Virus genome (UHGV): UHGV-0086135
DNA: 64,000 bases
From: a virus
Reading direction: 5' to 3' (one strand)
Shown here: positions 1 to 64,000 of the stretch, one piece after another
How positions within the stretch are numbered: position 1 is the stretch's first letter
Layout of the letters: the number at the start of each line of letters is the position of its first letter
Notes under the pieces: generated by a model
Seen by the model: the letters and a program-made list of their open reading frames with translations, nothing else
Told to the model about the DNA's origin: nothing
The model's database searches: none
Position numbers and translations under genes: made by a program

Positions 1-65
1 TTAACTCTCTGACTCCGGAACAGCAGCGCGACGTTATCGCTCGTACCTTTACTGAGAGCTTGTAA
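1..65 (+). CDS. C-terminal fragment of upstream CDS (hypothetical, vs-locus)
   Basis: Open frame entering from window edge; stop TAA 63-65 overlaps next start (TAATG). Confidence 0.3.
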   Translation, partial: NSLTPEQQRDVIARTFTESL

Positions 66-286
66 TGGCAAAGATAATTATTGAAGGTTCTAAAGATGTG
101 TTAAATGCTTTCGCCGAGTGGTTTAGTAATTCAGGCGAACAGCAATTTAATGAAGCGTGGAATATGGGTGATATTAGTGGAATTTATCCTACGACAGAAA
201 TTTCTGTTCAAGGATATGGCATTCATGAACCTATTCGTTTAGTTGAATATGATTTATGTACTGGCGAGGAAGTCAAATATGATTGA
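65..286 (+). CDS. hypothetical small protein (vs-locus), 73 aa
   Basis: ORF packed head-to-tail with neighbours upstream of regB. Confidence 0.5.
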   Translation: MAKIIIEGSKDVLNAFAEWFSNSGEQQFNEAWNMGDISGIYPTTEISVQGYGIHEPIRLVEYDLCTGEEVKYD

Positions 287-545
287 AGACATTAAGGGTT
301 ATAAGCCACATACTGAAGAGAAAATCGGTAAAGTGAATGCAATCAAAGATGCTGAAGTTCGTTTAGGACTTATCTTTGACGCTTTATATGATGAATTCTG
401 GGAAGCACTAGATAATTGTGAAGACTGTGAATTCGCGAAGAATTATGCTGAAAGCCTCGATCAGTTAACTATTGCTAAAACGAAACTCAAAGAAGCCAGT
501 ATGTGGGCTTGTCGTGCTGTGTTCCAACCAGAGGAAAAATATTAA
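279..545 (+). CDS. hypothetical small helical protein, 88 aa; occupies the vs.4 position (possible Acb2-like sponge, unverified)
   Basis: ATG 279 with GAGG 9 nt upstream, overlaps stop of previous ORF; second ORF upstream of regB. Confidence 0.45.
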
Positions 546-823
546 TGGCTCAATTAAGCGCAGGGTTTGGTTATGAGTATTATACTGCCCCTCGTCGTGT
601 ATCTGTTGCTCCTAAGAAAATTCAAAGTCTTGATGACTTCCAAGAAGTAGTCCGTAAAGCTTTCCAGGACTATGCACGTTATCTTAAAGAAGATTCACAG
701 GACTGTCTCGAAGAAGATGAAATTGCTTACTATGAGCAGCGTCTTGAGCAGCTTAAAAACCTACATGAGGTCCGTGCAGAAGTTTCAAAGTCTATGAATA
801 AATTGATTAGATTTAAAGAATAA
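545..823 (+). CDS. hypothetical small protein, 92 aa (vs.3 position)
   Basis: ATG overlapping previous stop (TAATG); acidic helical product. Confidence 0.45.
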
Positions 824-825
824 CT

Positions 826-855
826 GTTTACTTTTCCTCTTGACTGTGGTATAAT
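826..855 (+). promoter_or_regulatory. T4-type early promoter (GTTTAC 826-831, TATAAT 850-855)
   Basis: -35/-10 hexamers with 18 bp spacer upstream of regB. Confidence 0.6.
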
Positions 856-882
856 TTTTCTATCAGTTAAGAGGAGAATAAC

Positions 883-1344
883 ATGACTATCAACACAGAA
901 GTTTTTATCCGTCGAAATAAGCTTCGTCGTCACTTTGAGTCGGAGTTTCGTCAAATTAACAATGAGATTCGTGAGGCATCAAAAGCAGCAGGGGTCTCAT
1001 CGTTTCATCTAAAATATTCTCAGCATCTTCTTGATCGTGCAATTCAACGGGAGATTGATGAGACATATGTTTTTGAATTATTCCACAAAATAAAAGACCA
1101 TGTTTTAGAAGTTAATGAATTCCTGAGTATGCCTCCGCGTCCTGACATTGACGAGGATTTTATTGATGGGGTTGAATACCGTCCTGGACGTTTAGAAATC
1201 ACAGATGGAAATCTTTGGCTTGGATTTACAGTTTGTAAACCTAATGCGAAGTTCAAAGACCCGTCGCTTCAATGCAGGATGGCAATTATCAACAGTCGTC
1301 GTTTACCAGGAAAGGCTTCTAAAGCAGTAATTAAAACTCAATGA
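883..1344 (+). CDS. regB: RegB site-specific endoribonuclease
   Basis: 153 aa; sequence MTINTEVFIRRNKLRRHFESEF... matches my recollection of T4 RegB. Confidence 0.9.
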   Translation: MTINTEVFIRRNKLRRHFESEFRQINNEIREASKAAGVSSFHLKYSQHLLDRAIQREIDETYVFELFHKIKDHVLEVNEFLSMPPRPDIDEDFIDGVEYRPGRLEITDGNLWLGFTVCKPNAKFKDPSLQCRMAIINSRRLPGKASKAVIKTQ

Positions 1345-1351
1345 GGTAAGC

Positions 1352-1897
1352 ATGAGAAAAGCACTACTCGCTGGTCTATTGGCCATTTCAATGATGGCGC
1401 ATAGCTCCGAGCATACTTTCAGTAATGTCCAACTCGATAACATGCGTTACGCGTATCAATTCGGGGAACAATTTTCTAAGGATGGAAAATATAAAACACA
1501 CAAAAATATCCACAAGAGCGGATTAGGTCATATAATGGCTGCTATTTTATGGCAAGAAAGCTCTGCCGGAGTTAATTTAAAATCTAAACCAAAGCATCAT
1601 GCCTATGGAATGTTCCAAAATTATTTGCCTACTATGCGAGCAAGAGTTAAGGAACTTGGTTATAATATGACCGATGCTGAAATAAAAAGAATGTTGAATA
1701 AACGGTCCAATTCAGCTTCCTGGGCGTACATTGAACTTTCTTATTGGTTAAATATACATAAGGGCGATATAAGAAAGGCGATATCCTCTTATAATTCGGG
1801 ATGGAATGTTAAAGCAGGTTCTAAATATGCTTCTGAAGTCCTAGAAAAGGCTAATTACCTTAAAAATAATAAACTTTTGGAAATAGTAAATGACTAA
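1352..1897 (+). CDS. secreted protein with lytic-transglycosylase-like motif (vs.1 position)
   Basis: N-terminal signal peptide; ILWQESSAG...YGMFQN resembles SLT ES...GLMQ motif. Confidence 0.55.
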   Translation: MRKALLAGLLAISMMAHSSEHTFSNVQLDNMRYAYQFGEQFSKDGKYKTHKNIHKSGLGHIMAAILWQESSAGVNLKSKPKHHAYGMFQNYLPTMRARVKELGYNMTDAEIKRMLNKRSNSASWAYIELSYWLNIHKGDIRKAISSYNSGWNVKAGSKYASEVLEKANYLKNNKLLEIVND

Positions 1898-2231
1898 AAT
1901 TTTGGTTTTATGTATAGGATTAATTTCATTTTCTGTGTTAGCAGATACATCATATACTGAAATTAGAGAGTATGTAAACCGTACTGCCGCGGATTATTGT
2001 GGGAAAAATAAAGCATGCCAAGCTGAATTTGCGCAGAAATTAATATATGCATATAAAGACGGAGAAAGAGATAAATCAAGCAGATATAAAAATGATACAT
2101 TGTTAAAACGATATGCTAAAAAGTGGAATACCTTAGAATGTTCAGTTGCGGAGGAGAAAGATAAAGCCGCTTGTCATTCAATGGTTGACCGTTTAGTAGA
2201 TTCTTATAATCGAGGATTGAGTACTAGATGA
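1890..2231 (+). CDS. small secreted protein, 113 aa (vs position)
   Basis: Signal peptide MTKILVLCIGLISFSVLA; several Cys. Confidence 0.5.
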   Translation: MTKILVLCIGLISFSVLADTSYTEIREYVNRTAADYCGKNKACQAEFAQKLIYAYKDGERDKSSRYKNDTLLKRYAKKWNTLECSVAEEKDKAACHSMVDRLVDSYNRGLSTR

Positions 2232-2707
2232 TTGTAAAATATATCAAGGGCGATATTGTCGCCCTATTTCTTCAAGGTAATATTATTGCGCACGGGTGCA
2301 ATTGCTTTCACACAATGGGCTCTGGCGTAGCAGGTCAATTAGCAAGAGCCTATCCCAAAATTTTAGAAATAGATAAAACCACTACCGAGTACGGTTCTCG
2401 TGATAAATTAGGTGATATGTCTATTGTTTTTAAACATAGCCCTACGGGATTTGGTATATGCTATAACCTGTATACGCAATACGAACCGGGTCCTAATCTT
2501 GATTATGGTGCTTTAGTAAACTGCATGATAGAATTAAATCTACAGGCAGAAACCCTTTTGTTTAAACCAGTAATTTACATTCCACGTATAGGTTGCGGTA
2601 TTGCTGGCGGCGATTGGGATAAGGTTTCTAAATTAATCGACATGTTTACTCCTGATATTGATTTAATAGTGGTGGATTATGAAAGTACATTACCCGCATC
2701 CGTTTGA
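2228..2707 (+). CDS. macro-domain protein (ADP-ribose binding/hydrolase fold), tk.4 position
   Basis: AHGCNC...MGSGVAGQLA...IGCGIAGG motifs typical of macro domains. Confidence 0.65.
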   Translation: MIVKYIKGDIVALFLQGNIIAHGCNCFHTMGSGVAGQLARAYPKILEIDKTTTEYGSRDKLGDMSIVFKHSPTGFGICYNLYTQYEPGPNLDYGALVNCMIELNLQAETLLFKPVIYIPRIGCGIAGGDWDKVSKLIDMFTPDIDLIVVDYESTLPASV

Positions 2708-2891
2708 TCCTAAAAACAAAGTGGAAATTATTCGTCAATGGGAACGCATTTGCCGTACTAAATGCCCAATTAATAGTCCACATGATGTAGATAAAGACTA
2801 TATTGGAACATTCGTTGAATATACCTTTATTGATAAGAAAGGTCGTAAACAACATGTAGAAGAATATTGTTTAAAGGTTACATGGTTATGA
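2679..2891 (+). CDS. hypothetical protein, 70 aa
   Basis: ORF in tk-upstream small-gene run. Confidence 0.4.
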   Translation: MKVHYPHPFDPKNKVEIIRQWERICRTKCPINSPHDVDKDYIGTFVEYTFIDKKGRKQHVEEYCLKVTWL

Positions 2892-3094
2892 GCCAAACTA
2901 GTATTCTTAAAAATGCCCACTGCGAAAAGTGTGAATGGCCAGTTGTTTTTGCTTTATGTAATGATGAAATGACTTGTGATTTCGATTATTGGTGCTATTG
3001 TTCTAATAAAGGATGCATCAATCATAAAGGTGAAGGATTTTATTCAGGATTTTATCCTTATCCTGATTTCGTTAAAGAAGGTAAACCGAAATGA
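2888..3094 (+). CDS. Cys-rich small protein, 68 aa
   Basis: ATG overlapping previous stop (ATGA); CxxC pairs. Confidence 0.4.
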   Translation: MSQTSILKNAHCEKCEWPVVFALCNDEMTCDFDYWCYCSNKGCINHKGEGFYSGFYPYPDFVKEGKPK

Positions 3095-3264
3095 ATAGTT
3101 CTGAGTTACAATATGAAGTGTTATGTGAGCTTGATAATTTAATTGAACTCGCTGTCAATAAAGGTTTTGCCATTGGAATCGGTCAAAAAGATACTGGTCA
3201 TTTAACTATGGAAATATTTAAGCAAAAGCGAATTATTTTAAAACTCCTGGAAATTAATATATGA
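3091..3264 (+). CDS. hypothetical small protein, 57 aa
   Basis: ATGA-coupled start; not in ORF track (<60 aa). Confidence 0.35.
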   Translation: MNSSELQYEVLCELDNLIELAVNKGFAIGIGQKDTGHLTMEIFKQKRIILKLLEINI

Positions 3265-3446
3265 GTCTGAGTAAAGAACAAAAAGATAAATTGTTTGAGC
3301 TTATCCATGAACTTCTAGATGAGCATACAGAAGCAAACACCTTTTATGATGAATACGGCCCGCTATCTCCCGATCAGCAAGAAGAATTTGCTGATCGGTT
3401 TGATAAGAAAGAAAACGAATTAATAGCTTATGTGAATACGCTTTAA
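3261..3446 (+). CDS. hypothetical protein, 61 aa
   Basis: ATGA-coupled ORF immediately upstream of tk. Confidence 0.4.
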   Translation: MSLSKEQKDKLFELIHELLDEHTEANTFYDEYGPLSPDQQEEFADRFDKKENELIAYVNTL

Positions 3447-3455
3447 GAAGGTGAT

Positions 3456-4037
3456 ATGGCGAGTTTAATTTTTACTTACGCAGCAATGAATGCTGGAAAA
3501 TCTGCTTCTCTTTTGACTGCTGCACATAATTATAAAGAACGCGGAATGGGTGTATTAGTTCTTAAGCCTGCTATTGATACTCGTGATTCTGTCTGTGAAG
3601 TCGTTTCTCGCATTGGAATTAAGCAGGAAGCGAATATTATTACGGATGATATGGATATTTTTGAGTTCTATAAATGGGCTGAAGCACAAAAAGATATTCA
3701 TTGTGTATTTGTAGATGAAGCTCAGTTTTTAAAAACTGAACAGGTGCATCAATTAAGCCGAATTGTTGATACATATAATGTTCCTGTTATGGCTTATGGT
3801 CTAAGGACTGATTTCGCTGGAAAATTATTTGAAGGTTCTAAAGAACTTTTGGCGATCGCAGATAAACTTATTGAACTAAAAGCAGTTTGTCATTGTGGTA
3901 AAAAAGCGATTATGACAGCTCGATTAATGGAAGATGGAACACCAGTTAAAGAAGGTAATCAAATCTGTATTGGTGATGAAATTTATGTTTCTTTGTGTAG
4001 AAAACATTGGAATGAATTAACTAAAAAGCTCGGTTAG
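3456..4037 (+). CDS. tk: thymidine kinase
   Basis: 193 aa; P-loop NAGKSASLL and C-terminal Zn-finger Cys pattern of TK. Confidence 0.95.
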   Translation: MASLIFTYAAMNAGKSASLLTAAHNYKERGMGVLVLKPAIDTRDSVCEVVSRIGIKQEANIITDDMDIFEFYKWAEAQKDIHCVFVDEAQFLKTEQVHQLSRIVDTYNVPVMAYGLRTDFAGKLFEGSKELLAIADKLIELKAVCHCGKKAIMTARLMEDGTPVKEGNQICIGDEIYVSLCRKHWNELTKKLG

Positions 4038-4046
4038 TGCAAAAGT

Positions 4047-4054
4047 TATAAATA
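4047..4054 (+). promoter_or_regulatory. T4 late-promoter motif TATAAATA
   Basis: Exact TATAAATA ~26 nt upstream of ORF 4080. Confidence 0.4.
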
Positions 4055-4079
4055 GGTTTATCTAACTAAAGGGGTATAT

Positions 4080-4292
4080 ATGCTACAATTAACTGAAAAG
4101 CAACTTCGCAATCTTACTGTTCTTCAATTAGATGAAATTCGTAGGGAAGTTGGAAATATCATTTCAGCTTTGCGTCGAGAAGTATCACTCAACCAATCTC
4201 CGGCAGACTATACTAGATTGCGAAATTTTGAAAAATACCTTGATAAAGTTAAGGCCGTGCATCGGCATAAAGTAAATACAGGACAAAAATGA
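4080..4292 (+). CDS. hypothetical protein, 70 aa (rI.-1 position)
   Basis: ORF with SD between tk and rI. Confidence 0.5.
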
Positions 4293-4304
4293 TAGGAGGC
4301 CTTT

Positions 4305-4598
4305 ATGGCCTTAAAAGCAACGGCACTATTTGCCATGCTAGGATTAGCGTTTGCTTTATCTCCACCAATTGAAGCGAATGTAGATCCTCATTTTGATAAA
4401 TTTATGGAATCTGGTATTAGACACGTTTATATGCTTTTTGAAAATAAAAGCGTAGAATCATCTGAACAGTTCTATAGTTTTATGCGAACGACCTATAAAA
4501 ATGACCCGTGCTCTTCCGATTTTGAATGTATAGAACGAGGCGCGGAGATGGCACAATCATACGCTAGAATTATGAACATTAAATTGGAGACTGAATGA
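4305..4598 (+). CDS. rI: lysis inhibition regulator rI
   Basis: 97 aa with N-terminal signal anchor; matches T4 rI size and sequence as I recall. Confidence 0.85.
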   Translation: MALKATALFAMLGLAFALSPPIEANVDPHFDKFMESGIRHVYMLFENKSVESSEQFYSFMRTTYKNDPCSSDFECIERGAEMAQSYARIMNIKLETE

Positions 4599-4981
4599 AA
4601 TTCAGCGACTTTTCACAAAGTGGAAAACCTTCAAAGGCAGATGAATACTTAGGTTTATTAATGGCTGCACAAGCTTATTTTCATTCTGCACATTTTGAAA
4701 CTAAAAGTTATGCTAGACACAAAGCATACGATTTTATTTTCTCTGAATTGCCAGATTTGATTGATAAATTTGGTGAGCAATATTTAGGGTATTCTGGTAG
4801 AAAATACACGCCTTCTATTCCAGATGCCAGTAAACTTCCTACCGATACAATTAAAATGATTGATCACATACTAGACCAATCTAACAGCATTTATAAAGAA
4901 ATGCCTCCAGCCATTCAAAGCACGATAGATGATATTACTGGGATGTTTTACCAGAGCAAATATCTTCTTTCCCTCGAATAA
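4595..4981 (+). CDS. hypothetical protein, 128 aa (rI.1 position)
   Basis: ATGA-coupled to rI. Confidence 0.5.
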
Positions 4982-4985
4982 CATT

Positions 4986-5008
4986 AGTCTCCTTCGGGAG
5001 ACTTTTTT
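4986..5008 (+). terminator. rho-independent terminator (UUCG-loop hairpin + T-run)
   Basis: agtctcc-ttcg-ggagact followed by ttttt. Confidence 0.7.
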
Positions 5009-5018
5009 CATTTTACCA

Positions 5019-5048
5019 GTTTACTTTCAATTTGAGCCGTGATACTAT
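5019..5048 (+). promoter_or_regulatory. T4-type early promoter
   Basis: GTTTAC 5019-5024, TACTAT 5043-5048. Confidence 0.55.
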
Positions 5049-5076
5049 ACAACCATCGGATAAAGAGGAGAACATC

Positions 5077-5265
5077 ATGAAAATTGAAGCACTCAATCAA
5101 GAAGGAAATATCTACGTCATCATTAATGGTGATTTTTTCGTCGACATGGATGAAGTTACTAGTGAAGAACTTGTAGAACTTCTTAAGAAACGTTATGATA
5201 TGTGTGATGAAGCTGCAACTCATATGGCGTGTGCAATATTCTCTCTTTCATATGTGGTGGAATAA
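5077..5265 (+). CDS. hypothetical protein, 62 aa
   Basis: ATG with AAGAGGAG SD. Confidence 0.5.
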
Positions 5266-5468
5266 TGACTAGAATTGAACAAGCAGATAAAATTAAAGAA
5301 TTGGTAGCTTTAATTCGCAAAGCAGATGAGGAACTTAGTGACTTTGCTTGGTTTTCGGCAGGCATTGCAAATAAAGGTATTGAAAAATTTGAAGCTAAAG
5401 TTGATAATGCTGTAGAAGCTTTAGATATGTTTCTTGATGAAATTATCGATCATAATACGAGAGTTTAA
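5265..5468 (+). CDS. hypothetical protein, 67 aa
   Basis: TAATG-coupled start. Confidence 0.45.
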   Translation: MTRIEQADKIKELVALIRKADEELSDFAWFSAGIANKGIEKFEAKVDNAVEALDMFLDEIIDHNTRV

Positions 5469-5470
5469 GT

Positions 5471-5665
5471 ATGCTAACACGTGAACAGTTTGAAAAAATT
5501 ATTAAATTAGCACGTGATGTTGAAATAGATTCATATCAATTAGCAGTTGAGCATTGTGAAGGATACTCATACGATGGTATAGAAGCAGCTAAAAAGGATT
5601 TGGATAAATCCAAAGCTAAGTTAGTTCAATATCTTGAAATGATTAGGTGGAATAATGAAAACTGA
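5471..5665 (+). CDS. hypothetical protein, 64 aa
   Basis: ORF in small-gene run. Confidence 0.45.
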   Translation: MLTREQFEKIIKLARDVEIDSYQLAVEHCEGYSYDGIEAAKKDLDKSKAKLVQYLEMIRWNNEN

Positions 5666-5828
5666 AAAGCAGATGTTTTTAATGAAGCTAATTGAAGAAT
5701 ATGCTAATGCAGTTTCTGACTATGAGTATTCTGCTCGAGAAAGAGGTACAGCTTTCGCAAAGGAAGAAATGAAAATCATGGTTGATGCTCACACAAAGCT
5801 TCAGAATTTTATTGAAAACGTCATTTAA
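5655..5828 (+). CDS. hypothetical protein, 57 aa
   Basis: ATG overlapping previous ORF end; not in ORF track. Confidence 0.35.
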   Translation: MKTEKQMFLMKLIEEYANAVSDYEYSARERGTAFAKEEMKIMVDAHTKLQNFIENVI

Positions 5829-5830
5829 TG

Positions 5831-5860
5831 GTTTACAAGTTGGCAAGGTTATGATATAGT
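5831..5860 (+). promoter_or_regulatory. T4-type early promoter
   Basis: GTTTAC 5831-5836, TATAGT 5855-5860. Confidence 0.55.
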
Positions 5861-5888
5861 AATCTTGTCAACTGCCAAGGAGAAGAGA

Positions 5889-5993
5889 ATGAAAGTTTTG
5901 TTTGTTGTGTATGTGATGATTCAATATAATTATCCAATGTTTACTTATAATCTGGTGAACAACATTATTGATATTATTCAAAGGAGTATGTAA
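5889..5993 (+). CDS. short hydrophobic ORF, 34 aa (possible leader peptide)
   Basis: AAGGAG SD then ATG 5889; stop 2 nt before next start. Confidence 0.3.
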   Translation: MKVLFVVYVMIQYNYPMFTYNLVNNIIDIIQRSM

Positions 5994-5995
5994 TT

Positions 5996-6553
5996 GTGAG
6001 TGAGTCGAAGAGAATCATTATGAAACGATTAGTATTAGAAGTTAGTCCGCTTTTTGGCGAATTGGCTATAGAAAAAGTAAATAATATGTATCGTTTGACG
6101 CAAGAAGATGATATGCTATATTTTACTCCTAGCGAAATCATTCATTTAACCCAAATTGAATATCCTTATACTGATAAAATAGTAAGCATCAATGATGAGC
6201 ACAAAATTCATTTTTATTCTTCATGCCCAGGATTTAATATTAAAAGTGAGTCAATGTGTTTATCAGTTATCCATTGGGATAGTTTTATAGATAAGATTAA
6301 ATATTTTTATTATTCTAATGAAAGAAAACATAGTTTAAAATGGCTCAAAAATTGCAATGCTATTATTACTAACGCTTGCAATCAAAATGATGAAACTGTT
6401 TTAAATGTATCAAAATGTTATGAAGATGGAGATGTCTTAACTATTCGTCAAATTGATGATTTTCGATCGCATATTGTCACATTTACCAAAGACGAAGCTA
6501 TTGCGCTAAAGACTTATCTTGATTCTGTCATTCCAACTATGATTTCAAAGTGA
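5996..6553 (+). CDS. hypothetical protein, 185 aa (paralogue of next ORF)
   Basis: GTG start with AAGGAG SD; C-terminus resembles that of ORF 6560. Confidence 0.5.
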   Translation: MSESKRIIMKRLVLEVSPLFGELAIEKVNNMYRLTQEDDMLYFTPSEIIHLTQIEYPYTDKIVSINDEHKIHFYSSCPGFNIKSESMCLSVIHWDSFIDKIKYFYYSNERKHSLKWLKNCNAIITNACNQNDETVLNVSKCYEDGDVLTIRQIDDFRSHIVTFTKDEAIALKTYLDSVIPTMISK

Positions 6554-6559
6554 GGAAAT

Positions 6560-7081
6560 ATGTTTATTTCAAGTGAAAGTGGTTTAATTCGCGTTGAATT
6601 TAAAAATGACATCTTCTTTATTCAAGGAGATGATATTATTAAAATGAGTTATGATGAAATTAAGAAAATTTGTAATGCTCTTGAAAGTCATGGAAAAGTG
6701 AACGCTGTTATTGATATTGGTGATTTATGGGTGACACTTTATGAAGTATCCGAAGGATTTAACATTGAAGATGAAAACAACATCTTAGCTATTGATAAAA
6801 GAAGTGATTTGTTTGGTGTATTAAAAGTTTATGAACAGTCAAACGGTGGAAGAAAAGCTGTATTAGTTTATCAAAAACCACATTCATGTGGAACTGCTTC
6901 AATCATTTCAAATATTGAAGATGAAACTGATACTTATATGTGTGTTTTAAAAGCTGGTGGTGACCGTCATCCGGATTTTATTTCTATTCGTCAAAACAAT
7001 GGAGAAATTTCATTATCAAAATCAGAAGCTGAAGCTATGATTAAGTATTTAACAACTGTTACACCTTCAATGAAAGGATGA
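6560..7081 (+). CDS. hypothetical protein, 173 aa (paralogue of previous ORF)
   Basis: C-terminal KSEAEAMIKYLTTVTPSMKG vs TKDEAIALKTYLDSVIPTMISK. Confidence 0.5.
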   Translation: MFISSESGLIRVEFKNDIFFIQGDDIIKMSYDEIKKICNALESHGKVNAVIDIGDLWVTLYEVSEGFNIEDENNILAIDKRSDLFGVLKVYEQSNGGRKAVLVYQKPHSCGTASIISNIEDETDTYMCVLKAGGDRHPDFISIRQNNGEISLSKSEAEAMIKYLTTVTPSMKG

Positions 7082-7563
7082 TTATAATTATGATTATTAA
7101 TGAAAACTCTTGGCACTTTAAAATTTACTCGGCATTTAACAGCACATGGAATCGTCCAAAAACGTTATGTGCTTATTTTTGGAAAACGTTTCTCCCGGTA
7201 TTAGCGGTTTCAATTGTTGGATTTGCAACTTTAACAGGTGCTGCAATAATTGGCCAAGAAATTTTAATTAAATTCTTTGTCTTTAGTAGTCTATGGACAT
7301 TAATTCCAGCTTCAATTGGTATAGGCATTTTAGCATTATCGGTCATGGTTCTTATTGCTGTCGGGGCGGTAATTGGTCCTTCCTGGTTGTTAGACAAATA
7401 TAACGACCGAAAGCTCAATAAAGAAATTGAGCTCATTGTACAAAACGAAGAACGAATCAAAAATGGACTTGAGCCTATTCAACCCAAGAAATCTATTATC
7501 GTCGAATTTTTAAAAGCGCGTAAAGCTAAAGTATGTCCTGTTATTGAATATAAGGCTGAATGA
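7078..7563 (+). CDS. predicted membrane protein, 161 aa
   Basis: Two to three hydrophobic helices. Confidence 0.5.
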   Translation: MIIIMIINENSWHFKIYSAFNSTWNRPKTLCAYFWKTFLPVLAVSIVGFATLTGAAIIGQEILIKFFVFSSLWTLIPASIGIGILALSVMVLIAVGAVIGPSWLLDKYNDRKLNKEIELIVQNEERIKNGLEPIQPKKSIIVEFLKARKAKVCPVIEYKAE

Positions 7564-8573
7564 TGAAAACAGTAATGAAAAGCTATTTTGGTAGTCATCT
7601 TTATGGAACTTCTACTCCAGAATCTGATGTAGATTTTAAAGAAATCTTTGTTCCTCCTGCTCGTGATATTCTTATCGGAAATGTTAAAGAGCATATGAGT
7701 AAAAACACTAACAGCACATCATCTAAAAACACTAAAGATGATATTGACCATGAACTATACAGTCTTAAGTATTTCTTTAAATTAGCAGCAGATGGTGAAA
7801 CTGTAGCATTGGATATGCTCCACACTCCACCTGAACTGGTAGTTAAATCTGATTTGCCTGATGTATGGAAGTTTATTCAAGACAACCGTTCTCGTTTTTA
7901 TACGACTAACATGAAATCCTATTTAGGATATGTTCGCAAGCAAGCTTCTAAATACGGTGTTAAGGGTTCCCGTTTGGCCGCATTACGTGATGTATTGAAA
8001 GTAGTTAATCAAATCCCTGAGCAATGGGTTGATTACCAAGAAGACGGTTCCATTAAGCAGCGTCGAACTAAAGTTGAAGATATTAAGCATCGTCTTCCAG
8101 AGAACGAGTTCTGTGAATGGGTATTCCATAATCATGAGAAAACAGGTCCACAAACGTTCTACACTGTGTTGGGTCGTAAATATCAGACAACGCTTTCTCT
8201 TATCGAGCTTAAGCAATCTTTGAATAAACTTGATGCTGAATACGGCGAACGCGCTCGTAAGGCCGAAGCTAATGAGGGCATTGACTGGAAAGCTCTGAGT
8301 CATGCTTGCCGTGGTGGACTCCAACTATTGGAAATTTACAAAACTGGTGACTTAGTCTATCCACTTCAAGATGCTCCATTTATTCTCGACGTGAAGTTGG
8401 GTAAACATCCATTTAAAACTGTTCAAGAGTTTTTGGAAGATGTGGTCGATCAAGTAGAAGCAGCATCCATTGAAGCTTCTAAGAACGGTATGCAGCAAAA
8501 AGTAGACATGGGTTTCTGGGATGACTTCCTTGAGAGGGTTTATCTTGAAAACCACCGAAGTTATTATAAATGA
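7560..8573 (+). CDS. predicted pol-beta-superfamily nucleotidyltransferase-fold protein, 337 aa
   Basis: N-terminal GSHLYGTSTPESDVDF fits GS-x9-DxD signature. Confidence 0.5.
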   Translation: MMKTVMKSYFGSHLYGTSTPESDVDFKEIFVPPARDILIGNVKEHMSKNTNSTSSKNTKDDIDHELYSLKYFFKLAADGETVALDMLHTPPELVVKSDLPDVWKFIQDNRSRFYTTNMKSYLGYVRKQASKYGVKGSRLAALRDVLKVVNQIPEQWVDYQEDGSIKQRRTKVEDIKHRLPENEFCEWVFHNHEKTGPQTFYTVLGRKYQTTLSLIELKQSLNKLDAEYGERARKAEANEGIDWKALSHACRGGLQLLEIYKTGDLVYPLQDAPFILDVKLGKHPFKTVQEFLEDVVDQVEAASIEASKNGMQQKVDMGFWDDFLERVYLENHRSYYK

Positions 8574-8575
8574 TA

Positions 8576-8599
8576 GGGAGCCTTCGGGCTCCCTTTTTT
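8576..8599 (+). terminator. rho-independent terminator
   Basis: gggagcc-ttcg-ggctccc + tttttt. Confidence 0.75.
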
Positions 8600-8623
8600 A
8601 TTTCAAAATTTTTTCACAAAACG

Positions 8624-8653
8624 GTTTACAAGCATAAAGCTTTATGGTACTAT
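8624..8653 (+). promoter_or_regulatory. T4-type early promoter with conserved leader cassette
   Basis: GTTTAC 8624-8629, TACTAT 8648-8653; downstream leader repeated at 36.3 kb and 63.6 kb. Confidence 0.6.
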
Positions 8654-8687
8654 ACAACTATCAACTGATACGGATTTGGGGAATAAA

Positions 8688-8837
8688 ATGAAAACTACGT
8701 TAATTGAAGTAAAAAAGTTGATTGACACAGAAGAAATTTCAGCTTATTTTGAAAATTTCTTAGAAGATGCAACTGAAGATAACGCAGTTTATCTCGCTCA
8801 GAAAATTATAGAAACATATTTGGAGCAGAATCAATGA
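8688..8837 (+). CDS. hypothetical acidic small protein, 49 aa
   Basis: ATG after repeated leader; not in ORF track. Confidence 0.4.
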   Translation: MKTTLIEVKKLIDTEEISAYFENFLEDATEDNAVYLAQKIIETYLEQNQ

Positions 8838-9097
8838 CAGTTTACGTAGATGTTTTAATGAATCATGGATGGAAACTTCGCGGTCATCCAACTAAAAATT
8901 GTCATATGTTCATTGATGGAGATATTGAAGAGCTTCATAAAATGGCAGAAGCAATAGGAATGAAACGTTCTTGGTTTCAAGATAAACGCATTAAACATTA
9001 TGACTTACATGCTCGCCGACGCCAAAAAGCCGTAGAACTTGGAGCTGTAGAAGTATCTCGTCGCGAAGCAGTAAAAATTTGGCAAACATTAAAATAA
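8834..9097 (+). CDS. small conserved protein, 87 aa (resembles DUF4031 family from memory)
   Basis: MTVYVDVLMNHGWKL...HYDLH pattern; ATGA-coupled. Confidence 0.45.
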   Translation: MTVYVDVLMNHGWKLRGHPTKNCHMFIDGDIEELHKMAEAIGMKRSWFQDKRIKHYDLHARRRQKAVELGAVEVSRREAVKIWQTLK

Positions 9098-9100
9098 ATT

Positions 9101-9130
9101 GTTTACAGTAGGGTAGTAGTGTGATACTAT
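9101..9130 (+). promoter_or_regulatory. T4-type early promoter
   Basis: GTTTAC 9101-9106, TACTAT 9125-9130. Confidence 0.55.
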
Positions 9131-9166
9131 TACCCTATCAAAACAAATGTGAAATTGGAGAATAAA

Positions 9167-10135
9167 ATGAAAACTGTAACTATCAATAAGGGTATCTACT
9201 TCGGTAAAGAAATCTCTGGAACTTTTGAGCTCTTAGGCGAATGGTTCCCAGATAATGCTCCGGTAGATGCACAAGGAGATGGTAAAGTTTTTGTTGAAAT
9301 TGACGGTAAACGTCGCGGTGTTTGGGTTTACAAATCAGATATTTCATATGATGGTGTAAAAGTTGAAGAAGTTAAAGAATCGTATGAAGATATGAAAACC
9401 CGCATTAATAAAAGATTTAATGTTATGGGAATGATGACGAATGGTATTATTAATGGAAATATTCGTTCATTGATTATCTCTGGTGCAGCAGGTATTGGTA
9501 AAACGTATTCTTTAGATAAAGCTTTGAATAAAGCAAATGATATTGGATACATTGAATATAAAAGCATTAATGGTAAAATCTCTGGTATTGGTCTTTATGA
9601 GCAGCTTTGGAATAATCGTGAAGAGAATTCTGTCCTTTTGATTGATGATGTGGATGTTTTCTCTGATATGGATATTCTTAATCTTCTAAAAGCCGCTCTG
9701 GACACTGGAGAGACCCGTAAAGTCTGCTGGAGCACTGCGTCTTCTTACTTAGAAGAAAAAGGCATTGAGCGTGAGTTTGAATTTAAAGGAACGATTGTTT
9801 TTATCACAAACGTTGACATTGACCGCGAATTAGACCGTGGTACTAAACTTGCTCCACATTTACAAGCATTAGTGTCCCGCTCGGTTTATTTGGATTTGGG
9901 TGTTCACACTAATGAAGAAATTATGGTCAGGGTTGAAGATGTTATTCTTTCAACTGACATGATGCAAAAGCGCGGTCTTTCTGATGAAGAAACTTATAAA
10001 GCATTATCATGGATGAAAGTTAATGTTAATCGTTTACGCAATGTTTCACTGCGTACTGCTCTTTATCTTGCTGACTTTATTATGACCGACAAAAACGGTT
10101 GGGAAGAAATCGCTGAGGTTACTCTTCTGAAATAA
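9167..10135 (+). CDS. P-loop (AAA-like) ATPase, 322 aa
   Basis: Walker A GAAGIGKT, Walker B LLIDDVD; ATG with GGAG SD. Confidence 0.55.
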   Translation: MKTVTINKGIYFGKEISGTFELLGEWFPDNAPVDAQGDGKVFVEIDGKRRGVWVYKSDISYDGVKVEEVKESYEDMKTRINKRFNVMGMMTNGIINGNIRSLIISGAAGIGKTYSLDKALNKANDIGYIEYKSINGKISGIGLYEQLWNNREENSVLLIDDVDVFSDMDILNLLKAALDTGETRKVCWSTASSYLEEKGIEREFEFKGTIVFITNVDIDRELDRGTKLAPHLQALVSRSVYLDLGVHTNEEIMVRVEDVILSTDMMQKRGLSDEETYKALSWMKVNVNRLRNVSLRTALYLADFIMTDKNGWEEIAEVTLLK

Positions 10136-10236
10136 TTCATAAGAGGACTTCTATGACAAAAAGGCAGTTCAGAAATAGATTATATGGACTGCCATTAAAA
10201 AGATGACTAGAATTAAACTGGTGAATGGAGGTAGTG

Positions 10237-10539
10237 ATGTTATACTCAAAGGCTCGTGAAATTTACGAAACTAAAATTAAAGAAGCAGTATTTCAGTTCG
10301 CAACGACAATGCGATGGACAAATGACTGGGAGTATTCAAAAAATCATAAGAAGCCCATGGTGACAAGAAAGGCTCATATGTTAGTGTTAATAGACCGTGA
10401 GCAGATTAAAGCCCGAGAAGCCCTCCAGAATCATAAAAAGGCTGCCTTTGAATGGTTTATGGATAACACTGCTCCTGAGACCAAGAAAGCGGTAAGTGCA
10501 TGGTTCAGTGGAAAAAATTGTGAAAGAAGTTTCTTTTAG
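10237..10539 (+). CDS. hypothetical protein, 100 aa
   Basis: ATG 10237 with GGAGG SD. Confidence 0.45.
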   Translation: MLYSKAREIYETKIKEAVFQFATTMRWTNDWEYSKNHKKPMVTRKAHMLVLIDREQIKAREALQNHKKAAFEWFMDNTAPETKKAVSAWFSGKNCERSFF

Positions 10540-10541
10540 TG

Positions 10542-10571
10542 GTTTACAAGACTGTTCCTCTGTGGTACTAT
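10542..10571 (+). promoter_or_regulatory. T4-type early promoter (partial copy of leader cassette)
   Basis: GTTTAC 10542-10547, TACTAT 10566-10571. Confidence 0.55.
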
Positions 10572-10599
10572 ACAACTATCAACTACGGAGGAACACAAA

Positions 10600-11127
10600 A
10601 TGAACGCTAAAGATATTTTCAACTTGGTAAATTACAACGATGGTAAATTTAAATCTGAGGCACAAAGCAAGTTCTTTAATGACATCTCAATCGGAGGTGA
10701 AATCACTGTTGATGGAGGACAAATTTACAAATCCCGTTGGAATTGGATCGTTATTATTGATGAGATCGGTATTGTAGAAATTTACAAAAATACGAATAAA
10801 AATCGTACATTACACTGGTCTCGTGATACTAACGAACAGTACAAAAAGGATAAAGCATCTAAATTATCTCGTGTAACTCAAGAAGATATTGAGTTCATCA
10901 AGAAAGATATTTTAATGTATGATAACTTAATTGCTGAAGAGCAAGCTGTTATTGATAAATTTGACGAGATTAAAGCTTCTCGTGAAATTCCTGATTTTAT
11001 GAAAGAATCAGTAAATGAACGATACACTCTCATTTCAGAGCGTATTGAAACTTACAAAAAGCAAAGAGCTGAACGCCAAAATACTCTTCGGAAGTTTGAA
11101 GAACGGTTAAAGACGGTACTCGCATAA
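10600..11127 (+). CDS. hypothetical protein, 175 aa
   Basis: GGAGG SD; helical charged C-terminus. Confidence 0.5.
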   Translation: MNAKDIFNLVNYNDGKFKSEAQSKFFNDISIGGEITVDGGQIYKSRWNWIVIIDEIGIVEIYKNTNKNRTLHWSRDTNEQYKKDKASKLSRVTQEDIEFIKKDILMYDNLIAEEQAVIDKFDEIKASREIPDFMKESVNERYTLISERIETYKKQRAERQNTLRKFEERLKTVLA

Positions 11128-11182
11128 CCGCTTTATACCAAGGATGGTATAATGGTTCTAAGCCCTTTTAATTGAGATTATT

Positions 11183-11590
11183 ATGAAACAGTTGATAATT
11201 AAAAGATTGAATTTATTGATATGTTGTTTATGTGTAGTAGTTGCATATGGTTATTACGCAATTAATGATTATATGCATTATAAAGATTATGATGTTACTG
11301 TAGTTAATACCATTACAGGAACACAAGGAAAAGGGTCTAGTTTATCGTTTATTGCCGTATATGAACTCAAAGATGGTTATAGATTTAGTGAATATATTTC
11401 CCCAGAGATGTATTCTTCAATAGAAAAAGGTGATAATATTACTGTAAGTTTACGTCCTTTCGACGTAAAACAGACATTGTTTGATAATATTGTTTGGTTC
11501 TTTGGAATGGTATTAGTTCAATCTGTGTGTGGTGCTTATATAGTCTGTTCCATCTTATTCTGTATATTTAGTAAAATTGAAATTGAGTGA
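11183..11590 (+). CDS. predicted membrane protein, 135 aa
   Basis: N- and C-terminal hydrophobic helices. Confidence 0.45.
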   Translation: MKQLIIKRLNLLICCLCVVVAYGYYAINDYMHYKDYDVTVVNTITGTQGKGSSLSFIAVYELKDGYRFSEYISPEMYSSIEKGDNITVSLRPFDVKQTLFDNIVWFFGMVLVQSVCGAYIVCSILFCIFSKIEIE

Positions 11591-11597
11591 GGAAAAT

Positions 11598-12488
11598 ATG
11601 TCAGTAGTAATTAATAATGTCAATGCAGTAATTAAATCTTTAGTTAATAAAAAAATGATGAATGAATGGACTGTATTTCGCAGTGCAGAGCCAGATAAAT
11701 TTTTTCATAGATTTAACCCAACTTTGGATTTGAATGTTATTGACAGAGATGTTCATGCAGAAATTTTAGATAAGTTTAAAGTTGATATTGGATTTGGATT
11801 AGAAAAACATTTGCAGCGAACAAACGGATCTGGAATGAGTTTATCTAATCGCATTATGAAAGCCCTTAATAAAATTGGAGCATTGTCTCGTATTAACGCG
11901 AGTGAAATCCTTCGTAATTATAATAAAGGATATGACCTTTATGGTCGACTAATGCCAAAATTATCATTCGATCAAATGATTGCGGATTTGTGGGAAAATC
12001 AAAGACGATTATTAGCATTAGGCGCTCGATTAGCTAAAGGTCTAGATAAACAAATGATTTTTAAGACCAATAATACAGAAGACCTTAAATGCTTTAAATT
12101 TAGTATTCGTGGCGATGATTATTATATCAGAGCTCGCTCTACAGATTATGTCAATATGGGGCATCATCTCTGTTTAGCTTTTGAAGTTTTAAAAGAAGCT
12201 GGAACATTAGAATATTCATCTGGTGCAAAATGCCCTATTGGTTCAAGTTGTATTTTAATTTATCGCCCGGATGAATCCAGTTCAACTACATTGCCTACGA
12301 AACCTGTATCAGTTCGTAGTAACGAAAAACATTCTGAACAAATTGATTATTTTAATAAACAGATTGAAGAGCTGAATATTTCTATTCAACAATATGATGA
12401 TGAAATTTTCAGACTATCTGGACTGAGTAGTAAAGCTAAATCTGAGCGTGAAAAGTTAATTAAAATTGTCGATTTACTTAAATCTTAA
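11598..12488 (+). CDS. coiled-coil paralogue family member A, 296 aa
   Basis: ATG with GAGGAAA SD; C-terminal heptad-rich tail. Confidence 0.55.
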   Translation: MSVVINNVNAVIKSLVNKKMMNEWTVFRSAEPDKFFHRFNPTLDLNVIDRDVHAEILDKFKVDIGFGLEKHLQRTNGSGMSLSNRIMKALNKIGALSRINASEILRNYNKGYDLYGRLMPKLSFDQMIADLWENQRRLLALGARLAKGLDKQMIFKTNNTEDLKCFKFSIRGDDYYIRARSTDYVNMGHHLCLAFEVLKEAGTLEYSSGAKCPIGSSCILIYRPDESSSTTLPTKPVSVRSNEKHSEQIDYFNKQIEELNISIQQYDDEIFRLSGLSSKAKSEREKLIKIVDLLKS

Positions 12489-12496
12489 GGAATACC

Positions 12497-13519
12497 ATGA
12501 AAACTCGTTCTCAAATTGAAGATATGGTTCGTAATGCCAGCTATACTCGTGATGCTATGACGTTTTTGTGTGAAAATAATTTAGACCTTGGTAAAGTTAA
12601 TTGTTCCATTCATGCCTTTAAACATCTGAACAGCAGTGAATGGGTGCGCAATTTTAACCAAGCAGGATATATTACACAAATGACGGCTCGTGAGCAGCTC
12701 ACTGATTTCTGTAAAACTATTGATTATAAAAATCCTCTATTTGTTCAAGGTGTTGGCCAAAGTAAGGTCGATTTATCATCTGGATTTTTCAATCCAAATC
12801 ATTATCGTATTGAATGGAGATTTATTGCTCTATTCCGTAAACAATTAAAACAAATTTTATCAATTGCGAGTCGATTAAAAGGTTCTGATATTAACTTAAA
12901 GAATCTGAAATTTGATGGTTATACTCTTCAGATGGAAGTAAGACCATTAAAAGAAAATAACAGAACTGCGCGAATTAGCTTTAAACCTAATACAAAAAAT
13001 TCTCTTTCAATTTGCGAATGCCTTAAATCACAGTTGACAGAAGCATTTAAGTATATGGATGTTGTTGCCGCTGTTCAGTCTAAGATTTTACCTCATTTTG
13101 AGCGAAATTGGGAACATACAACAACGTATGAACTTGATATGATCGTTTCATTTAAATACGATTTTTTGAGAAAGGACGAAGTCCCACAAGAGAAAAAGCA
13201 GGAAGTGCAAGATAACTTAAATTTATCCAATTACTCATCAAACGATCCTAAATTTTGGATGTATAGTTCAAGTAATAAAGATGCATGGAAATTCAATAAA
13301 GTGAATTTTCTTCCTGTTGAAAATCCGAGTCTTAAACCTGTTGAAAAATGGCATGCGGATGCGATTGAGAAGTCTATCAAGGCAGTAGATGATGAACTCG
13401 TTAAAGCAACTAATGAAGTGTTAGAAGCTGAAAAGATGCTAGAAAAAGCTCAAGAAAAAGTCAAAAATCTTACGAAGCAACGTTCTAAACTGAACAATGC
13501 ACTAAATGCACTAAACTAG
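12497..13519 (+). CDS. coiled-coil paralogue family member B, 340 aa
   Basis: N-terminal MKTR...; central motif shared with member C; coiled-coil tail. Confidence 0.55.
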   Translation: MKTRSQIEDMVRNASYTRDAMTFLCENNLDLGKVNCSIHAFKHLNSSEWVRNFNQAGYITQMTAREQLTDFCKTIDYKNPLFVQGVGQSKVDLSSGFFNPNHYRIEWRFIALFRKQLKQILSIASRLKGSDINLKNLKFDGYTLQMEVRPLKENNRTARISFKPNTKNSLSICECLKSQLTEAFKYMDVVAAVQSKILPHFERNWEHTTTYELDMIVSFKYDFLRKDEVPQEKKQEVQDNLNLSNYSSNDPKFWMYSSSNKDAWKFNKVNFLPVENPSLKPVEKWHADAIEKSIKAVDDELVKATNEVLEAEKMLEKAQEKVKNLTKQRSKLNNALNALN

Positions 13520-13548
13520 TTTACTTTGCCACAAGGATGTGGTATAAT
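13519..13548 (+). promoter_or_regulatory. T4-type early promoter
   Basis: GTTTAC 13519-13524, TATAAT 13543-13548. Confidence 0.55.
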
Positions 13549-13576
13549 GTTCTTACTTTCTACTGAGGAGATTAAT

Positions 13577-14578
13577 ATGACTCGTAACGAATATATCAAA
13601 TCATTCAATAGCGTTATTGATGATAAAGTTAAGACTGTGTCTAGTCAGAATAGTGTTATTTCCATTATCAATCAATGGCTCAATAATACTGATGCAAGTA
13701 TTGTTTCTTCAAGCAAATTTATTCATGAAGTTCATAAAATTTCTAGTCGCGAATATAAAGATGATATTAAGGAAACTTTTAAAGGTTCTCGTCTTCTTTC
13801 ATATTTAGTTAATCAAGATATTCTTGGTAAATTTGGGAAAGAAATTAAACGAACTAAAGATGTAGTAGGATACAGTTGGTTCGGTGATGTTAATTCTTAT
13901 CATCTTAATAATAAAGAAGACCCTGAGAATATTTTTACTCGTCGTTGGATTAGTAATTTTAGACTTTTCAAGAAGCAAATTCTAAAATCAGCTTCTAAAT
14001 TATGCTATGGTGATTATCGTCAAATCCATCCTTGGGCTTCTGATATGATTATCATAAAAGAATATGAGCTTGATAAAAATAAAGCAGCTATTTTTGTGAA
14101 TTATGAATTTTTTACACCAGAAGCTAATCAAAAGAACATTAATAAATTTTTCTCAATTGCTAGCGATATAACTCGTCAGTTAGAGACCGCATTACTTTGT
14201 ATGGAAACAGTAGAAAATATTCATACTTATCCTTTTAAGAATATATGCGGTTGGGAAGGATATAAAATTGTAGTTAGTCTCCGTGAAGTAAAGTGTGCGT
14301 ACTCACCGACTGATAAAGAAATTTACCAACAAAAATGTGATGAAATTGTGAATACTCCTAAAGAAGAAACTACCCTTGAGGAACTAATGGAATGTCTTGA
14401 CGATTCACCTGAACCGGTAGAAATTCGTCCAGAAGTTATTGCACTAGAAAAAGCTTATAAAGAAGTTCTAGAAATTTCTAATAAAGCGCAGAAAGATTAT
14501 GAGCAGGCTAAAAGGATTTGGGAAGAATCTGTTAATCGCCTGGATCGTCTTGAACAAGCTTTACAGTTAATTAAGTAA
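13577..14578 (+). CDS. coiled-coil paralogue family member C, 333 aa
   Basis: ATG 13577 with GAGGAG SD; KKQILKSASKLCYGD motif. Confidence 0.55.
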   Translation: MTRNEYIKSFNSVIDDKVKTVSSQNSVISIINQWLNNTDASIVSSSKFIHEVHKISSREYKDDIKETFKGSRLLSYLVNQDILGKFGKEIKRTKDVVGYSWFGDVNSYHLNNKEDPENIFTRRWISNFRLFKKQILKSASKLCYGDYRQIHPWASDMIIIKEYELDKNKAAIFVNYEFFTPEANQKNINKFFSIASDITRQLETALLCMETVENIHTYPFKNICGWEGYKIVVSLREVKCAYSPTDKEIYQQKCDEIVNTPKEETTLEELMECLDDSPEPVEIRPEVIALEKAYKEVLEISNKAQKDYEQAKRIWEESVNRLDRLEQALQLIK

Positions 14579-14630
14579 TTTAAAGCCAAGGATGGCTCGG
14601 AGTATAAATCATTAACCAAGTGAGAAGAAC

Positions 14631-15557
14631 ATGAAAACTCGTAAACATTATATTGATTATTTTGACAGCCTTATTACTAAACACCGTAATTATCAGATCG
14701 GACACAGAGCAGTAATCAATAATATTCTTCGTGATTTTTTAGACTATATTGGATGGGAAAACCATATTTGTAAAGATACACAAAATGCATATTCACATTC
14801 TCTTGGTTCTTTGCTAGAGTGGTTCAAACGTTCCCGATTACTATCTTCTGTAATAGCTGTTAATAATGTTAAAAAATTTATGTATCCAAGCTACATTGAG
14901 ACTAATGTATCAAATGCTAATGTTGTTACATTTAATATTATTAATGACGTGAAAAGAACTTATTTAGAAGAATGGTTTTCTAAAAATAGTAAAGAAAAAT
15001 TCGCTAGTGAGTTTTCAGGTGAATTTAATGAGAACGTTAATATGCTTTTTAAGCATTCTCGTAGACTGTTTTGTCATGGTGATAATCGTACTATTAATGT
15101 GAATGTAAAAGACTGGGTTACTGCTAAATTCACTCCATCATCCCAGAATGGACAATTTGAATTATCAATTATCATTTGTGCTCCGCACGAGATATATAAA
15201 AATCTTCCGTATATGAAACCGCACGAAGCTAATAAACACAATGAAACTATTAGTTCTTTGGCTTATAATTTGCGTGAGTTATTATCTAATATGGATGTAG
15301 TTAAATCCTTTGATGATAATACGAATTATGGTCTTTCACTGTTTGAAACTAAATTTGTTATTAAGTTAAAGGACCCCAGCGAATTTAAACCTACACCAAA
15401 GCACAATCATGGGAATGATACTATGAAAGAAGAACGTGAATATCTCAGTGCTCGTTTGATTGAAGTTGAAAAACAGATTGAAGAGCATACTAAAGTTCTT
15501 AAGGCTTTAACCGCCAAAGCAGATGGTTTACGTGATGCTATTGAGGTGCTGAAATGA
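14631..15557 (+). CDS. coiled-coil paralogue family member D, 308 aa
   Basis: N-terminal MKTRKHYIDYF; coiled-coil tail. Confidence 0.55.
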   Translation: MKTRKHYIDYFDSLITKHRNYQIGHRAVINNILRDFLDYIGWENHICKDTQNAYSHSLGSLLEWFKRSRLLSSVIAVNNVKKFMYPSYIETNVSNANVVTFNIINDVKRTYLEEWFSKNSKEKFASEFSGEFNENVNMLFKHSRRLFCHGDNRTINVNVKDWVTAKFTPSSQNGQFELSIIICAPHEIYKNLPYMKPHEANKHNETISSLAYNLRELLSNMDVVKSFDDNTNYGLSLFETKFVIKLKDPSEFKPTPKHNHGNDTMKEEREYLSARLIEVEKQIEEHTKVLKALTAKADGLRDAIEVLK

Positions 15558-15871
15558 AAAAGCGTCTATTAGAAGATATTGCAGCTTCAAGTAATTCCAG
15601 TCTAATTAAAATTATTATGGCTGGTGAAGAAGACGATCTGGAAATGCGTGGAAAGATTCATGGTTGTGACGATTTAGATTTTAAACCTCCAGCATGGGAT
15701 GCCATTATGGCTATGGTTGAACGCCGCGAAAGGGCTTCTAAAAACGTTCCTAATTGTCCTGAATGCGGTACTGAACAGGTACAATTAGTTCATTGGCAGA
15801 CTAGTAATCTTCGTTATAAATGTCGTCATTGTAAACACCGATTTGACCGAGAAGAAAATGACAAAGCGTAA
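15554..15871 (+). CDS. zinc-ribbon protein, 105 aa
   Basis: CPECG...CRHCKH four-Cys ribbon; ATGA-coupled. Confidence 0.45.
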
Positions 15872-16100
15872 AGAATATATGGAGACTGCTGAAAAGGCAG
15901 TCCGTGAATTAGCAATAGCGTATTATAATGAACACGGTAAATTTCCTGATAGATACAGCGTGCTTAAATCTGCTTTAACCCGTTCATATAAAAATATGCT
16001 ATCAGAAGTAAGTGATATTATATACAAACATAAAGAACAAACTGGCCAAAGTCTTGATTACGACGAGACTTTTAAACAAGTACTAGGAATTAAGGAATAA
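15858..16100 (+). CDS. hypothetical protein, 80 aa
   Basis: ATG 15858 (track starts at TTG 15843). Confidence 0.4.
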
Positions 16101-16101
16101 T

Positions 16102-16365
16102 ATGTTTAAAGTATATGGTTATGATAGCAGTATCCATAAATGCGTGTATTGTGATAATGCAAAACGTCTTTTGACTGTGAAGAAACAGCCGTTTGAATTT
16201 ATCAACATTATGCCGGAAAAAGGTGTTTTTGATGATGAGAAAATCGCTGAACTTCTGACGAAACTAGGTCGTGATACTCAAATTGGTTTGACGATGCCAC
16301 AAGTATTTGCTCCTGATGGAAGTCATATTGGCGGATTTGACCAATTGCGGGAATACTTTAAATGA
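16102..16365 (+). CDS. nrdC: phage thioredoxin/glutaredoxin
   Basis: 87 aa; CVYC active site; matches T4 NrdC as I recall. Confidence 0.9.
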   Translation: MFKVYGYDSSIHKCVYCDNAKRLLTVKKQPFEFINIMPEKGVFDDEKIAELLTKLGRDTQIGLTMPQVFAPDGSHIGGFDQLREYFK

Positions 16366-16751
16366 TGCTCGAAGGAACTGATTATATCCATGACTACCGC
16401 GGAAGCGCGGTATATGTAGGTGATGAAGTTGCAGTTTACTATGGGTATGGAACTTTGATGACAGCCAAGGTTATTCAAATTAAAAATAACCGTGCTAAAC
16501 TTGAAGTTTATTATTCTAATGGTGAAAAGTCTATTTCTAAATGGAAATATGGGCGATTGTATGGTCAAACTGGGGTAAATATGATTTACGATATTAGCGT
16601 ATCAAGAACTCCGTCAATGGTTACTATTCCTGCTGAAGAATTAGATCGTCTTCAGAAAATTGAAGAACTTCTTTGGGAAATTGAATCTGATTTGCCATCA
16701 GGACTAGAATCCTGGATTGATTATGAAGAACTTAATAAATTGCGAAATTAA
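16362..16751 (+). CDS. hypothetical protein, 129 aa
   Basis: ATGATG-coupled to nrdC. Confidence 0.5.
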   Translation: MMLEGTDYIHDYRGSAVYVGDEVAVYYGYGTLMTAKVIQIKNNRAKLEVYYSNGEKSISKWKYGRLYGQTGVNMIYDISVSRTPSMVTIPAEELDRLQKIEELLWEIESDLPSGLESWIDYEELNKLRN

Positions 16752-16761
16752 TTGGTGAAAA

Positions 16762-17082
16762 ATGAATATTGAAAATAAATTAGATGTTGATGCAGTTCTG
16801 AGTGAAATCATCGAAGACCATGATGCATTTTCAGAAAATTATGATTTCGATTTTTCGGATTATCTTAAACCTATCGAAATAGAAGACTGGGTGCAAGATG
16901 GTAAATGCCAATATCGCCAGTGTGTTTATTTTAGTCCAAAACACAATGTACATGTTTCCGTAAATGAATCTCGCTCAGGTTCTTATCATTCTGACTGGTA
17001 TTATGCAGTTCCGACTGTTGAACTAGTCGAGCCCCGTGAACGCGTAGTAACTCAGACAGTACGAGAATGGATTACGCTATAA
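16762..17082 (+). CDS. hypothetical acidic protein, 106 aa
   Basis: ORF between nrdC and gene 49. Confidence 0.5.
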   Translation: MNIENKLDVDAVLSEIIEDHDAFSENYDFDFSDYLKPIEIEDWVQDGKCQYRQCVYFSPKHNVHVSVNESRSGSYHSDWYYAVPTVELVEPRERVVTQTVREWITL

Positions 17083-17205
17083 AACCTTGGTGGGCGGCTA
17101 GATGGGAAACTGTAGAGCCAGAGCCGGAAGAACCGGTTTACACTGATGAAGAAACAGTATATAATGAACCGACGATAAACGACTTAATTGATATGGAGAT
17201 GGGAC

Positions 17206-17652
17206 ATGATTGCAGTAGATAAGTGGTTTAGAATTAATCGTGCTGATAAAGGGCTGTGTAATTACTGGCCGGAACTTAGTGCAGGTACTGTCTTTAAAGT
17301 TCGTGAACTTGCAAAAGAATGTGAAGATGATATAGAACCTGATACTGGAATTATTGAAATTGAACTTTCTAATGGAAAGATTATTAACATCTATGATAAG
17401 CCAATTACGTATTGGTGCTTGTGGAATACTGAATCAGCGGAAAATGGCGAAATTGAAGAAGTTGTAGAACGAGTTGATCAAGTTATTCATAAACCTAAAG
17501 CCGCTTTTCAAGGTGAACGCATTTCATACGCATTAGCTAAATTAGCTGCACAAGAAAATAACGATGGTTATGAAGGAAATTTGATGCAAGCTGCGGCAGA
17601 ATACATTGAATGGCTTGAAACTCAAATTTCTTTTTCTGATAGGCCATTCTAA
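17206..17652 (+). CDS. hypothetical protein, 148 aa (pin-region)
   Basis: ATG 17206 with GGAG SD (track starts at TTG 17188). Confidence 0.45.
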   Translation: MIAVDKWFRINRADKGLCNYWPELSAGTVFKVRELAKECEDDIEPDTGIIEIELSNGKIINIYDKPITYWCLWNTESAENGEIEEVVERVDQVIHKPKAAFQGERISYALAKLAAQENNDGYEGNLMQAAAEYIEWLETQISFSDRPF

Positions 17653-17828
17653 TGAAAACTGAATTGATTTATACTGAAAAGCTAAATGGTGGTAAAGTCT
17701 GGAAACTTTTTATTAAAGGAAGTCCTACTGACCCTAATATGACCACTTGTGTAGGAACTTATTCTCGTCCTACTAAAAAGATGATTCGACAATATAAGCG
17801 ATTGCATCGAATGTTTTACAATACTTGA
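17652..17828 (+). CDS. hypothetical basic small protein, 58 aa
   Basis: TAATG-coupled; not in ORF track. Confidence 0.35.
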   Translation: MKTELIYTEKLNGGKVWKLFIKGSPTDPNMTTCVGTYSRPTKKMIRQYKRLHRMFYNT

Positions 17829-17870
17829 AAATAATAAATACCCTTATCTATTCAAGGTAAGGGTTTTATT

Positions 17871-18344
17871 ATGTTATTGACTGGCAAATTATACAAAGAA
17901 GAAAAACAGAAATTTTATAACGCACAAAACGGTAAATGCTTAATTTGCCAACGAGAACTAAATCCTGATGTTCAAGCTAATCACCTTGACCATGACCATG
18001 AATTAAATGGACCAAAAGCAGGAAAGGTACGTGGATTGCTCTGTAATCTCTGCAATGCAGCGGAAGGTCAAATGAAACACAAATTTAATCGTTCTGGCTT
18101 AAAGGGGCAAGGCGTTGATTATCTTGAATGGTTAGAAAATTTACTTACTTATTTAAAATCCGATTACACCCAAAATAATATTCACCCTAACTTCGTTGGA
18201 GATAAATCAAAGGAATTTTCTCGTTTAGGAAAAGAGGAAATGATGGCTGAGATGCTTCAAAGAGGATTTGAATATAATGAATCTGACACTAAAACACAAT
18301 TAATAGCTTCATTTAAGAAGCAGCTTAGAAAGAGTTTAAAATGA
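17871..18344 (+). CDS. 49: endonuclease VII (Holliday junction resolvase)
   Basis: 157 aa; CxxC...HLDHDHELNG...CNLCN zinc/H-N-H core. Confidence 0.85.
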   Translation: MLLTGKLYKEEKQKFYNAQNGKCLICQRELNPDVQANHLDHDHELNGPKAGKVRGLLCNLCNAAEGQMKHKFNRSGLKGQGVDYLEWLENLLTYLKSDYTQNNIHPNFVGDKSKEFSRLGKEEMMAEMLQRGFEYNESDTKTQLIASFKKQLRKSLK

Positions 18345-20158
18345 CGATTGAAAAAGAAATTGAAGGATTGATTCATAAAACTAATAAAGACCTTTTAAAC
18401 GAGAATGCTAATAAAGATTCTCGTGTTTTTCCAACTCAACGGGACCTTATGGCTGGTATTGTGTCTAAACACATTGCCAAAAATATGGTCCCGTCTTTTA
18501 TTATGAAAGCGCATGAAAGCGGAATTATCCATTTCCACGATATTGATTATTCCCCTGCTCTTCCATTTACTAATTGCTGTTTAGTAGATTTAAAAGGAAT
18601 GCTTGAGAATGGATTTAAGCTCGGTAATGCGCAGATTGAAACTCCTAAATCAATCGGCGTTGCTACTGCAATTATGGCACAAATTACTGCACAGGTTGCT
18701 TCTCATCAATATGGCGGAACGACTTTTGCGAATGTAGATAAAGTACTTTCTCCTTATGTTAAACGCACCTATGCAAAACATATTGAGGATGCAGAAAAAT
18801 GGCAAATCGCTGATGCATTGAATTATGCCCAATCTAAAACAGAAAAAGACGTATACGATGCATTCCAAGCTTATGAATATGAAGTAAATACTCTCTTTAG
18901 TTCAAACGGACAAACACCTTTTGTAACAATTACGTTTGGTACGGGAACTGACTGGACTGAACGAATGATTCAGAAAGCAATTCTGAAAAATCGTATTAAA
19001 GGTCTTGGTCGCGATGGGATAACTCCTATTTTCCCTAAGCTTGTTATGTTCGTTGAAGAAGGCGTTAATCTTTATAAAGACGATCCGAACTATGATATTA
19101 AGCAGCTTGCTTTAGAGTGTGCAAGCAAAAGAATGTATCCTGATATTATTTCAGCTAAGAACAATAAAGCTATCACTGGTTCATCTATTCCTGTTTCTCC
19201 AATGGGATGTCGTAGTTTCTTGAGCGTATGGAAAGATTCGACTGGTAATGAAATTCTTGATGGACGTAATAATCTTGGTGTTGTAACACTGAATCTTCCT
19301 CGTATTGCATTAGATTCTTATATTGGAACACAGTTCAATGAACAGAAATTTGCCGAATTGTTCAATGAACGAATGGATTTGTGTTTTGAAGCTTTGATGT
19401 GTAGAATTAGTTCCTTAAAAGGAGTTAAAGCGACTGTTGCTCCTATTCTTTACCAAGAAGGTGCATTCGGGGTTCGTCTTAAACCTGATGACGACATAAT
19501 TGAGTTATTTAAAAACGGTAGAAGTTCAGTGTCCCTAGGATACATTGGTATTCACGAATTGAATATTCTTGCCGGTCGTGATATTGGACAGGAAATTTTA
19601 ACTAAAATGAATGCTCGTCTTAAGCAGTGGACTGAAAGAACCGGTTTTGCTTTTAGCTTGTATTCTACTCCTGCTGAAAACCTGTGCTATCGCTTCTGTA
19701 AACTTGATACTGAGAAATATGGAAGTGTAAAGGATGTTACTGATAAAGGCTGGTACACTAATAGTTTCCATGTTTCAGTAGAAGAAAATATTACTCCGTT
19801 TGAAAAGATTTCTCGCGAAGCCCCATATCATTTCATTGCGACAGGTGGTCACATTTCTTATGTTGAACTTCCTGATATGAAAAATAACCTAAAAGGTCTT
19901 GAGGCTGTATGGGATTATGCTGCACAACATTTAGATTATTTTGGTGTTAATATGCCAGTAGATAAATGTTTTACATGCGGAAGTACCCATGAAATGACTC
20001 CTACTGAAAACGGGTTTGTTTGTTCTATTTGTGGAGAAACTGATCCTAAAAAGATGAACACAATAAGAAGAACTTGTGGCTATTTGGGAAATCCGAATGA
20101 ACGCGGATTTAATCTTGGAAAAAATAAAGAAATCATGCATAGGGTTAAACACCAATGA
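18341..20158 (+). CDS. nrdD: anaerobic ribonucleoside-triphosphate reductase, uninterrupted
   Basis: 605 aa continuous ORF; C-terminal Cys cluster and glycyl-radical region. Confidence 0.95.
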   Translation: MTIEKEIEGLIHKTNKDLLNENANKDSRVFPTQRDLMAGIVSKHIAKNMVPSFIMKAHESGIIHFHDIDYSPALPFTNCCLVDLKGMLENGFKLGNAQIETPKSIGVATAIMAQITAQVASHQYGGTTFANVDKVLSPYVKRTYAKHIEDAEKWQIADALNYAQSKTEKDVYDAFQAYEYEVNTLFSSNGQTPFVTITFGTGTDWTERMIQKAILKNRIKGLGRDGITPIFPKLVMFVEEGVNLYKDDPNYDIKQLALECASKRMYPDIISAKNNKAITGSSIPVSPMGCRSFLSVWKDSTGNEILDGRNNLGVVTLNLPRIALDSYIGTQFNEQKFAELFNERMDLCFEALMCRISSLKGVKATVAPILYQEGAFGVRLKPDDDIIELFKNGRSSVSLGYIGIHELNILAGRDIGQEILTKMNARLKQWTERTGFAFSLYSTPAENLCYRFCKLDTEKYGSVKDVTDKGWYTNSFHVSVEENITPFEKISREAPYHFIATGGHISYVELPDMKNNLKGLEAVWDYAAQHLDYFGVNMPVDKCFTCGSTHEMTPTENGFVCSICGETDPKKMNTIRRTCGYLGNPNERGFNLGKNKEIMHRVKHQ

Positions 20159-20625
20159 ATTATGATAGATTTTATCCTTGTGATTTTGTGAATGGCCCTG
20201 GATGCAGGGTCGTTCTTTTCGTTACAGGTTGTTTGCATAAATGCGAAGGGTGTTATAATAAATCAACATGGAACGCTAGAAATGGTATTCCATTCACTGG
20301 TGAAACGCTGGAACAATTAATTGAATGTTTGAATAATGATTATATAGAAGGATTAACTATAACTGGAGGAGACCCTCTCTATCCTGATAACCGAGATGTT
20401 ATTCATTGCATTGTTCAAACAGTAAAAAATCTTTATCCAAATAAAAGCATTTGGTTGTGGACAGGATATAAGTTTGAAGATATTAAACAACTAGAAATGC
20501 TTAAATATGTTGATGTTATTATTGATGGGAAGTATGAGAAAAATCTTCCGACCAAAAAGTTGTGGCGAGGATCAGATAATCAGCGACTTTGGTCAAATAC
20601 CGATGGGGTGTGGAAACATGATTAA
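20155..20625 (+). CDS. nrdG: anaerobic RNR activating protein (radical SAM)
   Basis: 156 aa; CxxxCxxC motif; ATGA-coupled to nrdD. Confidence 0.9.
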   Translation: MNYDRFYPCDFVNGPGCRVVLFVTGCLHKCEGCYNKSTWNARNGIPFTGETLEQLIECLNNDYIEGLTITGGDPLYPDNRDVIHCIVQTVKNLYPNKSIWLWTGYKFEDIKQLEMLKYVDVIIDGKYEKNLPTKKLWRGSDNQRLWSNTDGVWKHD

Positions 20626-20740
20626 ATTGAATTATATTATGGACACTATAAATGATATGATTTTTCATTTTGGCCCAGAATTTTATTCGCAATATAGTTT
20701 AGTGCTTATCAATGCTTGGTTAATCAATTAAGGGTAAAAT

Positions 20741-20956
20741 ATGTATAAATTTCGTAAAGGTTTAGCTGATTTTCTTACAACTGTAACATTCTTTTTGTTT
20801 ATGGCAGTTGGAGCTATTTTCCTTATTCCTTTTATTGTTATATTTTTCGTGATTAGTTTGATTTCTCCAGAAAAAGGTCTATCTTCTAGCGAGTTCAATG
20901 AGCGTCTGGATAAAATTACTAATAAGCTGAATGCTGTTCTTGATAAAAAGGATTAA
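20741..20956 (+). CDS. small membrane protein, 71 aa
   Basis: Long hydrophobic helix. Confidence 0.5.
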   Translation: MYKFRKGLADFLTTVTFFLFMAVGAIFLIPFIVIFFVISLISPEKGLSSSEFNERLDKITNKLNAVLDKKD

Positions 20957-20958
20957 TT

Positions 20959-21270
20959 ATGATTAGTTTTGAGCGGTATGTGGTAGAGAGTTGGAAGGGT
21001 TTTGATATGTTCGGTAATGACTATTATTTCTATGAATGTAGTCTAAATCCTAGTTTTTGGGCTGGACGAGAACGAGAACTCGAAGAAATTAATAATCGTG
21101 CTGAATTGTTAGGTGAATTACCTACGGTTTATTTTACCTTTGATGCATCTGGATTTGTTATCCAGGTTTATTTTCCTGAAGAAAATTCTGGTGAGGATTC
21201 TGTTAACCCGCCATATTGGGCTTATCAAGGAATTATTTCTCGTGGAACAAAACTCGAACTTAAAGAATAA
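20959..21270 (+). CDS. hypothetical protein, 103 aa
   Basis: AAGGA SD. Confidence 0.5.
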   Translation: MISFERYVVESWKGFDMFGNDYYFYECSLNPSFWAGRERELEEINNRAELLGELPTVYFTFDASGFVIQVYFPEENSGEDSVNPPYWAYQGIISRGTKLELKE

Positions 21271-21565
21271 GATTGAAGTCTATGGAATTCCAGATGAAGT
21301 TGGTCGTTGTCCTGGATGTCAATCAGTTACAAAACTTCTAAAGGAGCTCAATGCTCCTTTTACTTTCTATAAAGTTCTTACAAATAATGGTAAGATCGAG
21401 TATGATCGTCCACTGATTGTATCTCTTGCTAAACGTGCTGGATTTACATCTCTTAACATTCGGTATCCAGTCATTTTCATTAATGATTCTAGACAAAAGA
21501 ACATTAAACACTTCAAAGAAACTCTCATTTCACTTGGATATGATAGAGATATCATAGAAGACTAA
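21242..21565 (+). CDS. nrdH: glutaredoxin-like protein (NrdH-like)
   Basis: CPGC redox motif; no in-frame ATG, GTG 21242 with AAGGA SD proposed. Confidence 0.55.
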   Translation: MEQNSNLKNKIEVYGIPDEVGRCPGCQSVTKLLKELNAPFTFYKVLTNNGKIEYDRPLIVSLAKRAGFTSLNIRYPVIFINDSRQKNIKHFKETLISLGYDRDIIED

Positions 21566-21569
21566 GATG

Positions 21570-21590
21570 GGCCCTCTGGGCCTTTCTTTC
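21570..21590 (+). terminator. rho-independent terminator
   Basis: ggccc-tct-gggcc then T-rich. Confidence 0.55.
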
Positions 21591-21662
21591 TCACATTCTG
21601 TATATTACCATTCTAACTATCGTTCCCTTCTTATCATTCCCTAAAATAATTTTCACAAAGTT

Positions 21663-21692
21663 GTTTACAAGAAGTTCAAACTGTGGTATTAT
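21663..21692 (+). promoter_or_regulatory. T4-type early promoter
   Basis: GTTTAC 21663-21668, TATTAT 21687-21692. Confidence 0.55.
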
Positions 21693-21722
21693 TAACACAT
21701 GAATTGCCTTTGAGGAATTGAT

Positions 21723-21905
21723 ATGGTTGTGGTTGATAAAGAAATTAAAAAGGGACAGTATTATTTTATTAATGGTAATGTTGTTCGTGTTACTTATGTA
21801 AACGGCTTTGAAGTTTATTATCTTATACTCAAGTTACATAAACAGATGATTTGTGATCGTGCTGTATTTAGTTCAGTTGCTAAGGAAATTAAACTCCATG
21901 GGTAA
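21723..21905 (+). CDS. hypothetical protein, 60 aa
   Basis: ORF after early promoter. Confidence 0.4.
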   Translation: MVVVDKEIKKGQYYFINGNVVRVTYVNGFEVYYLILKLHKQMICDRAVFSSVAKEIKLHG

Positions 21906-22191
21906 AACGTATCGTCGTAAAGATTTAAAAGTGCGTGATTATGACTATTTTGGAAAGCGTAAAGCTCCTGATGGTGTAAGTCATAAAGATATGGTCGAAA
22001 ACATTTTTCGCTCTGATAAATGGCGTAGAATGAAAGGCATTGATTCAGAAGTTAAAGATGAGTTAAATCGCCAATTACGTGGTGAAGTAAGAAAGTTGAA
22101 AAAATCAGTTTACATTGACGATGATTTTGATTACAATACTTCTCAACGAGTTGCTAAGCGTAAATCAAACGAGTGCTATCGTTACAGCTGA
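21898..22191 (+). CDS. hypothetical basic protein, 97 aa
   Basis: ATG 21898 overlapping previous stop. Confidence 0.45.
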   Translation: MGKTYRRKDLKVRDYDYFGKRKAPDGVSHKDMVENIFRSDKWRRMKGIDSEVKDELNRQLRGEVRKLKKSVYIDDDFDYNTSQRVAKRKSNECYRYS

Positions 22192-22198
22192 GGAAAAT

Positions 22199-22330
22199 AT
22201 GAATATCAAACGCATGCTTTTTAAACAAGGATTATACACTTTAAATGTTGCTCCAAAAGGCGATACGACCAAGTGGTCAGTAAATGACTGGATTAAATTT
22301 ATTGATGAAAATGGTAACTGGAAAATTTAA
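22199..22330 (+). CDS. hypothetical small protein, 43 aa
   Basis: GAGGAAA SD; not in ORF track as separate start. Confidence 0.35.
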   Translation: MNIKRMLFKQGLYTLNVAPKGDTTKWSVNDWIKFIDENGNWKI

Positions 22331-22531
22331 ATGAATCCTGAATCTAAATTATCGCAACGAATTGCTGAAGAACGTGCCAAATTTTTCCAGAACATGAAAC
22401 ACAATGGTATTGAGGATGAAGTTTTTCTAAATTGGTTCTGGAATAATAAGTATGCAGCATGTGAAGGAGCTTTGTCATTATCAGTCGCAATGATGTACGA
22501 AGGCTGGAAGGGTGCCAAACAGTTTAGCTAA
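22331..22531 (+). CDS. hypothetical protein, 66 aa
   Basis: TAAATG-coupled. Confidence 0.45.
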   Translation: MNPESKLSQRIAEERAKFFQNMKHNGIEDEVFLNWFWNNKYAACEGALSLSVAMMYEGWKGAKQFS

Positions 22532-22548
22532 GGGCTTCGGCCCTTTTT
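22532..22548 (+). terminator. rho-independent terminator
   Basis: gggc-ttcg-gccc + ttttt. Confidence 0.7.
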
Positions 22549-22583
22549 GGATAATAAAATTTTAATGCAATTGAGGATAATGT

Positions 22584-22910
22584 ATGACTATTCAAATTAA
22601 AAACGCCATTAATTCTTACGCATATGATAAAGTAGTTTCTTTGCTAGAAAAAGGCGATATTGTAACTCCTCAAATTTTGGATAAATGGGAAAAAGAGCTT
22701 CATCAGACGATGAAACAGAACGATCAGAAGATTGGACGCAATACTGTCCGCGAATTGTTGGTTCAATATATCTTGTCAGAATTTGATGTTAAAGCTTTTG
22801 GCGTAGAATCTAAAGCTTATCAAAAGCATGAAATTTCCGATAAAACTATTCGTCGTATGAAAAATCAACGCAAGAAAAAATTTGCTGACCTGAAAATTGC
22901 TAAGGTATGA
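22584..22910 (+). CDS. hypothetical protein, 108 aa
   Basis: GAGGA SD. Confidence 0.5.
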   Translation: MTIQIKNAINSYAYDKVVSLLEKGDIVTPQILDKWEKELHQTMKQNDQKIGRNTVRELLVQYILSEFDVKAFGVESKAYQKHEISDKTIRRMKNQRKKKFADLKIAKV

Positions 22911-23128
22911 ATATGAACGAAGCTCTTATTAACGATTTGCGTCTTGCCGGATATGAAGTAAATACAAATGGCATTGGTTTAACTCAAATTGAAGGAAATG
23001 GATTCATCCTTGAGTATGAATTTAGCCAATGGTGGTTATACGCTAATTATGGCGAATTGATTGAATACGTTGACCAGTTTGATTCACTAGATGCAGCTCT
23101 TGAAGCTGCTAAGTTGATGAATGCATGA
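22907..23128 (+). CDS. hypothetical protein, 73 aa
   Basis: ATGA-coupled. Confidence 0.45.
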   Translation: MNMNEALINDLRLAGYEVNTNGIGLTQIEGNGFILEYEFSQWWLYANYGELIEYVDQFDSLDAALEAAKLMNA

Positions 23129-23394
23129 AATTAATTAATATTTCTATTGCTATTGAAAATTTTGGTATTTTCTATGTTGACCAATACATGAAAATTTCAT
23201 TTTTCCCAAATAAAACTGGTGTTGGATATTGGGAAAGCCATGTTTCTGAATTAAATGGAAGTAAATATTCTAATACCCATAAAAAGTTTTTAGACTTTTT
23301 ATATCGCGCTGATATTAATGATCATTACATAGATATTCATGAATTTAAAAAGATGATGGAGAAAGTGTTCCAAGCATACTGCTTACTTAGATAA
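23125..23394 (+). CDS. hypothetical protein, 89 aa
   Basis: ATGA-coupled. Confidence 0.4.
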   Translation: MKLINISIAIENFGIFYVDQYMKISFFPNKTGVGYWESHVSELNGSKYSNTHKKFLDFLYRADINDHYIDIHEFKKMMEKVFQAYCLLR

Positions 23395-23472
23395 CTGATA
23401 TCCTCTATGCTTTAAGATAGATCTTCAAATATTATGATATAATAGATCTATGAATTGAGCTAAGAGGTGAAA

Positions 23473-24030
23473 ATGTCAGAAACTAAGCCTAAATATAATT
23501 ACGTAAACAATAAAGAGCTTTTACAAGCTATTATTGATTGGAAAACAGAATTAGCAAATAATAAAGACCCAAATAAAGTAGTTCGTCAGAATGATACTAT
23601 CGGATTAGCCATTATGCTTATTGCAGAAGGCTTATCTAAACGTTTCAACTTTTCAGGATACACCCAATCTTGGAAACAAGAAATGATTGCAGATGGTATA
23701 GAAGCTTCTATTAAGGGGCTTCATAATTTTGATGAAACGAAATATAAAAACCCACATGCATATATAACTCAAGCTTGTTTTAATGCATTCGTCCAACGTA
23801 TTAAAAAAGAACGTAAGGAAGTTGCAAAGAAATACAGTTACTTCGTTCACAATGTCTATGACAGTCGTGACGACGATATGGTTGCGTTAGTAGATGAAAC
23901 TTTTATTCAAGACATCTACGATAAAATGACGCATTACGAAGAATCAACCTATAGAACACCGGGGGCTGAAAAGAAAAGTGTTGTAGACGATTCTCCTAGT
24001 TTGGATTTTTTATATGAGGCTAACGATTAA
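23473..24030 (+). CDS. 55: late-transcription sigma factor gp55
   Basis: 185 aa starting [24 protein letters not shown]; size matches T4 gp55. Confidence 0.9.
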
Positions 24031-24232
24031 CCTCTCCGGATTCTTGGAAGAAATACCTGAAGTTGAAGCTATTCCCTATTTACTTAAAATGTATCTCAGG
24101 GAAGTTTTAGCTCTTGACATTGATATTGATCCAGAAAATCCGTATGATACCGCTTTTAAATCTAATGGTGTAGAATTAAACTATCGGTATCATTTAACAG
24201 ATGATGATTTTTATTTTATATTAGAGAAATAA
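24014..24232 (+). CDS. hypothetical protein, 72 aa
   Basis: ORF overlapping end of gene 55; start uncertain. Confidence 0.35.
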
Positions 24233-24233
24233 T

Positions 24234-24551
24234 ATGACTGATAAACCCGAAATTAATGATGAAGTGGAAAAGCTTATTTCTTCTATTGAAGAAAAGAACC
24301 GTCTTGAAGCAGAAAGAAAAGCAAATAAGTTATTGTCTAAAAACAAACGCGAACTGAACCGTCTTTATAAGCACGCTCAGATTGCAGCTGAAAACAATAA
24401 TTTCGCTCAATACGAATATGCTATCAAGAAAAGTCGGGATATTCTAAAACAGCCATATAACGATGAACTCATTAGTATTCTTTGGAAGACTACTAGATCG
24501 CAGATTGAGGATATGATTGATGCTTACACACGTAAAATTCAAGCGTCTTAA
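24234..24551 (+). CDS. hypothetical protein, 105 aa
   Basis: SD-preceded ORF. Confidence 0.45.
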   Translation: MTDKPEINDEVEKLISSIEEKNRLEAERKANKLLSKNKRELNRLYKHAQIAAENNNFAQYEYAIKKSRDILKQPYNDELISILWKTTRSQIEDMIDAYTRKIQAS

Positions 24552-24723
24552 AATTAATGCAGGATTTACTGAATCTTTGAATGGTCATCTTTGCGTGAAA
24601 ATTTCTGAAAAAGAATACCATGATAGTTCAATTAAAGAAGTTAATCCTCCTATTGTAAGAGCAGACCCTAATATGAAAGTGTGGGTTGATTCTTATCAAG
24701 TCAAAAAATGGTGGCAACTGTGA
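24517..24723 (+). CDS. hypothetical protein, 68 aa
   Basis: Overlaps previous ORF; start uncertain. Confidence 0.35.
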   Translation: MMLTHVKFKRLKINAGFTESLNGHLCVKISEKEYHDSSIKEVNPPIVRADPNMKVWVDSYQVKKWWQL

Positions 24724-24726
24724 AAG

Positions 24727-24900
24727 ATGAACATCCAGACTTCTGAAATAGATTATAATAAAATTCGTTCCTCTAAAGTAGAAATGATGAGACGCTTTAA
24801 AGAGTCTTATGATAAAGCTAAAGCAGAAGGAACTATAACACATAAACGTATAAAATTTAGAAGCTCTAATGAGCCTCTGTATGGTATATTATGCGGATAG
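24727..24900 (+). CDS. hypothetical protein, 57 aa
   Basis: ATG 24727; not in ORF track. Confidence 0.3.
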   Translation: MNIQTSEIDYNKIRSSKVEMMRRFKESYDKAKAEGTITHKRIKFRSSNEPLYGILCG

Positions 24901-24916
24901 GAGCTTCGGCTCCTAT
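24897..24916 (+). terminator. UUCG-loop hairpin (terminator-like)
   Basis: ataggagc-ttcg-gctcctat; weak T-run. Confidence 0.4.
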
Positions 24917-24942
24917 ATTGCTTTATAAATTTTTGGTAAAAT
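24917..24942 (+). promoter_or_regulatory. candidate middle promoter (MotA box ATTGCTTTA + TAAAAT)
   Basis: MotA-box consensus 24917-24925, TAnnnT 11 bp downstream. Confidence 0.45.
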
Positions 24943-24966
24943 AAACCAAAACAATGAGGATATTAA

Positions 24967-26169
24967 ATGAAAGTATGCATTTTTATGGCTCGAGGTCTTG
25001 AAGGTTGCGGCGTAACTAAATTTTCTCTCGAGCAGCGTGATTGGTTTATTAAAAATGGTCATGAAGTAACTTTGGTTTATGCTAAAGATAAATCATTTAC
25101 CCGTAATTGCGCGCATGATTATAAATCATTTTCAATTCCGGTTTTATTGGCAAAAGAATACGATAAAACACTTAAGCTGGTAAATGATTGTGATATTCTA
25201 ATTATCAATTCAGTTCCTGCTACTTCAGTCGAAGAAGACACTATTAATAACTATAAAAAAATTATTGATAACATTAAACCTTCAGTTCGTGTTGTAGTTT
25301 ATCAACATGACCATTCTTCTCTTTCTTTGCGCCGAAATTTGGGATTAGAAGAAACTGTTCGTCGAGCTGATGTTATTTTTAGTCATTCTGATAATGGTGA
25401 TTTTAATAAAGTTTTGATGAAAGAATGGTATCCAGAAACAGTTTCTCTGTTTGATGATATTGAAGAAGCACCGACTGTATACAACTTTCAGCCTCCTATG
25501 GATATTGCGAAGGTTCGATCAACCTACTGGAAAGATGTTTCTGAAATTAATATGAATGTCAACCGTTGGATCGGTCGTACGACTACATGGAAAGGTTTTT
25601 ATCAGATGTTTGATTTTCACGAAAAACATCTTAAACCTGCGGGATTAAGTACTATTATGGAAGGTCTGGAACGTTCTCCAGCGTTCATTCCTATTAAAGA
25701 AAAAGGAATTCCATACGAATATTATCGTCTTCATCAAGTAGACCAAATTAAAATTGCTCCTAATTTGCCGACGCAAATTCTCGACCGTTATGTAAATAGC
25801 GAAATGCTTGAACGCATGAGTAAATCCGGATTTGGTTATCAGCTGAGTAAGTTGGATAAAAAATATCTACAACGTTCTTTAGAATATACTCATCTCGAGC
25901 TTGGTGCGTGTGGAACAATTCCGGTATTTTGGAAATCTACTGGCGAAAATTTAAAATTCCGTGTTGATAATACTCCGTTAATTTCTCATGATAGCGGTAT
26001 CGTTTGGTTTGATGAAAATGACATGGAATCAACATTTGAACGTATTAAAGAACTGTCATCTGACCGAGCTCTTTATGACCGTGAACGCGAAAAAGCTTAT
26101 GAATTTTTGTATCAGCATCAAGATTCAAGCTTCTGCTTTAAAGAACAGTTTGACATTATTACAAAATAA
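24967..26169 (+). CDS. agt: DNA alpha-glucosyltransferase
   Basis: 400 aa; near-identical to T4 alpha-gt as I recall (MARGLEGCGVTKFSLEQRDWF...). Confidence 0.95.
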   Translation: MKVCIFMARGLEGCGVTKFSLEQRDWFIKNGHEVTLVYAKDKSFTRNCAHDYKSFSIPVLLAKEYDKTLKLVNDCDILIINSVPATSVEEDTINNYKKIIDNIKPSVRVVVYQHDHSSLSLRRNLGLEETVRRADVIFSHSDNGDFNKVLMKEWYPETVSLFDDIEEAPTVYNFQPPMDIAKVRSTYWKDVSEINMNVNRWIGRTTTWKGFYQMFDFHEKHLKPAGLSTIMEGLERSPAFIPIKEKGIPYEYYRLHQVDQIKIAPNLPTQILDRYVNSEMLERMSKSGFGYQLSKLDKKYLQRSLEYTHLELGACGTIPVFWKSTGENLKFRVDNTPLISHDSGIVWFDENDMESTFERIKELSSDRALYDREREKAYEFLYQHQDSSFCFKEQFDIITK

Positions 26170-26170
26170 A

Positions 26171-26185
26171 GGGCTTCGGCCCTTT
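26171..26185 (+). terminator. UUCG-loop hairpin (terminator-like)
   Basis: gggc-ttcg-gccc + ttt. Confidence 0.5.
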
Positions 26186-26208
26186 AGCTTTATACGGAGT
26201 TTGATATA

Positions 26209-26349
26209 ATGATATTTCTTGGATATGTGATACTTTTTCTAGCGTTTTATCTGTTCACCAGAGCATGTTGGATTGGGTTCTTTAGCACTCCAGATGGATT
26301 TATTTCAATAATTTTATTTTGCATTTCAATGACGGTTCTTGATATATGA
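26209..26349 (+). CDS. small membrane peptide, 46 aa
   Basis: Two hydrophobic segments; ATGA-coupled to next ORF. Confidence 0.3.
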   Translation: MIFLGYVILFLAFYLFTRACWIGFFSTPDGFISIILFCISMTVLDI

Positions 26350-26969
26350 AAAAATATATAACTTATTTAACAATATATAGTGGAGATAAGCTTCCTCCTT
26401 TTTATATTGGATCTACGTCTTTAGATAGGCATTTAGCTGGATATCATGGTTCAGTTTTATCTAAAAAGTATAAGAAAATTTATAATAAAGAGCTTTCAGA
26501 TAATCCTCACTTATTTGATTCATGCATTTTAGCTGAATTTGATACGCGTGAAGAAGCTATTAAATGCGAGTTATATTATCAACGATTGCATGATGCAGTT
26601 AAAAATCCATTATTCTTTAATATGTCATATGCTGCTCCAAAAGGTTCATTTGGAAGAGATAATAAAGGACAAAATCATCCATTATATGGTTCTCATAATT
26701 GTAAAGGAAATATACATTCACATGATCCATTAACAGGAAAATCTGCCTTTTTGCCTTATATTCCAGAAGGTTATGTAAAAGGAAGGTCAAATAAATTTAA
26801 AGCTTCATCACATAATAAAGGTAAAAAATGGTATAATAACGGAGTTAAGCAAATGTTATGTCATGAACCTCCTGGTCCTGAATGGACAAAAGGAAAAATT
26901 AAAGAACTGGTTTCAAAAGCAGCTAAATTAGGATGGAAAAGACACCATGAAAATACTAAACTTGGGTGA
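26346..26969 (+). CDS. GIY-YIG homing endonuclease (Seg-like)
   Basis: N-terminal YITYL...FYIGST GIY-YIG-type motif; repeated G..H...K NUMOD-like motifs. Confidence 0.6.
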   Translation: MKKYITYLTIYSGDKLPPFYIGSTSLDRHLAGYHGSVLSKKYKKIYNKELSDNPHLFDSCILAEFDTREEAIKCELYYQRLHDAVKNPLFFNMSYAAPKGSFGRDNKGQNHPLYGSHNCKGNIHSHDPLTGKSAFLPYIPEGYVKGRSNKFKASSHNKGKKWYNNGVKQMLCHEPPGPEWTKGKIKELVSKAAKLGWKRHHENTKLG

Positions 26970-27966
26970 TTGGCATTTAGGCGTTAAAGCTGATGATGAG
27001 TGGATTCGCGGTATTCAAATTGATGGAATTAAGCAAGCGATAGAATATTCTAAGAAAAATGGAATTACTGTATGGATTCAATATGGTGATATTTTTGATG
27101 TGCGAAAAGCAATCACACATAAAACTATGGAGTTTGCCCGTGAAATAGTTCAAATGCTTGATGACGCTGGAATCACATTACATACTATTGTAGGAAATCA
27201 CGATCTCCACTACAAAAATGTAATGCATCCAAATGCTTCTACTGAGCTTTTGGCTAAATATCCTAATGTTAAAGTATATGATAAGCCTACTACAGTAGAT
27301 TTTGACGGATGTTTGATTGATTTAATTCCTTGGATGTGTGAAGAAAATACTGGTGAAATTCTTGAACATATTAAAACTTCATCTGCTTCTTTTTGTGTTG
27401 GTCACTGGGAACTGAATGGATTTTATTTTTATAAAGGAATGAAATCTCACGGTCTTGAACCTGATTTCCTTAAGACTTATAAAGAGGTGTGGTCTGGTCA
27501 CTTCCATACTATCTCTGAGGCTGCTAACGTCAGATATATTGGGACACCATGGACACTAACTGCGGGTGACGAGAATGACCCTCGTGGGTTCTGGATGTTT
27601 GATACAGAAACAGAACGAATGGAATTTATTCCAAACAACACTACCTGGCATCGTCGAATTCAATATCCATTTAAGGGAAAAATTGACTATAAAGATTTTA
27701 CAAATCTATCAGTGCGTGTTATAGTAACTGAAGTAGACAAAAATCTAACGAAGTTCGAATCTGAACTAGAAAAAGTTGTGCATTCATTACGAGTTGTGTC
27801 AAAGATTGATAACTCTGTCGAGTCAGATGATAGTGAAGAAGTTGAAGTTCAATCACTTCAGACGTTAATGGAAGAATACATTAATGCAATTCCAGACATC
27901 ACTGATTCTGATCGCGAAGCACTTATTCAATATGCAAACCAGTTATATGTAGAGGCAACACAATGA
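26947..27966 (+). CDS. 47: recombination nuclease subunit gp47 (Mre11-like)
   Basis: 339 aa; phosphoesterase motifs GDWH, GNHD. Confidence 0.9.
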   Translation: MKILNLGDWHLGVKADDEWIRGIQIDGIKQAIEYSKKNGITVWIQYGDIFDVRKAITHKTMEFAREIVQMLDDAGITLHTIVGNHDLHYKNVMHPNASTELLAKYPNVKVYDKPTTVDFDGCLIDLIPWMCEENTGEILEHIKTSSASFCVGHWELNGFYFYKGMKSHGLEPDFLKTYKEVWSGHFHTISEAANVRYIGTPWTLTAGDENDPRGFWMFDTETERMEFIPNNTTWHRRIQYPFKGKIDYKDFTNLSVRVIVTEVDKNLTKFESELEKVVHSLRVVSKIDNSVESDDSEEVEVQSLQTLMEEYINAIPDITDSDREALIQYANQLYVEATQ

Positions 27967-28226
27967 CTTTTGATGAATTTAAAAATGTTATGATGAGTCA
28001 GCATTTTGAATGCGAAGTAAAAGATGATATTGGGCATAAAGAAATTATTGAATATTGGTTTGAACCGCTAGAGGTTGAAGATAATTGTATTAAAAAGGTT
28101 ACGGTCTGCACTGACTGGGCTGTATCTTTTAACTTCAACATTTTAGATAATGACACACCTAAATCATTACAAGATATGGCTGTATCTTGTATTAAGGATG
28201 CATACTGTGAAGTTTTCGACATTTGA
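27963..28226 (+). CDS. hypothetical protein, 87 aa
   Basis: ATGA-coupled to gene 47. Confidence 0.5.
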   Translation: MTFDEFKNVMMSQHFECEVKDDIGHKEIIEYWFEPLEVEDNCIKKVTVCTDWAVSFNFNILDNDTPKSLQDMAVSCIKDAYCEVFDI

Positions 28227-28413
28227 CATTAACGATGAATTCGTAGCAAATATTGATTACACCGAAGAAGATTCTAGATATGTTGGAATAATTTATATCA
28301 CATCAAAAGCAGCGCAAGGTGTTGTTTGCATGGCTGAATTTGATGAATACTTTTTAGATTATGATGATATGATAGAATGGTCTAAAAGATACATTAAAAG
28401 GAATCTTTTGTGA
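28150..28413 (+). CDS. hypothetical protein (start uncertain; alternative GTG 28207)
   Basis: Overlaps previous ORF by 77 nt in another frame. Confidence 0.3.
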   Translation: MTHLNHYKIWLYLVLRMHTVKFSTFDINDEFVANIDYTEEDSRYVGIIYITSKAAQGVVCMAEFDEYFLDYDDMIEWSKRYIKRNLL

Positions 28414-30092
28414 AGAATTTTAAACTAAACCGAGTTAGGTATCAAAATATAATGTCAGTAGGTGGAAATCCTATTGACATTCAACTAGATAAGGTTCAAA
28501 AAACTCTTATTACTGGGCGAAATGGCGGTGGTAAGTCTACTATGTTAGAAGCCATCACATTTGGGCTTTTTGGCAAGCCATTTCGTGATGTAAAGAAAGG
28601 TCAATTAATAAACAGCACAAATAAGAAAGAACTTTTAGTTGAACTGTGGATGGAATATGATGAGAAAAAGTACTATATCAAAAGAGGACAAAAACCGAAT
28701 GTTTTCGAAATCACCGTTAACGGTACACGTCTTAATGAATCTGCCAGCAGTAAAGATTTCCAAGCAGAATTTGAACAGCTTATCGGAATGTCATATGCCA
28801 GTTTCAAACAGATCGTCGTACTCGGCACGGCTGGATATACCCCTTTTATGGGCCTATCCACTCCTGCAAGAAGAAAACTCGTCGAAGACCTGCTCGAGGT
28901 AGGAACATTAGCTGAAATGGATAAGCTTAATAAAGCACTAATACGTGAATTAAATTCACAAAACCAAGTGCTTGATGTTAAAAAAGATAGTATTATCCAG
29001 CAAATTAAAATATATAATGATAACGTTGAACGCCAGAAAAAATTAACTGGTGATAACCTTACTCGTCTACAGAATATGTATGATGATTTGGCAAAAGAAG
29101 CTAGAACGTTAAAATCGGAAATAGAAGAAGCTAATGAAAGATTAGTTAATATTGTTTTGGATGAAGACCCGACTGATGCATTTAATAAAATCGGTCAAGA
29201 AGCATTTTTAATTAAATCAAAAATTGACTCGTATAATAAAGTCATTAATATGTATCACGAAGGTGGATTATGTCCAACCTGTTTGTCACAATTAAGTTCC
29301 GGTGATAAAGTTGTTTCTAAAATTAAAGATAAAGTTTCTGAATGCACACATTCGTTTGAACAGCTTTCAACACATCGTGATAATTTAAAAGTTCTTGTTG
29401 ATGAATACCGAGATAATATTAAAACCCAGCAGACGTTGGCGAATGATATTCGCAATAAAAAGCAATCTCTAATCACGACGGTAGATAAAGCTAAAAAAGT
29501 TAAAGCAGCTATAGAAAAAGCATCATCTGAGTTTATTGACCATGCTGATGAAATAGCACTGCTTCAAGAAGAACTTGATAAAATTGTTAAGACAAAAACT
29601 AATTTGGTAATGGAAAAATACCACAGAGGAATTTTGACTGATATGCTCAAAGATTCTGGTATTAAAGGTGCTATTATTAAAAAGTACATTCCATTATTTA
29701 ATAAGCAGATTAACCATTATCTTAAAATAATGGAAGCGGATTATGTGTTTACATTAGATGAAGAATTTAATGAGACAATTAAATCCCGTGGTCGTGAAGA
29801 TTTTAGTTATGCTTCATTTAGTGAAGGTGAAAAAGCACGAATTGATATTGCTCTTTTATTTACTTGGCGTGATATTGCTTCTATTGTATCTGGTGTTAGT
29901 ATTAGTACATTAATACTCGATGAAGTGTTTGATGGGTCATTTGATGCCGAAGGTATTAAAGGTGTAGCTAATATTATAAATTCAATGAAAAATACTAATG
30001 TTTTTATAATTTCACATAAAGACCATGACCCACAAGAATATGGTCAGCATCTTCAAATGAAGAAAGTTGGTCGATTTACTGTAATGGTTTAA
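28410..30092 (+). CDS. 46: recombination ATPase subunit gp46 (Rad50-like)
   Basis: 560 aa; Walker A GRNGGGKST, coiled coil with CPTC hook, Walker B LILDEVFDG. Confidence 0.9.
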   Translation: MKNFKLNRVRYQNIMSVGGNPIDIQLDKVQKTLITGRNGGGKSTMLEAITFGLFGKPFRDVKKGQLINSTNKKELLVELWMEYDEKKYYIKRGQKPNVFEITVNGTRLNESASSKDFQAEFEQLIGMSYASFKQIVVLGTAGYTPFMGLSTPARRKLVEDLLEVGTLAEMDKLNKALIRELNSQNQVLDVKKDSIIQQIKIYNDNVERQKKLTGDNLTRLQNMYDDLAKEARTLKSEIEEANERLVNIVLDEDPTDAFNKIGQEAFLIKSKIDSYNKVINMYHEGGLCPTCLSQLSSGDKVVSKIKDKVSECTHSFEQLSTHRDNLKVLVDEYRDNIKTQQTLANDIRNKKQSLITTVDKAKKVKAAIEKASSEFIDHADEIALLQEELDKIVKTKTNLVMEKYHRGILTDMLKDSGIKGAIIKKYIPLFNKQINHYLKIMEADYVFTLDEEFNETIKSRGREDFSYASFSEGEKARIDIALLFTWRDIASIVSGVSISTLILDEVFDGSFDAEGIKGVANIINSMKNTNVFIISHKDHDPQEYGQHLQMKKVGRFTVMV

Positions 30093-30149
30093 TTTATAAG
30101 AGATTATGCTTTAATTTATTAGAGTATAATCTCTCTATGGAGGAAAAAC

Positions 30150-30338
30150 ATGGAATATTCAACTGGACAGCATCTATTAACTATTCCTGAAATAAAACGA
30201 TATATTCTGAGAAATAATTTTTCTAATGAAGAGCATATAGTTACTGAATCTATGCTTAAGAATGCATTTAAAGCAGAATATACGAAAATAATGTCCAACA
30301 GAAATGAAGCTTGGACTGTTACTGATTATTATGACTAA
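30150..30338 (+). CDS. hypothetical protein, 62 aa
   Basis: GGAGG SD. Confidence 0.45.
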   Translation: MEYSTGQHLLTIPEIKRYILRNNFSNEEHIVTESMLKNAFKAEYTKIMSNRNEAWTVTDYYD

Positions 30339-30347
30339 AGGTGTATT

Positions 30348-30737
30348 ATGACTAAAATTACTGTGAATTATACTGTTGATGTAAAAGATATTCAGCCAAA
30401 ACACGTGCGTTCTGAATCAAATCCACAAAATCAAAATAAAATTCGTCGAGCATGGGTTTTGTCTCTTTCTGATAACGCGATGGAAGTTATTCAGAATAAA
30501 ATTAAATCTGCACCTGCTCGTCATGCGTATTATGAAGCTATCGATCGTGAAGTAAGTAATAAATGGATTGAACTAATGCGCAAACATACGACAGAATCTT
30601 TAAATGCTGGTGCTAAATTTATTATGACTTCATGTGGTGAGCGCCTTGAAGATGATTATTGCGGTAATGCAGATGAACGCCTAATTGTCGCTGCTCAAAT
30701 TGTTGCGGAAACAATTGCTGCCGATTTTAATCGTTAA
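30348..30737 (+). CDS. rpbA: RNA polymerase binding protein RpbA
   Basis: 129 aa at conserved position between 46 and 45. Confidence 0.75.
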
Positions 30738-30763
30738 TTGCTTTATTAAATTAGTTATAAAAT
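30737..30763 (+). promoter_or_regulatory. candidate middle promoter (MotA box ATTGCTTTA + TAAAAT)
   Basis: Consensus box 30737-30745, TAnnnT 12 bp downstream, upstream of gene 45. Confidence 0.5.
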
Positions 30764-30792
30764 TAAATCTCATTTGAATTGAAGGAAATTAC

Positions 30793-31479
30793 ATGAAACT
30801 GTCTAAAGATACTACTGCTCTGCTTAAAAATTTCGCTACTATTAACTCTGGTATTATGCTTAAATCTGGTCAATTTATTATGACTCGCGCAGTTAATGGT
30901 ACAACTTATGCGGAAGCAAATATTTCTGACACTATTGATTTTGATGTAGCAATTTACGATTTGAACGGTTTTCTCGGTATTCTGTCTCTAGTTAATGACG
31001 ATGCAGAAATTTCCCAGTCAGAAGATGGAAATATTAAAATTGCTGATGCCCGTTCAACGATTTTTTGGCCAGCAGCCGATCCGAGTACAGTAGTTGCTCC
31101 TAATAAACCAATTCCATTCCCGGTAGCATCTGTTGTTACCGAAATTAAAGCTGAAGACCTTCAACAGCTATTGCGTGTATCTCGTGGTCTGCAGATTGAT
31201 ACAATTGCTATCACAGTAAAAGAAGGTAAAATCGTAATTAACGGTTTTAATAAAGTGGAAGATTCTGCTTTGACCCGTGTTAAATATTCTTTGACTCTTG
31301 GTGATTATGATGGTGAAAATACATTTAATTTCATTATCAATATGGCAAATATGAAAATGCAACCAGGAAATTATAAACTTCTGCTCTGGGCAAAAGGTAA
31401 ACAAGGTGCTGCTAAATTTGAAGGTGAACACGCGAATTATGTAGTAGCTCTTGAAGCTGATTCTACCCACGATTTTTAA
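30793..31479 (+). CDS. 45: sliding clamp gp45
   Basis: 228 aa acidic protein; conserved position and size. Confidence 0.95.
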   Translation: MKLSKDTTALLKNFATINSGIMLKSGQFIMTRAVNGTTYAEANISDTIDFDVAIYDLNGFLGILSLVNDDAEISQSEDGNIKIADARSTIFWPAADPSTVVAPNKPIPFPVASVVTEIKAEDLQQLLRVSRGLQIDTIAITVKEGKIVINGFNKVEDSALTRVKYSLTLGDYDGENTFNFIINMANMKMQPGNYKLLLWAKGKQGAAKFEGEHANYVVALEADSTHDF

Positions 31480-31483
31480 TAAA

Positions 31484-31495
31484 GGGCTTCGGCCC
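31484..31495 (+). terminator. UUCG-loop hairpin
   Basis: gggc-ttcg-gccc between genes 45 and 44; weak T-run. Confidence 0.4.
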
Positions 31496-31528
31496 TTAAA
31501 TTTACACTAAAACTTGAATGAGGAAATT

Positions 31529-32488
31529 ATGATTACTGTAAATGAAAAAGAACACATTCTTGAACAGAAATATCGTCCATCTACTATCGATGAATGTATT
31601 CTTCCCGCCTTTGATAAAGAAACCTTTAAATCTATTACAAGTAAAGGTAAGATTCCACATATTATTCTTCATTCTCCTTCTCCAGGAACAGGTAAAACAA
31701 CTGTAGCAAAAGCATTGTGCCATGATGTAAATGCTGATATGATGTTTGTGAATGGGTCAGATTGTAAAATTGATTTCGTTCGCGGTCCTTTGACTAATTT
31801 TGCTAGCGCAGCTTCATTTGATGGTCGTCAAAAAGTAATCGTTATTGATGAATTTGACCGTTCAGGGTTAGCAGAGTCTCAGCGACATCTTCGTTCCTTT
31901 ATGGAAGCTTATAGTTCAAACTGTAGTATTATTATTACTGCTAACAATATTGATGGTATTATTAAACCGCTTCAGTCACGCTGCCGAGTTATTACGTTCG
32001 GTCAACCGACCGATGAAGATAAAATTGAAATGATGAAGCAGATGATTCGTCGATTGACTGAAATCTGTAAGCATGAAGGAATTGCTATAGCTGATATGAA
32101 AGTTGTAGCAGCTTTAGTTAAAAAGAATTTTCCTGATTTTCGTAAAACTATTGGTGAGCTCGATAGTTATTCATCTAAAGGTGTTTTGGATGCTGGTATT
32201 TTATCACTGGTTACTAACGATCGTGGTGCTATTGATGATGTTCTTGAATCTCTCAAAAATAAAGATGTTAAACAGCTCAGAGCTTTAGCACCAAAATATG
32301 CAGCTGATTATTCGTGGTTCGTAGGTAAACTTGCCGAAGAAATCTATACACGCGTAACTCCGCAAAGTATTATTCGTATGTATGAAATTGTTGGTGAAAA
32401 TAACCAGTATCATGGAATTGCGGCTAATACTGAATTACATTTAGCATATCTTTTCATTCAATTAGCATGCGAAATGCAGTGGAAGTGA
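31529..32488 (+). CDS. 44: clamp loader large subunit gp44
   Basis: 319 aa from [17 protein letters not shown]; Walker A SPGTGKTT. Confidence 0.9.
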
Positions 32489-32489
32489 T

Positions 32490-33053
32490 ATGAGCTTATT
32501 TGAAGATGATATTCAATTAAACGAGCATCAAGTTGCTTGGTATTCAAAAGATTGGACAGCTGTCCAATCTGCTGCTGATTCTTTTAAGGAAAAAGCTGAA
32601 AATGAATTTTTTGAAATAATTGGAGCTATTAATAATAAAACTAAATGCTCTATTGCTCAAAAAGATTATTCAAAATACATGGTCGAGAATGCATTATCAC
32701 AATTTCCTGAATGCATGCCAGCTGTATATGCGATGAATTTAATTGGATCAGGTTTAAGCGATGAAGCCCATTTTAATTATCTGATGGCTGCCGTTCCTCG
32801 GGGTAAAAGATACGGTAAATGGGCAAAACTGGTCGAAGATTCTACCGAAGTATTGATTATTAAGTTACTTGCTAAGCGGTATCAAGTTAATACAAATGAT
32901 GCAATTAACTATAAATCAATTCTTACTAAAAATGGAAAACTTCCTTTAGTATTAAAAGAACTAAAAGGTTTAGTCACGGATGATTTTTTGAAAGAAGTGA
33001 CTAAGAACGTAAAAGAACAGAAACAACTCAAAAAACTAGCATTGGAATGGTAA
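32490..33053 (+). CDS. 62: clamp loader small subunit gp62
   Basis: 187 aa at conserved position. Confidence 0.9.
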
Positions 33054-33054
33054 A

Positions 33055-33423
33055 ATGATTGAAATTACTCTTAAAAAACCTGAAGATTTTCTGAAAGTAA
33101 AAGAAACCTTGACTCGTATGGGAATTGCTAATAATAAAGATAAAGTTCTGTATCAGTCCTGCCATATTCTTCAGAAAAAAGGACTATACTATATCGTTCA
33201 TTTTAAAGAAATGCTTCGTATGGATGGTCGCCAGGTTGAAATGACAGAAGAAGATGAAGTTCGCCGTGATTCGATTGCGTGGCTGTTAGAAGATTGGGGA
33301 CTGATTGAAATCGTTCCTGGTCAAAGAACTTTTATGAAAGATTTAACCAATAACTTCCGAGTTATTTCTTTTAAACAAAAACATGAATGGAAACTCGTTC
33401 CTAAATATACGATTGGTAATTAA
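33055..33423 (+). CDS. regA: translational repressor RegA
   Basis: 122 aa at conserved position. Confidence 0.9.
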   Translation: MIEITLKKPEDFLKVKETLTRMGIANNKDKVLYQSCHILQKKGLYYIVHFKEMLRMDGRQVEMTEEDEVRRDSIAWLLEDWGLIEIVPGQRTFMKDLTNNFRVISFKQKHEWKLVPKYTIGN

Positions 33424-33425
33424 GC

Positions 33426-33447
33426 AAGGGGCTTCGGCCCCTTATTT
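33426..33447 (+). terminator. rho-independent terminator
   Basis: aaggggc-ttcg-gcccctt + atttgg. Confidence 0.6.
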
Positions 33448-33501
33448 GGAGTATAATATATCAAGAGCCTAATAACTCGGGCTATAAACTAAGGAATATC
33501 T

Positions 33502-36198
33502 ATGAAAGAATTTTATATCTCTATCGAAACAGTCGGAAATAATATTGTTGAGCGTTATATTGATGAAAACGGAAAGGAACGTACCCGTGAAGTAGAATAT
33601 CTTCCGACTATGTTTAGGCATTGTAAGGAAGAGTCAAAATACAAAGACATTTATGGTAAAAATTGCGCTCCTCAAAAATTTCCATCAATGAAAGATGCGC
33701 GAGACTGGATGAAGCGAATGGAAGACATCGGTCTCGAAGCTCTCGGTATGAACGATTTTAAACTCGCTTATATCAGTGATACATATGGTTCAGAAATTGT
33801 TTATGACCGAAAATTTGTTCGTGTGGCTAACTGTGACATTGAGGTTACTGGCGATAAATTTCCTGACCCAATGAAAGCAGAATATGAAATTGATGCTATC
33901 ACTCATTATGATTCAATTGACGATCGTTTTTACGTCTTTGATTTATTGAATTCAATGTACGGTTCAGTATCAAAATGGGATGCAAAGCTAGCTGCTAAGC
34001 TTGACTGTGAAGGTGGTGATGAAGTTCCTCAAGAAATTCTTGACCGAGTAATTTATATGCCATTCGATAATGAGCGTGATATGCTCATGGAATATATTAA
34101 TCTCTGGGAACAGAAACGACCTGCTATTTTTACCGGTTGGAATATTGAGGGATTTGACGTTCCGTATATCATGAATCGCGTTAAAATGGTTCTCGGTGAA
34201 CGCAGTATGAAACGCTTCTCTCCAATCGGTCGAGTAAAATCTAAACTAATTCAAAATATGTACGGTAGCAAAGAAATTTATTCTATTGATGGCGTATCTA
34301 TTCTTGATTATTTAGATTTGTACAAGAAATTCGCATTTACTAATTTGCCATCATTCTCTTTGGAATCAGTTGCTCAACATGAAACCAAAAAAGGTAAATT
34401 GCCGTACGATGGTCCTATTAATAAACTTCGTGAGACTAATCATCAACGATACATTAGTTATAACATCATTGACGTAGAATCAGTTCAAGCAATTGATAAA
34501 ATTCGTGGGTTTATCGATCTAGTTTTAAGTATGTCTTATTACGCTAAAATGCCTTTTTCTGGTGTAATGAGCCCTATTAAAACTTGGGATGCTATTATTT
34601 TTAACTCACTGAAAGGTGAACATAAGGTTATTCCTCAACAAGGTTCGCACGTTAAACAAAGTTTTCCGGGTGCATTTGTATTTGAACCTAAACCAATTGC
34701 TCGTCGATATATTATGAGTTTTGACTTGACGTCTCTGTATCCGAGCATTATTCGTCAGGTTAACATTAGTCCTGAGACTATTCGTGGGCAGTTTAAAGTT
34801 CATCCAATTCATGAATATATTGCAGGAACAGCTCCTAAACCGAGTGATGAATATTCTTGTTCTCCGAATGGATGGATGTATGATAAGCACCAAGAAGGTA
34901 TCATTCCAAAGGAAATCGCTAAAGTATTTTTCCAGCGTAAAGATTGGAAAAAGAAAATGTTCGCTGAAGAAATGAATGCCGAAGCTATTAAAAAGATTAT
35001 TATGAAAGGTGCAGGGACTTGCTCAACTAAACCAGAAGTTGAACGATATGTTAAGTTTAGCGATGATTTCTTAAACGAATTATCGAATTACACCGAATCT
35101 GTTCTTAACAGTCTGATTGAAGAATGTGAAAAAGCTGCTACACTTGCTAACACAAATCAGCTGAACCGTAAAATTCTTATTAACAGTCTTTATGGTGCTC
35201 TTGGTAATATTCATTTCCGTTACTATGATTTGCGAAATGCTACTGCTATCACAATTTTCGGTCAAGTCGGTATTCAGTGGATTGCTCGCAAAATTAATGA
35301 ATATCTAAATAAAGTGTGTGGAACTAATGGTGAAGATTTCATCGCAGCAGGTGATACTGATTCGGTATATGTTTGTGTAGATAAAGTAATTGAAAAAGTA
35401 GGTCTTGACCGCTTTAAAGAACAAAATGATTTAGTTGAATTCATGAATCAGTTTGGTAAGAAAAAGATGGAACCTATGATTGATGTTGCATATCGTGAGT
35501 TATGTGATTATATGAATAACCGCGAGCATCTGATGCATATGGACCGTGAAGCTATTTCTTGCCCTCCGCTTGGTTCAAAGGGTGTTGGTGGATTTTGGAA
35601 AGCGAAAAAACGTTATGCTCTGAACGTTTATGATATGGAAGATAAGCGATTTGCTGAACCACATCTAAAAATCATGGGTATGGAAACTCAGCAGAGTTCA
35701 ACACCAAAAGCAGTACAAGAAGCTCTCGAAGAAAGTATTCGTCGTATTCTTCAGGAAGGCGAAGAGTCTGTCCAAGAATACTACAAGAACTTTGAGAAAG
35801 AATATCGTCAACTTGACTATAAAGTTATTGCTGAAGTAAAAACTGCGAACGATATAGCGAAATATGATGATAAAGGTTGGCCAGGATTTAAATGTCCGTT
35901 CCATATTCGTGGTGTGCTAACTTATCGTCGAGCTGTTAGCGGTTTAGGTGTAGCTCCAATTTTGGATGGAAATAAGGTAATGGTTCTTCCATTACGTGAA
36001 GGAAATCCATTTGGTGACAAGTGCATTGCTTGGCCATCAGGCACAGAACTTCCAAAAGAAATTCGTTCTGATGTACTGTCTTGGATTGACTACTCAACTT
36101 TGTTCCAAAAATCGTTTGTTAAACCGCTTGCGGGCATGTGTGAATCGGCGGGTATGGACTATGAAGAAAAAGCTTCGTTAGACTTCCTGTTTGGCTGA
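33502..36198 (+). CDS. 43: DNA polymerase gp43 (family B)
   Basis: 898 aa; exonuclease and polymerase motifs incl. YGDTDS. Confidence 0.95.
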   Translation: MKEFYISIETVGNNIVERYIDENGKERTREVEYLPTMFRHCKEESKYKDIYGKNCAPQKFPSMKDARDWMKRMEDIGLEALGMNDFKLAYISDTYGSEIVYDRKFVRVANCDIEVTGDKFPDPMKAEYEIDAITHYDSIDDRFYVFDLLNSMYGSVSKWDAKLAAKLDCEGGDEVPQEILDRVIYMPFDNERDMLMEYINLWEQKRPAIFTGWNIEGFDVPYIMNRVKMVLGERSMKRFSPIGRVKSKLIQNMYGSKEIYSIDGVSILDYLDLYKKFAFTNLPSFSLESVAQHETKKGKLPYDGPINKLRETNHQRYISYNIIDVESVQAIDKIRGFIDLVLSMSYYAKMPFSGVMSPIKTWDAIIFNSLKGEHKVIPQQGSHVKQSFPGAFVFEPKPIARRYIMSFDLTSLYPSIIRQVNISPETIRGQFKVHPIHEYIAGTAPKPSDEYSCSPNGWMYDKHQEGIIPKEIAKVFFQRKDWKKKMFAEEMNAEAIKKIIMKGAGTCSTKPEVERYVKFSDDFLNELSNYTESVLNSLIEECEKAATLANTNQLNRKILINSLYGALGNIHFRYYDLRNATAITIFGQVGIQWIARKINEYLNKVCGTNGEDFIAAGDTDSVYVCVDKVIEKVGLDRFKEQNDLVEFMNQFGKKKMEPMIDVAYRELCDYMNNREHLMHMDREAISCPPLGSKGVGGFWKAKKRYALNVYDMEDKRFAEPHLKIMGMETQQSSTPKAVQEALEESIRRILQEGEESVQEYYKNFEKEYRQLDYKVIAEVKTANDIAKYDDKGWPGFKCPFHIRGVLTYRRAVSGLGVAPILDGNKVMVLPLREGNPFGDKCIAWPSGTELPKEIRSDVLSWIDYSTLFQKSFVKPLAGMCESAGMDYEEKASLDFLFG

Positions 36199-36211
36199 TA
36201 GAATAAATCTA

Positions 36212-36232
36212 GGGACCTCCGGGTCCCTTTTT
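36212..36232 (+). terminator. rho-independent terminator
   Basis: gggacc-tccg-ggtccc + ttttt. Confidence 0.75.
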
Positions 36233-36316
36233 CATACAAGTAATATAAATTCTATACTTAAGAAAAATAGATGATTCTAGGTCCTGTAAATTCATTAAAA
36301 ATTTTTTCACAAAACT

Positions 36317-36346
36317 ATTTACATCCCTGTTCTTCCGTGGTACTAT
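36317..36346 (+). promoter_or_regulatory. T4-type early promoter with conserved leader cassette
   Basis: ATTTAC 36317-36322, TACTAT 36341-36346; leader identical to 8.6 kb and 63.6 kb copies. Confidence 0.6.
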
Positions 36347-36380
36347 ACAACTATCAACTGATACGGATTTGGAGAATAAA

Positions 36381-36638
36381 ATGAAAATTGTTTATGGTTG
36401 TTTAGCAGCGTGTTTAGTTGCATTAGCAGTTGTTCTAGTTGCATTAGCAGCTGTTCCATTTATTGATATTGAAAATGACACTCAGAATGTGATTGAATCT
36501 AATACTGTTATTCACATGAATGGTAAAGTATCAACAAAAATTGATGATAATCTTCATATGAATACTAATGGAACGCTTGGTGTTCAATTAGGTAATACCT
36601 GTGTAAGCACTACTGGAGTAATTACTACTTGTATTTGA
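36381..36638 (+). CDS. small membrane protein, 85 aa (imm.1 position)
   Basis: ATG after repeated leader; hydrophobic N-terminus with internal 15-bp direct repeat. Confidence 0.5.
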   Translation: MKIVYGCLAACLVALAVVLVALAAVPFIDIENDTQNVIESNTVIHMNGKVSTKIDDNLHMNTNGTLGVQLGNTCVSTTGVITTCI

Positions 36639-36648
36639 GGAAATTATT

Positions 36649-37029
36649 ATGAAAATTGCTATTTTGGTTATTGCATTAGGTCTTACTGGCTGTGTAGCTC
36701 AAGGACCAGTAGTAAATCAGTCTGATGCAGGAAAAATTGTAAATTGTTCAAGCAAATTTTATAATCCTAATGTTAAGTGTTATAAAGAAGCTCCAAAACA
36801 GACAGTAGAACAAATGCAGGCGAATTTTGACGAAGCTATTCGTCCAGATGAATCTGCTCAAGCATATCGTAATTCAGATGTAATTACACGCGAAGAAAAA
36901 ATTGAAAACTACTGTGCTGAACTTTGGGCTAATTGGGCTAATAATTACCAATGGCGTACCGGTAAAAATGCTCCGATGGAGTATGTAGTGAATTCTTATA
37001 ATTCATGTGTAAAAAATTTGACTAAGTGA
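36649..37029 (+). CDS. predicted lipoprotein, 126 aa
   Basis: Signal peptide with lipobox LTGC. Confidence 0.55.
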   Translation: MKIAILVIALGLTGCVAQGPVVNQSDAGKIVNCSSKFYNPNVKCYKEAPKQTVEQMQANFDEAIRPDESAQAYRNSDVITREEKIENYCAELWANWANNYQWRTGKNAPMEYVVNSYNSCVKNLTK

Positions 37030-37036
37030 GGAAAAC

Positions 37037-37288
37037 ATGGAAACTTTAGTAGCAGGTTCAATTTTTATGGTTTTAGTTTCAGGCGTGTTGGCTATTATTA
37101 TATACATGCTTCCGTGGTTCATCGCCTTGATGCGTGGGTCAAAATCGACAGTAGGAATCTTTTTCACATCTTTACTGTTTAATTGGTCAATTATTGGTTG
37201 GTTTATTACATTTATTTGGTCAATTGCGGGTGAAACTAAAAAATCTGCACAGCAAAACCAAGTAATTATCATCAGAGAGAAGGAATGA
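37037..37288 (+). CDS. imm: superinfection immunity membrane protein Imm
   Basis: 83 aa two-helix membrane protein at conserved position upstream of gene 42. Confidence 0.75.
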   Translation: METLVAGSIFMVLVSGVLAIIIYMLPWFIALMRGSKSTVGIFFTSLLFNWSIIGWFITFIWSIAGETKKSAQQNQVIIIREKE

Positions 37289-37434
37289 AAAGCAAAATTT
37301 TAGCAGTATTGCTTTTAATTTTGATGATTATAATAAGTATATACTATAGCGTAACGGTTCCTTGTATGATTCCGACACTTATTATAGGTTGGGGTTTATT
37401 ACTGTTACAAGTTAAATATGAATGCATCAATTGA
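37285..37434 (+). CDS. small membrane peptide, 49 aa
   Basis: ATGA-coupled to imm; hydrophobic; not in ORF track. Confidence 0.35.
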   Translation: MKSKILAVLLLILMIIISIYYSVTVPCMIPTLIIGWGLLLLQVKYECIN

Positions 37435-37441
37435 GGTTTAA

Positions 37442-38182
37442 ATGATTAACGATTATATGACAGTTGAAGAAATCCGTCTTGATTTGGGGCTTGCATTAAA
37501 GGAAAAAGATTTCGTAGTTGATAAAACTGGTGTTAAAACTATTGAAATTATTGGTGCATCATTTGTAGCAGATGAACCGTTTATTTTTGGCGCTCTTAAT
37601 GATGAATACATTCAACGTGAACTTGAATGGTATAAATCTAAAAGTTTGTTTGTTAAAGATATTCCGGGTGAAACACCGAAGATTTGGCAGCAGGTAGCAT
37701 CTTCTAAAGGCGAAATTAACTCGAATTATGGTTGGGCCATCTGGTCAGAAGATAACTATGCCCAGTATGATATGTGTTTAGCTGAACTTGGTCAAAATCC
37801 TGATTCTCGACGTGGTATCATGATTTATACTCGTCCATCTATGCAGTTTGACTACAATAAAGATGGTATGTCAGATTTCATGTGTACGAATACCGTACAG
37901 TATCTGATTCGTGACAAGAAAGTCAATGCAGTTGTTAATATGAGAAGCAATGACTGCTGGGCAGGCTATCGTAATGATTATGCATGGCAAAAATACGTAC
38001 TAGATAAATTAGTATCTGATTTGAATGCAGGCGACCCATCGCGGCAATATAAAGCAGGTTCTATTATATGGAACGTTGGAAGTCTTCATGTGTACGAAAA
38101 TCAGTTTTATTTAGTTGACCATTGGTGGAACACTGGTGAAACTCATATTGCTAAAAAGGATTATACTGGAAAATGGAAGTAA
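37442..38182 (+). CDS. 42: dCMP hydroxymethylase gp42
   Basis: 246 aa; thymidylate-synthase-like fold; conserved position. Confidence 0.95.
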   Translation: MINDYMTVEEIRLDLGLALKEKDFVVDKTGVKTIEIIGASFVADEPFIFGALNDEYIQRELEWYKSKSLFVKDIPGETPKIWQQVASSKGEINSNYGWAIWSEDNYAQYDMCLAELGQNPDSRRGIMIYTRPSMQFDYNKDGMSDFMCTNTVQYLIRDKKVNAVVNMRSNDCWAGYRNDYAWQKYVLDKLVSDLNAGDPSRQYKAGSIIWNVGSLHVYENQFYLVDHWWNTGETHIAKKDYTGKWK

Positions 38183-38814
38183 ATGTGCCACATGTTTATA
38201 AGTATAAACATCCTAAAACTAAAAAGTGGTATATAGGAAGTCATGATGGTCACAACCCAAATTATGATGGTTCGGGTGTAGTTTGGCAACATGCTAAAAA
38301 GAAATATGGAATAAAATCCTTTAATAAAGAAATATTATATGAAGGACCAATGTTTAGACAGGTTGAAGAAATTATTTTAACTTGTTTAGATGCTGCTAAT
38401 TGTCCGGATTCATATAATTTAAAGAATGAAGCATGGGGAGGAAGTTTTCCAGGCAAATTAAATGGAATGTACGGTAAAAAACTATCTCCAGAAGAAAGAT
38501 ATAAGTGCGGAAATGCCTTTCGTGGAATCAAGCGTCCTGATCATTCTAAAAGAATGAAAGGCGAAGGTAATCCAATGTATGGTAAAAATGAGCAGGCATA
38601 TGGAATTATAAATCGAGCAAAGGAAAATTCTGGTAAAACTTATGAAGAAATTTTTGGCGCAGAAAAAGCTAAAATAATTAAAGAAACGATGTCTAAAAAT
38701 CGTAAAGGAAAACCTCATAATTTGATAGAAAAAATATGTCCGCATTGCGGACTAAAAGGACGTGGGCCAAATATGACAAGATACCATTTTGACAAATGTA
38801 AGGCACTTAAATGA
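38173..38814 (+). CDS. GIY-YIG homing endonuclease (Seg-like)
   Basis: N-terminal VYKYKHPKTKKWYIGSHDG motif; repeated GxxMYGK / KGKPHN NUMOD-like motifs. Confidence 0.6.
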   Translation: MEVNVPHVYKYKHPKTKKWYIGSHDGHNPNYDGSGVVWQHAKKKYGIKSFNKEILYEGPMFRQVEEIILTCLDAANCPDSYNLKNEAWGGSFPGKLNGMYGKKLSPEERYKCGNAFRGIKRPDHSKRMKGEGNPMYGKNEQAYGIINRAKENSGKTYEEIFGAEKAKIIKETMSKNRKGKPHNLIEKICPHCGLKGRGPNMTRYHFDKCKALK

Positions 38815-39653
38815 TTCAATTCGTAATTCCAAGTTATCAGCGTGTCGGGGCAGTTTCTGCCCTTGATATGTTTCCGACTGATTATGAACCCCATATTGTA
38901 GTGCGTGAACATGAAGAAAAAGCTTATTATGATGCCTATGGGTCTAGAGCTAAAATTATAACTATTCCTGATGATGTAAACGGAATTGCCGGTACTCGTA
39001 AAGCAATTACTGATATGTATGCAGGTCAACGAATCTGGATGATTGACGACGATACTACTATTCGTATGAGTTCAATGCGAAAAAGAGATGACCGTCGTTG
39101 TGTAGATAAAGTCAATCAATTAACCCGTGAACAGTTCTATGAATTGATTCAATACGTTGAAGATGCCATGGATTGTGGGTATTATCATGGTCATGCTCGC
39201 CTACCAATTTTTAAAATTACTTCATCTTGGGGTAATTATCGTGAAAATTCATATGGATTCACGAATACATGGTATGACCTCGGAAAACTTACGACAGAAC
39301 AAATTGGGTATGGAAAAATTGATTTATGCGAAGATATGTATGCATTTCTCAATTTAATTAATCAAGGTTATCCGCATTTGGCCCTGTTCAAATATCTGGT
39401 TGTATCTGGAAAAGCACAAGCTCCTGGCGGATGTAGTTCAATTCGTAGTAATTCAAAACATAATAGAGCTCTTGAGCAAATCAACAGAGAGTTTCCAGAG
39501 CAAGCTCGTTGGAAAACATCGAATATCGAAAAGAGAAAATCGTTGGGTGAAGAAGACGAGCCATTAAAAGTTCTTCGCATGTGTGTTTCGCGCAAAGAAA
39601 AATCAGAAGCGTTTCATAAGTTTAATGCTATTCATCCAATAGCAGTTGATTAA
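38811..39653 (+). CDS. putative GT-A-like glycosyltransferase (DxD motif) in the beta-gt slot
   Basis: N-terminal VIPSYQR strand, WMIDDDTT DxD motif; between gene 42 and uvsX. Confidence 0.5.
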   Translation: MIQFVIPSYQRVGAVSALDMFPTDYEPHIVVREHEEKAYYDAYGSRAKIITIPDDVNGIAGTRKAITDMYAGQRIWMIDDDTTIRMSSMRKRDDRRCVDKVNQLTREQFYELIQYVEDAMDCGYYHGHARLPIFKITSSWGNYRENSYGFTNTWYDLGKLTTEQIGYGKIDLCEDMYAFLNLINQGYPHLALFKYLVVSGKAQAPGGCSSIRSNSKHNRALEQINREFPEQARWKTSNIEKRKSLGEEDEPLKVLRMCVSRKEKSEAFHKFNAIHPIAVD

Positions 39654-39677
39654 TGCCTAAATTTATTGTGTTATAAT
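39652..39677 (+). promoter_or_regulatory. promoter upstream of uvsX (extended -10 TGtTATAAT; imperfect MotA box)
   Basis: TATAAT 39672-39677 preceded by TG; AATGCCTAA box-like element. Confidence 0.45.
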
Positions 39678-39730
39678 TACTTTATCTTTAACCAGTGAGG
39701 AAAATATAATGATGCCTATGGAAAAAATGA

Positions 39731-40912
39731 ATGTCTATTGCAGATTTAAAATCCCGTTTGATTAAAGCTTCCACTTCTAAAATGACTGCTGAACTGACTA
39801 CATCTAAATTCTTTAATGAAAAGGATGTAATCCGTACAAAAATCCCAATGCTTAATATCGCTATTTCTGGTGCGATTGATGGTGGTATGCAGTCTGGTTT
39901 AACCATTTTTGCAGGTCCTTCTAAACACTTTAAATCAAATATGTCTTTGACTATGGTTGCGGCGTATTTGAACAAATATCCTGACGCGGTATGTCTGTTT
40001 TATGATAGCGAATTTGGTATTACTCCAGCTTATTTGCGATCCATGGGAGTTGACCCGGAACGAGTAATTCATACACCAATTCAGTCAGTTGAACAGCTGA
40101 AAATTGATATGGTGAATCAGCTTGAAGCTATTGAGCGTGGTGAAAAAGTTATTGTATTCATCGACTCAATCGGTAATATGGCTTCTAAGAAAGAAACGGA
40201 AGATGCCTTAAATGAAAAATCTGTGGCAGATATGACTCGTGCTAAATCACTGAAGTCATTATTCCGTATTGTTACTCCTTATTTTAGTATTAAAAACATT
40301 CCATGTGTTGCGGTTAACCATACAATTGAAACAATTGAAATGTTTAGTAAAACCGTGATGACAGGTGGTACAGGCGTAATGTATTCGGCTGATACTGTAT
40401 TCATTATCGGTAAGCGCCAGATTAAAGATGGTTCTGATCTTCAGGGGTATCAATTTGTTCTAAATGTAGAAAAATCTCGTACCGTTAAAGAAAAAAGTAA
40501 ATTCTTTATTGATGTTAAATTTGACGGTGGTATCGATCCTTATTCTGGATTGTTAGATATGGCTCTTGAATTAGGATTTGTGGTAAAACCTAAAAATGGC
40601 TGGTATGCTCGTGAATTTCTTGACGAAGAAACCGGCGAGATGATTCGCGAAGAAAAATCTTGGCGTGCAAAAGATACCAATTGCACTACATTCTGGGGTC
40701 CTTTATTTAAGCATCAACCATTCCGAGATGCTATTAAACGTGCTTATCAGTTAGGTGCTATTGATAGTAATGAAATTGTTGAAGCTGAAGTTGATGAATT
40801 GATTAACTCAAAGGTTGAAAAATTTAAATCTCCAGAAAGTAAAAGTAAATCAGCAGCTGATTTAGAAACTGACCTAGATCAGTTAAGTGATATGGAAGAA
40901 TTTAATGAATAA
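39731..40912 (+). CDS. uvsX: recombinase UvsX (RecA-like)
   Basis: 393 aa; Walker A GPSKHFKS; conserved position. Confidence 0.95.
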   Translation: MSIADLKSRLIKASTSKMTAELTTSKFFNEKDVIRTKIPMLNIAISGAIDGGMQSGLTIFAGPSKHFKSNMSLTMVAAYLNKYPDAVCLFYDSEFGITPAYLRSMGVDPERVIHTPIQSVEQLKIDMVNQLEAIERGEKVIVFIDSIGNMASKKETEDALNEKSVADMTRAKSLKSLFRIVTPYFSIKNIPCVAVNHTIETIEMFSKTVMTGGTGVMYSADTVFIIGKRQIKDGSDLQGYQFVLNVEKSRTVKEKSKFFIDVKFDGGIDPYSGLLDMALELGFVVKPKNGWYAREFLDEETGEMIREEKSWRAKDTNCTTFWGPLFKHQPFRDAIKRAYQLGAIDSNEIVEAEVDELINSKVEKFKSPESKSKSAADLETDLDQLSDMEEFNE

Positions 40913-41249
40913 AGATGATTTAGATTTAGATCTAGAAATTATCGATGAATCCCCCTCTTCGGAGGGGGAAGAAGAAAGAAAAGAACGTCTTTTTAATGAA
41001 TCTCTTAAGATAATTAAATCTGCCATGGAAAATGTTATCCAGGAGATTGTCATTAAACTAGAAGACGGTTCTACACACATTGTGTATGTGACAAAATTAG
41101 ATTGGGTTGATGGAAAAGTCGTAATGGACTTTGCTGTTCTTGACCAAGAAAGAAAAGCTGAGTTAGCTCCTCATGTAGAAAAATGTATTACAATGCAACT
41201 ACAAGATGCATTTAATAAAAGGTCAAAGAAAAAATTTAAATTCTTTTAA
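40905..41249 (+). CDS. 40: head vertex assembly chaperone gp40
   Basis: ATG overlapping uvsX stop; position between uvsX and gene 41. Confidence 0.65.
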   Translation: MNKDDLDLDLEIIDESPSSEGEEERKERLFNESLKIIKSAMENVIQEIVIKLEDGSTHIVYVTKLDWVDGKVVMDFAVLDQERKAELAPHVEKCITMQLQDAFNKRSKKKFKFF

Positions 41250-41258
41250 GGAGTAAGT

Positions 41259-42686
41259 GTGGTAGAAATTATTCTTTCTCATCTCATATTTGATCAAGCT
41301 TATTTTTCAAAAGTTTGGCCATATATGGATTCAGAATATTTTGAAAGTGGTCCAGCTAAAAATACATTCAAATTAATTAAATCTCATGTTAATGAATACC
41401 ATAGCGTTCCATCTATTAATGCGTTAAATGTTGCATTAGAAAATAGTTCATTTACTGAAACAGAATATTCTGGTGTAAAAACACTTATTTCGAAACTAGC
41501 CGATTCTCCAGAAGACCACAGCTGGTTAGTAAAAGAAACAGAAAAATATGTTCAGCAAAGGGCGATGTTTAATGCTACGTCTAAAATAATTGAAATTCAA
41601 ACTAATGCTGAGCTTCCTCCGGAAAAACGAAATAAGAAAATGCCAGATGTAGGTGCTATTCCTGACATCATGCGTCAAGCATTATCAATTTCATTTGATA
41701 GTTACGTTGGTCATGATTGGATGGATGACTACGAAGCACGTTGGCTATCTTATATGAATAAAGCTCGTAAGGTTCCATTTAAACTCAAAATTCTAAATAA
41801 AATTACTAAAGGCGGAGCTGAAACTGGAACACTGAACGTTTTAATGGCTGGTGTTAACGTTGGTAAGTCATTAGGATTGTGTTCATTGGCAGCAGATTAT
41901 TTGCAGCTCGGACATAATGTTCTTTACATTTCCATGGAAATGGCAGAAGAAGTCTGTGCTAAGCGTATTGATGCTAATATGCTTGATGTTTCTCTTGATG
42001 ACATTGATGATGGGCATATTTCTTACGCTGAGTATAAAGGAAAAATGGAAAAATGGCGTGAGAAATCTACTCTCGGTCGTTTAATCGTTAAACAGTATCC
42101 TACTGGTGGAGCAGACGCTAATACATTCAGGTCTCTCTTGAATGAATTGAAGCTCAAGAAGAATTTTGTTCCAACAATCATTATTGTTGACTATCTGGGT
42201 ATTTGTAAATCTTGCCGCATTAGAGTTTATTCAGAAAATAGTTACACAACTGTTAAAGCTATCGCAGAGGAATTGCGTGCTCTTGCTGTTGAAACTGAAA
42301 CTGTTCTTTGGACTGCAGCACAGGTTGGTAAACAAGCTTGGGATTCTTCTGATGTTAACATGAGCGATATCGCAGAATCTGCCGGTCTTCCAGCAACAGC
42401 CGATTTTATGCTTGCTGTCATTGAAACCGAGGAGTTAGCAGCTGCTGAACAACAACTTATTAAGCAAATCAAATCACGATACGGTGATAAGAATAAATGG
42501 AATAAGTTTTTGATGGGTGTTCAAAAAGGAAATCAGAAATGGGTAGAAATTGAACAAGATTCTACTCCAACTGAAGTGAACGAAGTAGCAGGTTCACAGC
42601 AGATTCAGGCTGAACAGAATCGCTATCAAAGAAACGAATCTGCTCGAGCCCAGTTAGATGCTTTGGCAAATGAATTAAAATTTTAG
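41259..42686 (+). CDS. 41: replicative DNA helicase gp41 (DnaB-like)
   Basis: 475 aa, GTG start MVEIILSHLIF; Walker A GVNVGKS. Confidence 0.95.
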   Translation: MVEIILSHLIFDQAYFSKVWPYMDSEYFESGPAKNTFKLIKSHVNEYHSVPSINALNVALENSSFTETEYSGVKTLISKLADSPEDHSWLVKETEKYVQQRAMFNATSKIIEIQTNAELPPEKRNKKMPDVGAIPDIMRQALSISFDSYVGHDWMDDYEARWLSYMNKARKVPFKLKILNKITKGGAETGTLNVLMAGVNVGKSLGLCSLAADYLQLGHNVLYISMEMAEEVCAKRIDANMLDVSLDDIDDGHISYAEYKGKMEKWREKSTLGRLIVKQYPTGGADANTFRSLLNELKLKKNFVPTIIIVDYLGICKSCRIRVYSENSYTTVKAIAEELRALAVETETVLWTAAQVGKQAWDSSDVNMSDIAESAGLPATADFMLAVIETEELAAAEQQLIKQIKSRYGDKNKWNKFLMGVQKGNQKWVEIEQDSTPTEVNEVAGSQQIQAEQNRYQRNESARAQLDALANELKF

Positions 42687-42715
42687 TTTACAAGCTGACA
42701 AGACTATGGTATAGT
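42686..42715 (+). promoter_or_regulatory. T4-type early promoter
   Basis: GTTTAC 42686-42691, TATAGT 42710-42715. Confidence 0.55.
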
Positions 42716-42744
42716 AGTCTTGTTGGTTAAATGAGGAAATCTAA

Positions 42745-42939
42745 ATGGAAGAGTTTGCTAAAGTAGTTTTTATTGGTTGGTTTGAAAATGGTAGTATGTT
42801 TACCAAAGAAATCCGCATGGATATAACAGACAAAGAGCATATCATGTGGGCTACCATGCAGTTTGCTGAAATTAATAAAGCATTAGTTAAAGCATTTGTT
42901 AATGACGAGAAAGTTTTCGAAGCTGATTTCAGAGGATAA
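42745..42939 (+). CDS. dmd: Dmd-like antitoxin (61.5 position)
   Basis: 64 aa ORF immediately downstream of gene 41, as dmd is in T4. Confidence 0.5.
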   Translation: MEEFAKVVFIGWFENGSMFTKEIRMDITDKEHIMWATMQFAEINKALVKAFVNDEKVFEADFRG

Positions 42940-42940
42940 T

Positions 42941-43198
42941 ATGCATATTGTTTTATTTAAACCTACTCCGTATAATGTCAGGAAAAATACTCAATTCAAA
43001 GCACTTATTGCAGATACGTGGGAATTGGTATTAGATATTCCAGCAGAAGAAAGTCCTCCATTTGGTCGAGTGGAATTTATTAAGTTTGCTGTGCGCCCTA
43101 CGAAGCGACAGATTCGTCAATGCAAAAGATACTTTCGTAAAATCGTCAAGTTAGAGAAACAGTTTGTAACATGTGATTATGCAGAAGTTTTAAAATAG
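42941..43198 (+). CDS. hypothetical basic protein, 85 aa (61.4 position)
   Basis: ATG 42941 with AGAGGA SD. Confidence 0.45.
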   Translation: MHIVLFKPTPYNVRKNTQFKALIADTWELVLDIPAEESPPFGRVEFIKFAVRPTKRQIRQCKRYFRKIVKLEKQFVTCDYAEVLK

Positions 43199-43200
43199 CT

Positions 43201-43230
43201 GTTTACTTTTATTAGAAATTGAGATACTAT
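43201..43230 (+). promoter_or_regulatory. T4-type early promoter
   Basis: GTTTAC 43201-43206, TACTAT 43225-43230. Confidence 0.55.
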
Positions 43231-43258
43231 ATAAACATAAACTACTGAGGAGATTATC

Positions 43259-43552
43259 ATGAAAAAATTTATCTTTGCTACAATTTTTGCTTTATCTTCT
43301 TGTGCTGCTCAGCCTGCTATGGCGGGTTATGACAAAGATTTGTGTGAATGGTCTATGACTGCAGATCAGACTGAGGTTGAAACTCAAATTGAAGCAGATA
43401 TTATGAATATCGTTGAGCGTGATCGTCCTGAAATGAAAGCTGAAGTGCAAAAACAGCTTAAGTCTGGCGGTGTAATGCAGTATAATTATGTTCTGTATTG
43501 CGATAAAAACTTTAATAATAAAAATATCATCGCTGAAGTGGTAGGTGAGTAA
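43259..43552 (+). CDS. sp: Spackle periplasmic protein
   Basis: 97 aa with signal peptide; conserved position. Confidence 0.7.
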   Translation: MKKFIFATIFALSSCAAQPAMAGYDKDLCEWSMTADQTEVETQIEADIMNIVERDRPEMKAEVQKQLKSGGVMQYNYVLYCDKNFNNKNIIAEVVGE

Positions 43553-43564
43553 TTAGAGGTTAGT

Positions 43565-43921
43565 ATGTATAGTTCTGAATTTTCATATTTAAAAATGGAA
43601 AAAATTTCATACGATTTTATAGATGAAAAGGTTTATTACAGTTTCCATGAACCACGTTTTAATAGTGAAGTTGGGTTTATTGTAGTAAAAGACAATTTCA
43701 TTTTAAAAATATATTCGGCATTAAAGGATTTTCACTACGAAAATATTAACCTAAAATTTGATAAAGAAAATGTTCGTAATTGCGCAGTAACAATTACAGG
43801 AAATAAAGGTACATGCGTTATGCTATCTGATGAAATTAATGATTTGTTAAATGATGTAGAAAAGGTTGCTATTCCATCTATTGATGACCAAATTTTTAAT
43901 GCTTTTATGAATAGAGGTTAA
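43565..43921 (+). CDS. hypothetical protein, 118 aa (61.2 position)
   Basis: SD-preceded ORF. Confidence 0.5.
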   Translation: MYSSEFSYLKMEKISYDFIDEKVYYSFHEPRFNSEVGFIVVKDNFILKIYSALKDFHYENINLKFDKENVRNCAVTITGNKGTCVMLSDEINDLLNDVEKVAIPSIDDQIFNAFMNRG

Positions 43922-43922
43922 T

Positions 43923-44087
43923 ATGAAAACATATAAAGAATTTATTAAAGAAGATATGGTAGCTGGAGACTCAGGCGGTAATCCTGAAAATATCTCCACT
44001 GGAACAACGTCAGGCGCTGTAGTAAATAAAGGTCCTGAACAGATTCCTAAAAAGAAAAAAGAGGAATCTAAAGAAAAAGAAGAGTAA
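43923..44087 (+). CDS. hypothetical small protein, 54 aa (61.1 position)
   Basis: ATG 43923; Gly/Lys-rich; not in ORF track. Confidence 0.35.
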   Translation: MKTYKEFIKEDMVAGDSGGNPENISTGTTSGAVVNKGPEQIPKKKKEESKEKEE

Positions 44088-44089
44088 AA

Positions 44090-45118
44090 ATGTCATCAAT
44101 ACCTTGGATTGATAATGAGTTTGCATACCGCGCATTAGCTCATTTACCTAAATTCACACAAGTAAATAATAGTTCAACTTTTAAATTGCGGTTTAGATGC
44201 CCTGTTTGTGGAGATTCAAAAACCGACCAAAATAAAGCCCGTGGATGGTATTATGGTGATAATAATGAAGGAAATATTCATTGTTATAACTGCAACTATC
44301 ATGCACCAATCGGAATATATTTAAAGGAGTTTGAACCTGATTTATATCGTGAGTATATCTTTGAAATAAGAAAAGAAAAAGGTAAAAGTCGTCCAGTAGA
44401 AAAGCCTAAAGAACTTCCTAAACAACCTGAGAAGAAAATAATTAAATCTCTTCCGTCATGTATTAGATTAGATAAACTGGCGGAAGACCATCCAATTATA
44501 AAATATGTAAAAGCTCGTTGTATTCCAAAGGATAAATGGAAATATCTTTGGTTTACAACCGAATGGCCTAAATTAGTTAATAGCATAGCACCAGGAACAT
44601 ATAAAAAGGAAATACCTGAGCCTCGTCTTGTTATTCCAATTTATAATGCTAATGGAAAAGCTGAGTCTTTTCAAGGACGTGCATTAAAGAAAGATGCTCC
44701 TCAAAAATATATCACCATCAAAGCTTATCCTGAGGCAACAAAAATTTATGGAGTTGAACGAGTCAAAGATGGTGATGTATATGTTCTAGAAGGACCTATA
44801 GATTCACTTTTTATTGAAAATGGTATAGCTATTACGGGCGGTCAATTAGACCTAGAAATTGTTCCATTTAAAGATAGACGTGTGTGGGTTTTAGATAATG
44901 AACCTCGTCACCCTGACACTATTAAACGAATGACTAAATTAGTTGATGCAGGAGAAAGGGTTATGTTTTGGGATAAATCTCCCTGGAAATCAAAAGATGT
45001 TAATGATATGATTAGAAAGGAAGGTGCAACCCCTAAACAAATTATGGAATATATGAAAAATAATATTGCCCAAGGGTTGATGGCTAAAATGCGGCTATCT
45101 AAATACGCTAAGATTTAA
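44090..45118 (+). CDS. 61: DNA primase gp61
   Basis: 342 aa; N-terminal zinc ribbon CPVCGDS...CYNC; TOPRIM-like region. Confidence 0.9.
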   Translation: MSSIPWIDNEFAYRALAHLPKFTQVNNSSTFKLRFRCPVCGDSKTDQNKARGWYYGDNNEGNIHCYNCNYHAPIGIYLKEFEPDLYREYIFEIRKEKGKSRPVEKPKELPKQPEKKIIKSLPSCIRLDKLAEDHPIIKYVKARCIPKDKWKYLWFTTEWPKLVNSIAPGTYKKEIPEPRLVIPIYNANGKAESFQGRALKKDAPQKYITIKAYPEATKIYGVERVKDGDVYVLEGPIDSLFIENGIAITGGQLDLEIVPFKDRRVWVLDNEPRHPDTIKRMTKLVDAGERVMFWDKSPWKSKDVNDMIRKEGATPKQIMEYMKNNIAQGLMAKMRLSKYAKI

Positions 45119-45315
45119 ATTAACCCAACTAAAGCAAATGCTAAATCTACGAATGTATCAAGAGTAATTACTGGAATATTAACACCATGAGCAATAGCAA
45201 TTGGTGATAAAACAAAATTCCAGAGTAAAATTCCTACCATAGCAGAAATAGTAAAAGCTATACGTTTTTTATTACCTTTTATGGCATTAACAAGTGCCAT
45301 TAATTTTTGTACCAT
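45115..45315 (-). CDS. small membrane protein, 66 aa (only supported minus-strand gene)
   Basis: AAGGAGG SD 5 nt upstream of ATG on minus strand; two hydrophobic helices. Confidence 0.45.
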   Translation of the reverse strand: MVQKLMALVNAIKGNKKRIAFTISAMVGILLWNFVLSPIAIAHGVNIPVITLDTFVDLAFALVGLI

Positions 45316-45386
45316 ATATCCTCCTTATTGCTTTATATATTTATTGTATAATTAATCTACTAACCCATGAATTGAAAGGAAAAATA

Positions 45387-45905
45387 ATGGCATACTTTAA
45401 TGAATGTTCACAACTGATTGAAGGCGCTGATAAAGCTCAAAATGAATACTGGGATATTCTCGGTGATGAAAAAGACCCTCTGCAAGTTATGCTTGATATG
45501 CAGAAATCTCTACAGGTTCGTTTAGCTAAAGATAAACCTGAATATAACCGTCATCCTGATGATTTGGCTACTGCGGGTGAAGTTGTTGATTGGCTGCGTA
45601 ATCAGAAAGATTATATTGATGATGAATTCCGCGAACTACTGACTTCTCTTGGTGGTATGAGCAATGGTGAAAAAGATGCATCTGCTGTATGGAAGCCTTG
45701 GAAAGCTCAACATGGTGAACGACGTGAAACTTTAATTACTGATTTGTCTCCACAAGACCAGTTGGAAATTAAATTCGAAATGATTGATATTCTTCATTTC
45801 GTTCTAAACATGTTCCAAGGTCTCGGTCTTACGGCTGAAGAAATCTTTAAACTTTATTATCTGAAAAATGCTGAAAACTTCGCTCGTCAAGACCGAGGTT
45901 ATTAA
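45387..45905 (+). CDS. 56: dCTPase/dUTPase gp56
   Basis: 172 aa from MAYFNECSQLIEG; MazG-like; TGTATAAT promoter upstream. Confidence 0.85.
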   Translation: MAYFNECSQLIEGADKAQNEYWDILGDEKDPLQVMLDMQKSLQVRLAKDKPEYNRHPDDLATAGEVVDWLRNQKDYIDDEFRELLTSLGGMSNGEKDASAVWKPWKAQHGERRETLITDLSPQDQLEIKFEMIDILHFVLNMFQGLGLTAEEIFKLYYLKNAENFARQDRGY

Positions 45906-46114
45906 TGGCTCGTTTAAATAAACGTCAACTTAAGAAAGCCCACAAGAAACGTATTGACCAGCTATTTAAAAATTATGACAAGGAGCTCGTATGTGAGCTC
46001 TTATCTAATCAGCTTCGTGTGGTTGATTGGGTTGATTGGGTTGTAGAAGAAGGTCCTGATGAAATTTTTGTCAGTGAAGAAGCCTTAAAATTAATTATAG
46101 AGCATTCAAAATGA
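45905..46114 (+). CDS. hypothetical protein, 69 aa
   Basis: TAATG-coupled; WVDWVDWV from tandem 9-bp repeat. Confidence 0.45.
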   Translation: MARLNKRQLKKAHKKRIDQLFKNYDKELVCELLSNQLRVVDWVDWVVEEGPDEIFVSEEALKLIIEHSK

Positions 46115-46284
46115 AAATATCCAAAGAAGAATTTATTAGACGACAAAAAGCTTTAATTAATTTACACGAGTGGTATGCTTATCAGCTTAAAGTAGATAGC
46201 TCTAATATAAATGCTGTAATGGCTTTATATAAACAAATTCAAGATGAACACGAATTCCTGGCACAAGTTTTCATTGAAGACTGA
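46111..46284 (+). CDS. hypothetical protein, 57 aa
   Basis: ATGA-coupled; not in ORF track. Confidence 0.35.
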   Translation: MKISKEEFIRRQKALINLHEWYAYQLKVDSSNINAVMALYKQIQDEHEFLAQVFIED

Positions 46285-46292
46285 TATAAATA
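46285..46292 (+). promoter_or_regulatory. T4 late promoter TATAAATA upstream of soc
   Basis: Exact TATAAATA 32 nt upstream of soc start. Confidence 0.6.
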
Positions 46293-46323
46293 CACTTGTA
46301 ATTAAACAATAAAGGAGTTTATT

Positions 46324-46560
46324 ATGGGTGGTTTCGTTAACATCAAGACCTTTACTCATCCAGCGGGTGAAGGCAAAGAAGTTAAAGGTATGGAAGTTTC
46401 TGTTCCGTTTGAAATTTATTCTAACGAGCATCGTATCGCAGATTCTCATTATCAGATCTTTCCTTCTGAAGAGGCAGCATATTCTACCGTAGTTTCTAAT
46501 GCAGCTGATTGGAAAACTAAGAATGCTGCAATGTTTACGCCTACACAAATAGGTGGTTAA
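46324..46560 (+). CDS. soc: small outer capsid protein Soc
   Basis: 78 aa; VNIKTF...HYQIFPSEEAAYSTV resembles T4 Soc. Confidence 0.8.
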   Translation: MGGFVNIKTFTHPAGEGKEVKGMEVSVPFEIYSNEHRIADSHYQIFPSEEAAYSTVVSNAADWKTKNAAMFTPTQIGG

Positions 46561-46566
46561 AATTCA

Positions 46567-46591
46567 AGGACTCCTTCGGGAGTCCTTTTTT
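46567..46591 (+). terminator. rho-independent terminator
   Basis: aggactcc-ttcg-ggagtcct + ttttt. Confidence 0.75.
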
Positions 46592-46601
46592 CATTTTACC
46601 G

Positions 46602-46631
46602 GTTTACTTTCCAAAATGAGTATGGTATAAT
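46602..46631 (+). promoter_or_regulatory. T4-type early promoter
   Basis: GTTTAC 46602-46607, TATAAT 46626-46631. Confidence 0.6.
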
Positions 46632-46657
46632 AAAACTATCTTATAGAGGAGAGCACT

Positions 46658-46864
46658 ATGTTAAATCGTTGGATTAAACCAAATGAAGATTTAGATATTA
46701 TCATTTCACGGCATGTAATGAAGAAATATGAACTACAACCATGGTCTACAGAAGTTGTTGTGCATTCATTTATGATGTACGCAGATGGTTCTGTCGAATT
46801 TAATGCAGAGATTCGTTATGATTATGGCGAGAAGCAAGTTGAATTCAAAAGAGGCTTTTTGTAA
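46658..46864 (+). CDS. hypothetical protein, 68 aa
   Basis: AGAGGAG SD. Confidence 0.45.
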   Translation: MLNRWIKPNEDLDIIISRHVMKKYELQPWSTEVVVHSFMMYADGSVEFNAEIRYDYGEKQVEFKRGFL

Positions 46865-47202
46865 TGTTTATCTTTAACTGGTTTAAAAATTTCTTTACGG
46901 ATTTTTTCTCTACAGCTCCTGGAGAAGGTGTAGTTCCTATTTCAAACGACTACCTCCCTTTAACTGTAGTTGAATATGTTTATATGGGAGATGGAACAGT
47001 AGAAGCGGTTACTATGACTTATGAAGAAGCCCAGGAATATTATAAAAATCCTTGGCGCTGGTCAACACCTACATCATCTAATGCGCAGAATACACAGTCT
47101 AGTTCTGATTCATATGACACTAATGTTCCTGTTCATGTATGGGCAGGCGATTCGTGTGGAAGTTCTTGTGATTCTAGTTGTTCATCTACATCTTGTGATT
47201 GA
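46864..47202 (+). CDS. hypothetical protein with Cys/Ser-rich C-terminal tail, 112 aa
   Basis: Hydrophobic N-terminus; tail [18 protein letters not shown]. Confidence 0.45.
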
Positions 47203-47210
47203 GGAAAATT

Positions 47211-47696
47211 ATGGAAGCGATTTTGTTTGAAATGTATATTAGCAGTAATAGTTTGTCGTTTGCTAAAGACGTTCCAATTACCGTAGCAGTAATGATTGAT
47301 AAGGGTTATTGTGACCCAATGTATCTCGTAGAAAATTTCGTTTCAATGCCAGTTCCAGAAGATGCTGAAATAAAACTTAAAAAGATTGGTATTATTGAAA
47401 CTGTACCAAATATTCCGTTTAGAGCAATTGAAGCATTTACTAAATCAGAATACATTAATGTTAGCGCAGAACAATATAATGATAAACCTTTATCTTTTTA
47501 TTCGTATGATTCAGTATATAGTTGGAAAATAGATAAAGGAAATAAATTTATAATTGCGAGTGAAGATGCTTTATCATACTTCATTTATTATGTATGGAAT
47601 AATTTAAATCCAAAATTGCTAAAAATTCATGAATTTGACGATGCTCCTACTATTGTTTTAGGTAAAACAAGTGAAAGTTCTGAAGAAGATGCTTGA
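47211..47696 (+). CDS. hypothetical protein, 161 aa
   Basis: ATG 47211 with GAGGAAA SD (track starts at TTG 47199). Confidence 0.5.
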
Positions 47697-47874
47697 ATGG
47701 TTCAATAGACCAAACTCAATGTACATTGACGATGGTTGGGTTGAACAGGTAAATAAAGAAATGCAGAACGAATCAGAAGAATGGATGAAATCAATGATTA
47801 GTGCCGAGAAAGAAAAGAAATTAGAACGCTCAGCGCTTAAATTGATGAGAGATATCTATGGGGATAAATCATGA
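47671..47874 (+). CDS. hypothetical protein, 67 aa (start uncertain)
   Basis: GTG 47671 or ATG 47689. Confidence 0.35.
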
Positions 47875-48035
47875 ACAGAGATATGACATTAGAAGAGGCT
47901 AAAGCTAAAGCAAATGAAGCAATGGATTTGCTTCTTAAAATTGGCAGTAAAATGATGGAAGAAAATGAGAAATATATCCAGGAAAACAAAATTCCTGACG
48001 GTCCATTAGTAGGCAAAAGGAAATCACATGATTGA
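47871..48035 (+). CDS. hypothetical protein, 54 aa
   Basis: ATGA-coupled; not in ORF track. Confidence 0.35.
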
Positions 48036-48510
48036 AGTAGCAAAACATTATTCAATAGAATTTATGTCTAAAGAAGGTAAATCAGTAAATGCACTTGATA
48101 AAAAATGCTCATTAATTATTCCTTTAGCAGAAAATCCGGATCTTTTAATTAAAGATATAAAAGAAAGAAAATATCCAGAAAATGTTATTCTAATTATAAA
48201 GCATACTGAAGATATTTTACAGAATACTGATTCACCGTTTTCTTCTTCTGAAGCTTTAACTATTAAAGGCTATAAAAGAGCTCATGAATATGGTCTTTTT
48301 GCCCTGTTTGAAGACGATAAAGTTAAATTAGCACTTAATTTAGCAGGTCAACCTTCTAAAAGTAAAACATTCATTATTGAAGATATTAAAGATATAAATG
48401 CATTTGTTAAGATGGTCTGGGCTCATTTTGATGTTGGACTACGCTGGAGAATATCTGAAGAAGAAAGAAAGATTATTGAAGCTAATCGTTATTTTGGTTT
48501 TTATCGCTAG
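48028..48510 (+). CDS. hypothetical protein, 160 aa
   Basis: ATGATTGA-coupled. Confidence 0.5.
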
Positions 48511-48518
48511 GAATTAAT

Positions 48519-48701
48519 ATGGATTTATTTGAGATGTTAGAAGATAATCATTCTACGAATATCCAGAATGATTCTAGTGATTATAAGAAAGAGTACCGTA
48601 TAGTATTACAGAATTATGGAATTGAAGCCCCAGATGCTCTTCTAGAAGAACTAGCTTCATACCATCTTGACCCTCCGCCCTGGGCTCCCTGGGCAAAATA
48701 A
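48519..48701 (+). CDS. hypothetical protein, 60 aa
   Basis: SD-preceded ORF. Confidence 0.4.
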   Translation: MDLFEMLEDNHSTNIQNDSSDYKKEYRIVLQNYGIEAPDALLEELASYHLDPPPWAPWAK

Positions 48702-48712
48702 TTCAAAAAGTT

Positions 48713-48742
48713 GTTTACTTTCCTTCCTAACAATGATATGAT
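48713..48742 (+). promoter_or_regulatory. T4-type early promoter
   Basis: GTTTAC 48713-48718, TATGAT 48737-48742. Confidence 0.55.
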
Positions 48743-48768
48743 AGCTTCTGAAGTATATGGAGGCTATC

Positions 48769-49392
48769 ATGATTATTAATCTCGCAGATGTTGAACAGTT
48801 ATCTATAAAAGCTGAAAGTGTCGATTTTCAATATGATATGTATAAAAAGGTCTGTGAAAAATTTACTGACTTTGAACAGTCAGTTCTTTGGCAATGTATG
48901 GAAGCCAAAAAGAATGAAGCTCTTCATCGGCAGTTGAATAAAATCGTTAAAAAGCATTTAACTAAATCGCCTTATCAGCTATATCGTGGTATATCAAAAT
49001 CGACAAAAGAACTCATTAAAGATTTGCAAGTTGGAGAAGTGTTTTCAACGAACAGAGTAGATTCATTTACTACTAGTTTGCACACAGCATGTGGTTTTTC
49101 TTATGTTGAATATTCCACTGAAATAATATTTCGCTTAAAAACTGATAAAGCTTTTAATTATTCTGACCATATCAGTGATATTATACTTTCTTCTCCTAAT
49201 ACTGAATTTAAGTATACATATGAAGATACTGATGGATTAGATTCAGAACGTACTGATAACTTAATGATGATTGTGCGTGAACAAGAATGGATGATTCCAA
49301 TTGGAAAGTATAAAATAACTTCTATTTCAAAAGAAAAATTACACGATTCATTTGGAACATTTAAAGTGTATGATATTGAGGTAGTTGAATGA
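48769..49392 (+). CDS. modB: ADP-ribosyltransferase ModB
   Basis: 207 aa from ATG 48769 (GGAGG SD); R-S-E motif (YRGI / STNRVDSFTTS / EQEWMIP). Confidence 0.75.
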   Translation: MIINLADVEQLSIKAESVDFQYDMYKKVCEKFTDFEQSVLWQCMEAKKNEALHRQLNKIVKKHLTKSPYQLYRGISKSTKELIKDLQVGEVFSTNRVDSFTTSLHTACGFSYVEYSTEIIFRLKTDKAFNYSDHISDIILSSPNTEFKYTYEDTDGLDSERTDNLMMIVREQEWMIPIGKYKITSISKEKLHDSFGTFKVYDIEVVE

Positions 49393-49991
49393 AATATTCA
49401 GCAATGCAATTAAAAGATTTTAAAATCAAATCAATGGATGCATCTGTGCGTGCTTCTATTCGTGAAGAATTACTTTCTGAAGGATTTAATTTATCCGAAA
49501 TTGAACTTTTAATTCATTGTATTACTAATAAGCCAGACGATCATTCTTGGTTAAATGAAATAATCAAATCTCGTTTGGTTCCAAACGATAAACCTCTTTG
49601 GAGAGGTGTTCCAGTTGAGACTAAACAGGTGTTAAATCAAGGAATTGATATTATTACATTTGATAAAGTAGTATCAGCTTCATATGATAAAAATATAGCT
49701 CTACATTTTGCTTCTGGATTAGAATACAACACGCAAGTTATTTTTGAATTCAAAGCTCCTATGGTGTTTAATTTCCAGGAGTATGCTATAAAAGCTTTAC
49801 GTTGTAAAGAATATAGCCCGAGTTTTAAATTTCCGGATAGCCATCGTTATCGTAATATGGAATTAGTTTCAGATGAACAAGAAGTAATGATACCAGCTGG
49901 AAGTGTATTTAGAATTGCGGATAGATACGAGTATAAAAAGTATTCAACATACACTATCTATACTCTTGATTTTGAAGGATTTAATCTATAA
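49389..49991 (+). CDS. modA: ADP-ribosyltransferase ModA
   Basis: 200 aa; R-S-E motif (WRGV / SASYD / EQEVMIP); paralogue of ModB. Confidence 0.75.
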   Translation: MKYSAMQLKDFKIKSMDASVRASIREELLSEGFNLSEIELLIHCITNKPDDHSWLNEIIKSRLVPNDKPLWRGVPVETKQVLNQGIDIITFDKVVSASYDKNIALHFASGLEYNTQVIFEFKAPMVFNFQEYAIKALRCKEYSPSFKFPDSHRYRNMELVSDEQEVMIPAGSVFRIADRYEYKKYSTYTIYTLDFEGFNL

Positions 49992-50047
49992 TGGAAGGAC
50001 TTAGATTCATTATACCATGAAAGTTTTAAAGCATTTTTCATAAAGTT

Positions 50048-50077
50048 GTTTACAAGCTGAAGTAAAAATGTTATAGT
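50048..50077 (+). promoter_or_regulatory. T4-type early promoter
   Basis: GTTTAC 50048-50053, TATAGT 50072-50077. Confidence 0.55.
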
Positions 50078-50107
50078 ATAAGTAGTTAACCCGTCCGTGA
50101 GAAAAAT

Positions 50108-50854
50108 ATGAAACTGTCTAAAAATCAAATTCGTAAAATTACACGTCGTCTAGAGCACACTCAGGCATCTGCTAAAAGACGTTCTAAAGATTTTAACTTA
50201 GACTTCAATTACATTAAGAACATTTTAGATCAGAAAGTTTGCGCTTACTCAGGAGAACCTTTTGATAATCGTATTGAAGGAGAGAAATTATCATTAGAAC
50301 GTTTTGATAATAACGTTGGATACATTAAAGGGAATGTTATTGCAGTAAAGAAAAAGTACAATACATTTCGTTCTGATTATACTTTAGAAGAGTTGATTGA
50401 AAAGCGTGATTTATTTGCTTTACGAATTGGTCGTTCATCTGCGAAAAAAGTTCATAAACTAAATTTAGATGAAAAGAAATGGGCTAAAATCAAAAAGACT
50501 TATAATCAAATTAAAGCTATACAGAAAAAACGTGAAAACCGAATTGAACACATTTCTCAGCTTTCTAAATCAAAACAAACCTCTGACATTAAGCTAACGA
50601 TTATAGCACTCAAAGCTCGTATTGATGGTTCTCGTATAGCAGAAGGCACTGAAGTTGTTAAATTGAACGTTCTTCTTAAAGGCTCTGATTGGAAAACTGT
50701 GAAAAAGTTGTCAGAAGCAGAAATGCAATATGATATGTGTGATAAAATTATTCAAGGTGTAGAGCGGTATCAAAACTTGTCTTTTATTGATAAACTTAAA
50801 CTGAAAAGAGGATACCCGCTAAATTGTTCAATTTTTAAACTTATCCGGGGATAA
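50108..50854 (+). CDS. hypothetical basic protein, 248 aa (srd position)
   Basis: Position between modA and dda where T4 has srd; sequence identity not verified. Confidence 0.4.
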   Translation: MKLSKNQIRKITRRLEHTQASAKRRSKDFNLDFNYIKNILDQKVCAYSGEPFDNRIEGEKLSLERFDNNVGYIKGNVIAVKKKYNTFRSDYTLEELIEKRDLFALRIGRSSAKKVHKLNLDEKKWAKIKKTYNQIKAIQKKRENRIEHISQLSKSKQTSDIKLTIIALKARIDGSRIAEGTEVVKLNVLLKGSDWKTVKKLSEAEMQYDMCDKIIQGVERYQNLSFIDKLKLKRGYPLNCSIFKLIRG

Positions 50855-50855
50855 T

Positions 50856-51167
50856 ATGTTTTATGTATATGCGATAGTTTATAGAGATAAAGATGGATTT
50901 GCAGTGCCTGTTCCGCTTGATGAACATCGTCCTGCTGTATTTTTTGAAAGGGAGATTGCTGATAAAGTATTTACCACTCTTAAAGAGCAGTATCGACTAG
51001 CTTTAGGTATGGGAATTCCGAGATTAGTTGAGACTCCACGCAAGTTTTGGTTTAATAAAATAGAAGTTAAACGCGTTAAGCCTGATGTAGACACACAAAG
51101 ATTATATCGGCGAATTTTAGATACTGGGCGTATTGTTAGTATACCAATTGCAGGGAATTTACGATGA
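50856..51167 (+). CDS. hypothetical protein, 103 aa
   Basis: SD-preceded ORF. Confidence 0.5.
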   Translation: MFYVYAIVYRDKDGFAVPVPLDEHRPAVFFEREIADKVFTTLKEQYRLALGMGIPRLVETPRKFWFNKIEVKRVKPDVDTQRLYRRILDTGRIVSIPIAGNLR

Positions 51168-52483
51168 CATTTGATGATTTGACTGAAGGTCAGAAAAATG
51201 CCTTTAACATCGTTATGAGGGCTATTAAAGAAAAGAAACATCATGTAACTATTAATGGACCTGCTGGTACTGGTAAGACTACTCTTACTAAGTTCATTAT
51301 TGAAGCCTTAATATCTACGGGCGAAACTGGCATTATTTTAGCAGCTCCTACTCACGCAGCTAAAAAGATTCTTTCAAAACTGTCAGGGAAAGAAGCGAGT
51401 ACTATTCACAGTATTCTTAAAATTAACCCGGTAACATACGAAGAAAACGTTCTTTTTGAACAAAAAGAAGTACCGGATTTGGCTAAATGCAGAGTATTAA
51501 TCTGCGATGAAGTATCAATGTATGATAGAAAGCTATTTAAAATTCTGCTTTCAACTATCCCGCCGTGGTGTACTATAATTGGAATAGGTGATAATAAGCA
51601 AATTAGACCCGTTGACCCAGGAGAAAACACTGCTTATATTAGTCCGTTCTTTACACATAAAGATTTTTATCAGTGTGAACTCACTGAAGTTAAACGCAGT
51701 AATGCTCCTATTATTGATGTAGCTACTGATGTTCGCAACGGTAAGTGGATTTATGATAAAGTTGTTGACGGGCATGGAGTACGTGGATTTACCGGTGATG
51801 CCGCTTTACGCGATTTTATGGTAAATTATTTTTCAATCGTAAAATCACTAGATGATTTGTTTGAAAATCGCGTCATGGCATTTACGAATAAATCTGTTGA
51901 TAAGTTAAATAACATTATTCGCAAAAAGATTTTTGAAACTGATAAAGATTTTATCGTCGGTGAAATTATTGTAATGCAGGAACCATTAATTAAAACATAT
52001 AAAATTGATGGAAAGCCTGTGTCAGAAATTATTTTTAATAACGGACAATTAGTTCGTATTATAGAAGCAGAGTATACATCAACATTTGTTAAAGCTCGTG
52101 GTGTTTCTGGAGAATATCTAATTCGTCATTGGGATTTAACAGTAGAAACTTACGGCGATGATGAATATTATCGTGAAAAGATTAAAATAATTTCATCTGA
52201 TGAAGAGCTGTATAAGTTTAACCTATTTTTAGGTAAAACGGCAGAAACGTATAAAAATTGGAATAAAGGTGGAAAAGCTCCGTGGAGTGATTTTTGGGAT
52301 GCTAAATCACAGTTTAGTAAAGTGAAAGCACTTCCTGCATCAACATTCCATAAAGCTCAGGGCATGTCTGTAGACCGTGCTTTCATTTATACGCCTTGTA
52401 TTCATTATGCAGACGCTGAACTAGCTCAGCAGCTTCTTTATGTTGGTGTTACTCGTGGTCGTTATGATGTGTTTTATGTGTGA
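51164..52483 (+). CDS. dda: DNA helicase Dda (SF1)
   Basis: 439 aa; Walker A GPAGTGKTT, Walker B LICDEVSM. Confidence 0.9.
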   Translation: MTFDDLTEGQKNAFNIVMRAIKEKKHHVTINGPAGTGKTTLTKFIIEALISTGETGIILAAPTHAAKKILSKLSGKEASTIHSILKINPVTYEENVLFEQKEVPDLAKCRVLICDEVSMYDRKLFKILLSTIPPWCTIIGIGDNKQIRPVDPGENTAYISPFFTHKDFYQCELTEVKRSNAPIIDVATDVRNGKWIYDKVVDGHGVRGFTGDAALRDFMVNYFSIVKSLDDLFENRVMAFTNKSVDKLNNIIRKKIFETDKDFIVGEIIVMQEPLIKTYKIDGKPVSEIIFNNGQLVRIIEAEYTSTFVKARGVSGEYLIRHWDLTVETYGDDEYYREKIKIISSDEELYKFNLFLGKTAETYKNWNKGGKAPWSDFWDAKSQFSKVKALPASTFHKAQGMSVDRAFIYTPCIHYADAELAQQLLYVGVTRGRYDVFYV

Positions 52484-52489
52484 GGATAT

Positions 52490-52750
52490 ATGATTAACAT
52501 CAATTCAAAATATTTAAATCGTCTAATAGATGGTATAAAGAAGCATACTGATAAGCAAGATAACCTCAGTGTTATGGTAACAGGAGCTGAGCTCCTTTAT
52601 AAACTTAATCTTATAAGTGATACTATACTAGCAATTAAACGAATTGAAAAACAATCATATCATAGTAATACAGACACGGTAATTACATTAGATGAAAGTG
52701 TCTGTAAATTACTAATTAAATTTGAGGAAGCTATTCGTGGAAATAACTAA
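52490..52750 (+). CDS. hypothetical protein, 86 aa (paralogue family)
   Basis: GAGGA SD; similar size to following two ORFs. Confidence 0.45.
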   Translation: MININSKYLNRLIDGIKKHTDKQDNLSVMVTGAELLYKLNLISDTILAIKRIEKQSYHSNTDTVITLDESVCKLLIKFEEAIRGNN

Positions 52751-52982
52751 AGACCAGTTTTATCTGCTTCAAGATAAAGTGAGCGAAATTTATGAAATAG
52801 CTTATAGTAAAAATCGCAAAAACGTGAAAATTGAATCAGGCAAGTTAATGCTTCAATTGGAAGAAATTGAACGAGATTTGATTGCATTAGAATTCTTTTG
52901 CGGTGAAGTGAAAACTGTTACAATCAGTGATTATGTTTTAGGTGAAATTAGCCATCTTTATAAGGCGGTTATTAATGATTGA
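52737..52982 (+). CDS. hypothetical protein, 81 aa (paralogue family)
   Basis: GTG 52737 with GAGGA SD; LEEIERDL...DYVLGEISHLYK similar to next ORF. Confidence 0.4.
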   Translation: MEITKDQFYLLQDKVSEIYEIAYSKNRKNVKIESGKLMLQLEEIERDLIALEFFCGEVKTVTISDYVLGEISHLYKAVIND

Positions 52983-53217
52983 ATTAAGTTGGTACCAATT
53001 TAAATCTCTTATGGCAAACGTTAAAGCTGTCATTCAAGAAAATCCAGGACCTGATAATGTTACTATTCGTGAAAAAGCTTTAAAGATAGTATACAGTCTT
53101 GAAGAAATACAAAAAGATATTGAATCTATGGCAAAATTTATTGATGAGCCCATTAATAAAGTTTATATCCAAGATTATACTGTAGGTCAAATTCGCGATT
53201 TAGCGAGGAAAATTTAA
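52975..53217 (+). CDS. hypothetical protein, 80 aa (paralogue family)
   Basis: ATG 52975; LEEIQKDI...DYTVGQIRDLAR. Confidence 0.4.
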   Translation: MIELSWYQFKSLMANVKAVIQENPGPDNVTIREKALKIVYSLEEIQKDIESMAKFIDEPINKVYIQDYTVGQIRDLARKI

Positions 53218-53900
53218 TGTTTGATTTTATTATAGATTTTGAAACAATGGGAAGCGGTGAAAAAGCAGCTGTTATTGACTTAGCTGTTATTGCCTTTGAC
53301 CCTAATCCAGAAGTAGTTGAAACATTTGATGAATTAGTTTCACGCGGCATTAAAATCAAGTTTGATTTAAAAAGCCAAAAAGGACATCGTCTTTTTACTA
53401 AAAGCACTATCGAATGGTGGAAAAATCAATCTCCTGAAGCTCGAAAAAATATTGCACCATCAGATGAAGATGTAAGCACTATCGACGGTATTGCAAAATT
53501 TAATGATTACATCAATGCACATAACATCGATCCTTGGAAATCTCAAGGCTGGTGCCGTGGAATGTCGTTTGATTTTCCTATTTTAGTTGATCTCATTCGT
53601 GATATTCAACGTCTTAACGGCGTTTCTGAGAATGAACTTGACACATTTAAGTTAGAACCTTGTAAATTCTGGAATCAGCGTGATATTCGTACCAGAATTG
53701 AAGCACTTCTGCTTGTTCGTGATATGACTACATGTCCTCTTCCAAAGGGAACTTTAGATGGATTCGTTGCACATGATTCTATTCATGACTGTGCGAAAGA
53801 CATCCTGATGATGAAGTATGCTTTGCGGTATGCTATGGGTCTTGAAGATGCTCCGTCAGAGGAAGAGTGCGATCCTCTGTCTCTTCCAACAAAACGATAA
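53217..53900 (+). CDS. dexA: exonuclease A (DEDD 3'-5' exonuclease)
   Basis: 227 aa; N-terminal FDFIIDFETMG DEDD-type motif. Confidence 0.85.
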   Translation: MFDFIIDFETMGSGEKAAVIDLAVIAFDPNPEVVETFDELVSRGIKIKFDLKSQKGHRLFTKSTIEWWKNQSPEARKNIAPSDEDVSTIDGIAKFNDYINAHNIDPWKSQGWCRGMSFDFPILVDLIRDIQRLNGVSENELDTFKLEPCKFWNQRDIRTRIEALLLVRDMTTCPLPKGTLDGFVAHDSIHDCAKDILMMKYALRYAMGLEDAPSEEECDPLSLPTKR

Positions 53901-53906
53901 AAAGTT

Positions 53907-53936
53907 GTTTACTTCCTCGGTTAGTTGTGGTATTAT
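53907..53936 (+). promoter_or_regulatory. T4-type early promoter
   Basis: GTTTAC 53907-53912, TATTAT 53931-53936. Confidence 0.55.
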
Positions 53937-53963
53937 AACACCATAGCTACTGAGGATAATAAA

Positions 53964-54476
53964 ATGAAAATTTATCGTGTTGAATCATCGTTTAGCGCAT
54001 TAAATGATGATAGTGGTATAGTGAAAATTAGGCAAGAGTTATGCGTTCAATCAACTCCTTATCGTGGATTTGATTCTATGAAAACTCGAACTTGGCTAAA
54101 ATTTTGCGGTATTAATTCATCGTCATTTCATCATCATAGCAATGATTATGAAAGCCATGAAAGTATTCCTATTCCACATGATGATAAGTTATTAGTTGAA
54201 AATGCTAATGATGCTATTAAAACTAAATGGAATAAAGATTATTCGCAATTTGAAAATTATATTCCATTGTGGCTTATTTCATTATATCATTTTGCTTTCG
54301 CTAGTGAATATGATATGATGAGATGGTTCACCCGAGAAGAGCGTGAAGACTTAAAAGATCGTGGAATGTACATTGCGATTTATGAAGTTCCTGAAGATGA
54401 AGTTATCATTGGCGGACACCAAGTAATGTTCCGTAAATCCCATGCTGAACTTGTAGATTTTATTGAAATGAGATAA
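53964..54476 (+). CDS. hypothetical protein, 170 aa
   Basis: ATG 53964 with GAGGA SD. Confidence 0.5.
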   Translation: MKIYRVESSFSALNDDSGIVKIRQELCVQSTPYRGFDSMKTRTWLKFCGINSSSFHHHSNDYESHESIPIPHDDKLLVENANDAIKTKWNKDYSQFENYIPLWLISLYHFAFASEYDMMRWFTREEREDLKDRGMYIAIYEVPEDEVIIGGHQVMFRKSHAELVDFIEMR

Positions 54477-54478
54477 TT

Positions 54479-55021
54479 ATGAAATTTAATTATAATCCTG
54501 AATACACACCGAATCCTGTAGATAAACCGTTTGATATGGATATAGCAAGCATGTACGGCACTCTTGTTAAACCATTAGAAATTAAGGAAACCTTTATGAC
54601 TGCTCGGACCATTGAAATTGACAAAATCTACAAACTGGTTGAAACTGAAATTAAAACTACTGAACTAGATTTGGGTTATAAAGCATTGACCAGTGTTTTT
54701 GGTGAAGGCGAGTTTGTGGTTAAAAGTTTTTCAAAAAGTAATTGGCATGATAAGAATAAAGCTTACGTGATTCGAGCACAACGCTTAGATAATGATGAAG
54801 TAATTAAAACTATAGTCTTTGAAGCAGAGATTATCCTCTTCAAAGAAGTTGATCCTACTGACCTTTTGACTCGTGCAGTAGCTATCAAGACTCCATTTAT
54901 TTCGGTCTGTGGTTGGGTAACAGACCAGTGGATTGAAGATGGTGTTGAACTCCTGAACGTTGTTCATGCAGGTGATTTTAGCGTAGTACCTCGTAGTGCA
55001 GTAGTAGCTATTTTGAATTAA
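54479..55021 (+). CDS. hypothetical protein, 180 aa (paralogue of 55098 ORF)
   Basis: C-terminal WVTDQWIEDGVELLNVVHAGDFSVVP. Confidence 0.5.
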   Translation: MKFNYNPEYTPNPVDKPFDMDIASMYGTLVKPLEIKETFMTARTIEIDKIYKLVETEIKTTELDLGYKALTSVFGEGEFVVKSFSKSNWHDKNKAYVIRAQRLDNDEVIKTIVFEAEIILFKEVDPTDLLTRAVAIKTPFISVCGWVTDQWIEDGVELLNVVHAGDFSVVPRSAVVAILN

Positions 55022-55023
55022 TA

Positions 55024-55053
55024 GTTTACAAACTCTTGGGACCAGAGTATAAT
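55024..55053 (+). promoter_or_regulatory. T4-type early promoter
   Basis: GTTTAC 55024-55029, TATAAT 55048-55053. Confidence 0.6.
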
Positions 55054-55097
55054 GGTCCTGTGGAGTATAAAATCTTTTTAACAAGTGAGAGATAACT

Positions 55098-55586
55098 ATG
55101 ATTATTAATATTGGTGAAATTGCTCGTGTATCTGATAAATCCCGTTCTAAAGCAGCAGGAAAATTGGTTGAAATTGTAAGCATTCAGCTTAAACACAGTG
55201 TTAAAGATGAAGATTCTGAAGTAAAAGTGCGTATCATTCCTAAAGATGGAAAGTCTAAACCCCAGTTTGGCTATGTTCGTGCGAAATTTCTTGAGTCTGC
55301 GTTTTTGAAAGCTGTTCCTGCTAAAGGAATTGAAACGATTGATACTTCGCATGTAGGCGTAGACTTTAAGTGGAAACTCGGTCAGGCTATTAAGTTCATT
55401 GCTCCCTGTGAATTTAAATTTATCAAAGATGATGGTGTGGCTGTTTATACTCGTGCTATGTGCGCATACATTACCGATCAGTGGGTAGAAGACGGTGTTA
55501 AGCTGTATAATGTGGTATTTTTAGGAACATACAAAGTCATTCCTGAAAGCTGGATTAAACATTACAGCAAAGCTCTCTATGCATAA
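55098..55586 (+). CDS. hypothetical protein, 162 aa (paralogue of 54479 ORF; possibly MotB-like by size/position)
   Basis: C-terminal YITDQWVEDGVKLYNVVFLGTYKVIP. Confidence 0.5.
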   Translation: MIINIGEIARVSDKSRSKAAGKLVEIVSIQLKHSVKDEDSEVKVRIIPKDGKSKPQFGYVRAKFLESAFLKAVPAKGIETIDTSHVGVDFKWKLGQAIKFIAPCEFKFIKDDGVAVYTRAMCAYITDQWVEDGVKLYNVVFLGTYKVIPESWIKHYSKALYA

Positions 55587-55611
55587 AGTTTAAAATTTTT
55601 TCATAAAACTA

Positions 55612-55640
55612 TATACATCAGTAGTTGATTATGGTACTAT
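55612..55640 (+). promoter_or_regulatory. diverged early promoter/leader cassette
   Basis: TATACA ... TACTAT then GGAGAATAAAATG leader followed by only 11 codons. Confidence 0.4.
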
Positions 55641-55758
55641 ATCAATATCAACTACTGATACAGAAAATAACTTGGAGAATAAAATGGAAAATTTGCCAAA
55701 GGTGCTGCCACTCTTCTGAAACGCATCGCTCCAATGTTCAATTAACGAGGAAATTGTA

Positions 55759-55974
55759 ATGAAACGTAAAATTGTTCAGAACTGCACTAATGACGAATTT
55801 GAAGATGTGTTATTCGATCCAGATTTGGTAGTAGTTCAAAAGGAACACACTGCTAAGTTTACTCACTTGACTTCGGTTTATGTGTATGAAAAGGTTGGGG
55901 ATAAACAACCAATTTACGGTGTATTTCGTGAAATCACTGAAGACGGTACAACTTACTGGAAGGAAATTTATTAA
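55759..55974 (+). CDS. hypothetical protein, 71 aa
   Basis: GAGGAAA SD. Confidence 0.45.
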
Positions 55975-56387
55975 TGGCTATTAAATTTGAAGTTAATAAA
56001 TGGTATCAATTTAAAAATAAACAAGCTCAAGAAAATTTTATTAAAGACCATACTGATAACGGAATCTATGCACGCCGTTTAGGTATGCATCCTTTTAAAA
56101 TTTTAGATGTGGATGCTCTTGGGCGTCCTATTAAAATTATGTCATTTGCTGGAAATTTGGTACTATCTTCTGGTAAAGATATTTTGGATGAAGATTTTAT
56201 TTGGCTTTCATCGAATGAAGCTGAATTCTTTAATGAAGTTGAAAATCCATACCAGGCAGCTGAAGAGCAGGAAGAATCTGCAACAATAACTGATCCATCT
56301 AAATTCCCGGTCATGAACGTTACTATTGAAAATAATGAACAGGCATGGTCTTTGTATCAGATGTTGAAAGCTCACTTTAAGGAATAA
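55974..56387 (+). CDS. hypothetical acidic protein, 137 aa
   Basis: TAATG-coupled. Confidence 0.5.
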
Positions 56388-56389
56388 TT

Positions 56390-56566
56390 ATGCCGCTTTA
56401 TGATTATAAATGTCAATTCAAAGACTGTGCAAAAGAATACGAAAAAATCAAGAAAATTTCTGAAAGGGATACTGATGTATGTCCTGATTGTCATCGGATT
56501 GCTATTCGGTTAGTTTCCGCTCCTAAGCATGTGAATGGTGGTTTTTACGACTTACTTAAAGGGTAA
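56390..56566 (+). CDS. zinc-ribbon small protein, 58 aa
   Basis: CxxC ... CPDC; not in ORF track. Confidence 0.4.
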   Translation: MPLYDYKCQFKDCAKEYEKIKKISERDTDVCPDCHRIAIRLVSAPKHVNGGFYDLLKG

Positions 56567-56568
56567 TT

Positions 56569-56940
56569 ATGTTTAAAATTGGTAAGAAATATCGCATTCG
56601 CGAAGGTGAAGAAAAGAAATATCTATTTTCTGCTATTTATAGGAATGGTTCTATTAATGCCGTAATATCTACAAGCGAATTTATCGTTGAAGATATGAAA
56701 GGTAATAATGTTACAATGATTAGTACAGCATCTGGAAATGATGGAAAAATTCTTCACAGTTTTCAGAGTAATGTTCTAATATATGATGAAGAATTTGACC
56801 TATTCGAAGAAGTCCCCGAAGGTTTTGATTTTGAATGCACTATCACTATGAAATCTGGTGACCCTCTTTCATTTACAGTTAAAGATGAAAGAAGTCGCTT
56901 GAGAATTATTAGTCTCCTTCAAGCCATTAAATTTAAGTGA
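56569..56940 (+). CDS. hypothetical protein, 123 aa
   Basis: SD-preceded ORF. Confidence 0.5.
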   Translation: MFKIGKKYRIREGEEKKYLFSAIYRNGSINAVISTSEFIVEDMKGNNVTMISTASGNDGKILHSFQSNVLIYDEEFDLFEEVPEGFDFECTITMKSGDPLSFTVKDERSRLRIISLLQAIKFK

Positions 56941-56945
56941 AAACT

Positions 56946-57206
56946 ATGAAATATATTAATCGTTCTATCGCAGCATTAGTATTAGCAGTGTCTTTAGCAG
57001 GATGTACTGATGCTGATAATGCAACCAAAGTTTTATCTTCAAGCGGTTTTACTAATATTGAAATCACTGGATACAACTGGTTCGGTTGCTCTGAAAATGA
57101 TTTCCAACATACTGGATTTCGTGCTATTGGACCTACTGGGCAGAAAGTAGAAGGAACTGTATGTTCTGGTCTATTCTTCAAGGATTCGACTATCCGTTTT
57201 AAATAA
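56946..57206 (+). CDS. predicted lipoprotein, 86 aa
   Basis: Signal peptide with lipobox LAGC. Confidence 0.5.
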   Translation: MKYINRSIAALVLAVSLAGCTDADNATKVLSSSGFTNIEITGYNWFGCSENDFQHTGFRAIGPTGQKVEGTVCSGLFFKDSTIRFK

Positions 57207-57223
57207 AAGGCCTTCGGGCCTTT
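57206..57223 (+). terminator. UUCG-loop hairpin (terminator-like)
   Basis: aaaggcc-ttcg-ggccttt. Confidence 0.55.
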
Positions 57224-57275
57224 AGCTTTATGATTACCGGAGTATAATATTCCCGAAACCAAACGAGGATAAGTG

Positions 57276-59093
57276 ATGATTAAGAATGAAATTAAAATTC
57301 TGAGCGATATTGAACATATCAAAAAGCGTAGCGGCATGTACATTGGCTCTTCCGCTAATGAAATGCATGAGCGCTTTCTGTTTGGTAAATGGGAAAGTGT
57401 TCAGTATGTACCTGGTCTTGTTAAGCTTATTGATGAAATTATCGATAACTCGGTAGATGAAGGTATTCGTACTAAGTTTAAATTCGCGAATAAAATTAAT
57501 GTTACTATCAAAAACAATCAAGTAACAGTTGAAGATAACGGTCGTGGTATTCCACAAGCGATGGTTAAAACACCTACTGGTGAAGAAATTCCTGGTCCTG
57601 TTGCTGCCTGGACTATTCCAAAAGCAGGTGGTAACTTCGGTGATGATAAAGAACGCGTCACTGGCGGTATGAACGGTGTTGGTTCTAGTTTAACTAACAT
57701 TTTTTCTGTTATGTTTGTCGGTGAAACTGGCGACGGTCAAAATAATATTGTAGTTCGTTGTTCAAATGGCATGGAAAATAAATCATGGGAAGATATTCCC
57801 GGAAAATGGAAAGGAACTCGTGTTACTTTCATTCCTGATTTTATGTCATTTGAAACTAATGAGCTATCTCAAGTTTATCTTGACATTACACTGGATCGTC
57901 TCCAGACACTTGCAGTAGTTTATCCTGATATTCAATTTACCTTTAATGGTAAAAAGGTTCAGGGCAATTTTAAGAAATATGCACGCCAATATGATGAGCA
58001 TGCTATTGTTCAAGAACAAGAAAATTGTTCTATTGCGGTTGGTCGTTCACCGGATGGTTTTCGTCAATTAACATACGTCAATAACATTCATACTAAGAAT
58101 GGTGGCCATCATATTGACTGTGTTATGGATGATATTTGTGAAGACCTTATTCCACAAATCAAACGCAAGTTCAAAATTGATGTAACTAAAGCACGTGTTA
58201 AAGAATGTTTGACTATCGTCATGTTTGTTCGTGATATGAAAAACATGCGATTTGATTCTCAGACTAAAGAGCGTTTGACTTCTCCATTTGGTGAAATTCG
58301 TAGTCATATTCAGCTTGATGCTAAAAAGATTTCACGTGCTATTTTAAATAATGAAGCAATTTTAATGCCAATTATTGAAGCTGCTTTGGCTCGTAAATTG
58401 GCTGCAGAAAAGGCAGCAGAAACTAAAGCAGCTAAAAAGGCTTCTAAAGCTAAGGTTCATAAACATATTAAAGCGAATCTTTGTGGTAAAGATGCTGACA
58501 CTACTCTTTTCTTGACTGAGGGTGATTCGGCTATCGGATATCTTATTGATGTTCGTGATAAAGAACTTCATGGTGGTTATCCATTACGCGGTAAAGTTCT
58601 TAACAGCTGGGGTATGTCTTATGCTGATATGCTTAAAAACAAAGAACTGTTTGATATTTGCGCAATCACTGGATTAGTTCTTGGTGAAAAGGCTGAAAAC
58701 TTGAATTATCATAATATTGCAATTATGACCGATGCCGACCATGATGGTCTAGGAAGCATTTATCCTTCTCTGCTCGGATTTTTTAGTAATTGGCCAGAAC
58801 TGTTTGAACAAGGAAGAATTCGTTTTGTCAAAACTCCTGTAATCATCGCTCAGGTCGGTAAAAAACAAGAATGGTTTTATACAGTCGCTGAATATGAGAG
58901 TGCCAAAGATGCTCTACCTAAACATAGCATCCGTTATATTAAGGGACTTGGCTCTTTAGAAAAATCTGAATATCGTGAGATGATTCAAAACCCAGTATAT
59001 GATGTTGTTAAACTTCCTGAGAACTGGAAAGAGCTTTTTGAAATGCTCATGGGAGATAATGCTGACCTTCGTAAAGAATGGATGAGCCAGTAG
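57276..59093 (+). CDS. 39: DNA topoisomerase II large subunit gp39, uninterrupted (gyrase B-like)
   Basis: 605 aa continuous ORF; GHKL ATPase and TOPRIM motifs. Confidence 0.9.
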   Translation: MIKNEIKILSDIEHIKKRSGMYIGSSANEMHERFLFGKWESVQYVPGLVKLIDEIIDNSVDEGIRTKFKFANKINVTIKNNQVTVEDNGRGIPQAMVKTPTGEEIPGPVAAWTIPKAGGNFGDDKERVTGGMNGVGSSLTNIFSVMFVGETGDGQNNIVVRCSNGMENKSWEDIPGKWKGTRVTFIPDFMSFETNELSQVYLDITLDRLQTLAVVYPDIQFTFNGKKVQGNFKKYARQYDEHAIVQEQENCSIAVGRSPDGFRQLTYVNNIHTKNGGHHIDCVMDDICEDLIPQIKRKFKIDVTKARVKECLTIVMFVRDMKNMRFDSQTKERLTSPFGEIRSHIQLDAKKISRAILNNEAILMPIIEAALARKLAAEKAAETKAAKKASKAKVHKHIKANLCGKDADTTLFLTEGDSAIGYLIDVRDKELHGGYPLRGKVLNSWGMSYADMLKNKELFDICAITGLVLGEKAENLNYHNIAIMTDADHDGLGSIYPSLLGFFSNWPELFEQGRIRFVKTPVIIAQVGKKQEWFYTVAEYESAKDALPKHSIRYIKGLGSLEKSEYREMIQNPVYDVVKLPENWKELFEMLMGDNADLRKEWMSQ

Positions 59094-59122
59094 TTTACTT
59101 TACCACAAGGATGTGGTATAAT
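59093..59122 (+). promoter_or_regulatory. T4-type early promoter
   Basis: GTTTAC 59093-59098, TATAAT 59117-59122. Confidence 0.6.
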
Positions 59123-59147
59123 TAATTGGGCAAATGAGGATATTGAA

Positions 59148-59351
59148 ATGAAATCATATAAAGTAAATTTAGAACTTTTTGATAAAGCAGTTCATCGAGA
59201 ATATAGAATCATTCAACGCTTTTTCGATATGGGAGAAGCCGAAGAGTTTAAAAACCGCTTTAAGGATATTAGAGATAAAATTCAATCCGACACCGCAACT
59301 AAAGATGAACTACTAGAAGTTGCTGAAGTTATTAAACGCAATATGAATTAA
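59148..59351 (+). CDS. hypothetical protein, 67 aa (rIIA.1 position)
   Basis: GAGGA SD. Confidence 0.5.
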
Positions 59352-59361
59352 TGAGGAAATT

Positions 59362-61539
59362 ATGATTATCACCACTGAAAAAGAAACAATTCTTGGTAAT
59401 GGTTCTAAATCAAAAGCATTTAGCATCGCAGCAAATCCTAAAGTATTTAAAATTCTGTCATCTGATTTGTATACAAACAAGATTCGCGCAGTAGTCCGTG
59501 AATTGATTACCAACATGATTGACGCCCATGCTCTCAATGGAAATCATGAAAAATTTATCATTCAAGTTCCAGGACGATTAGATCCGCGATTTGTTTGCCG
59601 AGATTTTGGTCCGGGTATGAGCGATTTTGATATTCAAGGTGATGATAATTCTCCTGGGTTGTATAATTCATACTTTAGTTCATCTAAGGCTGAATCTAAC
59701 GATTTCATTGGTGGATTTGGTTTAGGTTCTAAATCTCCGTTTAGTTATACTGATACATTTAGTATTACTTCGTATCATAAAGGTGAAATTCGCGGTTATG
59801 TAGCTTACATGGATGGTGATGGTCCGCAAATTAAACCTACATTTGTAAAAGAAATGGGTCCAAATGATAAAACTGGTATTGAAATCGTAGTTCCAGTTGA
59901 AGAAAAAGACTTTAGAAACTTTGCTTATGAAGTTTCTTATATCATGCGACCATTCAAAGATTTAGCTATCATTAATGGTCTTGACCGCGAAATTGATTAT
60001 TTTCCGGATTTTGATGACTATTACGGCGTAAATCCAGAAAGATACTGGCCAGATCGTGGTGGATTGTATGCTATCTATGGTGGTATTGTTTATCCTATCG
60101 ATGGTGTTATTAGAGACCGTAACTGGTTAAGCATCCGCAATGAAGTGAATTACATTAAGTTTCCAATGGGTTCACTTGATATTGCTCCATCGCGTGAGGC
60201 TCTTTCACTGGATGATCGTACTCGTAAAAATATTATTGAGCGTGTTAAAGAGCTTAGTGAGAAGGCATTCAATGAAGATGTAAAACGATTTAAAGAATCT
60301 ACATCTCCTCGTCATACATACCGTGAATTGATGAAGATGGGATATTCTGCTCGAGATTATATGATTAGTAATTCAGTCAAATTTACGACTAAAAATCTTT
60401 CATATAAGAAGATGCAAAGCATGTTTGAACCTGACAGTAAGTTATGCAATGCAGGAGTTGTGTATGAAGTAAATCTTGACCCTCGACTGAAACGCATTAA
60501 GCAAAGTCATGAAACTTCAGCCGTTGCATCAAGTTATCGTCTATTTGGTATTAATACAACAAAAATTAATATTGTTATTGATAATATTAAAAATCGTGTT
60601 AATATTGTCCGTGGATTAGCGCATGCGTTAGATGATAGTGAATTTAATAACACCTTAAATATTCATCATAATGAGCGTCTTCTGTTTATTAATCCGGAAG
60701 TAGAATCGCAGATTGATTTACTCCCTGATATTATGGCAATGTTTGAAAGTGATGAAGTTAACATTCATTATTTGTCAGAAATTGAAGCTTTAGTTAAAAG
60801 TTATATTCCAAAGGCAGTAAAAAGTAAAGCTCCTCGTCCTAAAGCTGCTACTGCGTTTAAGTTTGAAATTAAAGACGGACGCTGGGAAAAAGAGGAACTG
60901 TTTACACTCACATCAGAAGCAGATGAAATTACTGGCTATGTAGCATATATGCATCGTTCTGATATTTTCTCTATGGATGGTACTACATCGCTTTGTCATC
61001 CATCTACGAGTATTTTGACTCGTATGGCTAATCTTATTGGCATTAATGAATTTTATGTTATTCGTCCGCTTTTGCAGAAAAAGGTAAAAGAACTTGGTCA
61101 GTGCCAATGTATTTTTGAAACTCTGCGTGATTTATATGTAGATGCTTTTGATGATGTAGATTATGATAAGTATGTAGGTTATTCAAGTTCAGCTAAACGA
61201 TATATTGATAAAATTATCAAGTATCCTGAGTTAGATTTTATGATGAAGTACTTCAGTGTAGATGAAGTTTCTGAAGAATATACACGACTCGCTAATATGG
61301 TTAGTTCATTACAGGGTGTATATTTCAACGGTGGAAAAGATACCATCGGTCATGACATCTGGACAGTAACTAATCTTTTTGATGTATTATCAAATAATGC
61401 TTCAAAAAACAGTGATAAAATGGTTGCTGAGTTTACCAAGAAATTCCGTATTGTTTCCGACTTCATCGGTTATCGCAACTCTTTAAGTGATGATGAAGTT
61501 TCCCAAATCGCTAAAACTATGAAGGCCCTTGCGGCCTAA
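59362..61539 (+). CDS. rIIA: rIIA protein
   Basis: 725 aa; N-terminal GHKL-type ATPase region; followed by rIIB. Confidence 0.9.
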
Positions 61540-61550
61540 TAAGGAAAATT

Positions 61551-62489
61551 ATGTACAATATTAAATGCCTGACCAAAAACGAACAAGCTGAAATTGTCAA
61601 ACTGTATTCAAGTGGTAATTACACCCAACAGGAATTGGCTGATTGGCAAGGTGTATCGGTTGACACAATCCGTCGTGTTTTGAAAAATGCTGAAGAAGCT
61701 GAACGCTCCAAAGTTACTATTAGCGGTGATATTACAGTTAAAGTTAATAGCGATGCAGTTATTGCTCCAGTTGCTAAATCTGACATTATTTGGAATGCAT
61801 CTAAAAAATTCATTTCAATTACTGTTGACGGTGTAACTTATAACGCAACTCCTAATACTCATTCAAACTTCCAGGAAATTCTTAATCTGCTTGTTACAGA
61901 TAAATTGGAAGAAGCGGCGCAAAAAATTAACGTTCGTCGCGCCGTTGAAAAATATATTTCCGGTGATGTTCGAATTGAAGGTGGAAGCTTGTTCTATCAA
62001 AATATTGAATTGCGATCTGGTTTAGTTGATCGTATTCTCGATTCGATGGAAAAAGGCGAAAACTTTGAATTTTATTTTCCGTTCTTGGAAAATCTGTTGG
62101 AAAACCCAAGCCAAAAAGCGGTATCTCGACTCTTTGATTTCTTGGTAGCAAACGATATTGAAATTACAGAAGATGGTTACTTCTATGCTTGGAAAGTAGT
62201 TCGCAGCAATTACTTTGACTGTCATTCAAATACTTTTGATAACAGTCCTGGTAAAGTAGTTAAAATGCCACGTACTCGTGTGAATGACGATGATACACAA
62301 ACTTGTTCTCGTGGTCTGCATGTGTGTTCTAAATCTTATATTCGTCACTTTGGCAGTTCAACCAGTCGAGTTGTAAAAGTTAAAGTACATCCTCGCGATG
62401 TAGTATCAATTCCGATTGATTACAATGATGCTAAAATGCGTACCTGCCAATACGAAGTAGTTGAAGACGTTACTGAACAATTTAAATAA
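61551..62489 (+). CDS. rIIB: rIIB protein
   Basis: 312 aa immediately after rIIA. Confidence 0.9.
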   Translation: MYNIKCLTKNEQAEIVKLYSSGNYTQQELADWQGVSVDTIRRVLKNAEEAERSKVTISGDITVKVNSDAVIAPVAKSDIIWNASKKFISITVDGVTYNATPNTHSNFQEILNLLVTDKLEEAAQKINVRRAVEKYISGDVRIEGGSLFYQNIELRSGLVDRILDSMEKGENFEFYFPFLENLLENPSQKAVSRLFDFLVANDIEITEDGYFYAWKVVRSNYFDCHSNTFDNSPGKVVKMPRTRVNDDDTQTCSRGLHVCSKSYIRHFGSSTSRVVKVKVHPRDVVSIPIDYNDAKMRTCQYEVVEDVTEQFK

Positions 62490-62503
62490 GGGCTTCGGCC
62501 CTT
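62488..62503 (+). terminator. UUCG-loop hairpin (terminator-like)
   Basis: gggc-ttcg-gccc after rIIB. Confidence 0.5.
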
Positions 62504-62517
62504 AACTAAGGAAAATT

Positions 62518-62712
62518 ATGCTAGGTTATCAAGCACGAGTAAAAGAAGAATACGATCAATTAATGCTCAAAATTAATGCACTGAGCAAATTTTTAGAAAG
62601 CACAAAGTTTCTAACGATTAATGAAGTTGAGCAAGAATTACTGCTTTCACAATTCATCTCAATGAAATCTTACGCAGATTGTTTAGAAAAAAGAATTGCA
62701 CAATTCAAATAA
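62518..62712 (+). CDS. hypothetical protein, 64 aa
   Basis: AAGGAAA SD. Confidence 0.45.
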   Translation: MLGYQARVKEEYDQLMLKINALSKFLESTKFLTINEVEQELLLSQFISMKSYADCLEKRIAQFK

Positions 62713-62716
62713 AATA

Positions 62717-62739
62717 AGGGGCTTCGGCCCTTTTGTTTT
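62717..62739 (+). terminator. rho-independent terminator
   Basis: aggggc-ttcg-gccctt + ttttgtttt. Confidence 0.7.
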
Positions 62740-62750
62740 AAGGAAAAATT

Positions 62751-63080
62751 ATGATTTATTGTATGAATATCGGTGATTCCGACATAAAAGAGATTAAACT
62801 GCACGGAAATCATCACGCTAATATTGTGTACTGCAATAAATTTGAGTTTGGTCACGAAAAACTTGGGTTTCTTTACTGCAATGATATTATAGTCATGGAT
62901 AAAAAGGAACTCGATGAACTTGACCGTGAGTCTTTAGATGAAAATGACCGAATTTATTACGGCACTCTTAAAGTATATAACGCTTATCTCAGCGGTAAAA
63001 AGGAAAGTCTAAATGCAGAAAACGAATCCGGGTTTACAGAGACTATTTCAGATTCCGACATTTACCCTATCGAACAGTGA
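62751..63080 (+). CDS. hypothetical acidic protein, 109 aa
   Basis: AAGGAAA SD. Confidence 0.5.
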   Translation: MIYCMNIGDSDIKEIKLHGNHHANIVYCNKFEFGHEKLGFLYCNDIIVMDKKELDELDRESLDENDRIYYGTLKVYNAYLSGKKESLNAENESGFTETISDSDIYPIEQ

Positions 63081-63570
63081 CTTGACTAGTGAAATGAAGG
63101 TCAAAATTGCTGATACAGCAAGATACTCTTTAAAACAAAACCCGAACCAGGATAAAGCAGAAGTTATCGAAAGATGTCGTATCGCGGTGTACGCAGAGTT
63201 TTTTGTAGCAGATTGGCTAAGCGGGTATGTTAACAAAGGCCAAGAGGATGTTAATGACCCGTATACATACGCATGGGATGTATTGGCGCATCCAAGATAC
63301 TGCGGGCTTCGTGTAGAAGTTAAGACACATCAAACTGACTCGCGTTGGATTTCGGTAACAACAGGATGCAGCGGAGAGTATCCATACGGTTCTGGAATAA
63401 ATCTAGGGCCCATTCTGAATCATCAGGTCGCTGACTGTATAATTATATTCAACACTAAAGAAATTCATCCAGGTGTCATCCAGTACACTCCGAAGTTCAT
63501 CGGTGATAGAGAAGACCTTCGTAAGGTTGTAAGAAAAAGCAACTACAACGGATGGTATCTTTCCATTTAA
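63013..63570 (+). CDS. denB: endonuclease IV DenB
   Basis: 185 aa at conserved position after rIIB; start overlaps previous ORF. Confidence 0.7.
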   Translation: MQKTNPGLQRLFQIPTFTLSNSDLTSEMKVKIADTARYSLKQNPNQDKAEVIERCRIAVYAEFFVADWLSGYVNKGQEDVNDPYTYAWDVLAHPRYCGLRVEVKTHQTDSRWISVTTGCSGEYPYGSGINLGPILNHQVADCIIIFNTKEIHPGVIQYTPKFIGDREDLRKVVRKSNYNGWYLSI

Positions 63571-63586
63571 AAATTTTCACAAAACG

Positions 63587-63616
63587 GTTTACATATCACA
63601 AGGACTGTGGTACTAT
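63587..63616 (+). promoter_or_regulatory. T4-type early promoter with conserved leader cassette
   Basis: GTTTAC 63587-63592, TACTAT 63611-63616; leader identical to 36.3 kb copy. Confidence 0.6.
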
Positions 63617-63650
63617 ACAACTATCAACTGATACGGATTTGGAGAATAAA

Positions 63651-63857
63651 ATGTTTACTACGGCTGAATTAAAACGAGCAAAAGCTAAGAAAGGGCAAGG
63701 AAAATATAAAGCTGAATTAGTTAAAGAACTTCAGTTTGCTGAGGCTGAATTGAATTCGATGATTATTCAAAATGCTCCAGAAACTGAAATTGCTCTTAAA
63801 CGTATTGCGAATAAATGTCTTCGTGATACAATCGTCGATCTTTTAGCGGATTATTGA
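63651..63857 (+). CDS. hypothetical basic protein, 68 aa
   Basis: ATG directly after repeated leader GGAGAATAAAATG. Confidence 0.5.
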   Translation: MFTTAELKRAKAKKGQGKYKAELVKELQFAEAELNSMIIQNAPETEIALKRIANKCLRDTIVDLLADY

Positions 63858-63862
63858 GTAAA

Positions 63863-64000
63863 ATGAAATTTAAATTTTATTGCGCTAAACATAAAATAAC
63901 TGATGAGTTTGTGTCAGTTGAATATTCTAGCGATGATGAAGGCATGATTTATACTCGTTTGGGATTATCACACTGGGAGTCTGATACGCCTTATTTTTCA
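63863..64000 (+). CDS. N-terminal fragment of hypothetical protein (runs off window)
   Basis: ATG 63863, open to window end. Confidence 0.35.
   Translation, partial: MKFKFYCAKHKITDEFVSVEYSSDDEGMIYTRLGLSHWESDTPYFS

Follow-up and report, generated by a model that had tools for sequence, protein, structure and literature searches.

Four co-oriented ORFs at positions 11598–15557 of the window (the whole 64,000-nt stretch of virus genome UHGV-0086135 that was analysed) are, judged by their sequences, the T4-type early accessory genes nrdC.6, nrdC.5, nrdC.4 and nrdC.3. The best reading of this array, to which we assign a probability of about 0.6, is that it encodes an expanded family of proteins that inhibit host immune sensors as oligomers and without enzymatic activity. 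The window belongs to a Tequatrovirus and is 99.6% identical in DNA to Shigella phage vB_SsoM_113, which carries these gene names; tk lies at 3299–3880 and nrdC at 16102–16365. The original prediction had placed four consecutive ORFs of 296, 340, 333 and 308 aa in the tk–nrdC island, and its coordinates and lengths proved exact: A (nrdC.6, 11598–12488, 296 aa), B (nrdC.5, 12497–13519, 340 aa), C (nrdC.4, 13577–14578, 333 aa) and D (nrdC.3, 14631–15557, 308 aa), all on the plus strand, are 97%, 91%, 90% and 91% identical to the respective T4 proteins. Three of them start with M(K)TR, as had been noted (MKTR in B and D, MTR in C). The ATG of A is preceded by GAGGA and that of C by GAGGAG, the nearest GenBank record beginning C 30 nt upstream (343 aa), and the stop codon of D overlaps the start of nrdC.2 (ATGA at 15554). 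The spacer between B and C holds a promoter-like site by consensus match only (TTTACT-17-TATAAT with TG, 13520–13548, plus strand).

B is the orthologue of T4 NrdC.5 (UniProt P39256): it lies between nrdC.6 and nrdC.4, the orthologous position in the GenBank annotation of the 99.6%-identical phage, its 91% identity is to the T4 GT7 region, and it matches the DUF7235 (PF23882) HMM over residues 1–340 with 422.3 bits (gathering cut-off 30). A, C and D did not match this model, so that B is its sole member among the four; they share the architecture of NrdC.5 as remote paralogues. A matches PHROG 2257 over its full length, and its membership of PF26899 (Phage_T4_Y05B) is indirect, via the label on the Mosigvirus homologues P0120–P0123 (∼31% identical to A) and on the nrdC.6 orthologue in L030. 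C and D both match PHROG 1435, and their membership of PF26897 (Phage_T4_Y04OP) was taken from this shared match, from their hhalign alignment and from the precomputed label, which is present on 63 of 63 homologues of C and also on an nrdC.3-type fusion protein (P0056).

A T4 deletion mutant regains the ability to plate on MG1655 with ECOR17 dsr1 when T4 nrdC.5 alone is supplied from a plasmid; the gene is required only when dsr1 is present (PMC9391042). Dsr1 (ECOR17/EcDsr1, WP_029488749.1) is a SIR2–TPR NADase that defends by depleting NAD, and its sensor, the TPR domain, is triggered by the major capsid protein (PMC12803255). By orthology to the T4 protein, B probably has anti-Dsr1 activity too. 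All four T4 genes give early RNA and their proteins are detected as early or middle (PMC9697503 supplement), all four are non-essential on laboratory E. coli (HIDEN-SEQ supplement), and the neighbouring nrdC.1 inhibits Septu. The earlier suggestion of a host-interaction or anti-defence family thus fits the literature on nrdC.5 and nrdC.1; its statement that the function is unknown still stands for A, C and D and is out of date for B. These functional data come from one of the four members, and from T4. Neither the text nor the supplements of PMC9391042 list the nrdC genes lost in the evo 3 deletion, and nrdC.5 may have acted with or without its paralogues. The same study (Srikant, Guegler and Laub 2022) gives no account of the architecture of NrdC.5, its mechanism or its kinship to its three neighbours. 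T4 is the best-studied lytic phage, yet three of these four expressed genes are without an assigned function.

The evidence supports the four genes as true but very old paralogues derived from one ancestral gene. Raw BLASTP of the six pairs linked C and D alone, and weakly (E 0.004), the other five pairs being non-significant. When family profiles without the tail (the last 55–62 residues) were compared with column-shuffled nulls, the links persisted for C–D (z = 32), B–C (z = 9.0) and A–B (z = 4.9); A–C, A–D and B–D were not significant. By hhalign, C and D matched with a probability of 98% (E 1e-14), and B joined C/D at E 1e-4 (z 9) in the profile comparison. We therefore rejected coiled-coil composition alone as the source of the similarity, since the signal survives removal of the tail and exceeds the shuffled controls. 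The family alignment is collinear across >200 columns and includes a central helix motif, first seen in B and C with weaker echoes in A and D, which aligns across all four families: NQRRLLALGARLAKGLD in A (11997–12047, residues 134–150, counted by hand on the ORF translation), RKQLKQILSIASRLKGSD in B (12836–12889, residues 114–131, within model helices 105–128), KKQILKSASKLCYGD in C (13970–14014, residues 132–146, model helix 132–142) and NVNMLFKHSRRLFCHGD in D (15033–15083, residues 135–151, from the family alignment), all on the plus strand. Tail-less jackhmmer searches started from each of the four converged on the same 74–77 sequences (union 78), all of them array genes or family proteins, with none of the 89 unrelated ORFs of that database recruited, and a repeat against a 275-sequence database gave 83 family hits. 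A Foldseek search of BFVD with the model of C returned an nrdC.3-type protein (E 1e-8) and, over the full length, the JS10 nrdC.6 protein (E 3.8e-6), the nrdC.6 match having modest TM-scores of 0.41–0.47. The evidence for common ancestry is strong for C with D and good for B with C; for A it is indirect, by way of intermediate sequences, iterative profiles and the Foldseek match of the C model to the nrdC.6 protein. There was no fifth copy in the 64-kb window.

All four proteins have a common plan, read from AF2 models of B and C: an N-domain that is helical and variable, followed by an alpha/beta sandwich core, a floppy linker and a helix of ∼45–55 residues. The model of C had a pLDDT of 79.5 and a pTM of 0.64; that of B was of mediocre confidence (pLDDT 65.5) and, because its alignment included the C family, does not test the shared fold independently. 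Both models are of monomers. The C-terminal tails of B (13346–13513, residues 284–339) and C (14429–14572, residues 285–332, ending RLEQALQLIK) are single helices in the models, and those of A (12324–12485, ∼residues 243–296, ending KLIKIVDLLKS) and D (15417–15554, ∼residues 263–308) were delimited by heptad-pattern and tail-alignment analysis, all again on the plus strand. That all four end in a charged, heptad-rich segment, as first described, is borne out. The tails are 35–40% charged compared with 27–30% in the whole proteins, and their heptad pattern scores above 95–100% of shuffles. Across 44 residues of 52 distinct tails, hydrophobic residues are spaced 4-3-4-3: positions −44, −40, −37, −33, −26, −23, −19, −16, −9, −5/−6 and −2 are hydrophobic in 75–100% of the tails, most intervening positions in 2–25%, and positions −30 (60%) and −12 (37%) fit the spacing more weakly. 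The a/d periodicity is continuous over four heptads or more, in a helix that lacks Pro and Gly apart from one mid-tail Gly in A (RLSGLSS). Between the families the tail is better conserved than any other segment, and it has a conserved end, KLxxA[LIV]x[AL]LK, with near-invariant L at −9 (94%), A at −6 (79%), L at −2 (92%) and K at −1 (81%). The tail of B gave weak matches to GCN4 and tropomyosin; in PDB sequences, NCBIfam and PADLOC the only hits were coiled-coil noise below threshold.

No catalytic motif or enzyme signature was found in any of the four in Pfam, NCBIfam or PADLOC, which upholds the initial reading of the translations. Enzymatic rescue of NAD+ (NARP1/2-like or by other anti-NADase enzymes) was rejected, there being no enzyme domain in these three collections. 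In an exhaustive HMMER search none of 28 representatives was fused to another domain, and thus domain fusion gives no clue to function.

A survey of Tevenvirinae found one, three or four copies per genome depending on the genus. In several other genera this position, just upstream of nrdC.2, is occupied by one copy, against three or four in tandem in the coliphages, which agrees with the tandem diversification originally proposed. Relatives also show allele replacement, a gene fusion and a split gene, and individual members have been lost or fused in natural genomes.

Taken together, the inhibitor reading would run as follows. A single ancestral gene upstream of nrdC.2 would have been duplicated in tandem to three or four copies in the coliphage genera. 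Each copy would be a soluble, non-enzymatic protein with a fast-evolving N-terminal domain, a conserved core and coiled-coil-type helix and a disordered linker, produced early in infection as a stoichiometric inhibitor that binds a host immune protein and keeps it inactive before the late phage trigger proteins appear. For nrdC.5 this host protein would be Dsr1, with its sensor for the major capsid protein. Target specificity would lie in the variable N-domain and perhaps also in the core, and the coiled coil would render the inhibitor oligomeric, giving avidity for oligomeric defence proteins. We infer the direct binding of NrdC.5 to Dsr1, the roles of the individual domains and the oligomeric state; an indirect route of NrdC.5 around Dsr1 is conceivable. 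Because nrdC.5 neutralises Dsr1, and because the genes are ancient tandem duplicates with a shared architecture, nrdC.6, nrdC.4 and nrdC.3 are good candidates for a similar job and may likewise act against defence, and A, C and D could equally have targets outside immunity. The shared architecture, with nrdC.5 as a branch of the family, makes the three orphan genes candidates for panels of defence systems and points to targets for mutation: the variable N-domain for specificity and the conserved coiled coil for assembly. The array also illustrates how host-range genes can multiply by tandem duplication, and the expansion from one to four copies in coliphages is relevant to the prediction of phage host range for therapy.

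Known anti-defence proteins offer partial parallels. DSAD1 of SPbeta-like Bacillus phages, the inhibitor of DSR2, is a functional analogue: it is described as a small phage protein without enzymatic activity which neutralises a NADase with a SIR2 domain and a C-terminal sensor for a phage structural protein. Among T-even accessory genes, TifA, Dmd and AdfA (anti-toxin–antitoxin island), the internal proteins IPI–IPIII and NrdC.1 (anti-Septu) are likewise dispensable, encoded in plastic regions, variable among close relatives and needed only on hosts with a given defence system. They are unrelated to nrdC.3–nrdC.6 in sequence and architecture, none having the plan of helical domain, sandwich, linker and coiled coil, and unlike them nrdC.3–nrdC.6 form an array of three to four paralogues encoding proteins of ∼300 aa.

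A different possibility is that the four proteins are general host-takeover factors that hit a housekeeping machine (transcription, translation or proteostasis), the rescue from Dsr1 being indirect, for example by a change in when the capsid trigger appears or how it folds, or in a host sensing factor. We consider this unlikely, since the genes are fully dispensable on laboratory E. coli, nrdC.5 is needed only in the presence of dsr1, copy number and alleles differ among close relatives as they do for host-range accessory genes, and the fold matches are generic. Two further proposals start from the core, which resembles in fold the tail terminators (lambda gpU, T5 p142, the Mu terminator and DUF3168). 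In the first, which we hold to be quite unlikely, the core would have been exapted from a tail-terminator-type neck protein and set on an oligomerising coiled-coil stalk, and the proteins would be early plugs for pattern-recognition receptors, blocking the TPR sensors of Dsr1- and Avs-type proteins before capsid and tail proteins appear, with each paralogue or allele class directed at a different receptor; if this were true, the phage array would mirror the host's repertoire of sensors. The second, improbable in our estimation, would make the proteins structural decoys, the core being a copy of a tail-terminator or tail-completion fold with which the early paralogues occupy host pattern-recognition sensors for phage structural proteins (TPR-type Avs or Dsr proteins). 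The resemblance is one of fold only, other generic alpha/beta folds score equally, and nrdC.3–nrdC.6 had no sequence match to the tail terminator families. Tail terminators are moreover late proteins, whereas the nrdC proteins are early and have extra N-terminal and coiled-coil parts. Membership among the tail terminators was itself rejected, and the nrdC proteins were not filed there, because the T4 orthologues are transcribed early, made as early or middle proteins and dispensable.

The conserved tail also bears on whether the paralogues join via their C-terminal helices in a mixed coiled-coil complex and act as one hetero-oligomeric machine. The genes are adjacent, co-oriented and early, and the tail is the segment best conserved between families, its near-invariant positions exceeding what a heptad pattern needs. 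However, several genera carry a single copy, so that a functional homomer must exist, individual members are lost or fused in natural genomes, and plasmid-borne nrdC.5 alone rescued the phenotype, in a mutant for which the text is silent on the other three genes; we therefore regard a mixed complex as very unlikely. Finally, the idea that the genes are no family at all, their likeness coming from shared coiled-coil composition and the AT-rich codon bias of unrelated neighbouring ORFs, is already disfavoured and scarcely credible: BLASTP was non-significant in five of six pairs and Pfam puts the four genes in three separate families, but against this stand the tail-less signal, the three pairs above the shuffled nulls, the convergence of searches from every start with no false recruits, the collinearity and the echo of the relationship in the fold search.

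Near nrdC in Jiaodavirus, Slopekvirus, Lazarusvirus and Krischvirus the family HMMs had no hits, the Acinetobacter phage protein Abraxas_120 reached only z = 3.5 in hhalign, the ∼260-aa ORF ahead of the single-copy member in several genera had no detectable relationship to the family, and the N-terminus of an odd protein, P0125, had no match in the phage collection. A third homologue search, with a mixed alignment of the four families, returned mainly nrdC.5 and Mosigvirus nrdC.6 types; the divergent nrdC.5 or nrdC.3 sequences sought for structure prediction were not among them. Within the family, dN/dS values of 0.06–0.28 (0.09–0.16 for A alone) correspond to purifying selection. Within Tequatrovirus, nrdC.6 is 95–99% identical in most genomes, a degree of conservation that is unusual for a fast arms-race gene and counts against the inhibitor reading. 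Variability in A, B and C is greatest in the N-terminal 85 residues.

The window is from a Tequatrovirus; its segment 11000-16400 shares 99.6% identity with Shigella phage vB_SsoM_113 and has matches in 660 phage records. The vB_SsoM_113 record names the four ORFs nrdC.6 (11598-12488, 296 aa), nrdC.5 (12497-13519, 340 aa), nrdC.4 (13577-14578, 333 aa) and nrdC.3 (14631-15557, 308 aa), and our ORF list agrees exactly with the coordinates and lengths of the original prediction. The + strand carries all four, separated by short spacers; nrdC.6 and nrdC.4 have a good Shine-Dalgarno sequence ahead of the chosen ATG, and the stop of nrdC.3 overlaps the start of nrdC.2. Identities to the T4 strain GT7 proteins are 97%, 91%, 90% and 91% in array order. 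The four-gene array at 11598-15557 is confirmed, its placement in a tk-nrdC island is right (tk, 3299-3880; nrdC, 16102-16365) and its interpretation is supported. As a type of system it is already known: the T4 genes have long been annotated, and for one of them an anti-defence function has been published. This analysis adds a superfamily link spanning three Pfam families, an architecture common to all four proteins and an expansion history from one copy to four, none of which we found in the literature searchable here.

Are the four proteins related? By raw BLASTP, nrdC.4-nrdC.3 is the sole pair to reach E 0.004. PHROG 1435 takes both of these, and nrdC.6 and nrdC.5 each fall in their own PHROG; nrdC.5 is a member of Pfam DUF7235 (422 bits), and precomputed labels place the nrdC.4/nrdC.3 family in PF26897 'Phage_T4_Y04OP' and the nrdC.6 family in PF26899 'Phage_T4_Y05B'. 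We built one profile per family from orthologues in GenBank phages and IMG/VR contigs. With full-length profiles, hhalign linked nrdC.4 to nrdC.3 (98% probability, E 2e-14) and nrdC.5 to nrdC.4 (83.5%, E 8e-6), followed by nrdC.5-nrdC.3 (E 5e-4), nrdC.6-nrdC.5 (E 0.02) and nrdC.6-nrdC.4 (E 0.16), with no match between nrdC.6 and nrdC.3. Because a common coiled coil can fake similarity, we cut off the final 55-62 residues and set the scores against column-shuffled nulls: nrdC.4-nrdC.3 (z=32), nrdC.5-nrdC.4 (z=9.0) and nrdC.6-nrdC.5 (z=4.9) stood above them, and nrdC.6-nrdC.4, nrdC.6-nrdC.3 and nrdC.5-nrdC.3 were not significant.

Intermediate sequences came from HMMER, run exhaustively against 1.84 billion representatives. 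The homologues P0136, P0137, P0142 and P0143 match the nrdC.6 profile as well as the nrdC.5 profile (P0137, among its matches, meets nrdC.5 by the core alone), and P0139, from Klebsiella Marfavirus phages, matches the nrdC.4 core and the nrdC.5 tail. Tail-less jackhmmer searches seeded with any of the four converged on the same 74-77 sequences (union 78), all of them array genes or family proteins, and drew in 0 of the 89 unrelated ORFs in the database; a rerun on a larger database (275 sequences) gave 83 family matches. Predicted structure independently supports paralogy, as the AlphaFold model of nrdC.4 matched an nrdC.3-type protein (E 1e-8) and, over its full length, the nrdC.6 of JS10 (E 3.8e-6) in BFVD, the nrdC.6 match having modest TM-scores (0.41-0.47). 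The four are therefore real but ancient paralogues, as the tail-less profiles, the jackhmmer convergence and the fold match bear out, and the link of nrdC.6 to the rest is the weakest. Similarity through composition only was considered and rejected.

The nrdC.4 model (pLDDT 79.5, pTM 0.64) comprises about six bundled helices (residues 3-84), a sheet of three strands (88-110), two helices bearing the central motif noted earlier (119-142), a beta-beta-alpha-beta-beta unit (158-235), a partly helical linker of low confidence and a single unbroken final helix (285-332). These elements recur in the same order in the nrdC.5 model (pLDDT 65.5), with disorder at residues 75-102 and 224-276 and a final helix at 284-339; secondary structure of the two models coincides at 64% of positions when these are aligned in register and at 31-54% when shifted, which is not an independent test because the nrdC.5 alignment contained nrdC.4-family sequences. 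Four landmarks are common to the families in the multiple alignment: TRxEYI at the N-terminus of the nrdC.5, nrdC.4 and nrdC.3 types, G-x-LSR...L-x-NFGK, a central helix with G-D at its end, and the tail. Among 52 distinct right-aligned tails, hydrophobic residues keep strict 4-3-4-3 spacing across 44 residues and the end, K-L-x-x-A-[LIV]-x-[AL]-L-K, is near-invariant. A crude heptad score exceeded 99-100% of shuffles for each protein, so that 'ending in a coiled coil' fairly describes the predicted tails; the sole PDB sequence matches, GCN4 and tropomyosin, were sub-threshold. The core is predicted to be a generic two-layer alpha/beta sandwich in which no enzyme-like site emerged, and Pfam, NCBIfam and PADLOC searches added nothing.

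What might these proteins do? nrdC.5 of the window is the orthologue of the T4 gene whose function was published by Srikant, Guegler and Laub (eLife 2022, PMC9391042): a T4 deletion mutant did not plate on ECOR17 unless dsr1, encoding a SIR2 defence protein, was removed, and cloned dsr1 protected MG1655 against this mutant. T4 nrdC.5, supplied by itself on a plasmid, let the mutant plate again on MG1655 with the ECOR17 dsr1. The Dsr1 sensor is a TPR domain, also present in Avs7, with the major capsid protein of the phage as its trigger (2026 preprint, PMC12803255). T4 omics data (PMC9697503 supplement) give early RNA and early protein for nrdC.3, nrdC.4 and nrdC.6, and early RNA and middle protein for nrdC.5. 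All four genes are non-essential by transposon mapping. In addition, nrdC.1, whose orthologue lies two genes downstream of the array (15858-16100), was recently reported to inhibit the Septu defence system, indicating at least two counter-defence functions in the block upstream of nrdC. In the literature searched, no paper grouped the four genes into a family or gave a mechanism.

Our best reading, with a probability of roughly 0.6, is that the family comprises early, non-enzymatic, probably oligomeric binders; made early, they would bind host immune proteins and keep them inactive, and Dsr1 would be the target of nrdC.5. Direct binding, the domain roles and the oligomeric state are what we infer. 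An indirect role in host takeover seems unlikely. More doubtful is a decoy in which the core mimics a structural protein, an attractive idea that draws on generic fold matches and does not fit capsid as the Dsr1 trigger. An obligate hetero-complex is about as improbable.

Array content varies by genus: Tequatrovirus genomes carry all four genes, Dhakavirus-type genomes nrdC.6-nrdC.5-nrdC.4, one Mosigvirus nrdC.6-nrdC.5-nrdC.3, and Marfavirus, Kanagawavirus, Mosugukvirus and Moonvirus a single member, always immediately upstream of the nrdC.2 homologue. In four genera further removed, no member turned up close to nrdC with sequence profiles. Foldseek matched uncharacterised proteins of similar size from Acinetobacter, Serratia, Erwinia and Aeromonas phages. 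Directly upstream of nrdC in Acinetobacter phage Abraxas, orf120 (L021 7881-8912, 343 aa) has a heptad-rich final helix (...TLEETIKILSK) and aligns weakly with the superfamily profile (z=3.5); this ORF and the Acinetobacter matches from Foldseek hint at a reach of the family into Twarogvirinae. Purifying selection acts on each of the four genes (dN/dS 0.06-0.28), and in nrdC.6, nrdC.5 and nrdC.4 variation is greatest across the first 85 residues. The exhaustive HMMER search returned only 28 cluster representatives, all phage-sized and none fused to another domain.

Tequatrovirus nrdC.3 has two allele classes just ~60% identical (window 14631-15557 compared with L005 7057-7986, L007 1606-2535 and L011 7056-7985). 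Between them identity is 86% over the N-terminal 85 aa and 44-46% in the core, and the class absent from the window is nearer the Mosigvirus gene (~80%), a sequence pattern that suggests mosaic replacement between genera. In metagenomic T4-like genomes (L030 4728-6900, L031 1092-3261; four contigs in all) nrdC.4 is deleted and nrdC.5 is fused in frame to nrdC.3. The 299-aa product, P0056, joins nrdC.5 residues ~146-274 to nrdC.3-type residues ~137-end at KFNKVN|MLFKH; these positions are non-equivalent, and the fusion therefore looks like a microhomology deletion, not unequal crossover. A 115-aa ORF ahead of it, at the nrdC.5 position, is probably an N-terminal fragment of nrdC.5. In L011 (5971-7003, IMG/VR UViG 2974742932) nrdC.4 is split, with overlapping ORFs of 193 and 158 aa, which probably reflects either pseudogenisation by a frameshift or an error in sequencing. 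The 173-aa P0125 (L029 120-641, an 803-nt ENA contig) ends in the nrdC.5 coiled coil: its final ~55 residues were reported 100% identical to the window's nrdC.5 tail (tblastn aligned 44, at 100%), and its first 120 matched neither the window nor anything in the phage collection. Module swapping or a chimeric assembly could account for this protein. The nrdC.4-family linker motif TLE[ED]L[IM]D.L[ND] (window ~14340-14400) recurs as ALKDLIDELN in a Mosigvirus nrdC.6-type protein (L003 6923-7918, same sequence class as P0120) and is lacking in Tequatrovirus nrdC.6; segments may have been exchanged between paralogues.

Four promoter-like sites in the window (8625-8653, 9102-9130, 10543-10571 and 13520-13548; TTTAC(A/T)-17-TA(C/T)(T/A)AT with TG upstream) resemble T4 early promoters as consensus matches only, and the last lies in the nrdC.5/nrdC.4 spacer, overlapping a small hairpin (13527-13544). 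Upstream of the array, nrdC.11 (7563-8573) is an RlaP-like nucleotidyltransferase, nrdC.10 (9167-10135) is a P-loop ATPase with weak STAND-like matches, and between them lies an 87-aa DUF4031 ORF (8834-9097, Pfam E 6e-21).

Follow-up and report, generated by a model that had tools for sequence, protein, structure and literature searches.

A T6-type glucosyltransferase and an optional Seg-type endonuclease gene between gene 42 and uvsX of a Tequatrovirus

Genes of the slot between gene 42 and uvsX

The window, a 64,000-nt stretch of viral DNA (UHGV-0086135), belongs to a T2/T6-type Tequatrovirus, and all features described here lie on its plus strand. Gene 42, encoding a 246-aa dCMP hydroxymethylase (37442-38182; PF00303 at 7e-15), and the gene for the uvsX recombinase (39731-40912; PF21134 at 4.7e-39 and PF00154 at 2.4e-11) border a slot that in T4 has the order 42, b-gt (351 aa), segA, uvsX; the original prediction had beta-gt, and its size of about 350 aa, right for this T4 slot. 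It had also placed two ORFs in the slot, and the ORF list indeed gives one of 213 aa (38173-38814) and one of 280 aa (38811-39653). At its start the former overlaps with the 3' end of gene 42, and at its stop with the start of the latter (ATGA). Elsewhere in the window, the alpha-glucosyltransferase gene (alpha-gt, 24967-26169) is intact, as had been claimed, with a 400-aa ORF that matches phrog_2888 at E 8e-222. The same genes are annotated in dozens of deposited genomes that are 97-98.7% identical across the full region, and both genes of the slot are ordinary for T2/T6-like phages, the transferase being already known and the endonuclease optional.

The 280-aa ORF starts MIQFVIPSYQRVG and contains RIWMIDDDTTIRM; its translation includes the VIPSYQR strand and the WMIDDDTT motif to which attention had been drawn. 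The comparison with the T6 and T4 enzymes proposed in the original prediction separated the two: the T6 enzyme (NC_054907) matches the protein with 98.6% identity over 280 aa, whereas T4 b-gt could not be aligned with it (BLASTP E 2.2, with chance segments of 8-35 residues only). Identity to the corresponding enzyme of phage Solly is 100%, the match to PF20691 (Pfam TAGT) scores 38.9 bits against a cut-off of 27.5 (protein residues 3-207, profile positions 2-205 of 205), and phrog_842 matches at 6.4e-89; a sequence search of PDB chains produced chance matches only (E > 1). By these sequence matches, the protein is the known beta-glucosyl-HMC-alpha-glucosyltransferase (TAGT). That was one of two alternatives originally offered; the other, a different sugar transferase, is at odds with near-identity to the T6 enzyme and full identity to that of Solly. 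The T2/T6 gene was reportedly first cloned by Winkler and Rueger (Nucleic Acids Res 1993), and TAGT is said to have been defined by Iyer et al. in 2013.

An AF2 model of TAGT, built on a shallow alignment (the first homologue search returned only 11 proteins) and of moderate pLDDT (72.5), matches GT-A enzymes, with the acidic DxD motif following a beta-strand, and does not show the two Rossmann domains of a GT-B fold; the GT-A fold suggested from the motif is thus borne out in the predicted model. The motif is a DDD at residues 79-81, at the end of a predicted strand (E74-79), and its three Asp do not vary among aligned relatives as distant as 32% identity. An AF3 model of T6 TAGT is likewise GT-A, placed as a sister group to GT2 (PMC13216743). 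The position of TAGT in T6-like Tequatroviruses, syntenic with T4 beta-GT, and its GT-A fold were both published in 2026.

The 213-aa ORF, from its sequence and predicted fold, is a free-standing Seg-type GIY-YIG homing endonuclease gene (hereafter seg), in line with its original designation, for which a match to phrog_314 ("homing endonuclease", 1.8e-31), similarity to SegA, and motif and fold evidence all speak. A GIY-YIG domain occupies approximately residues 7-85 and has the fold of that catalytic domain; NUMOD3-like repeats take up the middle, and an invariant CCHC motif (C189, C192, H205, C209) lies at the C-terminus. Of 36 relatives, 31-36 keep the GIY-YIG residues (Y9, Y20-I-G22, E65, N82), although the first motif reads PHVY against a family consensus of G(Y/F)VY, and no equivalent of Arg R27 of I-TevI was found in the protein. 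Profile matches are mixed: Pfam GIY-YIG (PF01541) did not match the 213-aa protein itself, for which NUMOD3 was the only Pfam match, below its cut-off, and TIGR01453 matched with E 1.5e-5 but only 25.1 bits, under its cut-off of 56, while several homologues do carry PF01541 or PF19835. A profile of four Seg proteins gave chance matches only against the PDB. A scan of 37200-39800 found no enrichment of sigma-70 promoter-like sites and no T4 late-promoter motif (TATAAATA) near seg. No publication describing a seg gene at this site, between gene 42 and the gene for the transferase, turned up in the literature searches.

A 632-nt insertion and a recoded gene 42

Alignment with T6 and T4, together with junction arithmetic, delimits seg as a 632-nt insertion (38179-38810) exactly between gene 42 and the TAGT gene, its boundaries ambiguous by 2 nt (AA). 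In the T6 arrangement, which has no seg, the gene 42 stop overlaps the TAGT start; the insertion maintains the ATGA coupling to TAGT. This insertion occurs in 78-79 records, compared to approximately 472 Tequatrovirus records with TAGT at at least 95% identity.

The gp42 of the window is 92.7-99% identical to that of T4, T6 and relatives, with Cys148 and Asp179 present, and the differences that go with seg are confined to one part of the gene. A scan of IMG/VR with TAGT yielded just 5 loci, and the linkage was accordingly examined in an alignment of four seg+ and six seg- sequences, supplemented with database-wide identity counts. In the alignment, 36 fixed differences fall within nt 502-738 of gene 42, against none in nt 1-501 and none in TAGT. 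Nearly half of them (17 of 36) lie in patch 1 (gene 42 nt 502-528; 37943-37969), where gp42 residues 172-176 change from VVFGF to CWAGY and the Arg168 and Ser169 codons are altered synonymously. Patch 2 (nt 654-659; 38095-38100) changes residues 219-221 from SRH to ENQ, immediately after His216-Val-Tyr218. The two patches are 125 nt apart and cannot both be one recognition site. We infer that the whole seg-linked tract, the final 240 nt of gene 42 (37943-38182), is a co-conversion tract.

This 3' end of gene 42 is bimodal among 492 phage records, with 88 at 90% identity or above and 404 at 80-90%. Two artificial chimeric queries retrieved no single-patch recombinant from approximately 490 records (best full-length identity 93-94%), and because no record with one recoded patch was found, the two patches are inseparable in these data. 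About eight seg-less records (e.g. PD112) do have both recoded patches, but with the extreme 3' end of the seg-less type. The linkage also extends to a second genus: in Klebsiella Jiaodavirus, a seg 70% identical to ours occupies the same site and is accompanied by the same recoding (CWAG, NQ). There, the seg+ phage Mexia has CWAGY and QNQ, as compared to VVFGY and ERH in the seg-less KP1, and phage GF, which has a seg remnant, has CWAGY at patch 1.

Characterized Seg enzymes of T4 target a neighboring gene, uvsX in the case of SegA (PMC2988022). A homing target and its immunity allele are typically marked by recoding that travels with the endonuclease gene, and we regard patches 1 and 2 as candidate Seg target or immunity sites, with cleavage predicted. 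In a mixed infection, Seg would cut a seg-less gene 42 near codons 168-176 and/or 218-221, and the break would be repaired from the seg+ genome, so that the 3' end of gene 42, recoded and cut-resistant, would be copied, in most cases together with seg. Seg-less records with both patches recoded are expected if such repair sometimes ends before seg. Against this, linkage of the patches to seg could reflect hitch-hiking of donor sequence, not immunity.

We put at about even the chance of a more specific form of this homing model, in which seg is active but uncharacterized, its target codons lie beside active-site residues of gp42 (168-176, between Arg168/Ser169 and Asp179, and/or 218-221, after His216/Tyr218), and seg+ phages of two genera escape self-cleavage through recoding of an essential, still functional enzyme. 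If that were so, mixed infections would exclude the gene 42-to-TAGT region of T2, T4 and T6-type competitors.

An unlikely competing explanation is that seg is a decaying or domesticated remnant without homing, along with which neutral donor polymorphisms hitch-hiked into gene 42. The PHVY departure from the family consensus, the missing Pfam GIY-YIG match, the lack of a detected promoter of its own and a deletion through seg in one Klebsiella phage record would all suit decay, yet the ORF is intact and at least 99% identical in 74 records, and it retains Y9, Y20, G22, E65, N82 and the CCHC motif. Neutrality of the gene 42 differences is likewise difficult to reconcile with their distribution: in Tequatrovirus both patches stay fixed while homogenization with seg-less phages has reached the sequence between them and upstream of them, single-patch recombinants are absent, and the second genus has the same amino-acid recoding within gene 42 sequence that is otherwise only ~60-80% identical.

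The new element here is thus a seg gene present as a 632-nt insertion that travels with a recoded gene 42 3' end. It is a modest point, but it offers a testable case of a free-standing endonuclease that may target active-site codons of dCMP hydroxymethylase, and recoded gp42 is in itself a natural four-residue variant of a core strand of that enzyme.

Independence of seg from TAGT, and the expected DNA modification

The original prediction further held that the endonuclease may have mobilized the transferase cassette. This does not agree with the distribution of the two genes: TAGT occupies the slot without seg in T6, Solly and approximately 390 other records, and in Karamvirus CC31 and Serratia phage SP1, also without seg, a tandem of TAGT and beta-gt fills the slot. 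We conclude from these sequence comparisons that seg is most probably a later, separate 632-nt insertion and not part of a TAGT cassette. Import could in principle have worked, since T4 has a seg-less, presumably sensitive gene 42 allele, repair of a break in it from a seg+ donor could copy seg and TAGT through to uvsX, and "islands" flanked by homing endonuclease genes have been described in other phages (PMC10448857). That Seg carried TAGT into the beta-gt slot, with the pair moving as one unit, is nonetheless improbable and was rejected in view of the many seg-less TAGT loci. No seg-linked substitutions were found in TAGT DNA, TAGT alleles are not tied to seg, and the identical TAGT protein also occurs in seg-less loci; PD112 pairs TAGT with a T4-type segA instead; and the CC31 and SP1 tandem suggests differential loss, not import.

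Regarding the DNA itself, the genome encodes both the hmC synthase (gene 42) and the acceptor-making alpha-gt, each intact. By analogy with T6, gp42 would produce hydroxymethyl-dCMP, the source of the hmC that is later glucosylated; alpha-GT would add alpha-glucose to hmC in DNA, creating the acceptor for TAGT; and TAGT would take another glucose from UDP-glucose and attach it through a beta-1,6 linkage, yielding alpha-gentiobiosyl-hmC. Because that linkage is beta, an inverting mechanism is likely for TAGT. DNA of phage Solly, analyzed by HPLC/MS, has approximately one-third 5-hmdC and two-thirds alpha-gentiobiosyl-mdC, and no beta-glucosyl-hmC (PMC13390438). We would accordingly expect hmC, alpha-glucosyl-hmC and alpha-gentiobiosyl-hmC in the present phage, and no beta-glucosyl-hmC. 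Gentiobiosylation differs widely between phages that share the gene, however (~5% in T2 and ~72% in T6; PMC13390438), so that the exact ratio cannot be read from sequence. The modification pattern unlike that of T4 that had been anticipated is therefore probable, but it would be the long-known T6-type gentiobiosyl-hmC and not a new one.

We give almost no credence to use of another sugar or acceptor, which would make the modification differ from those of T4 and T6 alike. The function of this exact phage's enzyme is predicted, and relatives of TAGT are known from phages that have neither alpha- nor beta-GT, a sign that the family is not tied to one reaction (PMC13216743), but the enzyme is nearly identical to that of T6 and identical to that of Solly, whose DNA has alpha-gentiobiosyl-hmC, and alpha-gt and gene 42 are both present and intact.

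The explanation as a whole, a T6-type TAGT accompanied by an optional Seg for which cleavage, exact target and homing are predicted, appears to us highly probable; this analysis itself established the identities and folds, the boundaries of the insertion and the linkage of alleles. For the biology of DNA modification it carries little weight: the literature already documents the enzyme with its fold, its location in the T4 beta-GT slot, and gentiobiosyl-hmC. The practical gain is correct annotation of a phage expected to carry T6-type DNA, a pattern that determines sensitivity to defenses such as GmrSD/BrxU, Brig1 and McrBC.

Comparison with known systems

The transferase shares with T2/T6 TAGT its 280-aa length class, its slot downstream of gene 42 and directly upstream of uvsX, its partners gene 42 and alpha-gt, and a GT-A fold with DDD (PMC13216743; PMC13390438). 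Relative to T6 there is no substantive difference in the enzyme; only the seg that separates gene 42 from the transferase gene sets the two loci apart. In T4 this slot, flanked by gene 42 and uvsX, encodes beta-GT, which also draws on UDP-glucose to form a beta linkage on a modified cytosine of DNA. The two enzymes nevertheless have no sequence similarity (E 2.2), and TAGT has a GT-A fold in its predicted model, in contrast to the GT-B fold of T4 beta-GT (PDB 1JG7). Their acceptors differ as well, alpha-glucosyl-hmC for TAGT as compared to hmC for T4 beta-GT.

Seg belongs to the same family as T4 SegA (32% identity over 167 aa, E 5e-9), and both genes are free-standing, optional, situated in the glucosyltransferase slot and co-oriented with their neighbors. 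They take opposite sides of the transferase gene, however, with seg between gene 42 and TAGT and segA between b-gt and uvsX. The predicted target of Seg is gene 42, whereas SegA cuts in uvsX; moreover, the CCHC motif at the C-terminus of Seg has no counterpart in SegA in the alignment. As compared to I-TevI, the endonuclease of the T4 td intron, Seg is free-standing, not intron-encoded, has a predicted target, and matches the TIGR01453 family model below threshold.

A T6-type transferase between gene 42 and uvsX

The ORF list for 35500–42500 runs entirely on the plus strand, with gene 43 (33502–36198) and small imm-region ORFs followed by gene 42 (37442–38182; 246 aa), seg (38173–38814; 213 aa), the TAGT ORF (38811–39653; 280 aa), and uvsX (39731–40912), then genes 40 and 41. 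In the corresponding place, T4 has the order 42, b-gt (351 aa), segA, uvsX. A full-length alpha-glucosyltransferase (400 aa; phrog_2888, E 8e-222) is encoded at 24967–26169. The 280-aa protein begins with MIQFVIPSYQRVG and contains RIWMIDDDTTIRM; on ORF layout, motifs, and alpha-gt, the ORF list and T4 comparison bear out the original prediction in every detail. Separately, a 450-nt spacer (36199–36648) lies between gene 43 and imm.1, as compared to only about 182 nt in T4 and T6; within it, ORF 36369–36638 encodes a small hydrophobic protein (78–89 aa; MKIVYGCLAACLVALAVVLVALAAV..) that is annotated “hypothetical” in JK23 and Solly.

The 280-aa protein matches Pfam PF20691 (TET-associated glycosyltransferase) across the entire profile, exceeding the gathering score, and PHROG 842 “beta-glucosyl-HMC-alpha-glucosyltransferase” (6e-89). 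With it, tblastn retrieves 689 phage records, about 472 at ≥95% identity; the T6 TAGT is 98.6% and that of phage Solly 100% identical. Its DDD motif (79–81) comes after a strand at 74–79 and is invariant in relatives as distant as 32% identity. A sequence search of the PDB found no relative, and the comparison with T4 beta-GT proposed as a check showed no similarity (E 2.2).

Published work has shown that the TAGT product is 5-gentiobiosyl-methylcytosine, that T6 TAGT as modelled with AF3 has a GT-A fold and forms a sister group to GT2, and that an alpha- or beta-GT is paired with a TAGT in most phages (PMC13216743). A 2026 AEM paper places the TAGT of T6-like Tequatroviruses “at the position syntenic with” T4 beta-GT, and reports HPLC/MS of Solly and six relatives: about one-third 5-hmdC, about two-thirds alpha-gentiobiosyl-mdC, and no beta-glucosyl-mdC (PMC13390438). 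The suggested mass spectrometry has thus in effect already been done, on a phage with an identical TAGT. Because of these T6 and Solly data and that identity, the first alternative offered, a T2/T6-type beta-glucosyl-HMC-alpha-glucosyltransferase, is right. Modification in the window phage is expected to differ from that of T4, as foreseen, but to follow the classical T6 type and not a novel one. Dozens of deposited Tequatrovirus genomes match the entire 2.6-kb region at 97–98.7% identity and carry annotations for the same genes; the finding and its main interpretation hold up, yet what they describe is already known and annotated in many genomes. We also observe a G+C-rich hairpin with a T-rich tail (38847–38863, plus strand; GGGGCAG-TTT-CTGCCCT), 37 nt into the TAGT coding sequence, that is terminator-like by consensus scan and has the same sequence in T6.

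An optional Seg-type endonuclease

PHROG 314 (homing endonuclease) matches the 213-aa protein at 1.8e-31, T4 SegA aligns at 32% identity across 167 aa (E 5e-9), and TIGR01453 (group I intron endonuclease) falls under the cut-off (E 1.5e-5). The Pfam GIY-YIG model gives no direct match, while PF01541 or PF19835 is found in some of 69 database relatives. A 36-sequence alignment shows no variation at Y20, G22, N82, C189, C192, H205, and C209, and hardly any at Y9 and E65. These profile and SegA matches, with the conserved residues, mark it as a predicted GIY-YIG endonuclease of the Seg type that bears a CCHC motif at its C-terminus. Edgell et al. 2010 (PMC2988022) do not have it among the T4 seg genes they list, and a literature search for this Seg found no paper. 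Annotations of the gene in deposited genomes are “site-specific intron-like DNA endonuclease”, “putative homing endonuclease”, “hypothetical”, or “SegD”, a name that was probably transferred; the gene is itself uncharacterised but belongs to a familiar class.

In T6, gene 42 and TAGT overlap at the stop codon of the one and the start codon of the other (..TGGAAATGATTCAA..). The window has an additional 632 nt (38179–38810) between TGGAA and ATGATTCAA, which give gene 42 a new stop and retain the ATGA overlap with TAGT. At ≥95% identity, seg occurs in 78 phage records, as compared to about 472 with TAGT, and is therefore optional. A second Seg-like ORF (26346–26969, plus strand; 207 aa, N-terminus ..YLTIYSGDKLPPFYIGS..) separates alpha-gt from gene 47, its end overlapping the gene 47 start; both glucosyltransferase genes thus have a homing-endonuclease-type neighbour. 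This ORF matches phrog_10820 (1e-94) and phrog_314 (5e-18) and is likewise optional, with about 69 phage records at ≥90% identity.

Seg-linked recoding of gene 42

We now report that gene 42, encoding dCMP hydroxymethylase (gp42), is recoded in phages with seg. Four seg-bearing sequences (the window, JK23, vB_SsoM_113, and one IMG/VR contig) were compared with six that lack seg (T6, T4, and four contigs); the 36 nucleotide differences fixed between the two sets in this gene all fall in nt 502–738, and none in nt 1–501. One cluster (nt 502–528) changes residues 172–176 from VVFGF to CWAGY, with synonymous changes at the Arg168 and Ser169 codons; the other (nt 654–659) changes residues 219–221 from SRH to ENQ. 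Both adjoin conserved residues (Ser169 to Asp179, and His216-Val-Tyr218; Cys148 and Asp179 are confirmed at those positions), which we take to be catalytic or substrate-binding from the T4 enzyme and thymidylate synthase. The database-wide distribution for the final 238 nt of gene 42 is bimodal: 88 records share ≥90% identity with the window allele and 404 share 80–90%. About eight seg-less records (among them PD112, CE1, CJY920, T4_ev151, BYEP01, ERS-1, and EO1) combine both patches with an extreme 3′ end of the seg-less type; a database search for single-patch records found none.

The same pattern appears in Jiaodavirus. Klebsiella phage Mexia has a seg gene of 70% identity in the same position, with CWAGY and QNQ in gp42, while seg-less KP1 has VVFGY and ERH; the first 480 nt of their gene 42 are near-identical (92–100% per 60-nt window). 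Klebsiella phage GF, in which no more than a remnant of seg is left, has CWAGY. In its partial-genome record (vB_KpnM_GF), a deletion at about 2440–2600 starts near nt 640 of gene 42 and reaches into seg, sparing only the final 30 or so seg codons, and the annotated gp42 stops at 214 aa, without the His216/Tyr218 region, which could reflect faulty assembly or a defective gene 42.

Mobilisation and homing

The suggestion that the endonuclease mobilised the transferase cassette meets contrary evidence. A T4-type recipient could, in mechanistic terms, have its b-gt replaced through seg, but this finds no support: the slot holds TAGT in hundreds of seg-less phages, T6 and Solly among them; no TAGT differences are fixed between seg-bearing and seg-less sequences, there being no seg-linked allele, and one seg-less contig encodes a TAGT identical to the window's; Escherichia phage PD112 has TAGT with a T4-type segA on its other side; and in Enterobacter phage CC31, a Karamvirus (1067–3704 of its record), and Serratia phage SP1 (30–3740), the interval from gene 42 to uvsX contains both a TAGT homologue and a beta-glucosyltransferase gene, arranged in tandem. 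There is thus room for both genes in the slot, which suggests that two residents were differentially retained or lost rather than brought in by seg; T4 and T6 may each have lost a different one.

The seg and gene 42 pattern in two genera matches, as judged from sequence, the footprint that free-standing homing endonucleases classically leave. The Seg target would lie within the conserved neighbour gene 42, the endonuclease-bearing genome would carry a resistant allele, and a co-conversion tract would join target and seg; cleavage and homing are what we infer from this pattern. The PD112 mosaic (2008–4257 of its record), with both recoded patches, no seg, TAGT, a segA homologue about 98% identical to T4 SegA, and uvsX, shows the immunity-type allele circulating in the absence of the endonuclease gene, and segA adjoining TAGT as well. 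T4 SegA/uvsX, SegF/56, and SegG/32 behave in the same way, with the target in the neighbouring gene (PMC2988022). A putative Seg target in gene 42, with a recoded dCMP hydroxymethylase, is a small and testable addition.

Follow-up and report, generated by a model that had tools for sequence, protein, structure and literature searches.

In phage T4, the region between the replicative helicase gene (41) and the primase gene (61) has been described as an "anti-TA island" (Srikant et al. 2022, eLife 11:e79549), and three of its small genes have published functions: Dmd inhibits RnlA and LsoA, the product of gene 61.4 (TifA) inhibits ToxN, and that of gene 61.2 (AdfA) inhibits DarT. The dmd–tifA pair is driven by an early promoter upstream of dmd, and a promoter downstream of tifA is mentioned as well (Srikant et al. 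2022). Dmd binds RnlA/LsoA-type RNases in a groove that lies between their N-repeat and HEPN domains (Garcia-Rodriguez 2021). ToxN inhibition has been demonstrated for the TifA homologs of T4, T2, T6, and RB69 (Guegler 2023), and a His at position 164 of AdfA enables neutralization of DarT1 (Johannesman 2025). Spackle, encoded in the same region, mediates superinfection exclusion by inhibiting the tail lysozyme gp5 in the periplasm (Shi 2020). Phage T2 "naturally lacks an adfA homolog" according to the laboratory that described AdfA, and the DarTG1 counter-defense that T2 passed to RB69 in phage crosses was mapped to gene 30.3/AdfN (Johannesman 2025).

The window analyzed here, a stretch of 64,000 nucleotides of the virus genome UHGV-0086135, comes from a Tequatrovirus, and its nearest phages are Tequatrovirus at ~96%–97% DNA identity. 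It carries the published anti-TA island, with the gene content seen in T2. The locus itself is already known, the region, the three functions, and the island idea all having been published. This copy is ordinary except for a rare version of Dmd that has been swapped in and for two small genes of unassigned role. We are confident, short of certainty, in reading it as a T-even early-gene block with the expression, mechanisms, and cassette exchange proposed below.

Genes and promoters of the island

Five small ORFs, all on the + strand, lie between gene 41 (41259–42686, + strand), whose product is identical to T4 gp41 at 473 of 475 residues (99%), and gene 61 (44090–45118, + strand), whose product is identical to T4 gp61 at 336 of 342 residues (98%). 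Just such a five-gene cluster between helicase and primase had been reported in an initial sequence-only reading of this DNA, and its descriptions of the products hold: the 85-residue product is basic (17 K+R), the 97-residue product has a signal peptide, and the 54-residue product is Gly/Lys-rich. Four of the five match Pfam above the curated cut-off, all five match PHROG families (E 1e-31 to 1e-73), their homologs are found by tblastn in 337 to 1,433 phage records depending on the gene, and the numerous Tequatrovirus records with matching DNA annotate the island stretch as coding genes, so these are more than chance ORFs. Each is preceded by a GAGG-type ribosome-binding site, and stop/start couplings of 1–2 nt are found at three junctions (dmd–tifA, ORF4–61.1, and 61.1–61, where ORF4 is the 118-codon gene). 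A search of NCBIfam returned no match for any of the five products, and a scan of 42400–44400 found no intrinsic terminators. The earlier reading had assigned its gene names by position. Sequence homology now backs the names Dmd, 61.4, Spackle, and 61.1, all four products aligning with their T4 counterparts, and the T4 functions that this reading gave for Dmd, 61.4, and 61.2 are the published ones; the 118-residue product, however, aligns with 61.2 only in part.

An early-promoter-like site upstream of dmd–tifA (TTTACA-17-TATAGT, 42687–42715, + strand) is the best sigma-70 match in the region, agreeing at 10 of 12 positions and carrying a TG extension, and the DNA there is ~97% identical to T4. 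A second site of this type, putative and read directly from the sequence, lies upstream of sp (TTTACT-17-TACTAT, 43202–43230, + strand); its score of 8 of 12 is under the threshold of the promoter scanner. Judging from these consensus matches and from the homology to T4, two early-type promoters would drive dmd–tifA and sp–ORF4–61.1, the latter possibly reaching into 61, and the products would be expected within minutes after infection.

The second gene, tifA (gene 61.4, 42941–43198, + strand), encodes a predicted ToxN inhibitor and RNA-binding protein of 85 residues, 84 of them identical to T4 gp61.4, that matches Pfam PF23945 (DUF7279; 72.7 bits, cut-off 24.5, E 2e-20); a PDB sequence search with it gave no match. 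The length given in the sequence-only reading was right, but the listed start was not: a mechanical list has a TTG at 42896, and it is the ATG at 42941 that gives 85 residues. The gene is translationally coupled to dmd through TAA-T-ATG. Its product has K55, R56, and R59, the positions mutated in RB69 TifA K55A R56A R59A (Guegler et al. 2023), and at residue 41, in the predicted ToxN interface, it shares with T4 the Phe of the weak-inhibitor state (F41). Because F41 is kept, this tifA in single copy should inhibit ToxN only weakly, as that of wild-type T4 does. Together with RNA, TifA would bind ToxN and trap it away from phage transcripts, as has been shown for T4 TifA.

The third gene, sp (gene 61.3, 43259–43552, + strand), encodes Spackle, whose 97 residues include 95 identical to T4 and begin with a signal peptide (residues 1–22, 43259–43324, + strand); the mature chain, 7cn6, begins at residue 23. 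Matches to Pfam PF25676 (152 bits, cut-off 27, E 7e-45, positions 1–96 of 96) and to PDB 6x6o (E 2e-61) are strong. The protein would be exported to the periplasm and stop the gp5 lysozyme when other T-even phages superinfect, as shown for its T4 counterpart. The sequence-only reading had placed all five genes, sp included, in positions of known T4 anti-defense factors; its role is instead superinfection exclusion by gp5 lysozyme inhibition (Shi 2020).

This different, demonstrated role of Spackle speaks against the view that all five genes serve counter-defense and that the locus is a pure anti-defense island, a view that draws on the proposal of the remaining genes of the region as attractive anti-toxin candidates (Srikant et al. 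2022). The distribution of gp61.1 argues the same way: its gene is conserved beside that of the primase in phages ranging from T4 to KVP40 and those of Acinetobacter, as a core accessory gene would be and a fast-turnover anti-defense gene would not. A pure anti-defense island is, in our estimation, quite improbable.

The dmd allele and its cassette

The first gene after gene 41 is dmd (42745–42939, + strand), which shares an operon with tifA behind the early-promoter-like site and encodes a rare, 64-residue allele of the RnlA/LsoA antitoxin. The product matches Pfam PF17587, discriminator of mRNA degradation (88.1 bits, cut-off 27, E 4.8e-25, residues 3–64 on model positions 2–60 of 60), phrog_2102 (E 1.3e-31), and the solved structures of RB69 Dmd (PDB 5i8j, E 1.7e-23) and of T4 Dmd bound to LsoA (5hy3_B, E 2.2e-20), and it keeps the conserved core KV.F.GWF...MFTK.I...W.T.Q.AE.N.ALVKAF..D.KV.E.D.RG. 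It is 96.9% identical to Dmd of the Mosigvirus phage moskry and 63% identical (BLASTP) to T4 Dmd, from which it differs at 37% of aligned positions and by a loop (residues 24–33) that is three residues longer. The allele is found at 90% identity or more in only four of 798 phage records. With only 63% identity to T4 Dmd, its toxin specificity is not to be assumed. By analogy with T4 Dmd, for which this has been shown, the protein may fit the groove of RnlA/LsoA-type RNases and replace the labile antitoxin.

DNA alignment delimits the exchanged segment to 42732–42943 (+ strand), within which the window tracks moskry and outside of which it tracks T4 and T2. The left junction is the ribosome-binding site TGAGGA (42732–42737), and the right junction is GAGGATAATATG (42932–42943), at the stop/start overlap. 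The identity profile against T4 falls at only two places, this cassette and ORF4. As judged from the alignments, dmd has been replaced by a Mosigvirus-type allele as an exact cassette whose ends are the ribosome-binding site and the overlap with tifA, a swap between phage genera at conserved junctions of roughly 6–12 nt.

Two small genes of unassigned role

The slot between sp and 61.1 holds ORF4 (43565–43921, + strand), a gene of the RB32ORF033c/T2 type whose 118-residue product resembles the C-terminal domain of AdfA and matches phrog_4122 over its full length (E 9e-73). It is 100% identical to its counterpart in pSs-1, 98% to that in RB68, and 94% to that in T2, and it is found in 337 phage records. 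The sequence-only reading had taken it for the counterpart of T4 61.2, an identification that we do not uphold: only the C-terminal half of AdfA is matched, the gene coexists with adfA in RB68, and it is carried by T2. The score against the Pfam family PF23813, AdfA or anti-DarT factor A (33.3 bits, cut-off 27, E 4e-8), to which the database already assigns close relatives of ORF4, comes from model positions 113–211 of 211 only. Likewise, hhalign relates ORF4 to the AdfA family (probability 98.2%, E 4.5e-14) only over AdfA residues 109–208, where the two are 35% identical, and finds no match to the AdfA N-half. At 118 residues, against ~208–216 for AdfA, ORF4 does not have the two-half architecture. 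When 1.84 billion representatives were searched exhaustively with HMMER for distant relatives, only three clusters (118–125 residues) came up, all of the same family; a word-indexed search for distant relatives returned close ones only, and a sequence search of the PDB gave only chance-level matches (E about 0.9).

Matches to adfA are found just upstream of the gene and at its end. The 12-nt spacer before it (TTAGAGGTTAGT, 43553–43564, + strand) matches AATAGAGGTTAAT-ATG, the adfA end with the start context, in RB68 and T4 and is apparently left over from the 3' end of adfA. The last codons of ORF4 (SIDDQIFNAFMNRG plus stop, 43877–43921, + strand) have almost the same DNA sequence as the adfA end in T4 and RB68; the core of this shared tail, DDQIFNAFM, is invariant in both families, the flanking S, I, N, and G are nearly so, and in RB68 the tail makes a ~45-nt direct repeat. 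The slot has three natural states: adfA only (T4), ORF4 only (T2 and the window), and both in tandem (RB68). Since ORF4 stands beside a full adfA in RB68, the two genes are paralogs and not alleles. ORF4 would be a single-domain paralog of the AdfA C-terminal half, and deletion of adfA from an RB68-like tandem arrangement would have given the state seen in the window.

It could be argued that ORF4 is nonetheless a working AdfA that neutralizes DarT1 by direct binding, which would make the anti-DarT label of 61.2 functionally right. The Pfam score above the gathering threshold, the hhalign probability of 98%, and the common C-terminal tail are all in keeping with this, and ORF4 spans the half of AdfA that contains specificity residue 164. 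At that very residue, however, the alignment sets Cys73, invariant in the ORF4 family, against the DarT1-neutralizing His of AdfA (164 in RB69 numbering, H165 in T4), so that a Cys stands where DarT1 neutralization needs a His; an H/R polymorphism at residue 164 is also seen in the AdfA alignment. The entire N-terminal half is missing, the presence of both genes in RB68 suggests a non-redundant role, and T2 carries ORF4 yet is treated as adfA-less, its DarTG1 counter-defense having been mapped to 30.3/AdfN. We regard a working AdfA as unlikely. Far harder to sustain is the notion of a functionless, decaying adfA remnant. Its appeal lies in the length of ORF4, about half that of adfA, and in the adfA 3'-end remnant directly upstream, which shows that a deletion occurred there; but ORF4 is intact in the 337 phage records, its relatives down to 41% identity share 34 invariant positions, its AlphaFold2 model is confident (pLDDT 83), and it has its own ribosome-binding site and start codon and is a separate gene beside an intact adfA in RB68. 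Such decay is hardly credible. As a single-domain paralog, ORF4 would most likely bind stoichiometrically to a toxin, DarT-like or of another kind, and its specificity would differ from that of T4 AdfA. The gene, which T2 and some 300 further phages carry, is a candidate for an inhibitor whose toxin specificity is new.

Within AdfA itself, a comparison of the N-half with the C-half by hhalign gives E 2.4e-4 at a probability of only 20%, and in the AdfA model (pLDDT 65) a five-strand-plus-helix pattern appears in both halves. This predicted likeness is suggestive only of an internal duplication.

Gene 61.1 (43923–44087, + strand) encodes 54 residues, 52 of which are identical to T4, and matches phrog_1823 (E 7e-34). 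With homologs in 1,433 phage records, including phages of Klebsiella, Acinetobacter, Aeromonas, and Vibrio, gp61.1 is by its sequence a conserved Straboviridae peptide. Its N-terminus, MKTYKEFIKE, is identical at eight of ten positions to the MKTYQEFIAE with which the T4 internal proteins IPII and IPIII begin, and it keeps both the targeting positions (Y4, F7) and the processing positions (I8, E10; (L/I)-x-E) of the capsid-targeting sequence (CTS). T4 gp61.1 and T4 IPI, for their part, both begin MKTFKEF. The start MKT[YF]xEF occurs once in the window, where 0.01 occurrences are expected by chance. Residues 2–38 also align with residues 57–93 of the major capsid protein gp23 (ungapped score 80, shuffles 28 ± 4; phmmer E 0.0085), and this gp23-like module is kept, together with the conserved Glu before it, in the 158–163-residue homologs of KVP40, Berthold, and Lw1. 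A Pfam scan of these long forms found no family. That gp61.1 resembles both the capsid-targeting sequence and the N-arm of gp23 had gone unnoticed, and the resemblance offers a testable lead.

One could suppose that gp61.1 copies the gp23 maturation-cleavage site and N-arm and has, in T-even phages, a CTS as well, that this CTS-like N-terminus takes it to the prohead, where the prohead protease gp21 would cut after Glu10, and that the product is then either packaged and injected along with the DNA, as the internal proteins are, or serves as a mimic or decoy of that part of gp23, drawing off a host factor or immune sensor that would recognize the gp23 N-terminal region beside the Gol peptide. 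The kept targeting and processing positions, the gp23 alignment far above its shuffles, the retention of the module with its Glu in the long homologs, and the rarity of the start motif all point this way. Against it, a search of the + strand over 41000–45200 turned up no TATAAATA late promoter, the long-form homologs have no CTS at the N-terminus, and no support for gp61.1 as a virion component was found in the literature or in virion proteomics. Co-variation offers no help, as residues 57–100 of gp23 are nearly identical in T4 and Acinetobacter phage Berthold and leave none to read between gp61.1 and gp23. Compared with IPI, IPII, and IPIII of T4, gp61.1 is only 54 residues long and lies in a replication gene cluster without a nearby late promoter. 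Both the targeting to the prohead and the imitation of gp23 thus appear doubtful to us.

Relation to T4, T2, RB68, and moskry

The island would seem to evolve through exact exchange of gene cassettes. The dmd swap and the adfA slot, whose three natural states are connected by simple deletions, make the locus an example of island evolution, and each of its parts can be set beside a described phage. The T4 island has the same flanks (41 and 61), gene order, and orientation as the window; its tifA, sp, and 61.1 are 96%–99% identical, and the promoter-like sites and the dmd–tifA coupling are the same. It differs in its dmd, a different allele of 60 residues against 64 (63% identity), and in having a 208-residue adfA where the window has the 118-residue paralog instead. 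T2 (PV958097) agrees with the window in all five genes and in their order, including the 118-residue gene (94%) and again without adfA, but its Dmd is the common T4-type form of 60 residues, whereas that of the window is the rare Mosigvirus-type form of 64. RB68 (NC_027979) shares the 118-residue gene (98%) and its neighbors with the window, and has in addition a 210-residue adfA directly upstream of that gene, which the window does not. The Mosigvirus relationship of the window Dmd, seen in moskry, extends to RB69 Dmd (PDB 5I8J), with which it has the C-terminal NDEKVFEADFRG in common. The moskry neighborhood is nevertheless different: additional genes separate 41 from dmd, genes of the imm type are present, and the TifA homolog has 70 residues; unlike moskry dmd, the dmd of the window sits in T4-type flanks.

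Gene order and expression signals between genes 41 and 61

On the plus strand of the window, uvsX, gene 40, gene 41 (41259-42686; product 99% identical to T4 gp41), five small ORFs and gene 61 (44090-45118; product 98% identical to T4 gp61) follow one another in this order. The small ORFs are dmd, tifA (61.4), sp (61.3), a 118-aa gene (ORF4) and 61.1, and they lie where the sequence-only reading had placed them; the one coordinate that changes belongs to the 85-aa ORF, which exists but starts at the ATG at 42941. The T4 functions given in that reading (Dmd acting on RnlA/LsoA, 61.4 and 61.2 as anti-defence factors) are correct and match published roles. For the most part its assignments of Dmd, TifA and Spackle stand, but that of the "61.2 position" is wrong in its details.

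Hundreds of Tequatrovirus genomes match the window DNA, the nearest being ~96–97% identical over 16 kb and none identical. Identity to T4 is ~97% overall, save for two gene-bounded patches at dmd (42745-42940) and ORF4 (43553-43880). A GAGG-type ribosome-binding site is present at each of the five small ORFs, and gaps of 1–2 nt separate dmd from tifA, ORF4 from 61.1 and 61.1 from 61. A strong sigma-70/T4-early-type promoter match (TTTACA-17-TATAGT, 42687-42715) lies 5' of dmd, and a weaker one, read directly from the sequence (TTTACT-17-TACTAT, 43202-43230), lies 5' of sp. These two candidate sites agree with the published T4 arrangement, in which one early promoter is found 5' of dmd and another 3' of tifA (Srikant 2022). 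Beyond gene 61 comes a 66-aa hydrophobic ORF of the RB32ORF030w type (45115-45315, minus strand), which T2 and RB68 have as well, and next to it the dCTPase gene 56 (45294-45905); the T4 gene just past 61 is dam, which is thus missing from that position in the window.

The second small ORF encodes TifA (84/85 identical to T4), with F41, K55, R56 and R59. Gene 61.4 was renamed tifA for its product, which inhibits ToxN by binding ToxN and RNA together (Srikant 2022; Guegler 2023); T4 TifA with F41 is a weak inhibitor (Guegler 2023), and because of this wild-type T4 must amplify the gene to escape toxIN. The third encodes Spackle (95/97 identical to T4; PDB 6X6O, E 2e-61; mature chain from residue 23), which blocks the gp5 lysozyme of the tail and confers superinfection exclusion (Shi 2020).

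A Mosigvirus-type dmd

The first small ORF is Dmd by Pfam (PF17587, 88 bits where 27 is the cut-off) and by its matches to solved Dmd structures (5I8J, E 1e-23; 5HY3_B, E 1e-20). Direct targets of Dmd are the HEPN RNases RnlA and LsoA, which it inhibits from a site between their N-repeat and HEPN domains (Srikant 2022; Garcia-Rodriguez 2021). Against T4/T2 Dmd the window protein shows 63% identity in BLASTP and about 65–67% when several sequences are aligned; the figure is about 65% for RB69 Dmd, as against 96.9% for that of Mosigvirus moskry. A Dmd match is present in 798 phage records, of which only 4 have an allele with identity of at least 90%. In a four-way DNA alignment the window tracks moskry across a segment that opens at the ribosome-binding site TGAGGA (42732-42737) and closes at the stop/start overlap GAGGATAATATG (42932-42943); on both sides it tracks T4/T2. 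The moskry-type cassette spans 42732-42943, aligned with 2480-2700 of the moskry locus (L003). By this alignment, dmd is an exact inter-genus cassette swap, of moskry-type origin, via short conserved junctions, the ribosome-binding site and the stop/start overlap.

Differences from T4 Dmd are scattered, densest in the loop at residues 24-33, which is three residues longer, and the conserved core is kept. This rare allele is a candidate RnlA-family inhibitor whose toxin range would not be predictable from T4 Dmd. The moskry island (L003 1753-4005) is larger: two additional ORFs separate gene 41 from dmd, the TifA homologue has 70 aa and a His at position 41, and a pair of superinfection-immunity genes of the imm type lies 5' of sp. 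The difference in layout shows that the block is plastic between genera.

The 118-aa gene and AdfA

T4 61.2 encodes AdfA, an inhibitor that binds DarT and requires His164 to neutralise DarT1 (Johannesman 2025). AdfA has 208 residues and ORF4 (43565-43921) has 118; the alignment of the two is confined to residues 109-208 of AdfA (35% identity), 14 of the identical residues forming the C-terminal tail SIDDQIFNAFMNRG. ORF4 exceeds the threshold of the Pfam AdfA model, limited to positions 113-211 of 211, and profile–profile comparison matches its family to the AdfA C-half (98% probability, E 4.5e-14) and finds no match to the N-half. It is not the T4 61.2 counterpart proposed earlier. In RB68 it sits in tandem with adfA (L006 1867-2857), in the order sp, adfA, 118-aa gene, 61.1, and this tandem shows the two genes to be paralogues. 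ORF4 occurs in 337 phage records, including pSs-1 (100%), T2 (94%), RB27 and RB33; the long AdfA N-half occurs in 487.

The two RB68 genes share the same ~45-nt terminal tail, SIDDQIFNAFMN(K/R)G; in the window this tail lies at 43877-43921 (plus strand), nearly identical in DNA to the end of adfA, and 12 nt left over from the adfA 3' end (43553-43564) stand between sp and ORF4. This remnant suggests that the window arrangement arose when adfA was deleted in an RB68-like ancestor; T4 looks as if it had reciprocally lost the short gene, between the two ~45-nt tail repeats. By tail and remnant, the state with adfA alone (T4), the state with the short gene alone (T2 and the window) and the state with both (RB68) are linked through simple deletions.

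The ORF4 family has an invariant Cys at the position aligned to the DarT1-neutralising His, and in phage crosses DarTG1 counter-defence passed from T2 and T4 to RB69 mapped to gene 30.3 (AdfN) (Johannesman 2025). We consider it improbable that ORF4 is an anti-DarT1 factor as such. That a half-length gene is a dead remnant appears far more improbable still, as a confident AlphaFold2 model (pLDDT 83) has five strands then three helices; a search for structural neighbours of the model gave no informative one. Most likely ORF4 would be a small protein that binds a toxin stoichiometrically in the manner of AdfA, its specificity being other than that of AdfA. The weaker AdfA model (P0008, pLDDT 65) has the same strand–helix pattern, occurring twice, and its halves match weakly as profiles (hhalign E 2.4e-4, probability 20%); this weak match and low-confidence model are no more than suggestive that AdfA arose when an ORF4-like domain of five strands plus helix was duplicated in tandem.

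gp61.1 and the island among T-even phages

The product of 61.1 (43923-44087; 52/54 identical to T4), on whose function the sequence-only reading was silent, differs in behaviour from its four neighbours. Matches to it come from 1433 phage records throughout Straboviridae, among them phages that infect Klebsiella, Acinetobacter, Aeromonas and Vibrio (KVP40). Homologues of 158–163 aa (at L008 1183-1659, L009 1165-1641 and L011 1174-1665) occur in KVP40, the Acinetobacter phage Berthold and Lw1; in the first two they lie directly 5' of the primase gene, and in Lw1 one small ORF intervenes. The 54-aa T4-type protein corresponds to their conserved C-terminal module, E-(D/E)-MVAGD-x-GGN-x-x-NIA-x-GTT-x-GAV-x-N-x-GP, to which a basic tail is added. 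The module resembles gp23 57-93, a stretch with the gp21 cleavage site (LTE|AEIGGD) and the N-terminal arm of mature gp23, the likeness covering gp61.1 residues 2-38 (phmmer E 0.0085 against PDB; ungapped score with T4 gp23 80, against 28 ± 4 and a maximum of 46 in 300 shuffles). The gp23 stretch presumably stops just short of the Gol peptide.

Residues 1-10, MKTYKEFIKE, are 8/10 identical to the capsid-targeting sequence of IPII/IPIII, MKTYQEFIAE, and keep the positions reported important for targeting (4, 7) and processing (8, 10); MKTFKEF is common to IPI and T4 gp61.1. The start motif occurs once in the window, against 0.01 expected by chance. These likenesses make a packaging role a possible lead, not a conclusion. 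Against it, no late-promoter TATAAATA was found near 61.1, the long forms have no N-terminal targeting sequence, gp23 is too conserved to permit a co-variation test, and we found no literature on gp61.1 nor any published work on either likeness.

The locus itself is already known: Srikant et al. explicitly named the stretch a possible "anti-TA island". It is this known T-even island in a T2-like configuration; its dmd cassette is of the rare Mosigvirus type, and two of its small genes have putative roles only.

Follow-up and report, generated by a model that had tools for sequence, protein, structure and literature searches.

An antisense gene for a small, probably late membrane protein between genes 61 and 56 of a T4-like phage, and the absence of dam beside it

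In phage T4 the dam methylase gene lies next to gene 56, close to the DNA primase gene 61. At the same address a related phage carries a 66-aa ORF on the opposite strand and no dam, which raises two questions: is the small ORF a gene, and is it connected with the missing methylase? The DNA analysed, referred to as the window, is a stretch of 64 kb and represents part of the phage genome. It is DNA of a Tequatrovirus (T4-like coliphage) in an orientation opposite to that of the standard T4 map, and its identity to database records is at most about 97% over 24 kb. The nearest relatives include HY01, pSs-1 and L14. The complete genome of the close relative pSs-1 was used as a stand-in for the genome outside the window. 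The locus is laid out as follows.

41259-42686: helicase gene 41, followed by the small genes from dmd to 61.1 and then by gene 61
44090-45118, plus strand: gene 61, DNA primase (phrog_47, E = 2e-106; annotation of relatives)
45115-45315, minus strand: small ORF (dam.1, RB32ORF030w, phrog_2024), ATG to TAA, 66 aa, predicted small inner-membrane protein
45320-45326, minus strand: Shine-Dalgarno sequence AAGGAGG of the small ORF, 4 nt from its ATG, read directly from the sequence
45387-45905, plus strand: gene 56, dCTPase/dUTPase (phrog_173, E = 1e-46; Pfam dUTPase_2; annotation of relatives)
46324-46560: soc (Pfam Soc), with two small ORFs between it and gene 56

The gap between the stop codon of gene 61 (45118) and the ATG of gene 56 (45387) measures 268 bp. 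The small ORF and gene 61 are convergent, with stop codons that overlap by 4 nt. The initial annotation had described a 66-aa minus-strand ORF in this gap, preceded by AAGGAGG at a spacing of 5 nt; the ORF and its ribosome-binding site were found as described, while the spacing is 4 nt. The ORF had also been called the only antisense gene. This is borne out within the reach of one test, the presence of an ATG and a Shine-Dalgarno sequence: where gaps between plus-strand genes contain minus-strand ORFs of 25 aa or more, it alone has both. In the equivalent region of pSs-1 two opposite-strand CDSs are annotated, the small ORF and a 35-aa call. The likely counterpart of the latter in the window, assigned by position and length and not by alignment, is without a ribosome-binding site.

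The small ORF matched the PHROGs family phrog_2024 with E = 5.4e-31, residues 2-66 covering profile positions 1-65 of 65. This is a family of unknown function. In annotations derived from RB32 and RB14 the ORF is named RB32ORF030w, and in phage T4T it is dam.1 (ADJ39749.1). These proteins are identical to that of the window in 62-66 of 66 residues, and their Shine-Dalgarno sequence and ATAAATA box are alike. The surroundings differ, since in T4 and T4T dam lies directly upstream of the small gene, whereas in the window the small gene abuts the promoter of gene 56. Databases already contain the exact protein of the window from about 100 contigs, under the name 'hypothetical protein'. The small ORF is thus an already catalogued gene, and hundreds of genomes carry it under that label. 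It is present in T4 too, at 17738-17938, with 62 of 66 residues identical, inside the 309-bp gap between gene 61 and dam; in the T4 reference records NC_000866 and AF158101 it is unannotated. Transcriptomic, proteomic and knock-down studies built on these two records would not score the gene. Searches of the literature on dam.1, RB32ORF030w, T4 ribosome profiling and unannotated small ORFs returned nothing on it, and among work on T4 transcription start sites and late promoters we found no paper that mentions it. Petrov et al. 2010 accounts for the T4T record without discussing the small ORF. What the present analysis adds to a gene deposited hundreds of times is the omission from the T4 reference records and evidence, from sequence comparison and structural models, that it is a real and probably late gene for a membrane-associated protein.

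A tblastn search found the small ORF in 693 phage records, in every one of them adjoining the primase gene. At least 80% identity was seen in 503 records; about 190 others, from Mosigvirus and Gaprivervirus, were about 50% identical. Members of phrog_2024 that form a second subfamily are found, with position and orientation unchanged, in Dhaka-, Gapriver-, Marfa-, Mosuguk-, Gelderland- and Kanagawavirus. Divergent members such as those of ST0 and the second copy of VR25 matched the profile at E about 3e-27; VR25 has two copies in tandem, one of each subfamily. The arrangement of the window, in which the antisense ORF lies upstream of gene 56 and converges with the primase gene, is kept in T4 and pSs-1 and also in ST0, VR25, JS98, Marfa, PM2, CGG4-1, CIP9 and PEi20, and T-even-like phages of at least eight genera share the antisense position beside the primase gene. 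The family does not extend beyond these phages: among 1.84 billion representative proteins a profile search picked out six, all from one phage family. Scans of Pfam, NCBIfam and PHROGs with four divergent members gave no match but phrog_2024.

If the small ORF served as a protein-coding gene its substitutions should follow the reading frame. Among nine distinct Tequatrovirus alleles the variable sites fall on codon positions 1, 2 and 3 in the numbers 7, 2 and 13, and dN/dS of most allele pairs is 0.1-0.2. Saturation of synonymous sites is seen between genera (pS 0.58-0.93), as against a pN of 0.13-0.36. The length stays within 61-74 aa throughout the family, and the GGAG core of the Shine-Dalgarno sequence is present in all 11 lineages examined. 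Conservation in relatives had been proposed as a check by the initial annotation; it extends across genera with the low dN/dS just given. By this pattern the small ORF is a genuine conserved protein-coding gene under purifying selection.

The same stretch carries a second feature, which reads in the direction of gene 61.

45281-45310, plus strand: terminator-like hairpin with T-run downstream of gene 61, antisense to codons 5-12 of the small ORF (pattern scan)

This hairpin (fold -8.9 kcal/mol, z -2.6) is present in the window and in Tequatrovirus, is annotated as a terminator in the record of fPS-2, and is a plausible terminator for gene 61. Together with the missing annotation in the T4 reference record it would suit the view that the 200 bp are the 3' untranslated region of gene 61 with its terminator, conserved as such, and that the ORF within them is spurious. 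Yet the hairpin is absent in Mosigvirus and Gaprivervirus, where the ORF persists and has retained its length, Shine-Dalgarno sequence and late box (see below). Thus the hairpin cannot explain the conservation of the ORF. The tandem paralogues of VR25, the predominance of third-position substitutions, the dN/dS values and the excess of pS over pN between genera argue in the same direction, and we consider a spurious ORF exceedingly improbable.

The timing of expression was addressed by way of the promoter. T4 late boxes were taken to be of the TATAAATA type, differing from it in no more than one position and lying shortly upstream of the gene; such a box was found before the small ORF as well as before soc.

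45338-45345, minus strand: predicted gp55-type late box AATAAATA, 22 nt before the ATG of the small ORF, a variant with A at -13
46285-46292: late box of soc, TATAAATA-type, 20-30 nt before the start codon, annotated as P(L)15.32 in X01416

Late, gp55-dependent transcription from the box of the small ORF is predicted to start near 45331, about 16 nt upstream of the ATG. Each of the 11 lineages has the motif (N)ATAAATA upstream of the ATG at a distance of 13-22 nt, embedded in divergent sequence. It reads AATAAATA in the window and in JS98 and GATAAATA in T4, while Marfa and CIP9 have the perfect consensus TATAAATA. In the window and in T4 the -13 position is not the consensus T. An A at -13 is the commonest natural variant, found in 9 of 50 listed T4 late-promoter sites, though the same source counsels caution on the in vivo strength of variant late promoters (Geiduschek and Kassavetis, PMC2988020). 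Early and middle transcripts of T4 all have one polarity, and late transcripts have either (PMC2988020). Because the small gene is opposed in strand to its early neighbours, the polarity rule of T4 leads one to expect it to be late. Furthermore, the motif WATAAATA is five-fold depleted in the window, with 5 copies on both strands against 26 ± 5 expected, and four of the five lie 22-31 nt before a Shine-Dalgarno sequence and ATG. These four belong to soc, the small ORF and two plus-strand genes (boxes at 4047 and 17833). A minus-strand TATAAATA at 56634-56641 is followed by no ORF. In T4 soc resembles the small ORF in being a small gene with a late box of its own in a neighbourhood of early genes. 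Unlike the small ORF, which lies on the opposite strand and encodes a hydrophobic protein of membrane type, soc shares the strand of the early genes around it, and its product decorates the capsid. Taken together, promoter motif and strand indicate that the small ORF is most likely expressed late from a gp55-type promoter. Comparison of the genomes shows a real gene that is conserved in position and orientation and in its promoter and ribosome-binding-site motifs; its product is hydrophobic.

The late box lies within the promoter of gene 56 on the other strand. The initial annotation had named one motif in the gap as this promoter; its location was right, and more precisely it is a homologue of T4 P(M)16.53 composed of a mot box and TATAAT.

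45327-45333, plus strand: MotA box ATTGCTT of the gene 56 middle promoter, aligned with the mot box of T4 P(M)16.53 (X01416)
45347-45352, plus strand: -10 hexamer TATAAT of the gene 56 middle promoter, aligned with the -10 of T4 P(M)16.53
45345-45352: TGTATAAT, the motif first named as the gene 56 promoter

The criterion for a middle promoter was the mot box (a/t)(a/t)TGCTT(t/c)A, followed after about 12-14 nt by a sigma-70 -10, without a -35. Here the spacer is 13 nt, and the alignment with P(M)16.53 is column for column. According to a note in the T4 record the transcript of P(M)16.53 primes oriA. In the window the minus-strand late box is located inside the 13-nt spacer. The late promoter that would drive the small gene and the MotA-dependent promoter of gene 56 stand back to back. 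In JS98, ST0 and T4 the late box lies outside the spacer, upstream of the mot box, and thus the interleaving of the two promoters is lineage-specific. In T4 and T2 they are 0.9-1.5 kb apart with cargo genes between them.

At the other end of the small gene the transcripts would likewise meet. The transcript of gene 61 would cross the small gene antisense, up to the weak hairpin terminator, while fold analysis found no hairpin or terminator downstream of the small ORF. Since the stop codons overlap and there is no terminator, a late transcript must run antisense into gene 61. This opens the view that the late RNA or its promoter is the important product, which would occlude the promoter of gene 56 and oriA, pair with the primase mRNA and so help to shut off early and middle functions, with the peptide being secondary. 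The late box within the middle-promoter spacer, an overlap with gene 61 that leaves no space for a terminator, and the convergent arrangement in every genus examined are in line with such a role. On the other hand, the interleaving is not conserved, given the distance between the promoters in T4 and T2, and the strong constraint on the amino acids implies that the protein itself is selected. We therefore give the primacy of the antisense RNA little credence and retain the view that the gene is kept for its protein.

The AlphaFold2 model of the protein (pLDDT 77) comprises three helices, one N-terminal and amphipathic (residues 2-12), one long and hydrophobic (16-42) and one short, at the C-terminus (52-63). 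Hydropathy exceeds 1.5 over residues about 17-42. The N-terminal part contains the basic cluster KGNKKR, the C-terminus reads ...DLAFALVGLI, and the transmembrane helix carries the invariant motif WN(F/L)xxxP..A...G..(L/I/V)P.V. The C-terminal helix is hydrophobic in Tequatrovirus and has charged or polar residues in other genera. The protein had been called a two-helix membrane protein. The membrane helix at 16-42 was borne out; a second one was not, as the C-terminal segment is not uniformly hydrophobic. Because of the charged and polar residues of this helix in other genera we favour a single transmembrane span with a periplasmic or interfacial helix, which appears at least as likely as a hairpin. 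The basic N-terminus suggests, by the positive-inside rule, an N-in orientation with a cytoplasmic N-terminus. The predicted product is thus an N-in inner-membrane protein of about 7 kDa, the C-terminal helix of which would be periplasmic or embedded in the membrane. From late timing and N-in topology, themselves predictions, we infer that it would act late at the cell envelope.

As to function, one obvious candidate is a holin or pinholin-like lysis effector. The protein is small, hydrophobic and probably late, helix 16-42 provides the at least one transmembrane domain expected of a small holin, and a homologue of phage OE5505 bears the automatic UniProt name 'Holin'. However, its charge is N-terminal and the charged C-terminal tail of holins is missing. 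Its neighbours are the primase and dCTPase genes, with no endolysin or other lysis gene adjoining, and a T holin is already annotated elsewhere in pSs-1. No holin family was matched in Pfam, NCBIfam or PHROGs. Foldseek against viral models found only its own family above chance, with labelled holins at E above 5. For these reasons, namely the lack of a holin-family match, fold matches at chance level, no charged C-terminal tail and no linkage to lysis genes, we rejected the holin label, and a holin function is unlikely. Imm and the RI antiholin are small T4 inner-membrane proteins that act at the envelope and are encoded elsewhere in the genome. The small protein is similar to them in size and in having a membrane segment, and theirs is the functional class that we think most likely; the comparison is an analogy only, as scans of Pfam, NCBIfam and PHROGs gave no sequence or profile similarity to either. 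Our best guess, based on physico-chemical features, is a role in the timing or inhibition of lysis or in superinfection signalling; the alternative would be membrane-associated assembly.

The second question concerned dam. The initial annotation placed T4 dam near gene 56, and the T4 map agrees: the order there is gene 61, a 309-bp gap, dam, gene 56, segF and soc, with dam between the small gene and gene 56. Compared with the T4 Dam (MethyltransfD12) locus the window has the same address, from gene 61 and dam.1 to gene 56, and the methylase is missing from it. The statement that neither flank of gene 56 (45119-45386 and 45905-46323) can hold about 260 codons was confirmed. In a tblastn search of the whole 64-kb window with T4 Dam the best match had E = 0.7 over 28 aa. 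It is located at 20543-20626 on the antisense strand of another gene and was dismissed as a chance match. Short flanks and the lack of any ORF in the window resembling T4 Dam, its DPPY motif region included, together support the absence of dam from the locus. Both claims of the initial annotation, the small antisense membrane-protein gene and the absence of dam, are thus supported, and the observation behind them was accurate.

There are 182 phage records with a T4-type Dam at an identity of at least 90%, compared with about 503 that carry the small ORF of Tequatrovirus type, and from these numbers about two thirds of the Tequatrovirus-type relatives are without dam. In the outgroup genera examined there is no dam at this place, and the small ORF adjoins gene 56 or another small gene. 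By these counts the missing dam is an ordinary difference in gene content, with absence as the commoner state, in keeping with the known accessory variation of dam among T-even phages. Because T4 has both genes side by side, the small gene is no substitute for dam; the two are independent features of one locus.

Because the window is part of a genome, a Dam-type methylase might have been relocated to a site outside the 64 kb. There is a precedent in the Tequatrovirus T4_ev240, where a divergent Dam-like ORF (H82, 33% identity) lies at another site. Yet the complete 165-kb genome of pSs-1 gave no Dam match (best E about 1) and has no annotated methyltransferase, and all T4-type Dam matches with comparable coordinates or readable flanks are at the locus between gene 61 and gene 56. 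We regard a relocated methylase as very unlikely; judged by these searches the phage most likely makes no Dam of its own.

When dam is present it is often accompanied. In most dam-bearing records, T2 included, a 186-aa ORF (phrog_8706; about 155 records) lies directly upstream of dam and overlaps its start, and the pair of orf186 and dam is found at the same locus in more diverged metagenomic T4-like contigs. The AlphaFold2 model of orf186 (pLDDT 81) gave weak matches to the PD-(D/E)XK nucleases McrC, Bax1, Can2/Card1 and N.BspD6I. The protein has an invariant D...ExK motif, and its match to Pfam DpnII, a GATC enzyme, was below threshold (E = 0.0045). From these weak matches orf186 is tentatively described as a nuclease-like protein of the PD-(D/E)XK fold. 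In some records only its last 28 codons are left, and the interval upstream of dam in T4 is too short for a full orf186. Thus, T2-type genomes differ from the window in having the nuclease-like ORF along with dam, where the window has neither. In fPS-2 the dam site is occupied by a homing endonuclease. Because T4 has dam, T2-type genomes have orf186 and dam, and fPS-2 has a homing endonuclease, the short interval from the start of the small gene to the gene 56 promoter is, on comparison of the genomes, a variable cargo site. It is empty in the window and in most relatives. A clean insertion junction between the window and T4 could not be defined, as the late box and the mot box differ in their order. 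We consider it quite probable, then, that the dam.1-family gene is a real membrane-protein gene read from a late promoter and that dam is a separate matter of the cargo site, in a phage which most likely lacks a Dam of its own.

A more far-reaching reading links the membrane protein, the overlap and the cargo site. Here the dam.1 family would be a late envelope factor universal among enterobacterial T-even-like phages, and its omission from the T4 reference annotation would be the reason why it has escaped study. The convergent overlap with the primase gene would be part of the switch from early to late, acting by antisense RNA against the primase mRNA, and genomes without dam would add occlusion of the origin-priming promoter of gene 56 and oriA. 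It is improbable that all of this holds jointly with a conflict over the cargo site, in which the nuclease-plus-Dam cassette would act like restriction-modification between competing T-even phages and the window would be an empty site. GATC is strongly depleted in the window, with an observed/expected ratio of 0.36, which in that reading would be a footprint of the conflict.

The conserved 66-aa minus-strand gene lying between primase gene 61 and the dCTPase gene 56 corresponds to dam.1, which is annotated in the T4T record and left unannotated in the reference T4 records NC_000866 and AF158101. For the dam.1 protein of T4, an exact sequence match was found in raw-assembly sources only. In VR25, a Gaprivervirus, the space between primase and gene 56 holds two tandem small membrane-protein paralogues, one for each subfamily of phrog_2024.

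Copies of the 66-aa gene and its paralogues:
17738-17938 of NC_000866/AF158101 (4239-4439 of T4 locus L002), plus strand, T4 copy
2495-2692 of VR25 locus L011, plus strand, small membrane-protein paralogue
2701-2901 of VR25 locus L011, plus strand, small membrane-protein paralogue

In the window, a terminator-like hairpin followed by a T-run, a putative terminator of the primase transcript, is located at 45281-45310 (plus strand) and occupies codons 5-12 of the small ORF in antisense. The hairpin is specific to Tequatrovirus.

The interval from gene 56 to soc is a second difference in gene content between the window and T4 within the same 2 kb. T4 carries the homing endonuclease segF there, whereas the window has two small ORFs, of the families phrog_5782 and phrog_9053. 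The former is labelled 'virion structural protein', and relatives name it soc.2.

Small ORFs between gene 56 and soc:
45905-46114, plus strand, phrog_5782
46111-46284, plus strand, phrog_9053

In phage T2 and about 155 further records, an ORF of 186 aa (phrog_8706, a PHROGs family with no assigned function), which is not part of the window, lies directly 5' of dam and overlaps the dam start; it has the same arrangement in diverged metagenomic T4-like contigs. In some records its last 28 codons are the sole remnant.

Examples of the 186-aa ORF:
841-1401 of locus L009 (IMGVR_UViG_2974787500_000001), minus strand
1480-2043 of locus L025; also present in loci L026 and L027

A D...ExK motif is invariant in this ORF, PD-(D/E)XK nucleases were weak matches to its AlphaFold2 model (pLDDT 81), and a Pfam search gave a sub-threshold match to the GATC endonuclease DpnII (E = 0.0045). 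The 186-aa ORF and Dam may form a restriction-modification-like pair.

GATC was the most depleted 4-base palindrome in both the whole window (76 observed, 212 expected) and the whole genome of its relative pSs-1 (205 against 574), with an observed/expected ratio of 0.36, although neither sequence encodes a Dam.

The pSs-1 annotation contains an opposite-strand CDS of 35 aa, gp84, adjoining nrdH. Its likely counterpart, paired by position and length without alignment, has a GTG start and no Shine-Dalgarno sequence, and is probably not a gene.

The 35-aa call:
43773-43880 of pSs-1, plus strand, gp84
21591-21698 of the window, minus strand, likely counterpart

The late-promoter motif WATAAATA was five-fold depleted in the window, an early-gene region (5 observed, 26 ± 5 expected). 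One copy precedes the small ORF; the others are as follows.

Further WATAAATA copies:
4047-4054, plus strand, Shine-Dalgarno and ATG downstream
17833-17840, plus strand, Shine-Dalgarno and ATG downstream
46285-46292, plus strand, Shine-Dalgarno and ATG downstream
56634-56641, minus strand, within a plus-strand gene, no ORF downstream

All three plus-strand copies sit 25-31 nt before a Shine-Dalgarno sequence and ATG, one of these being that of soc. The minus-strand copy at 56634 falls within a plus-strand gene and is followed by no ORF, so it may mark the start of an antisense late RNA or may be a chance survivor.
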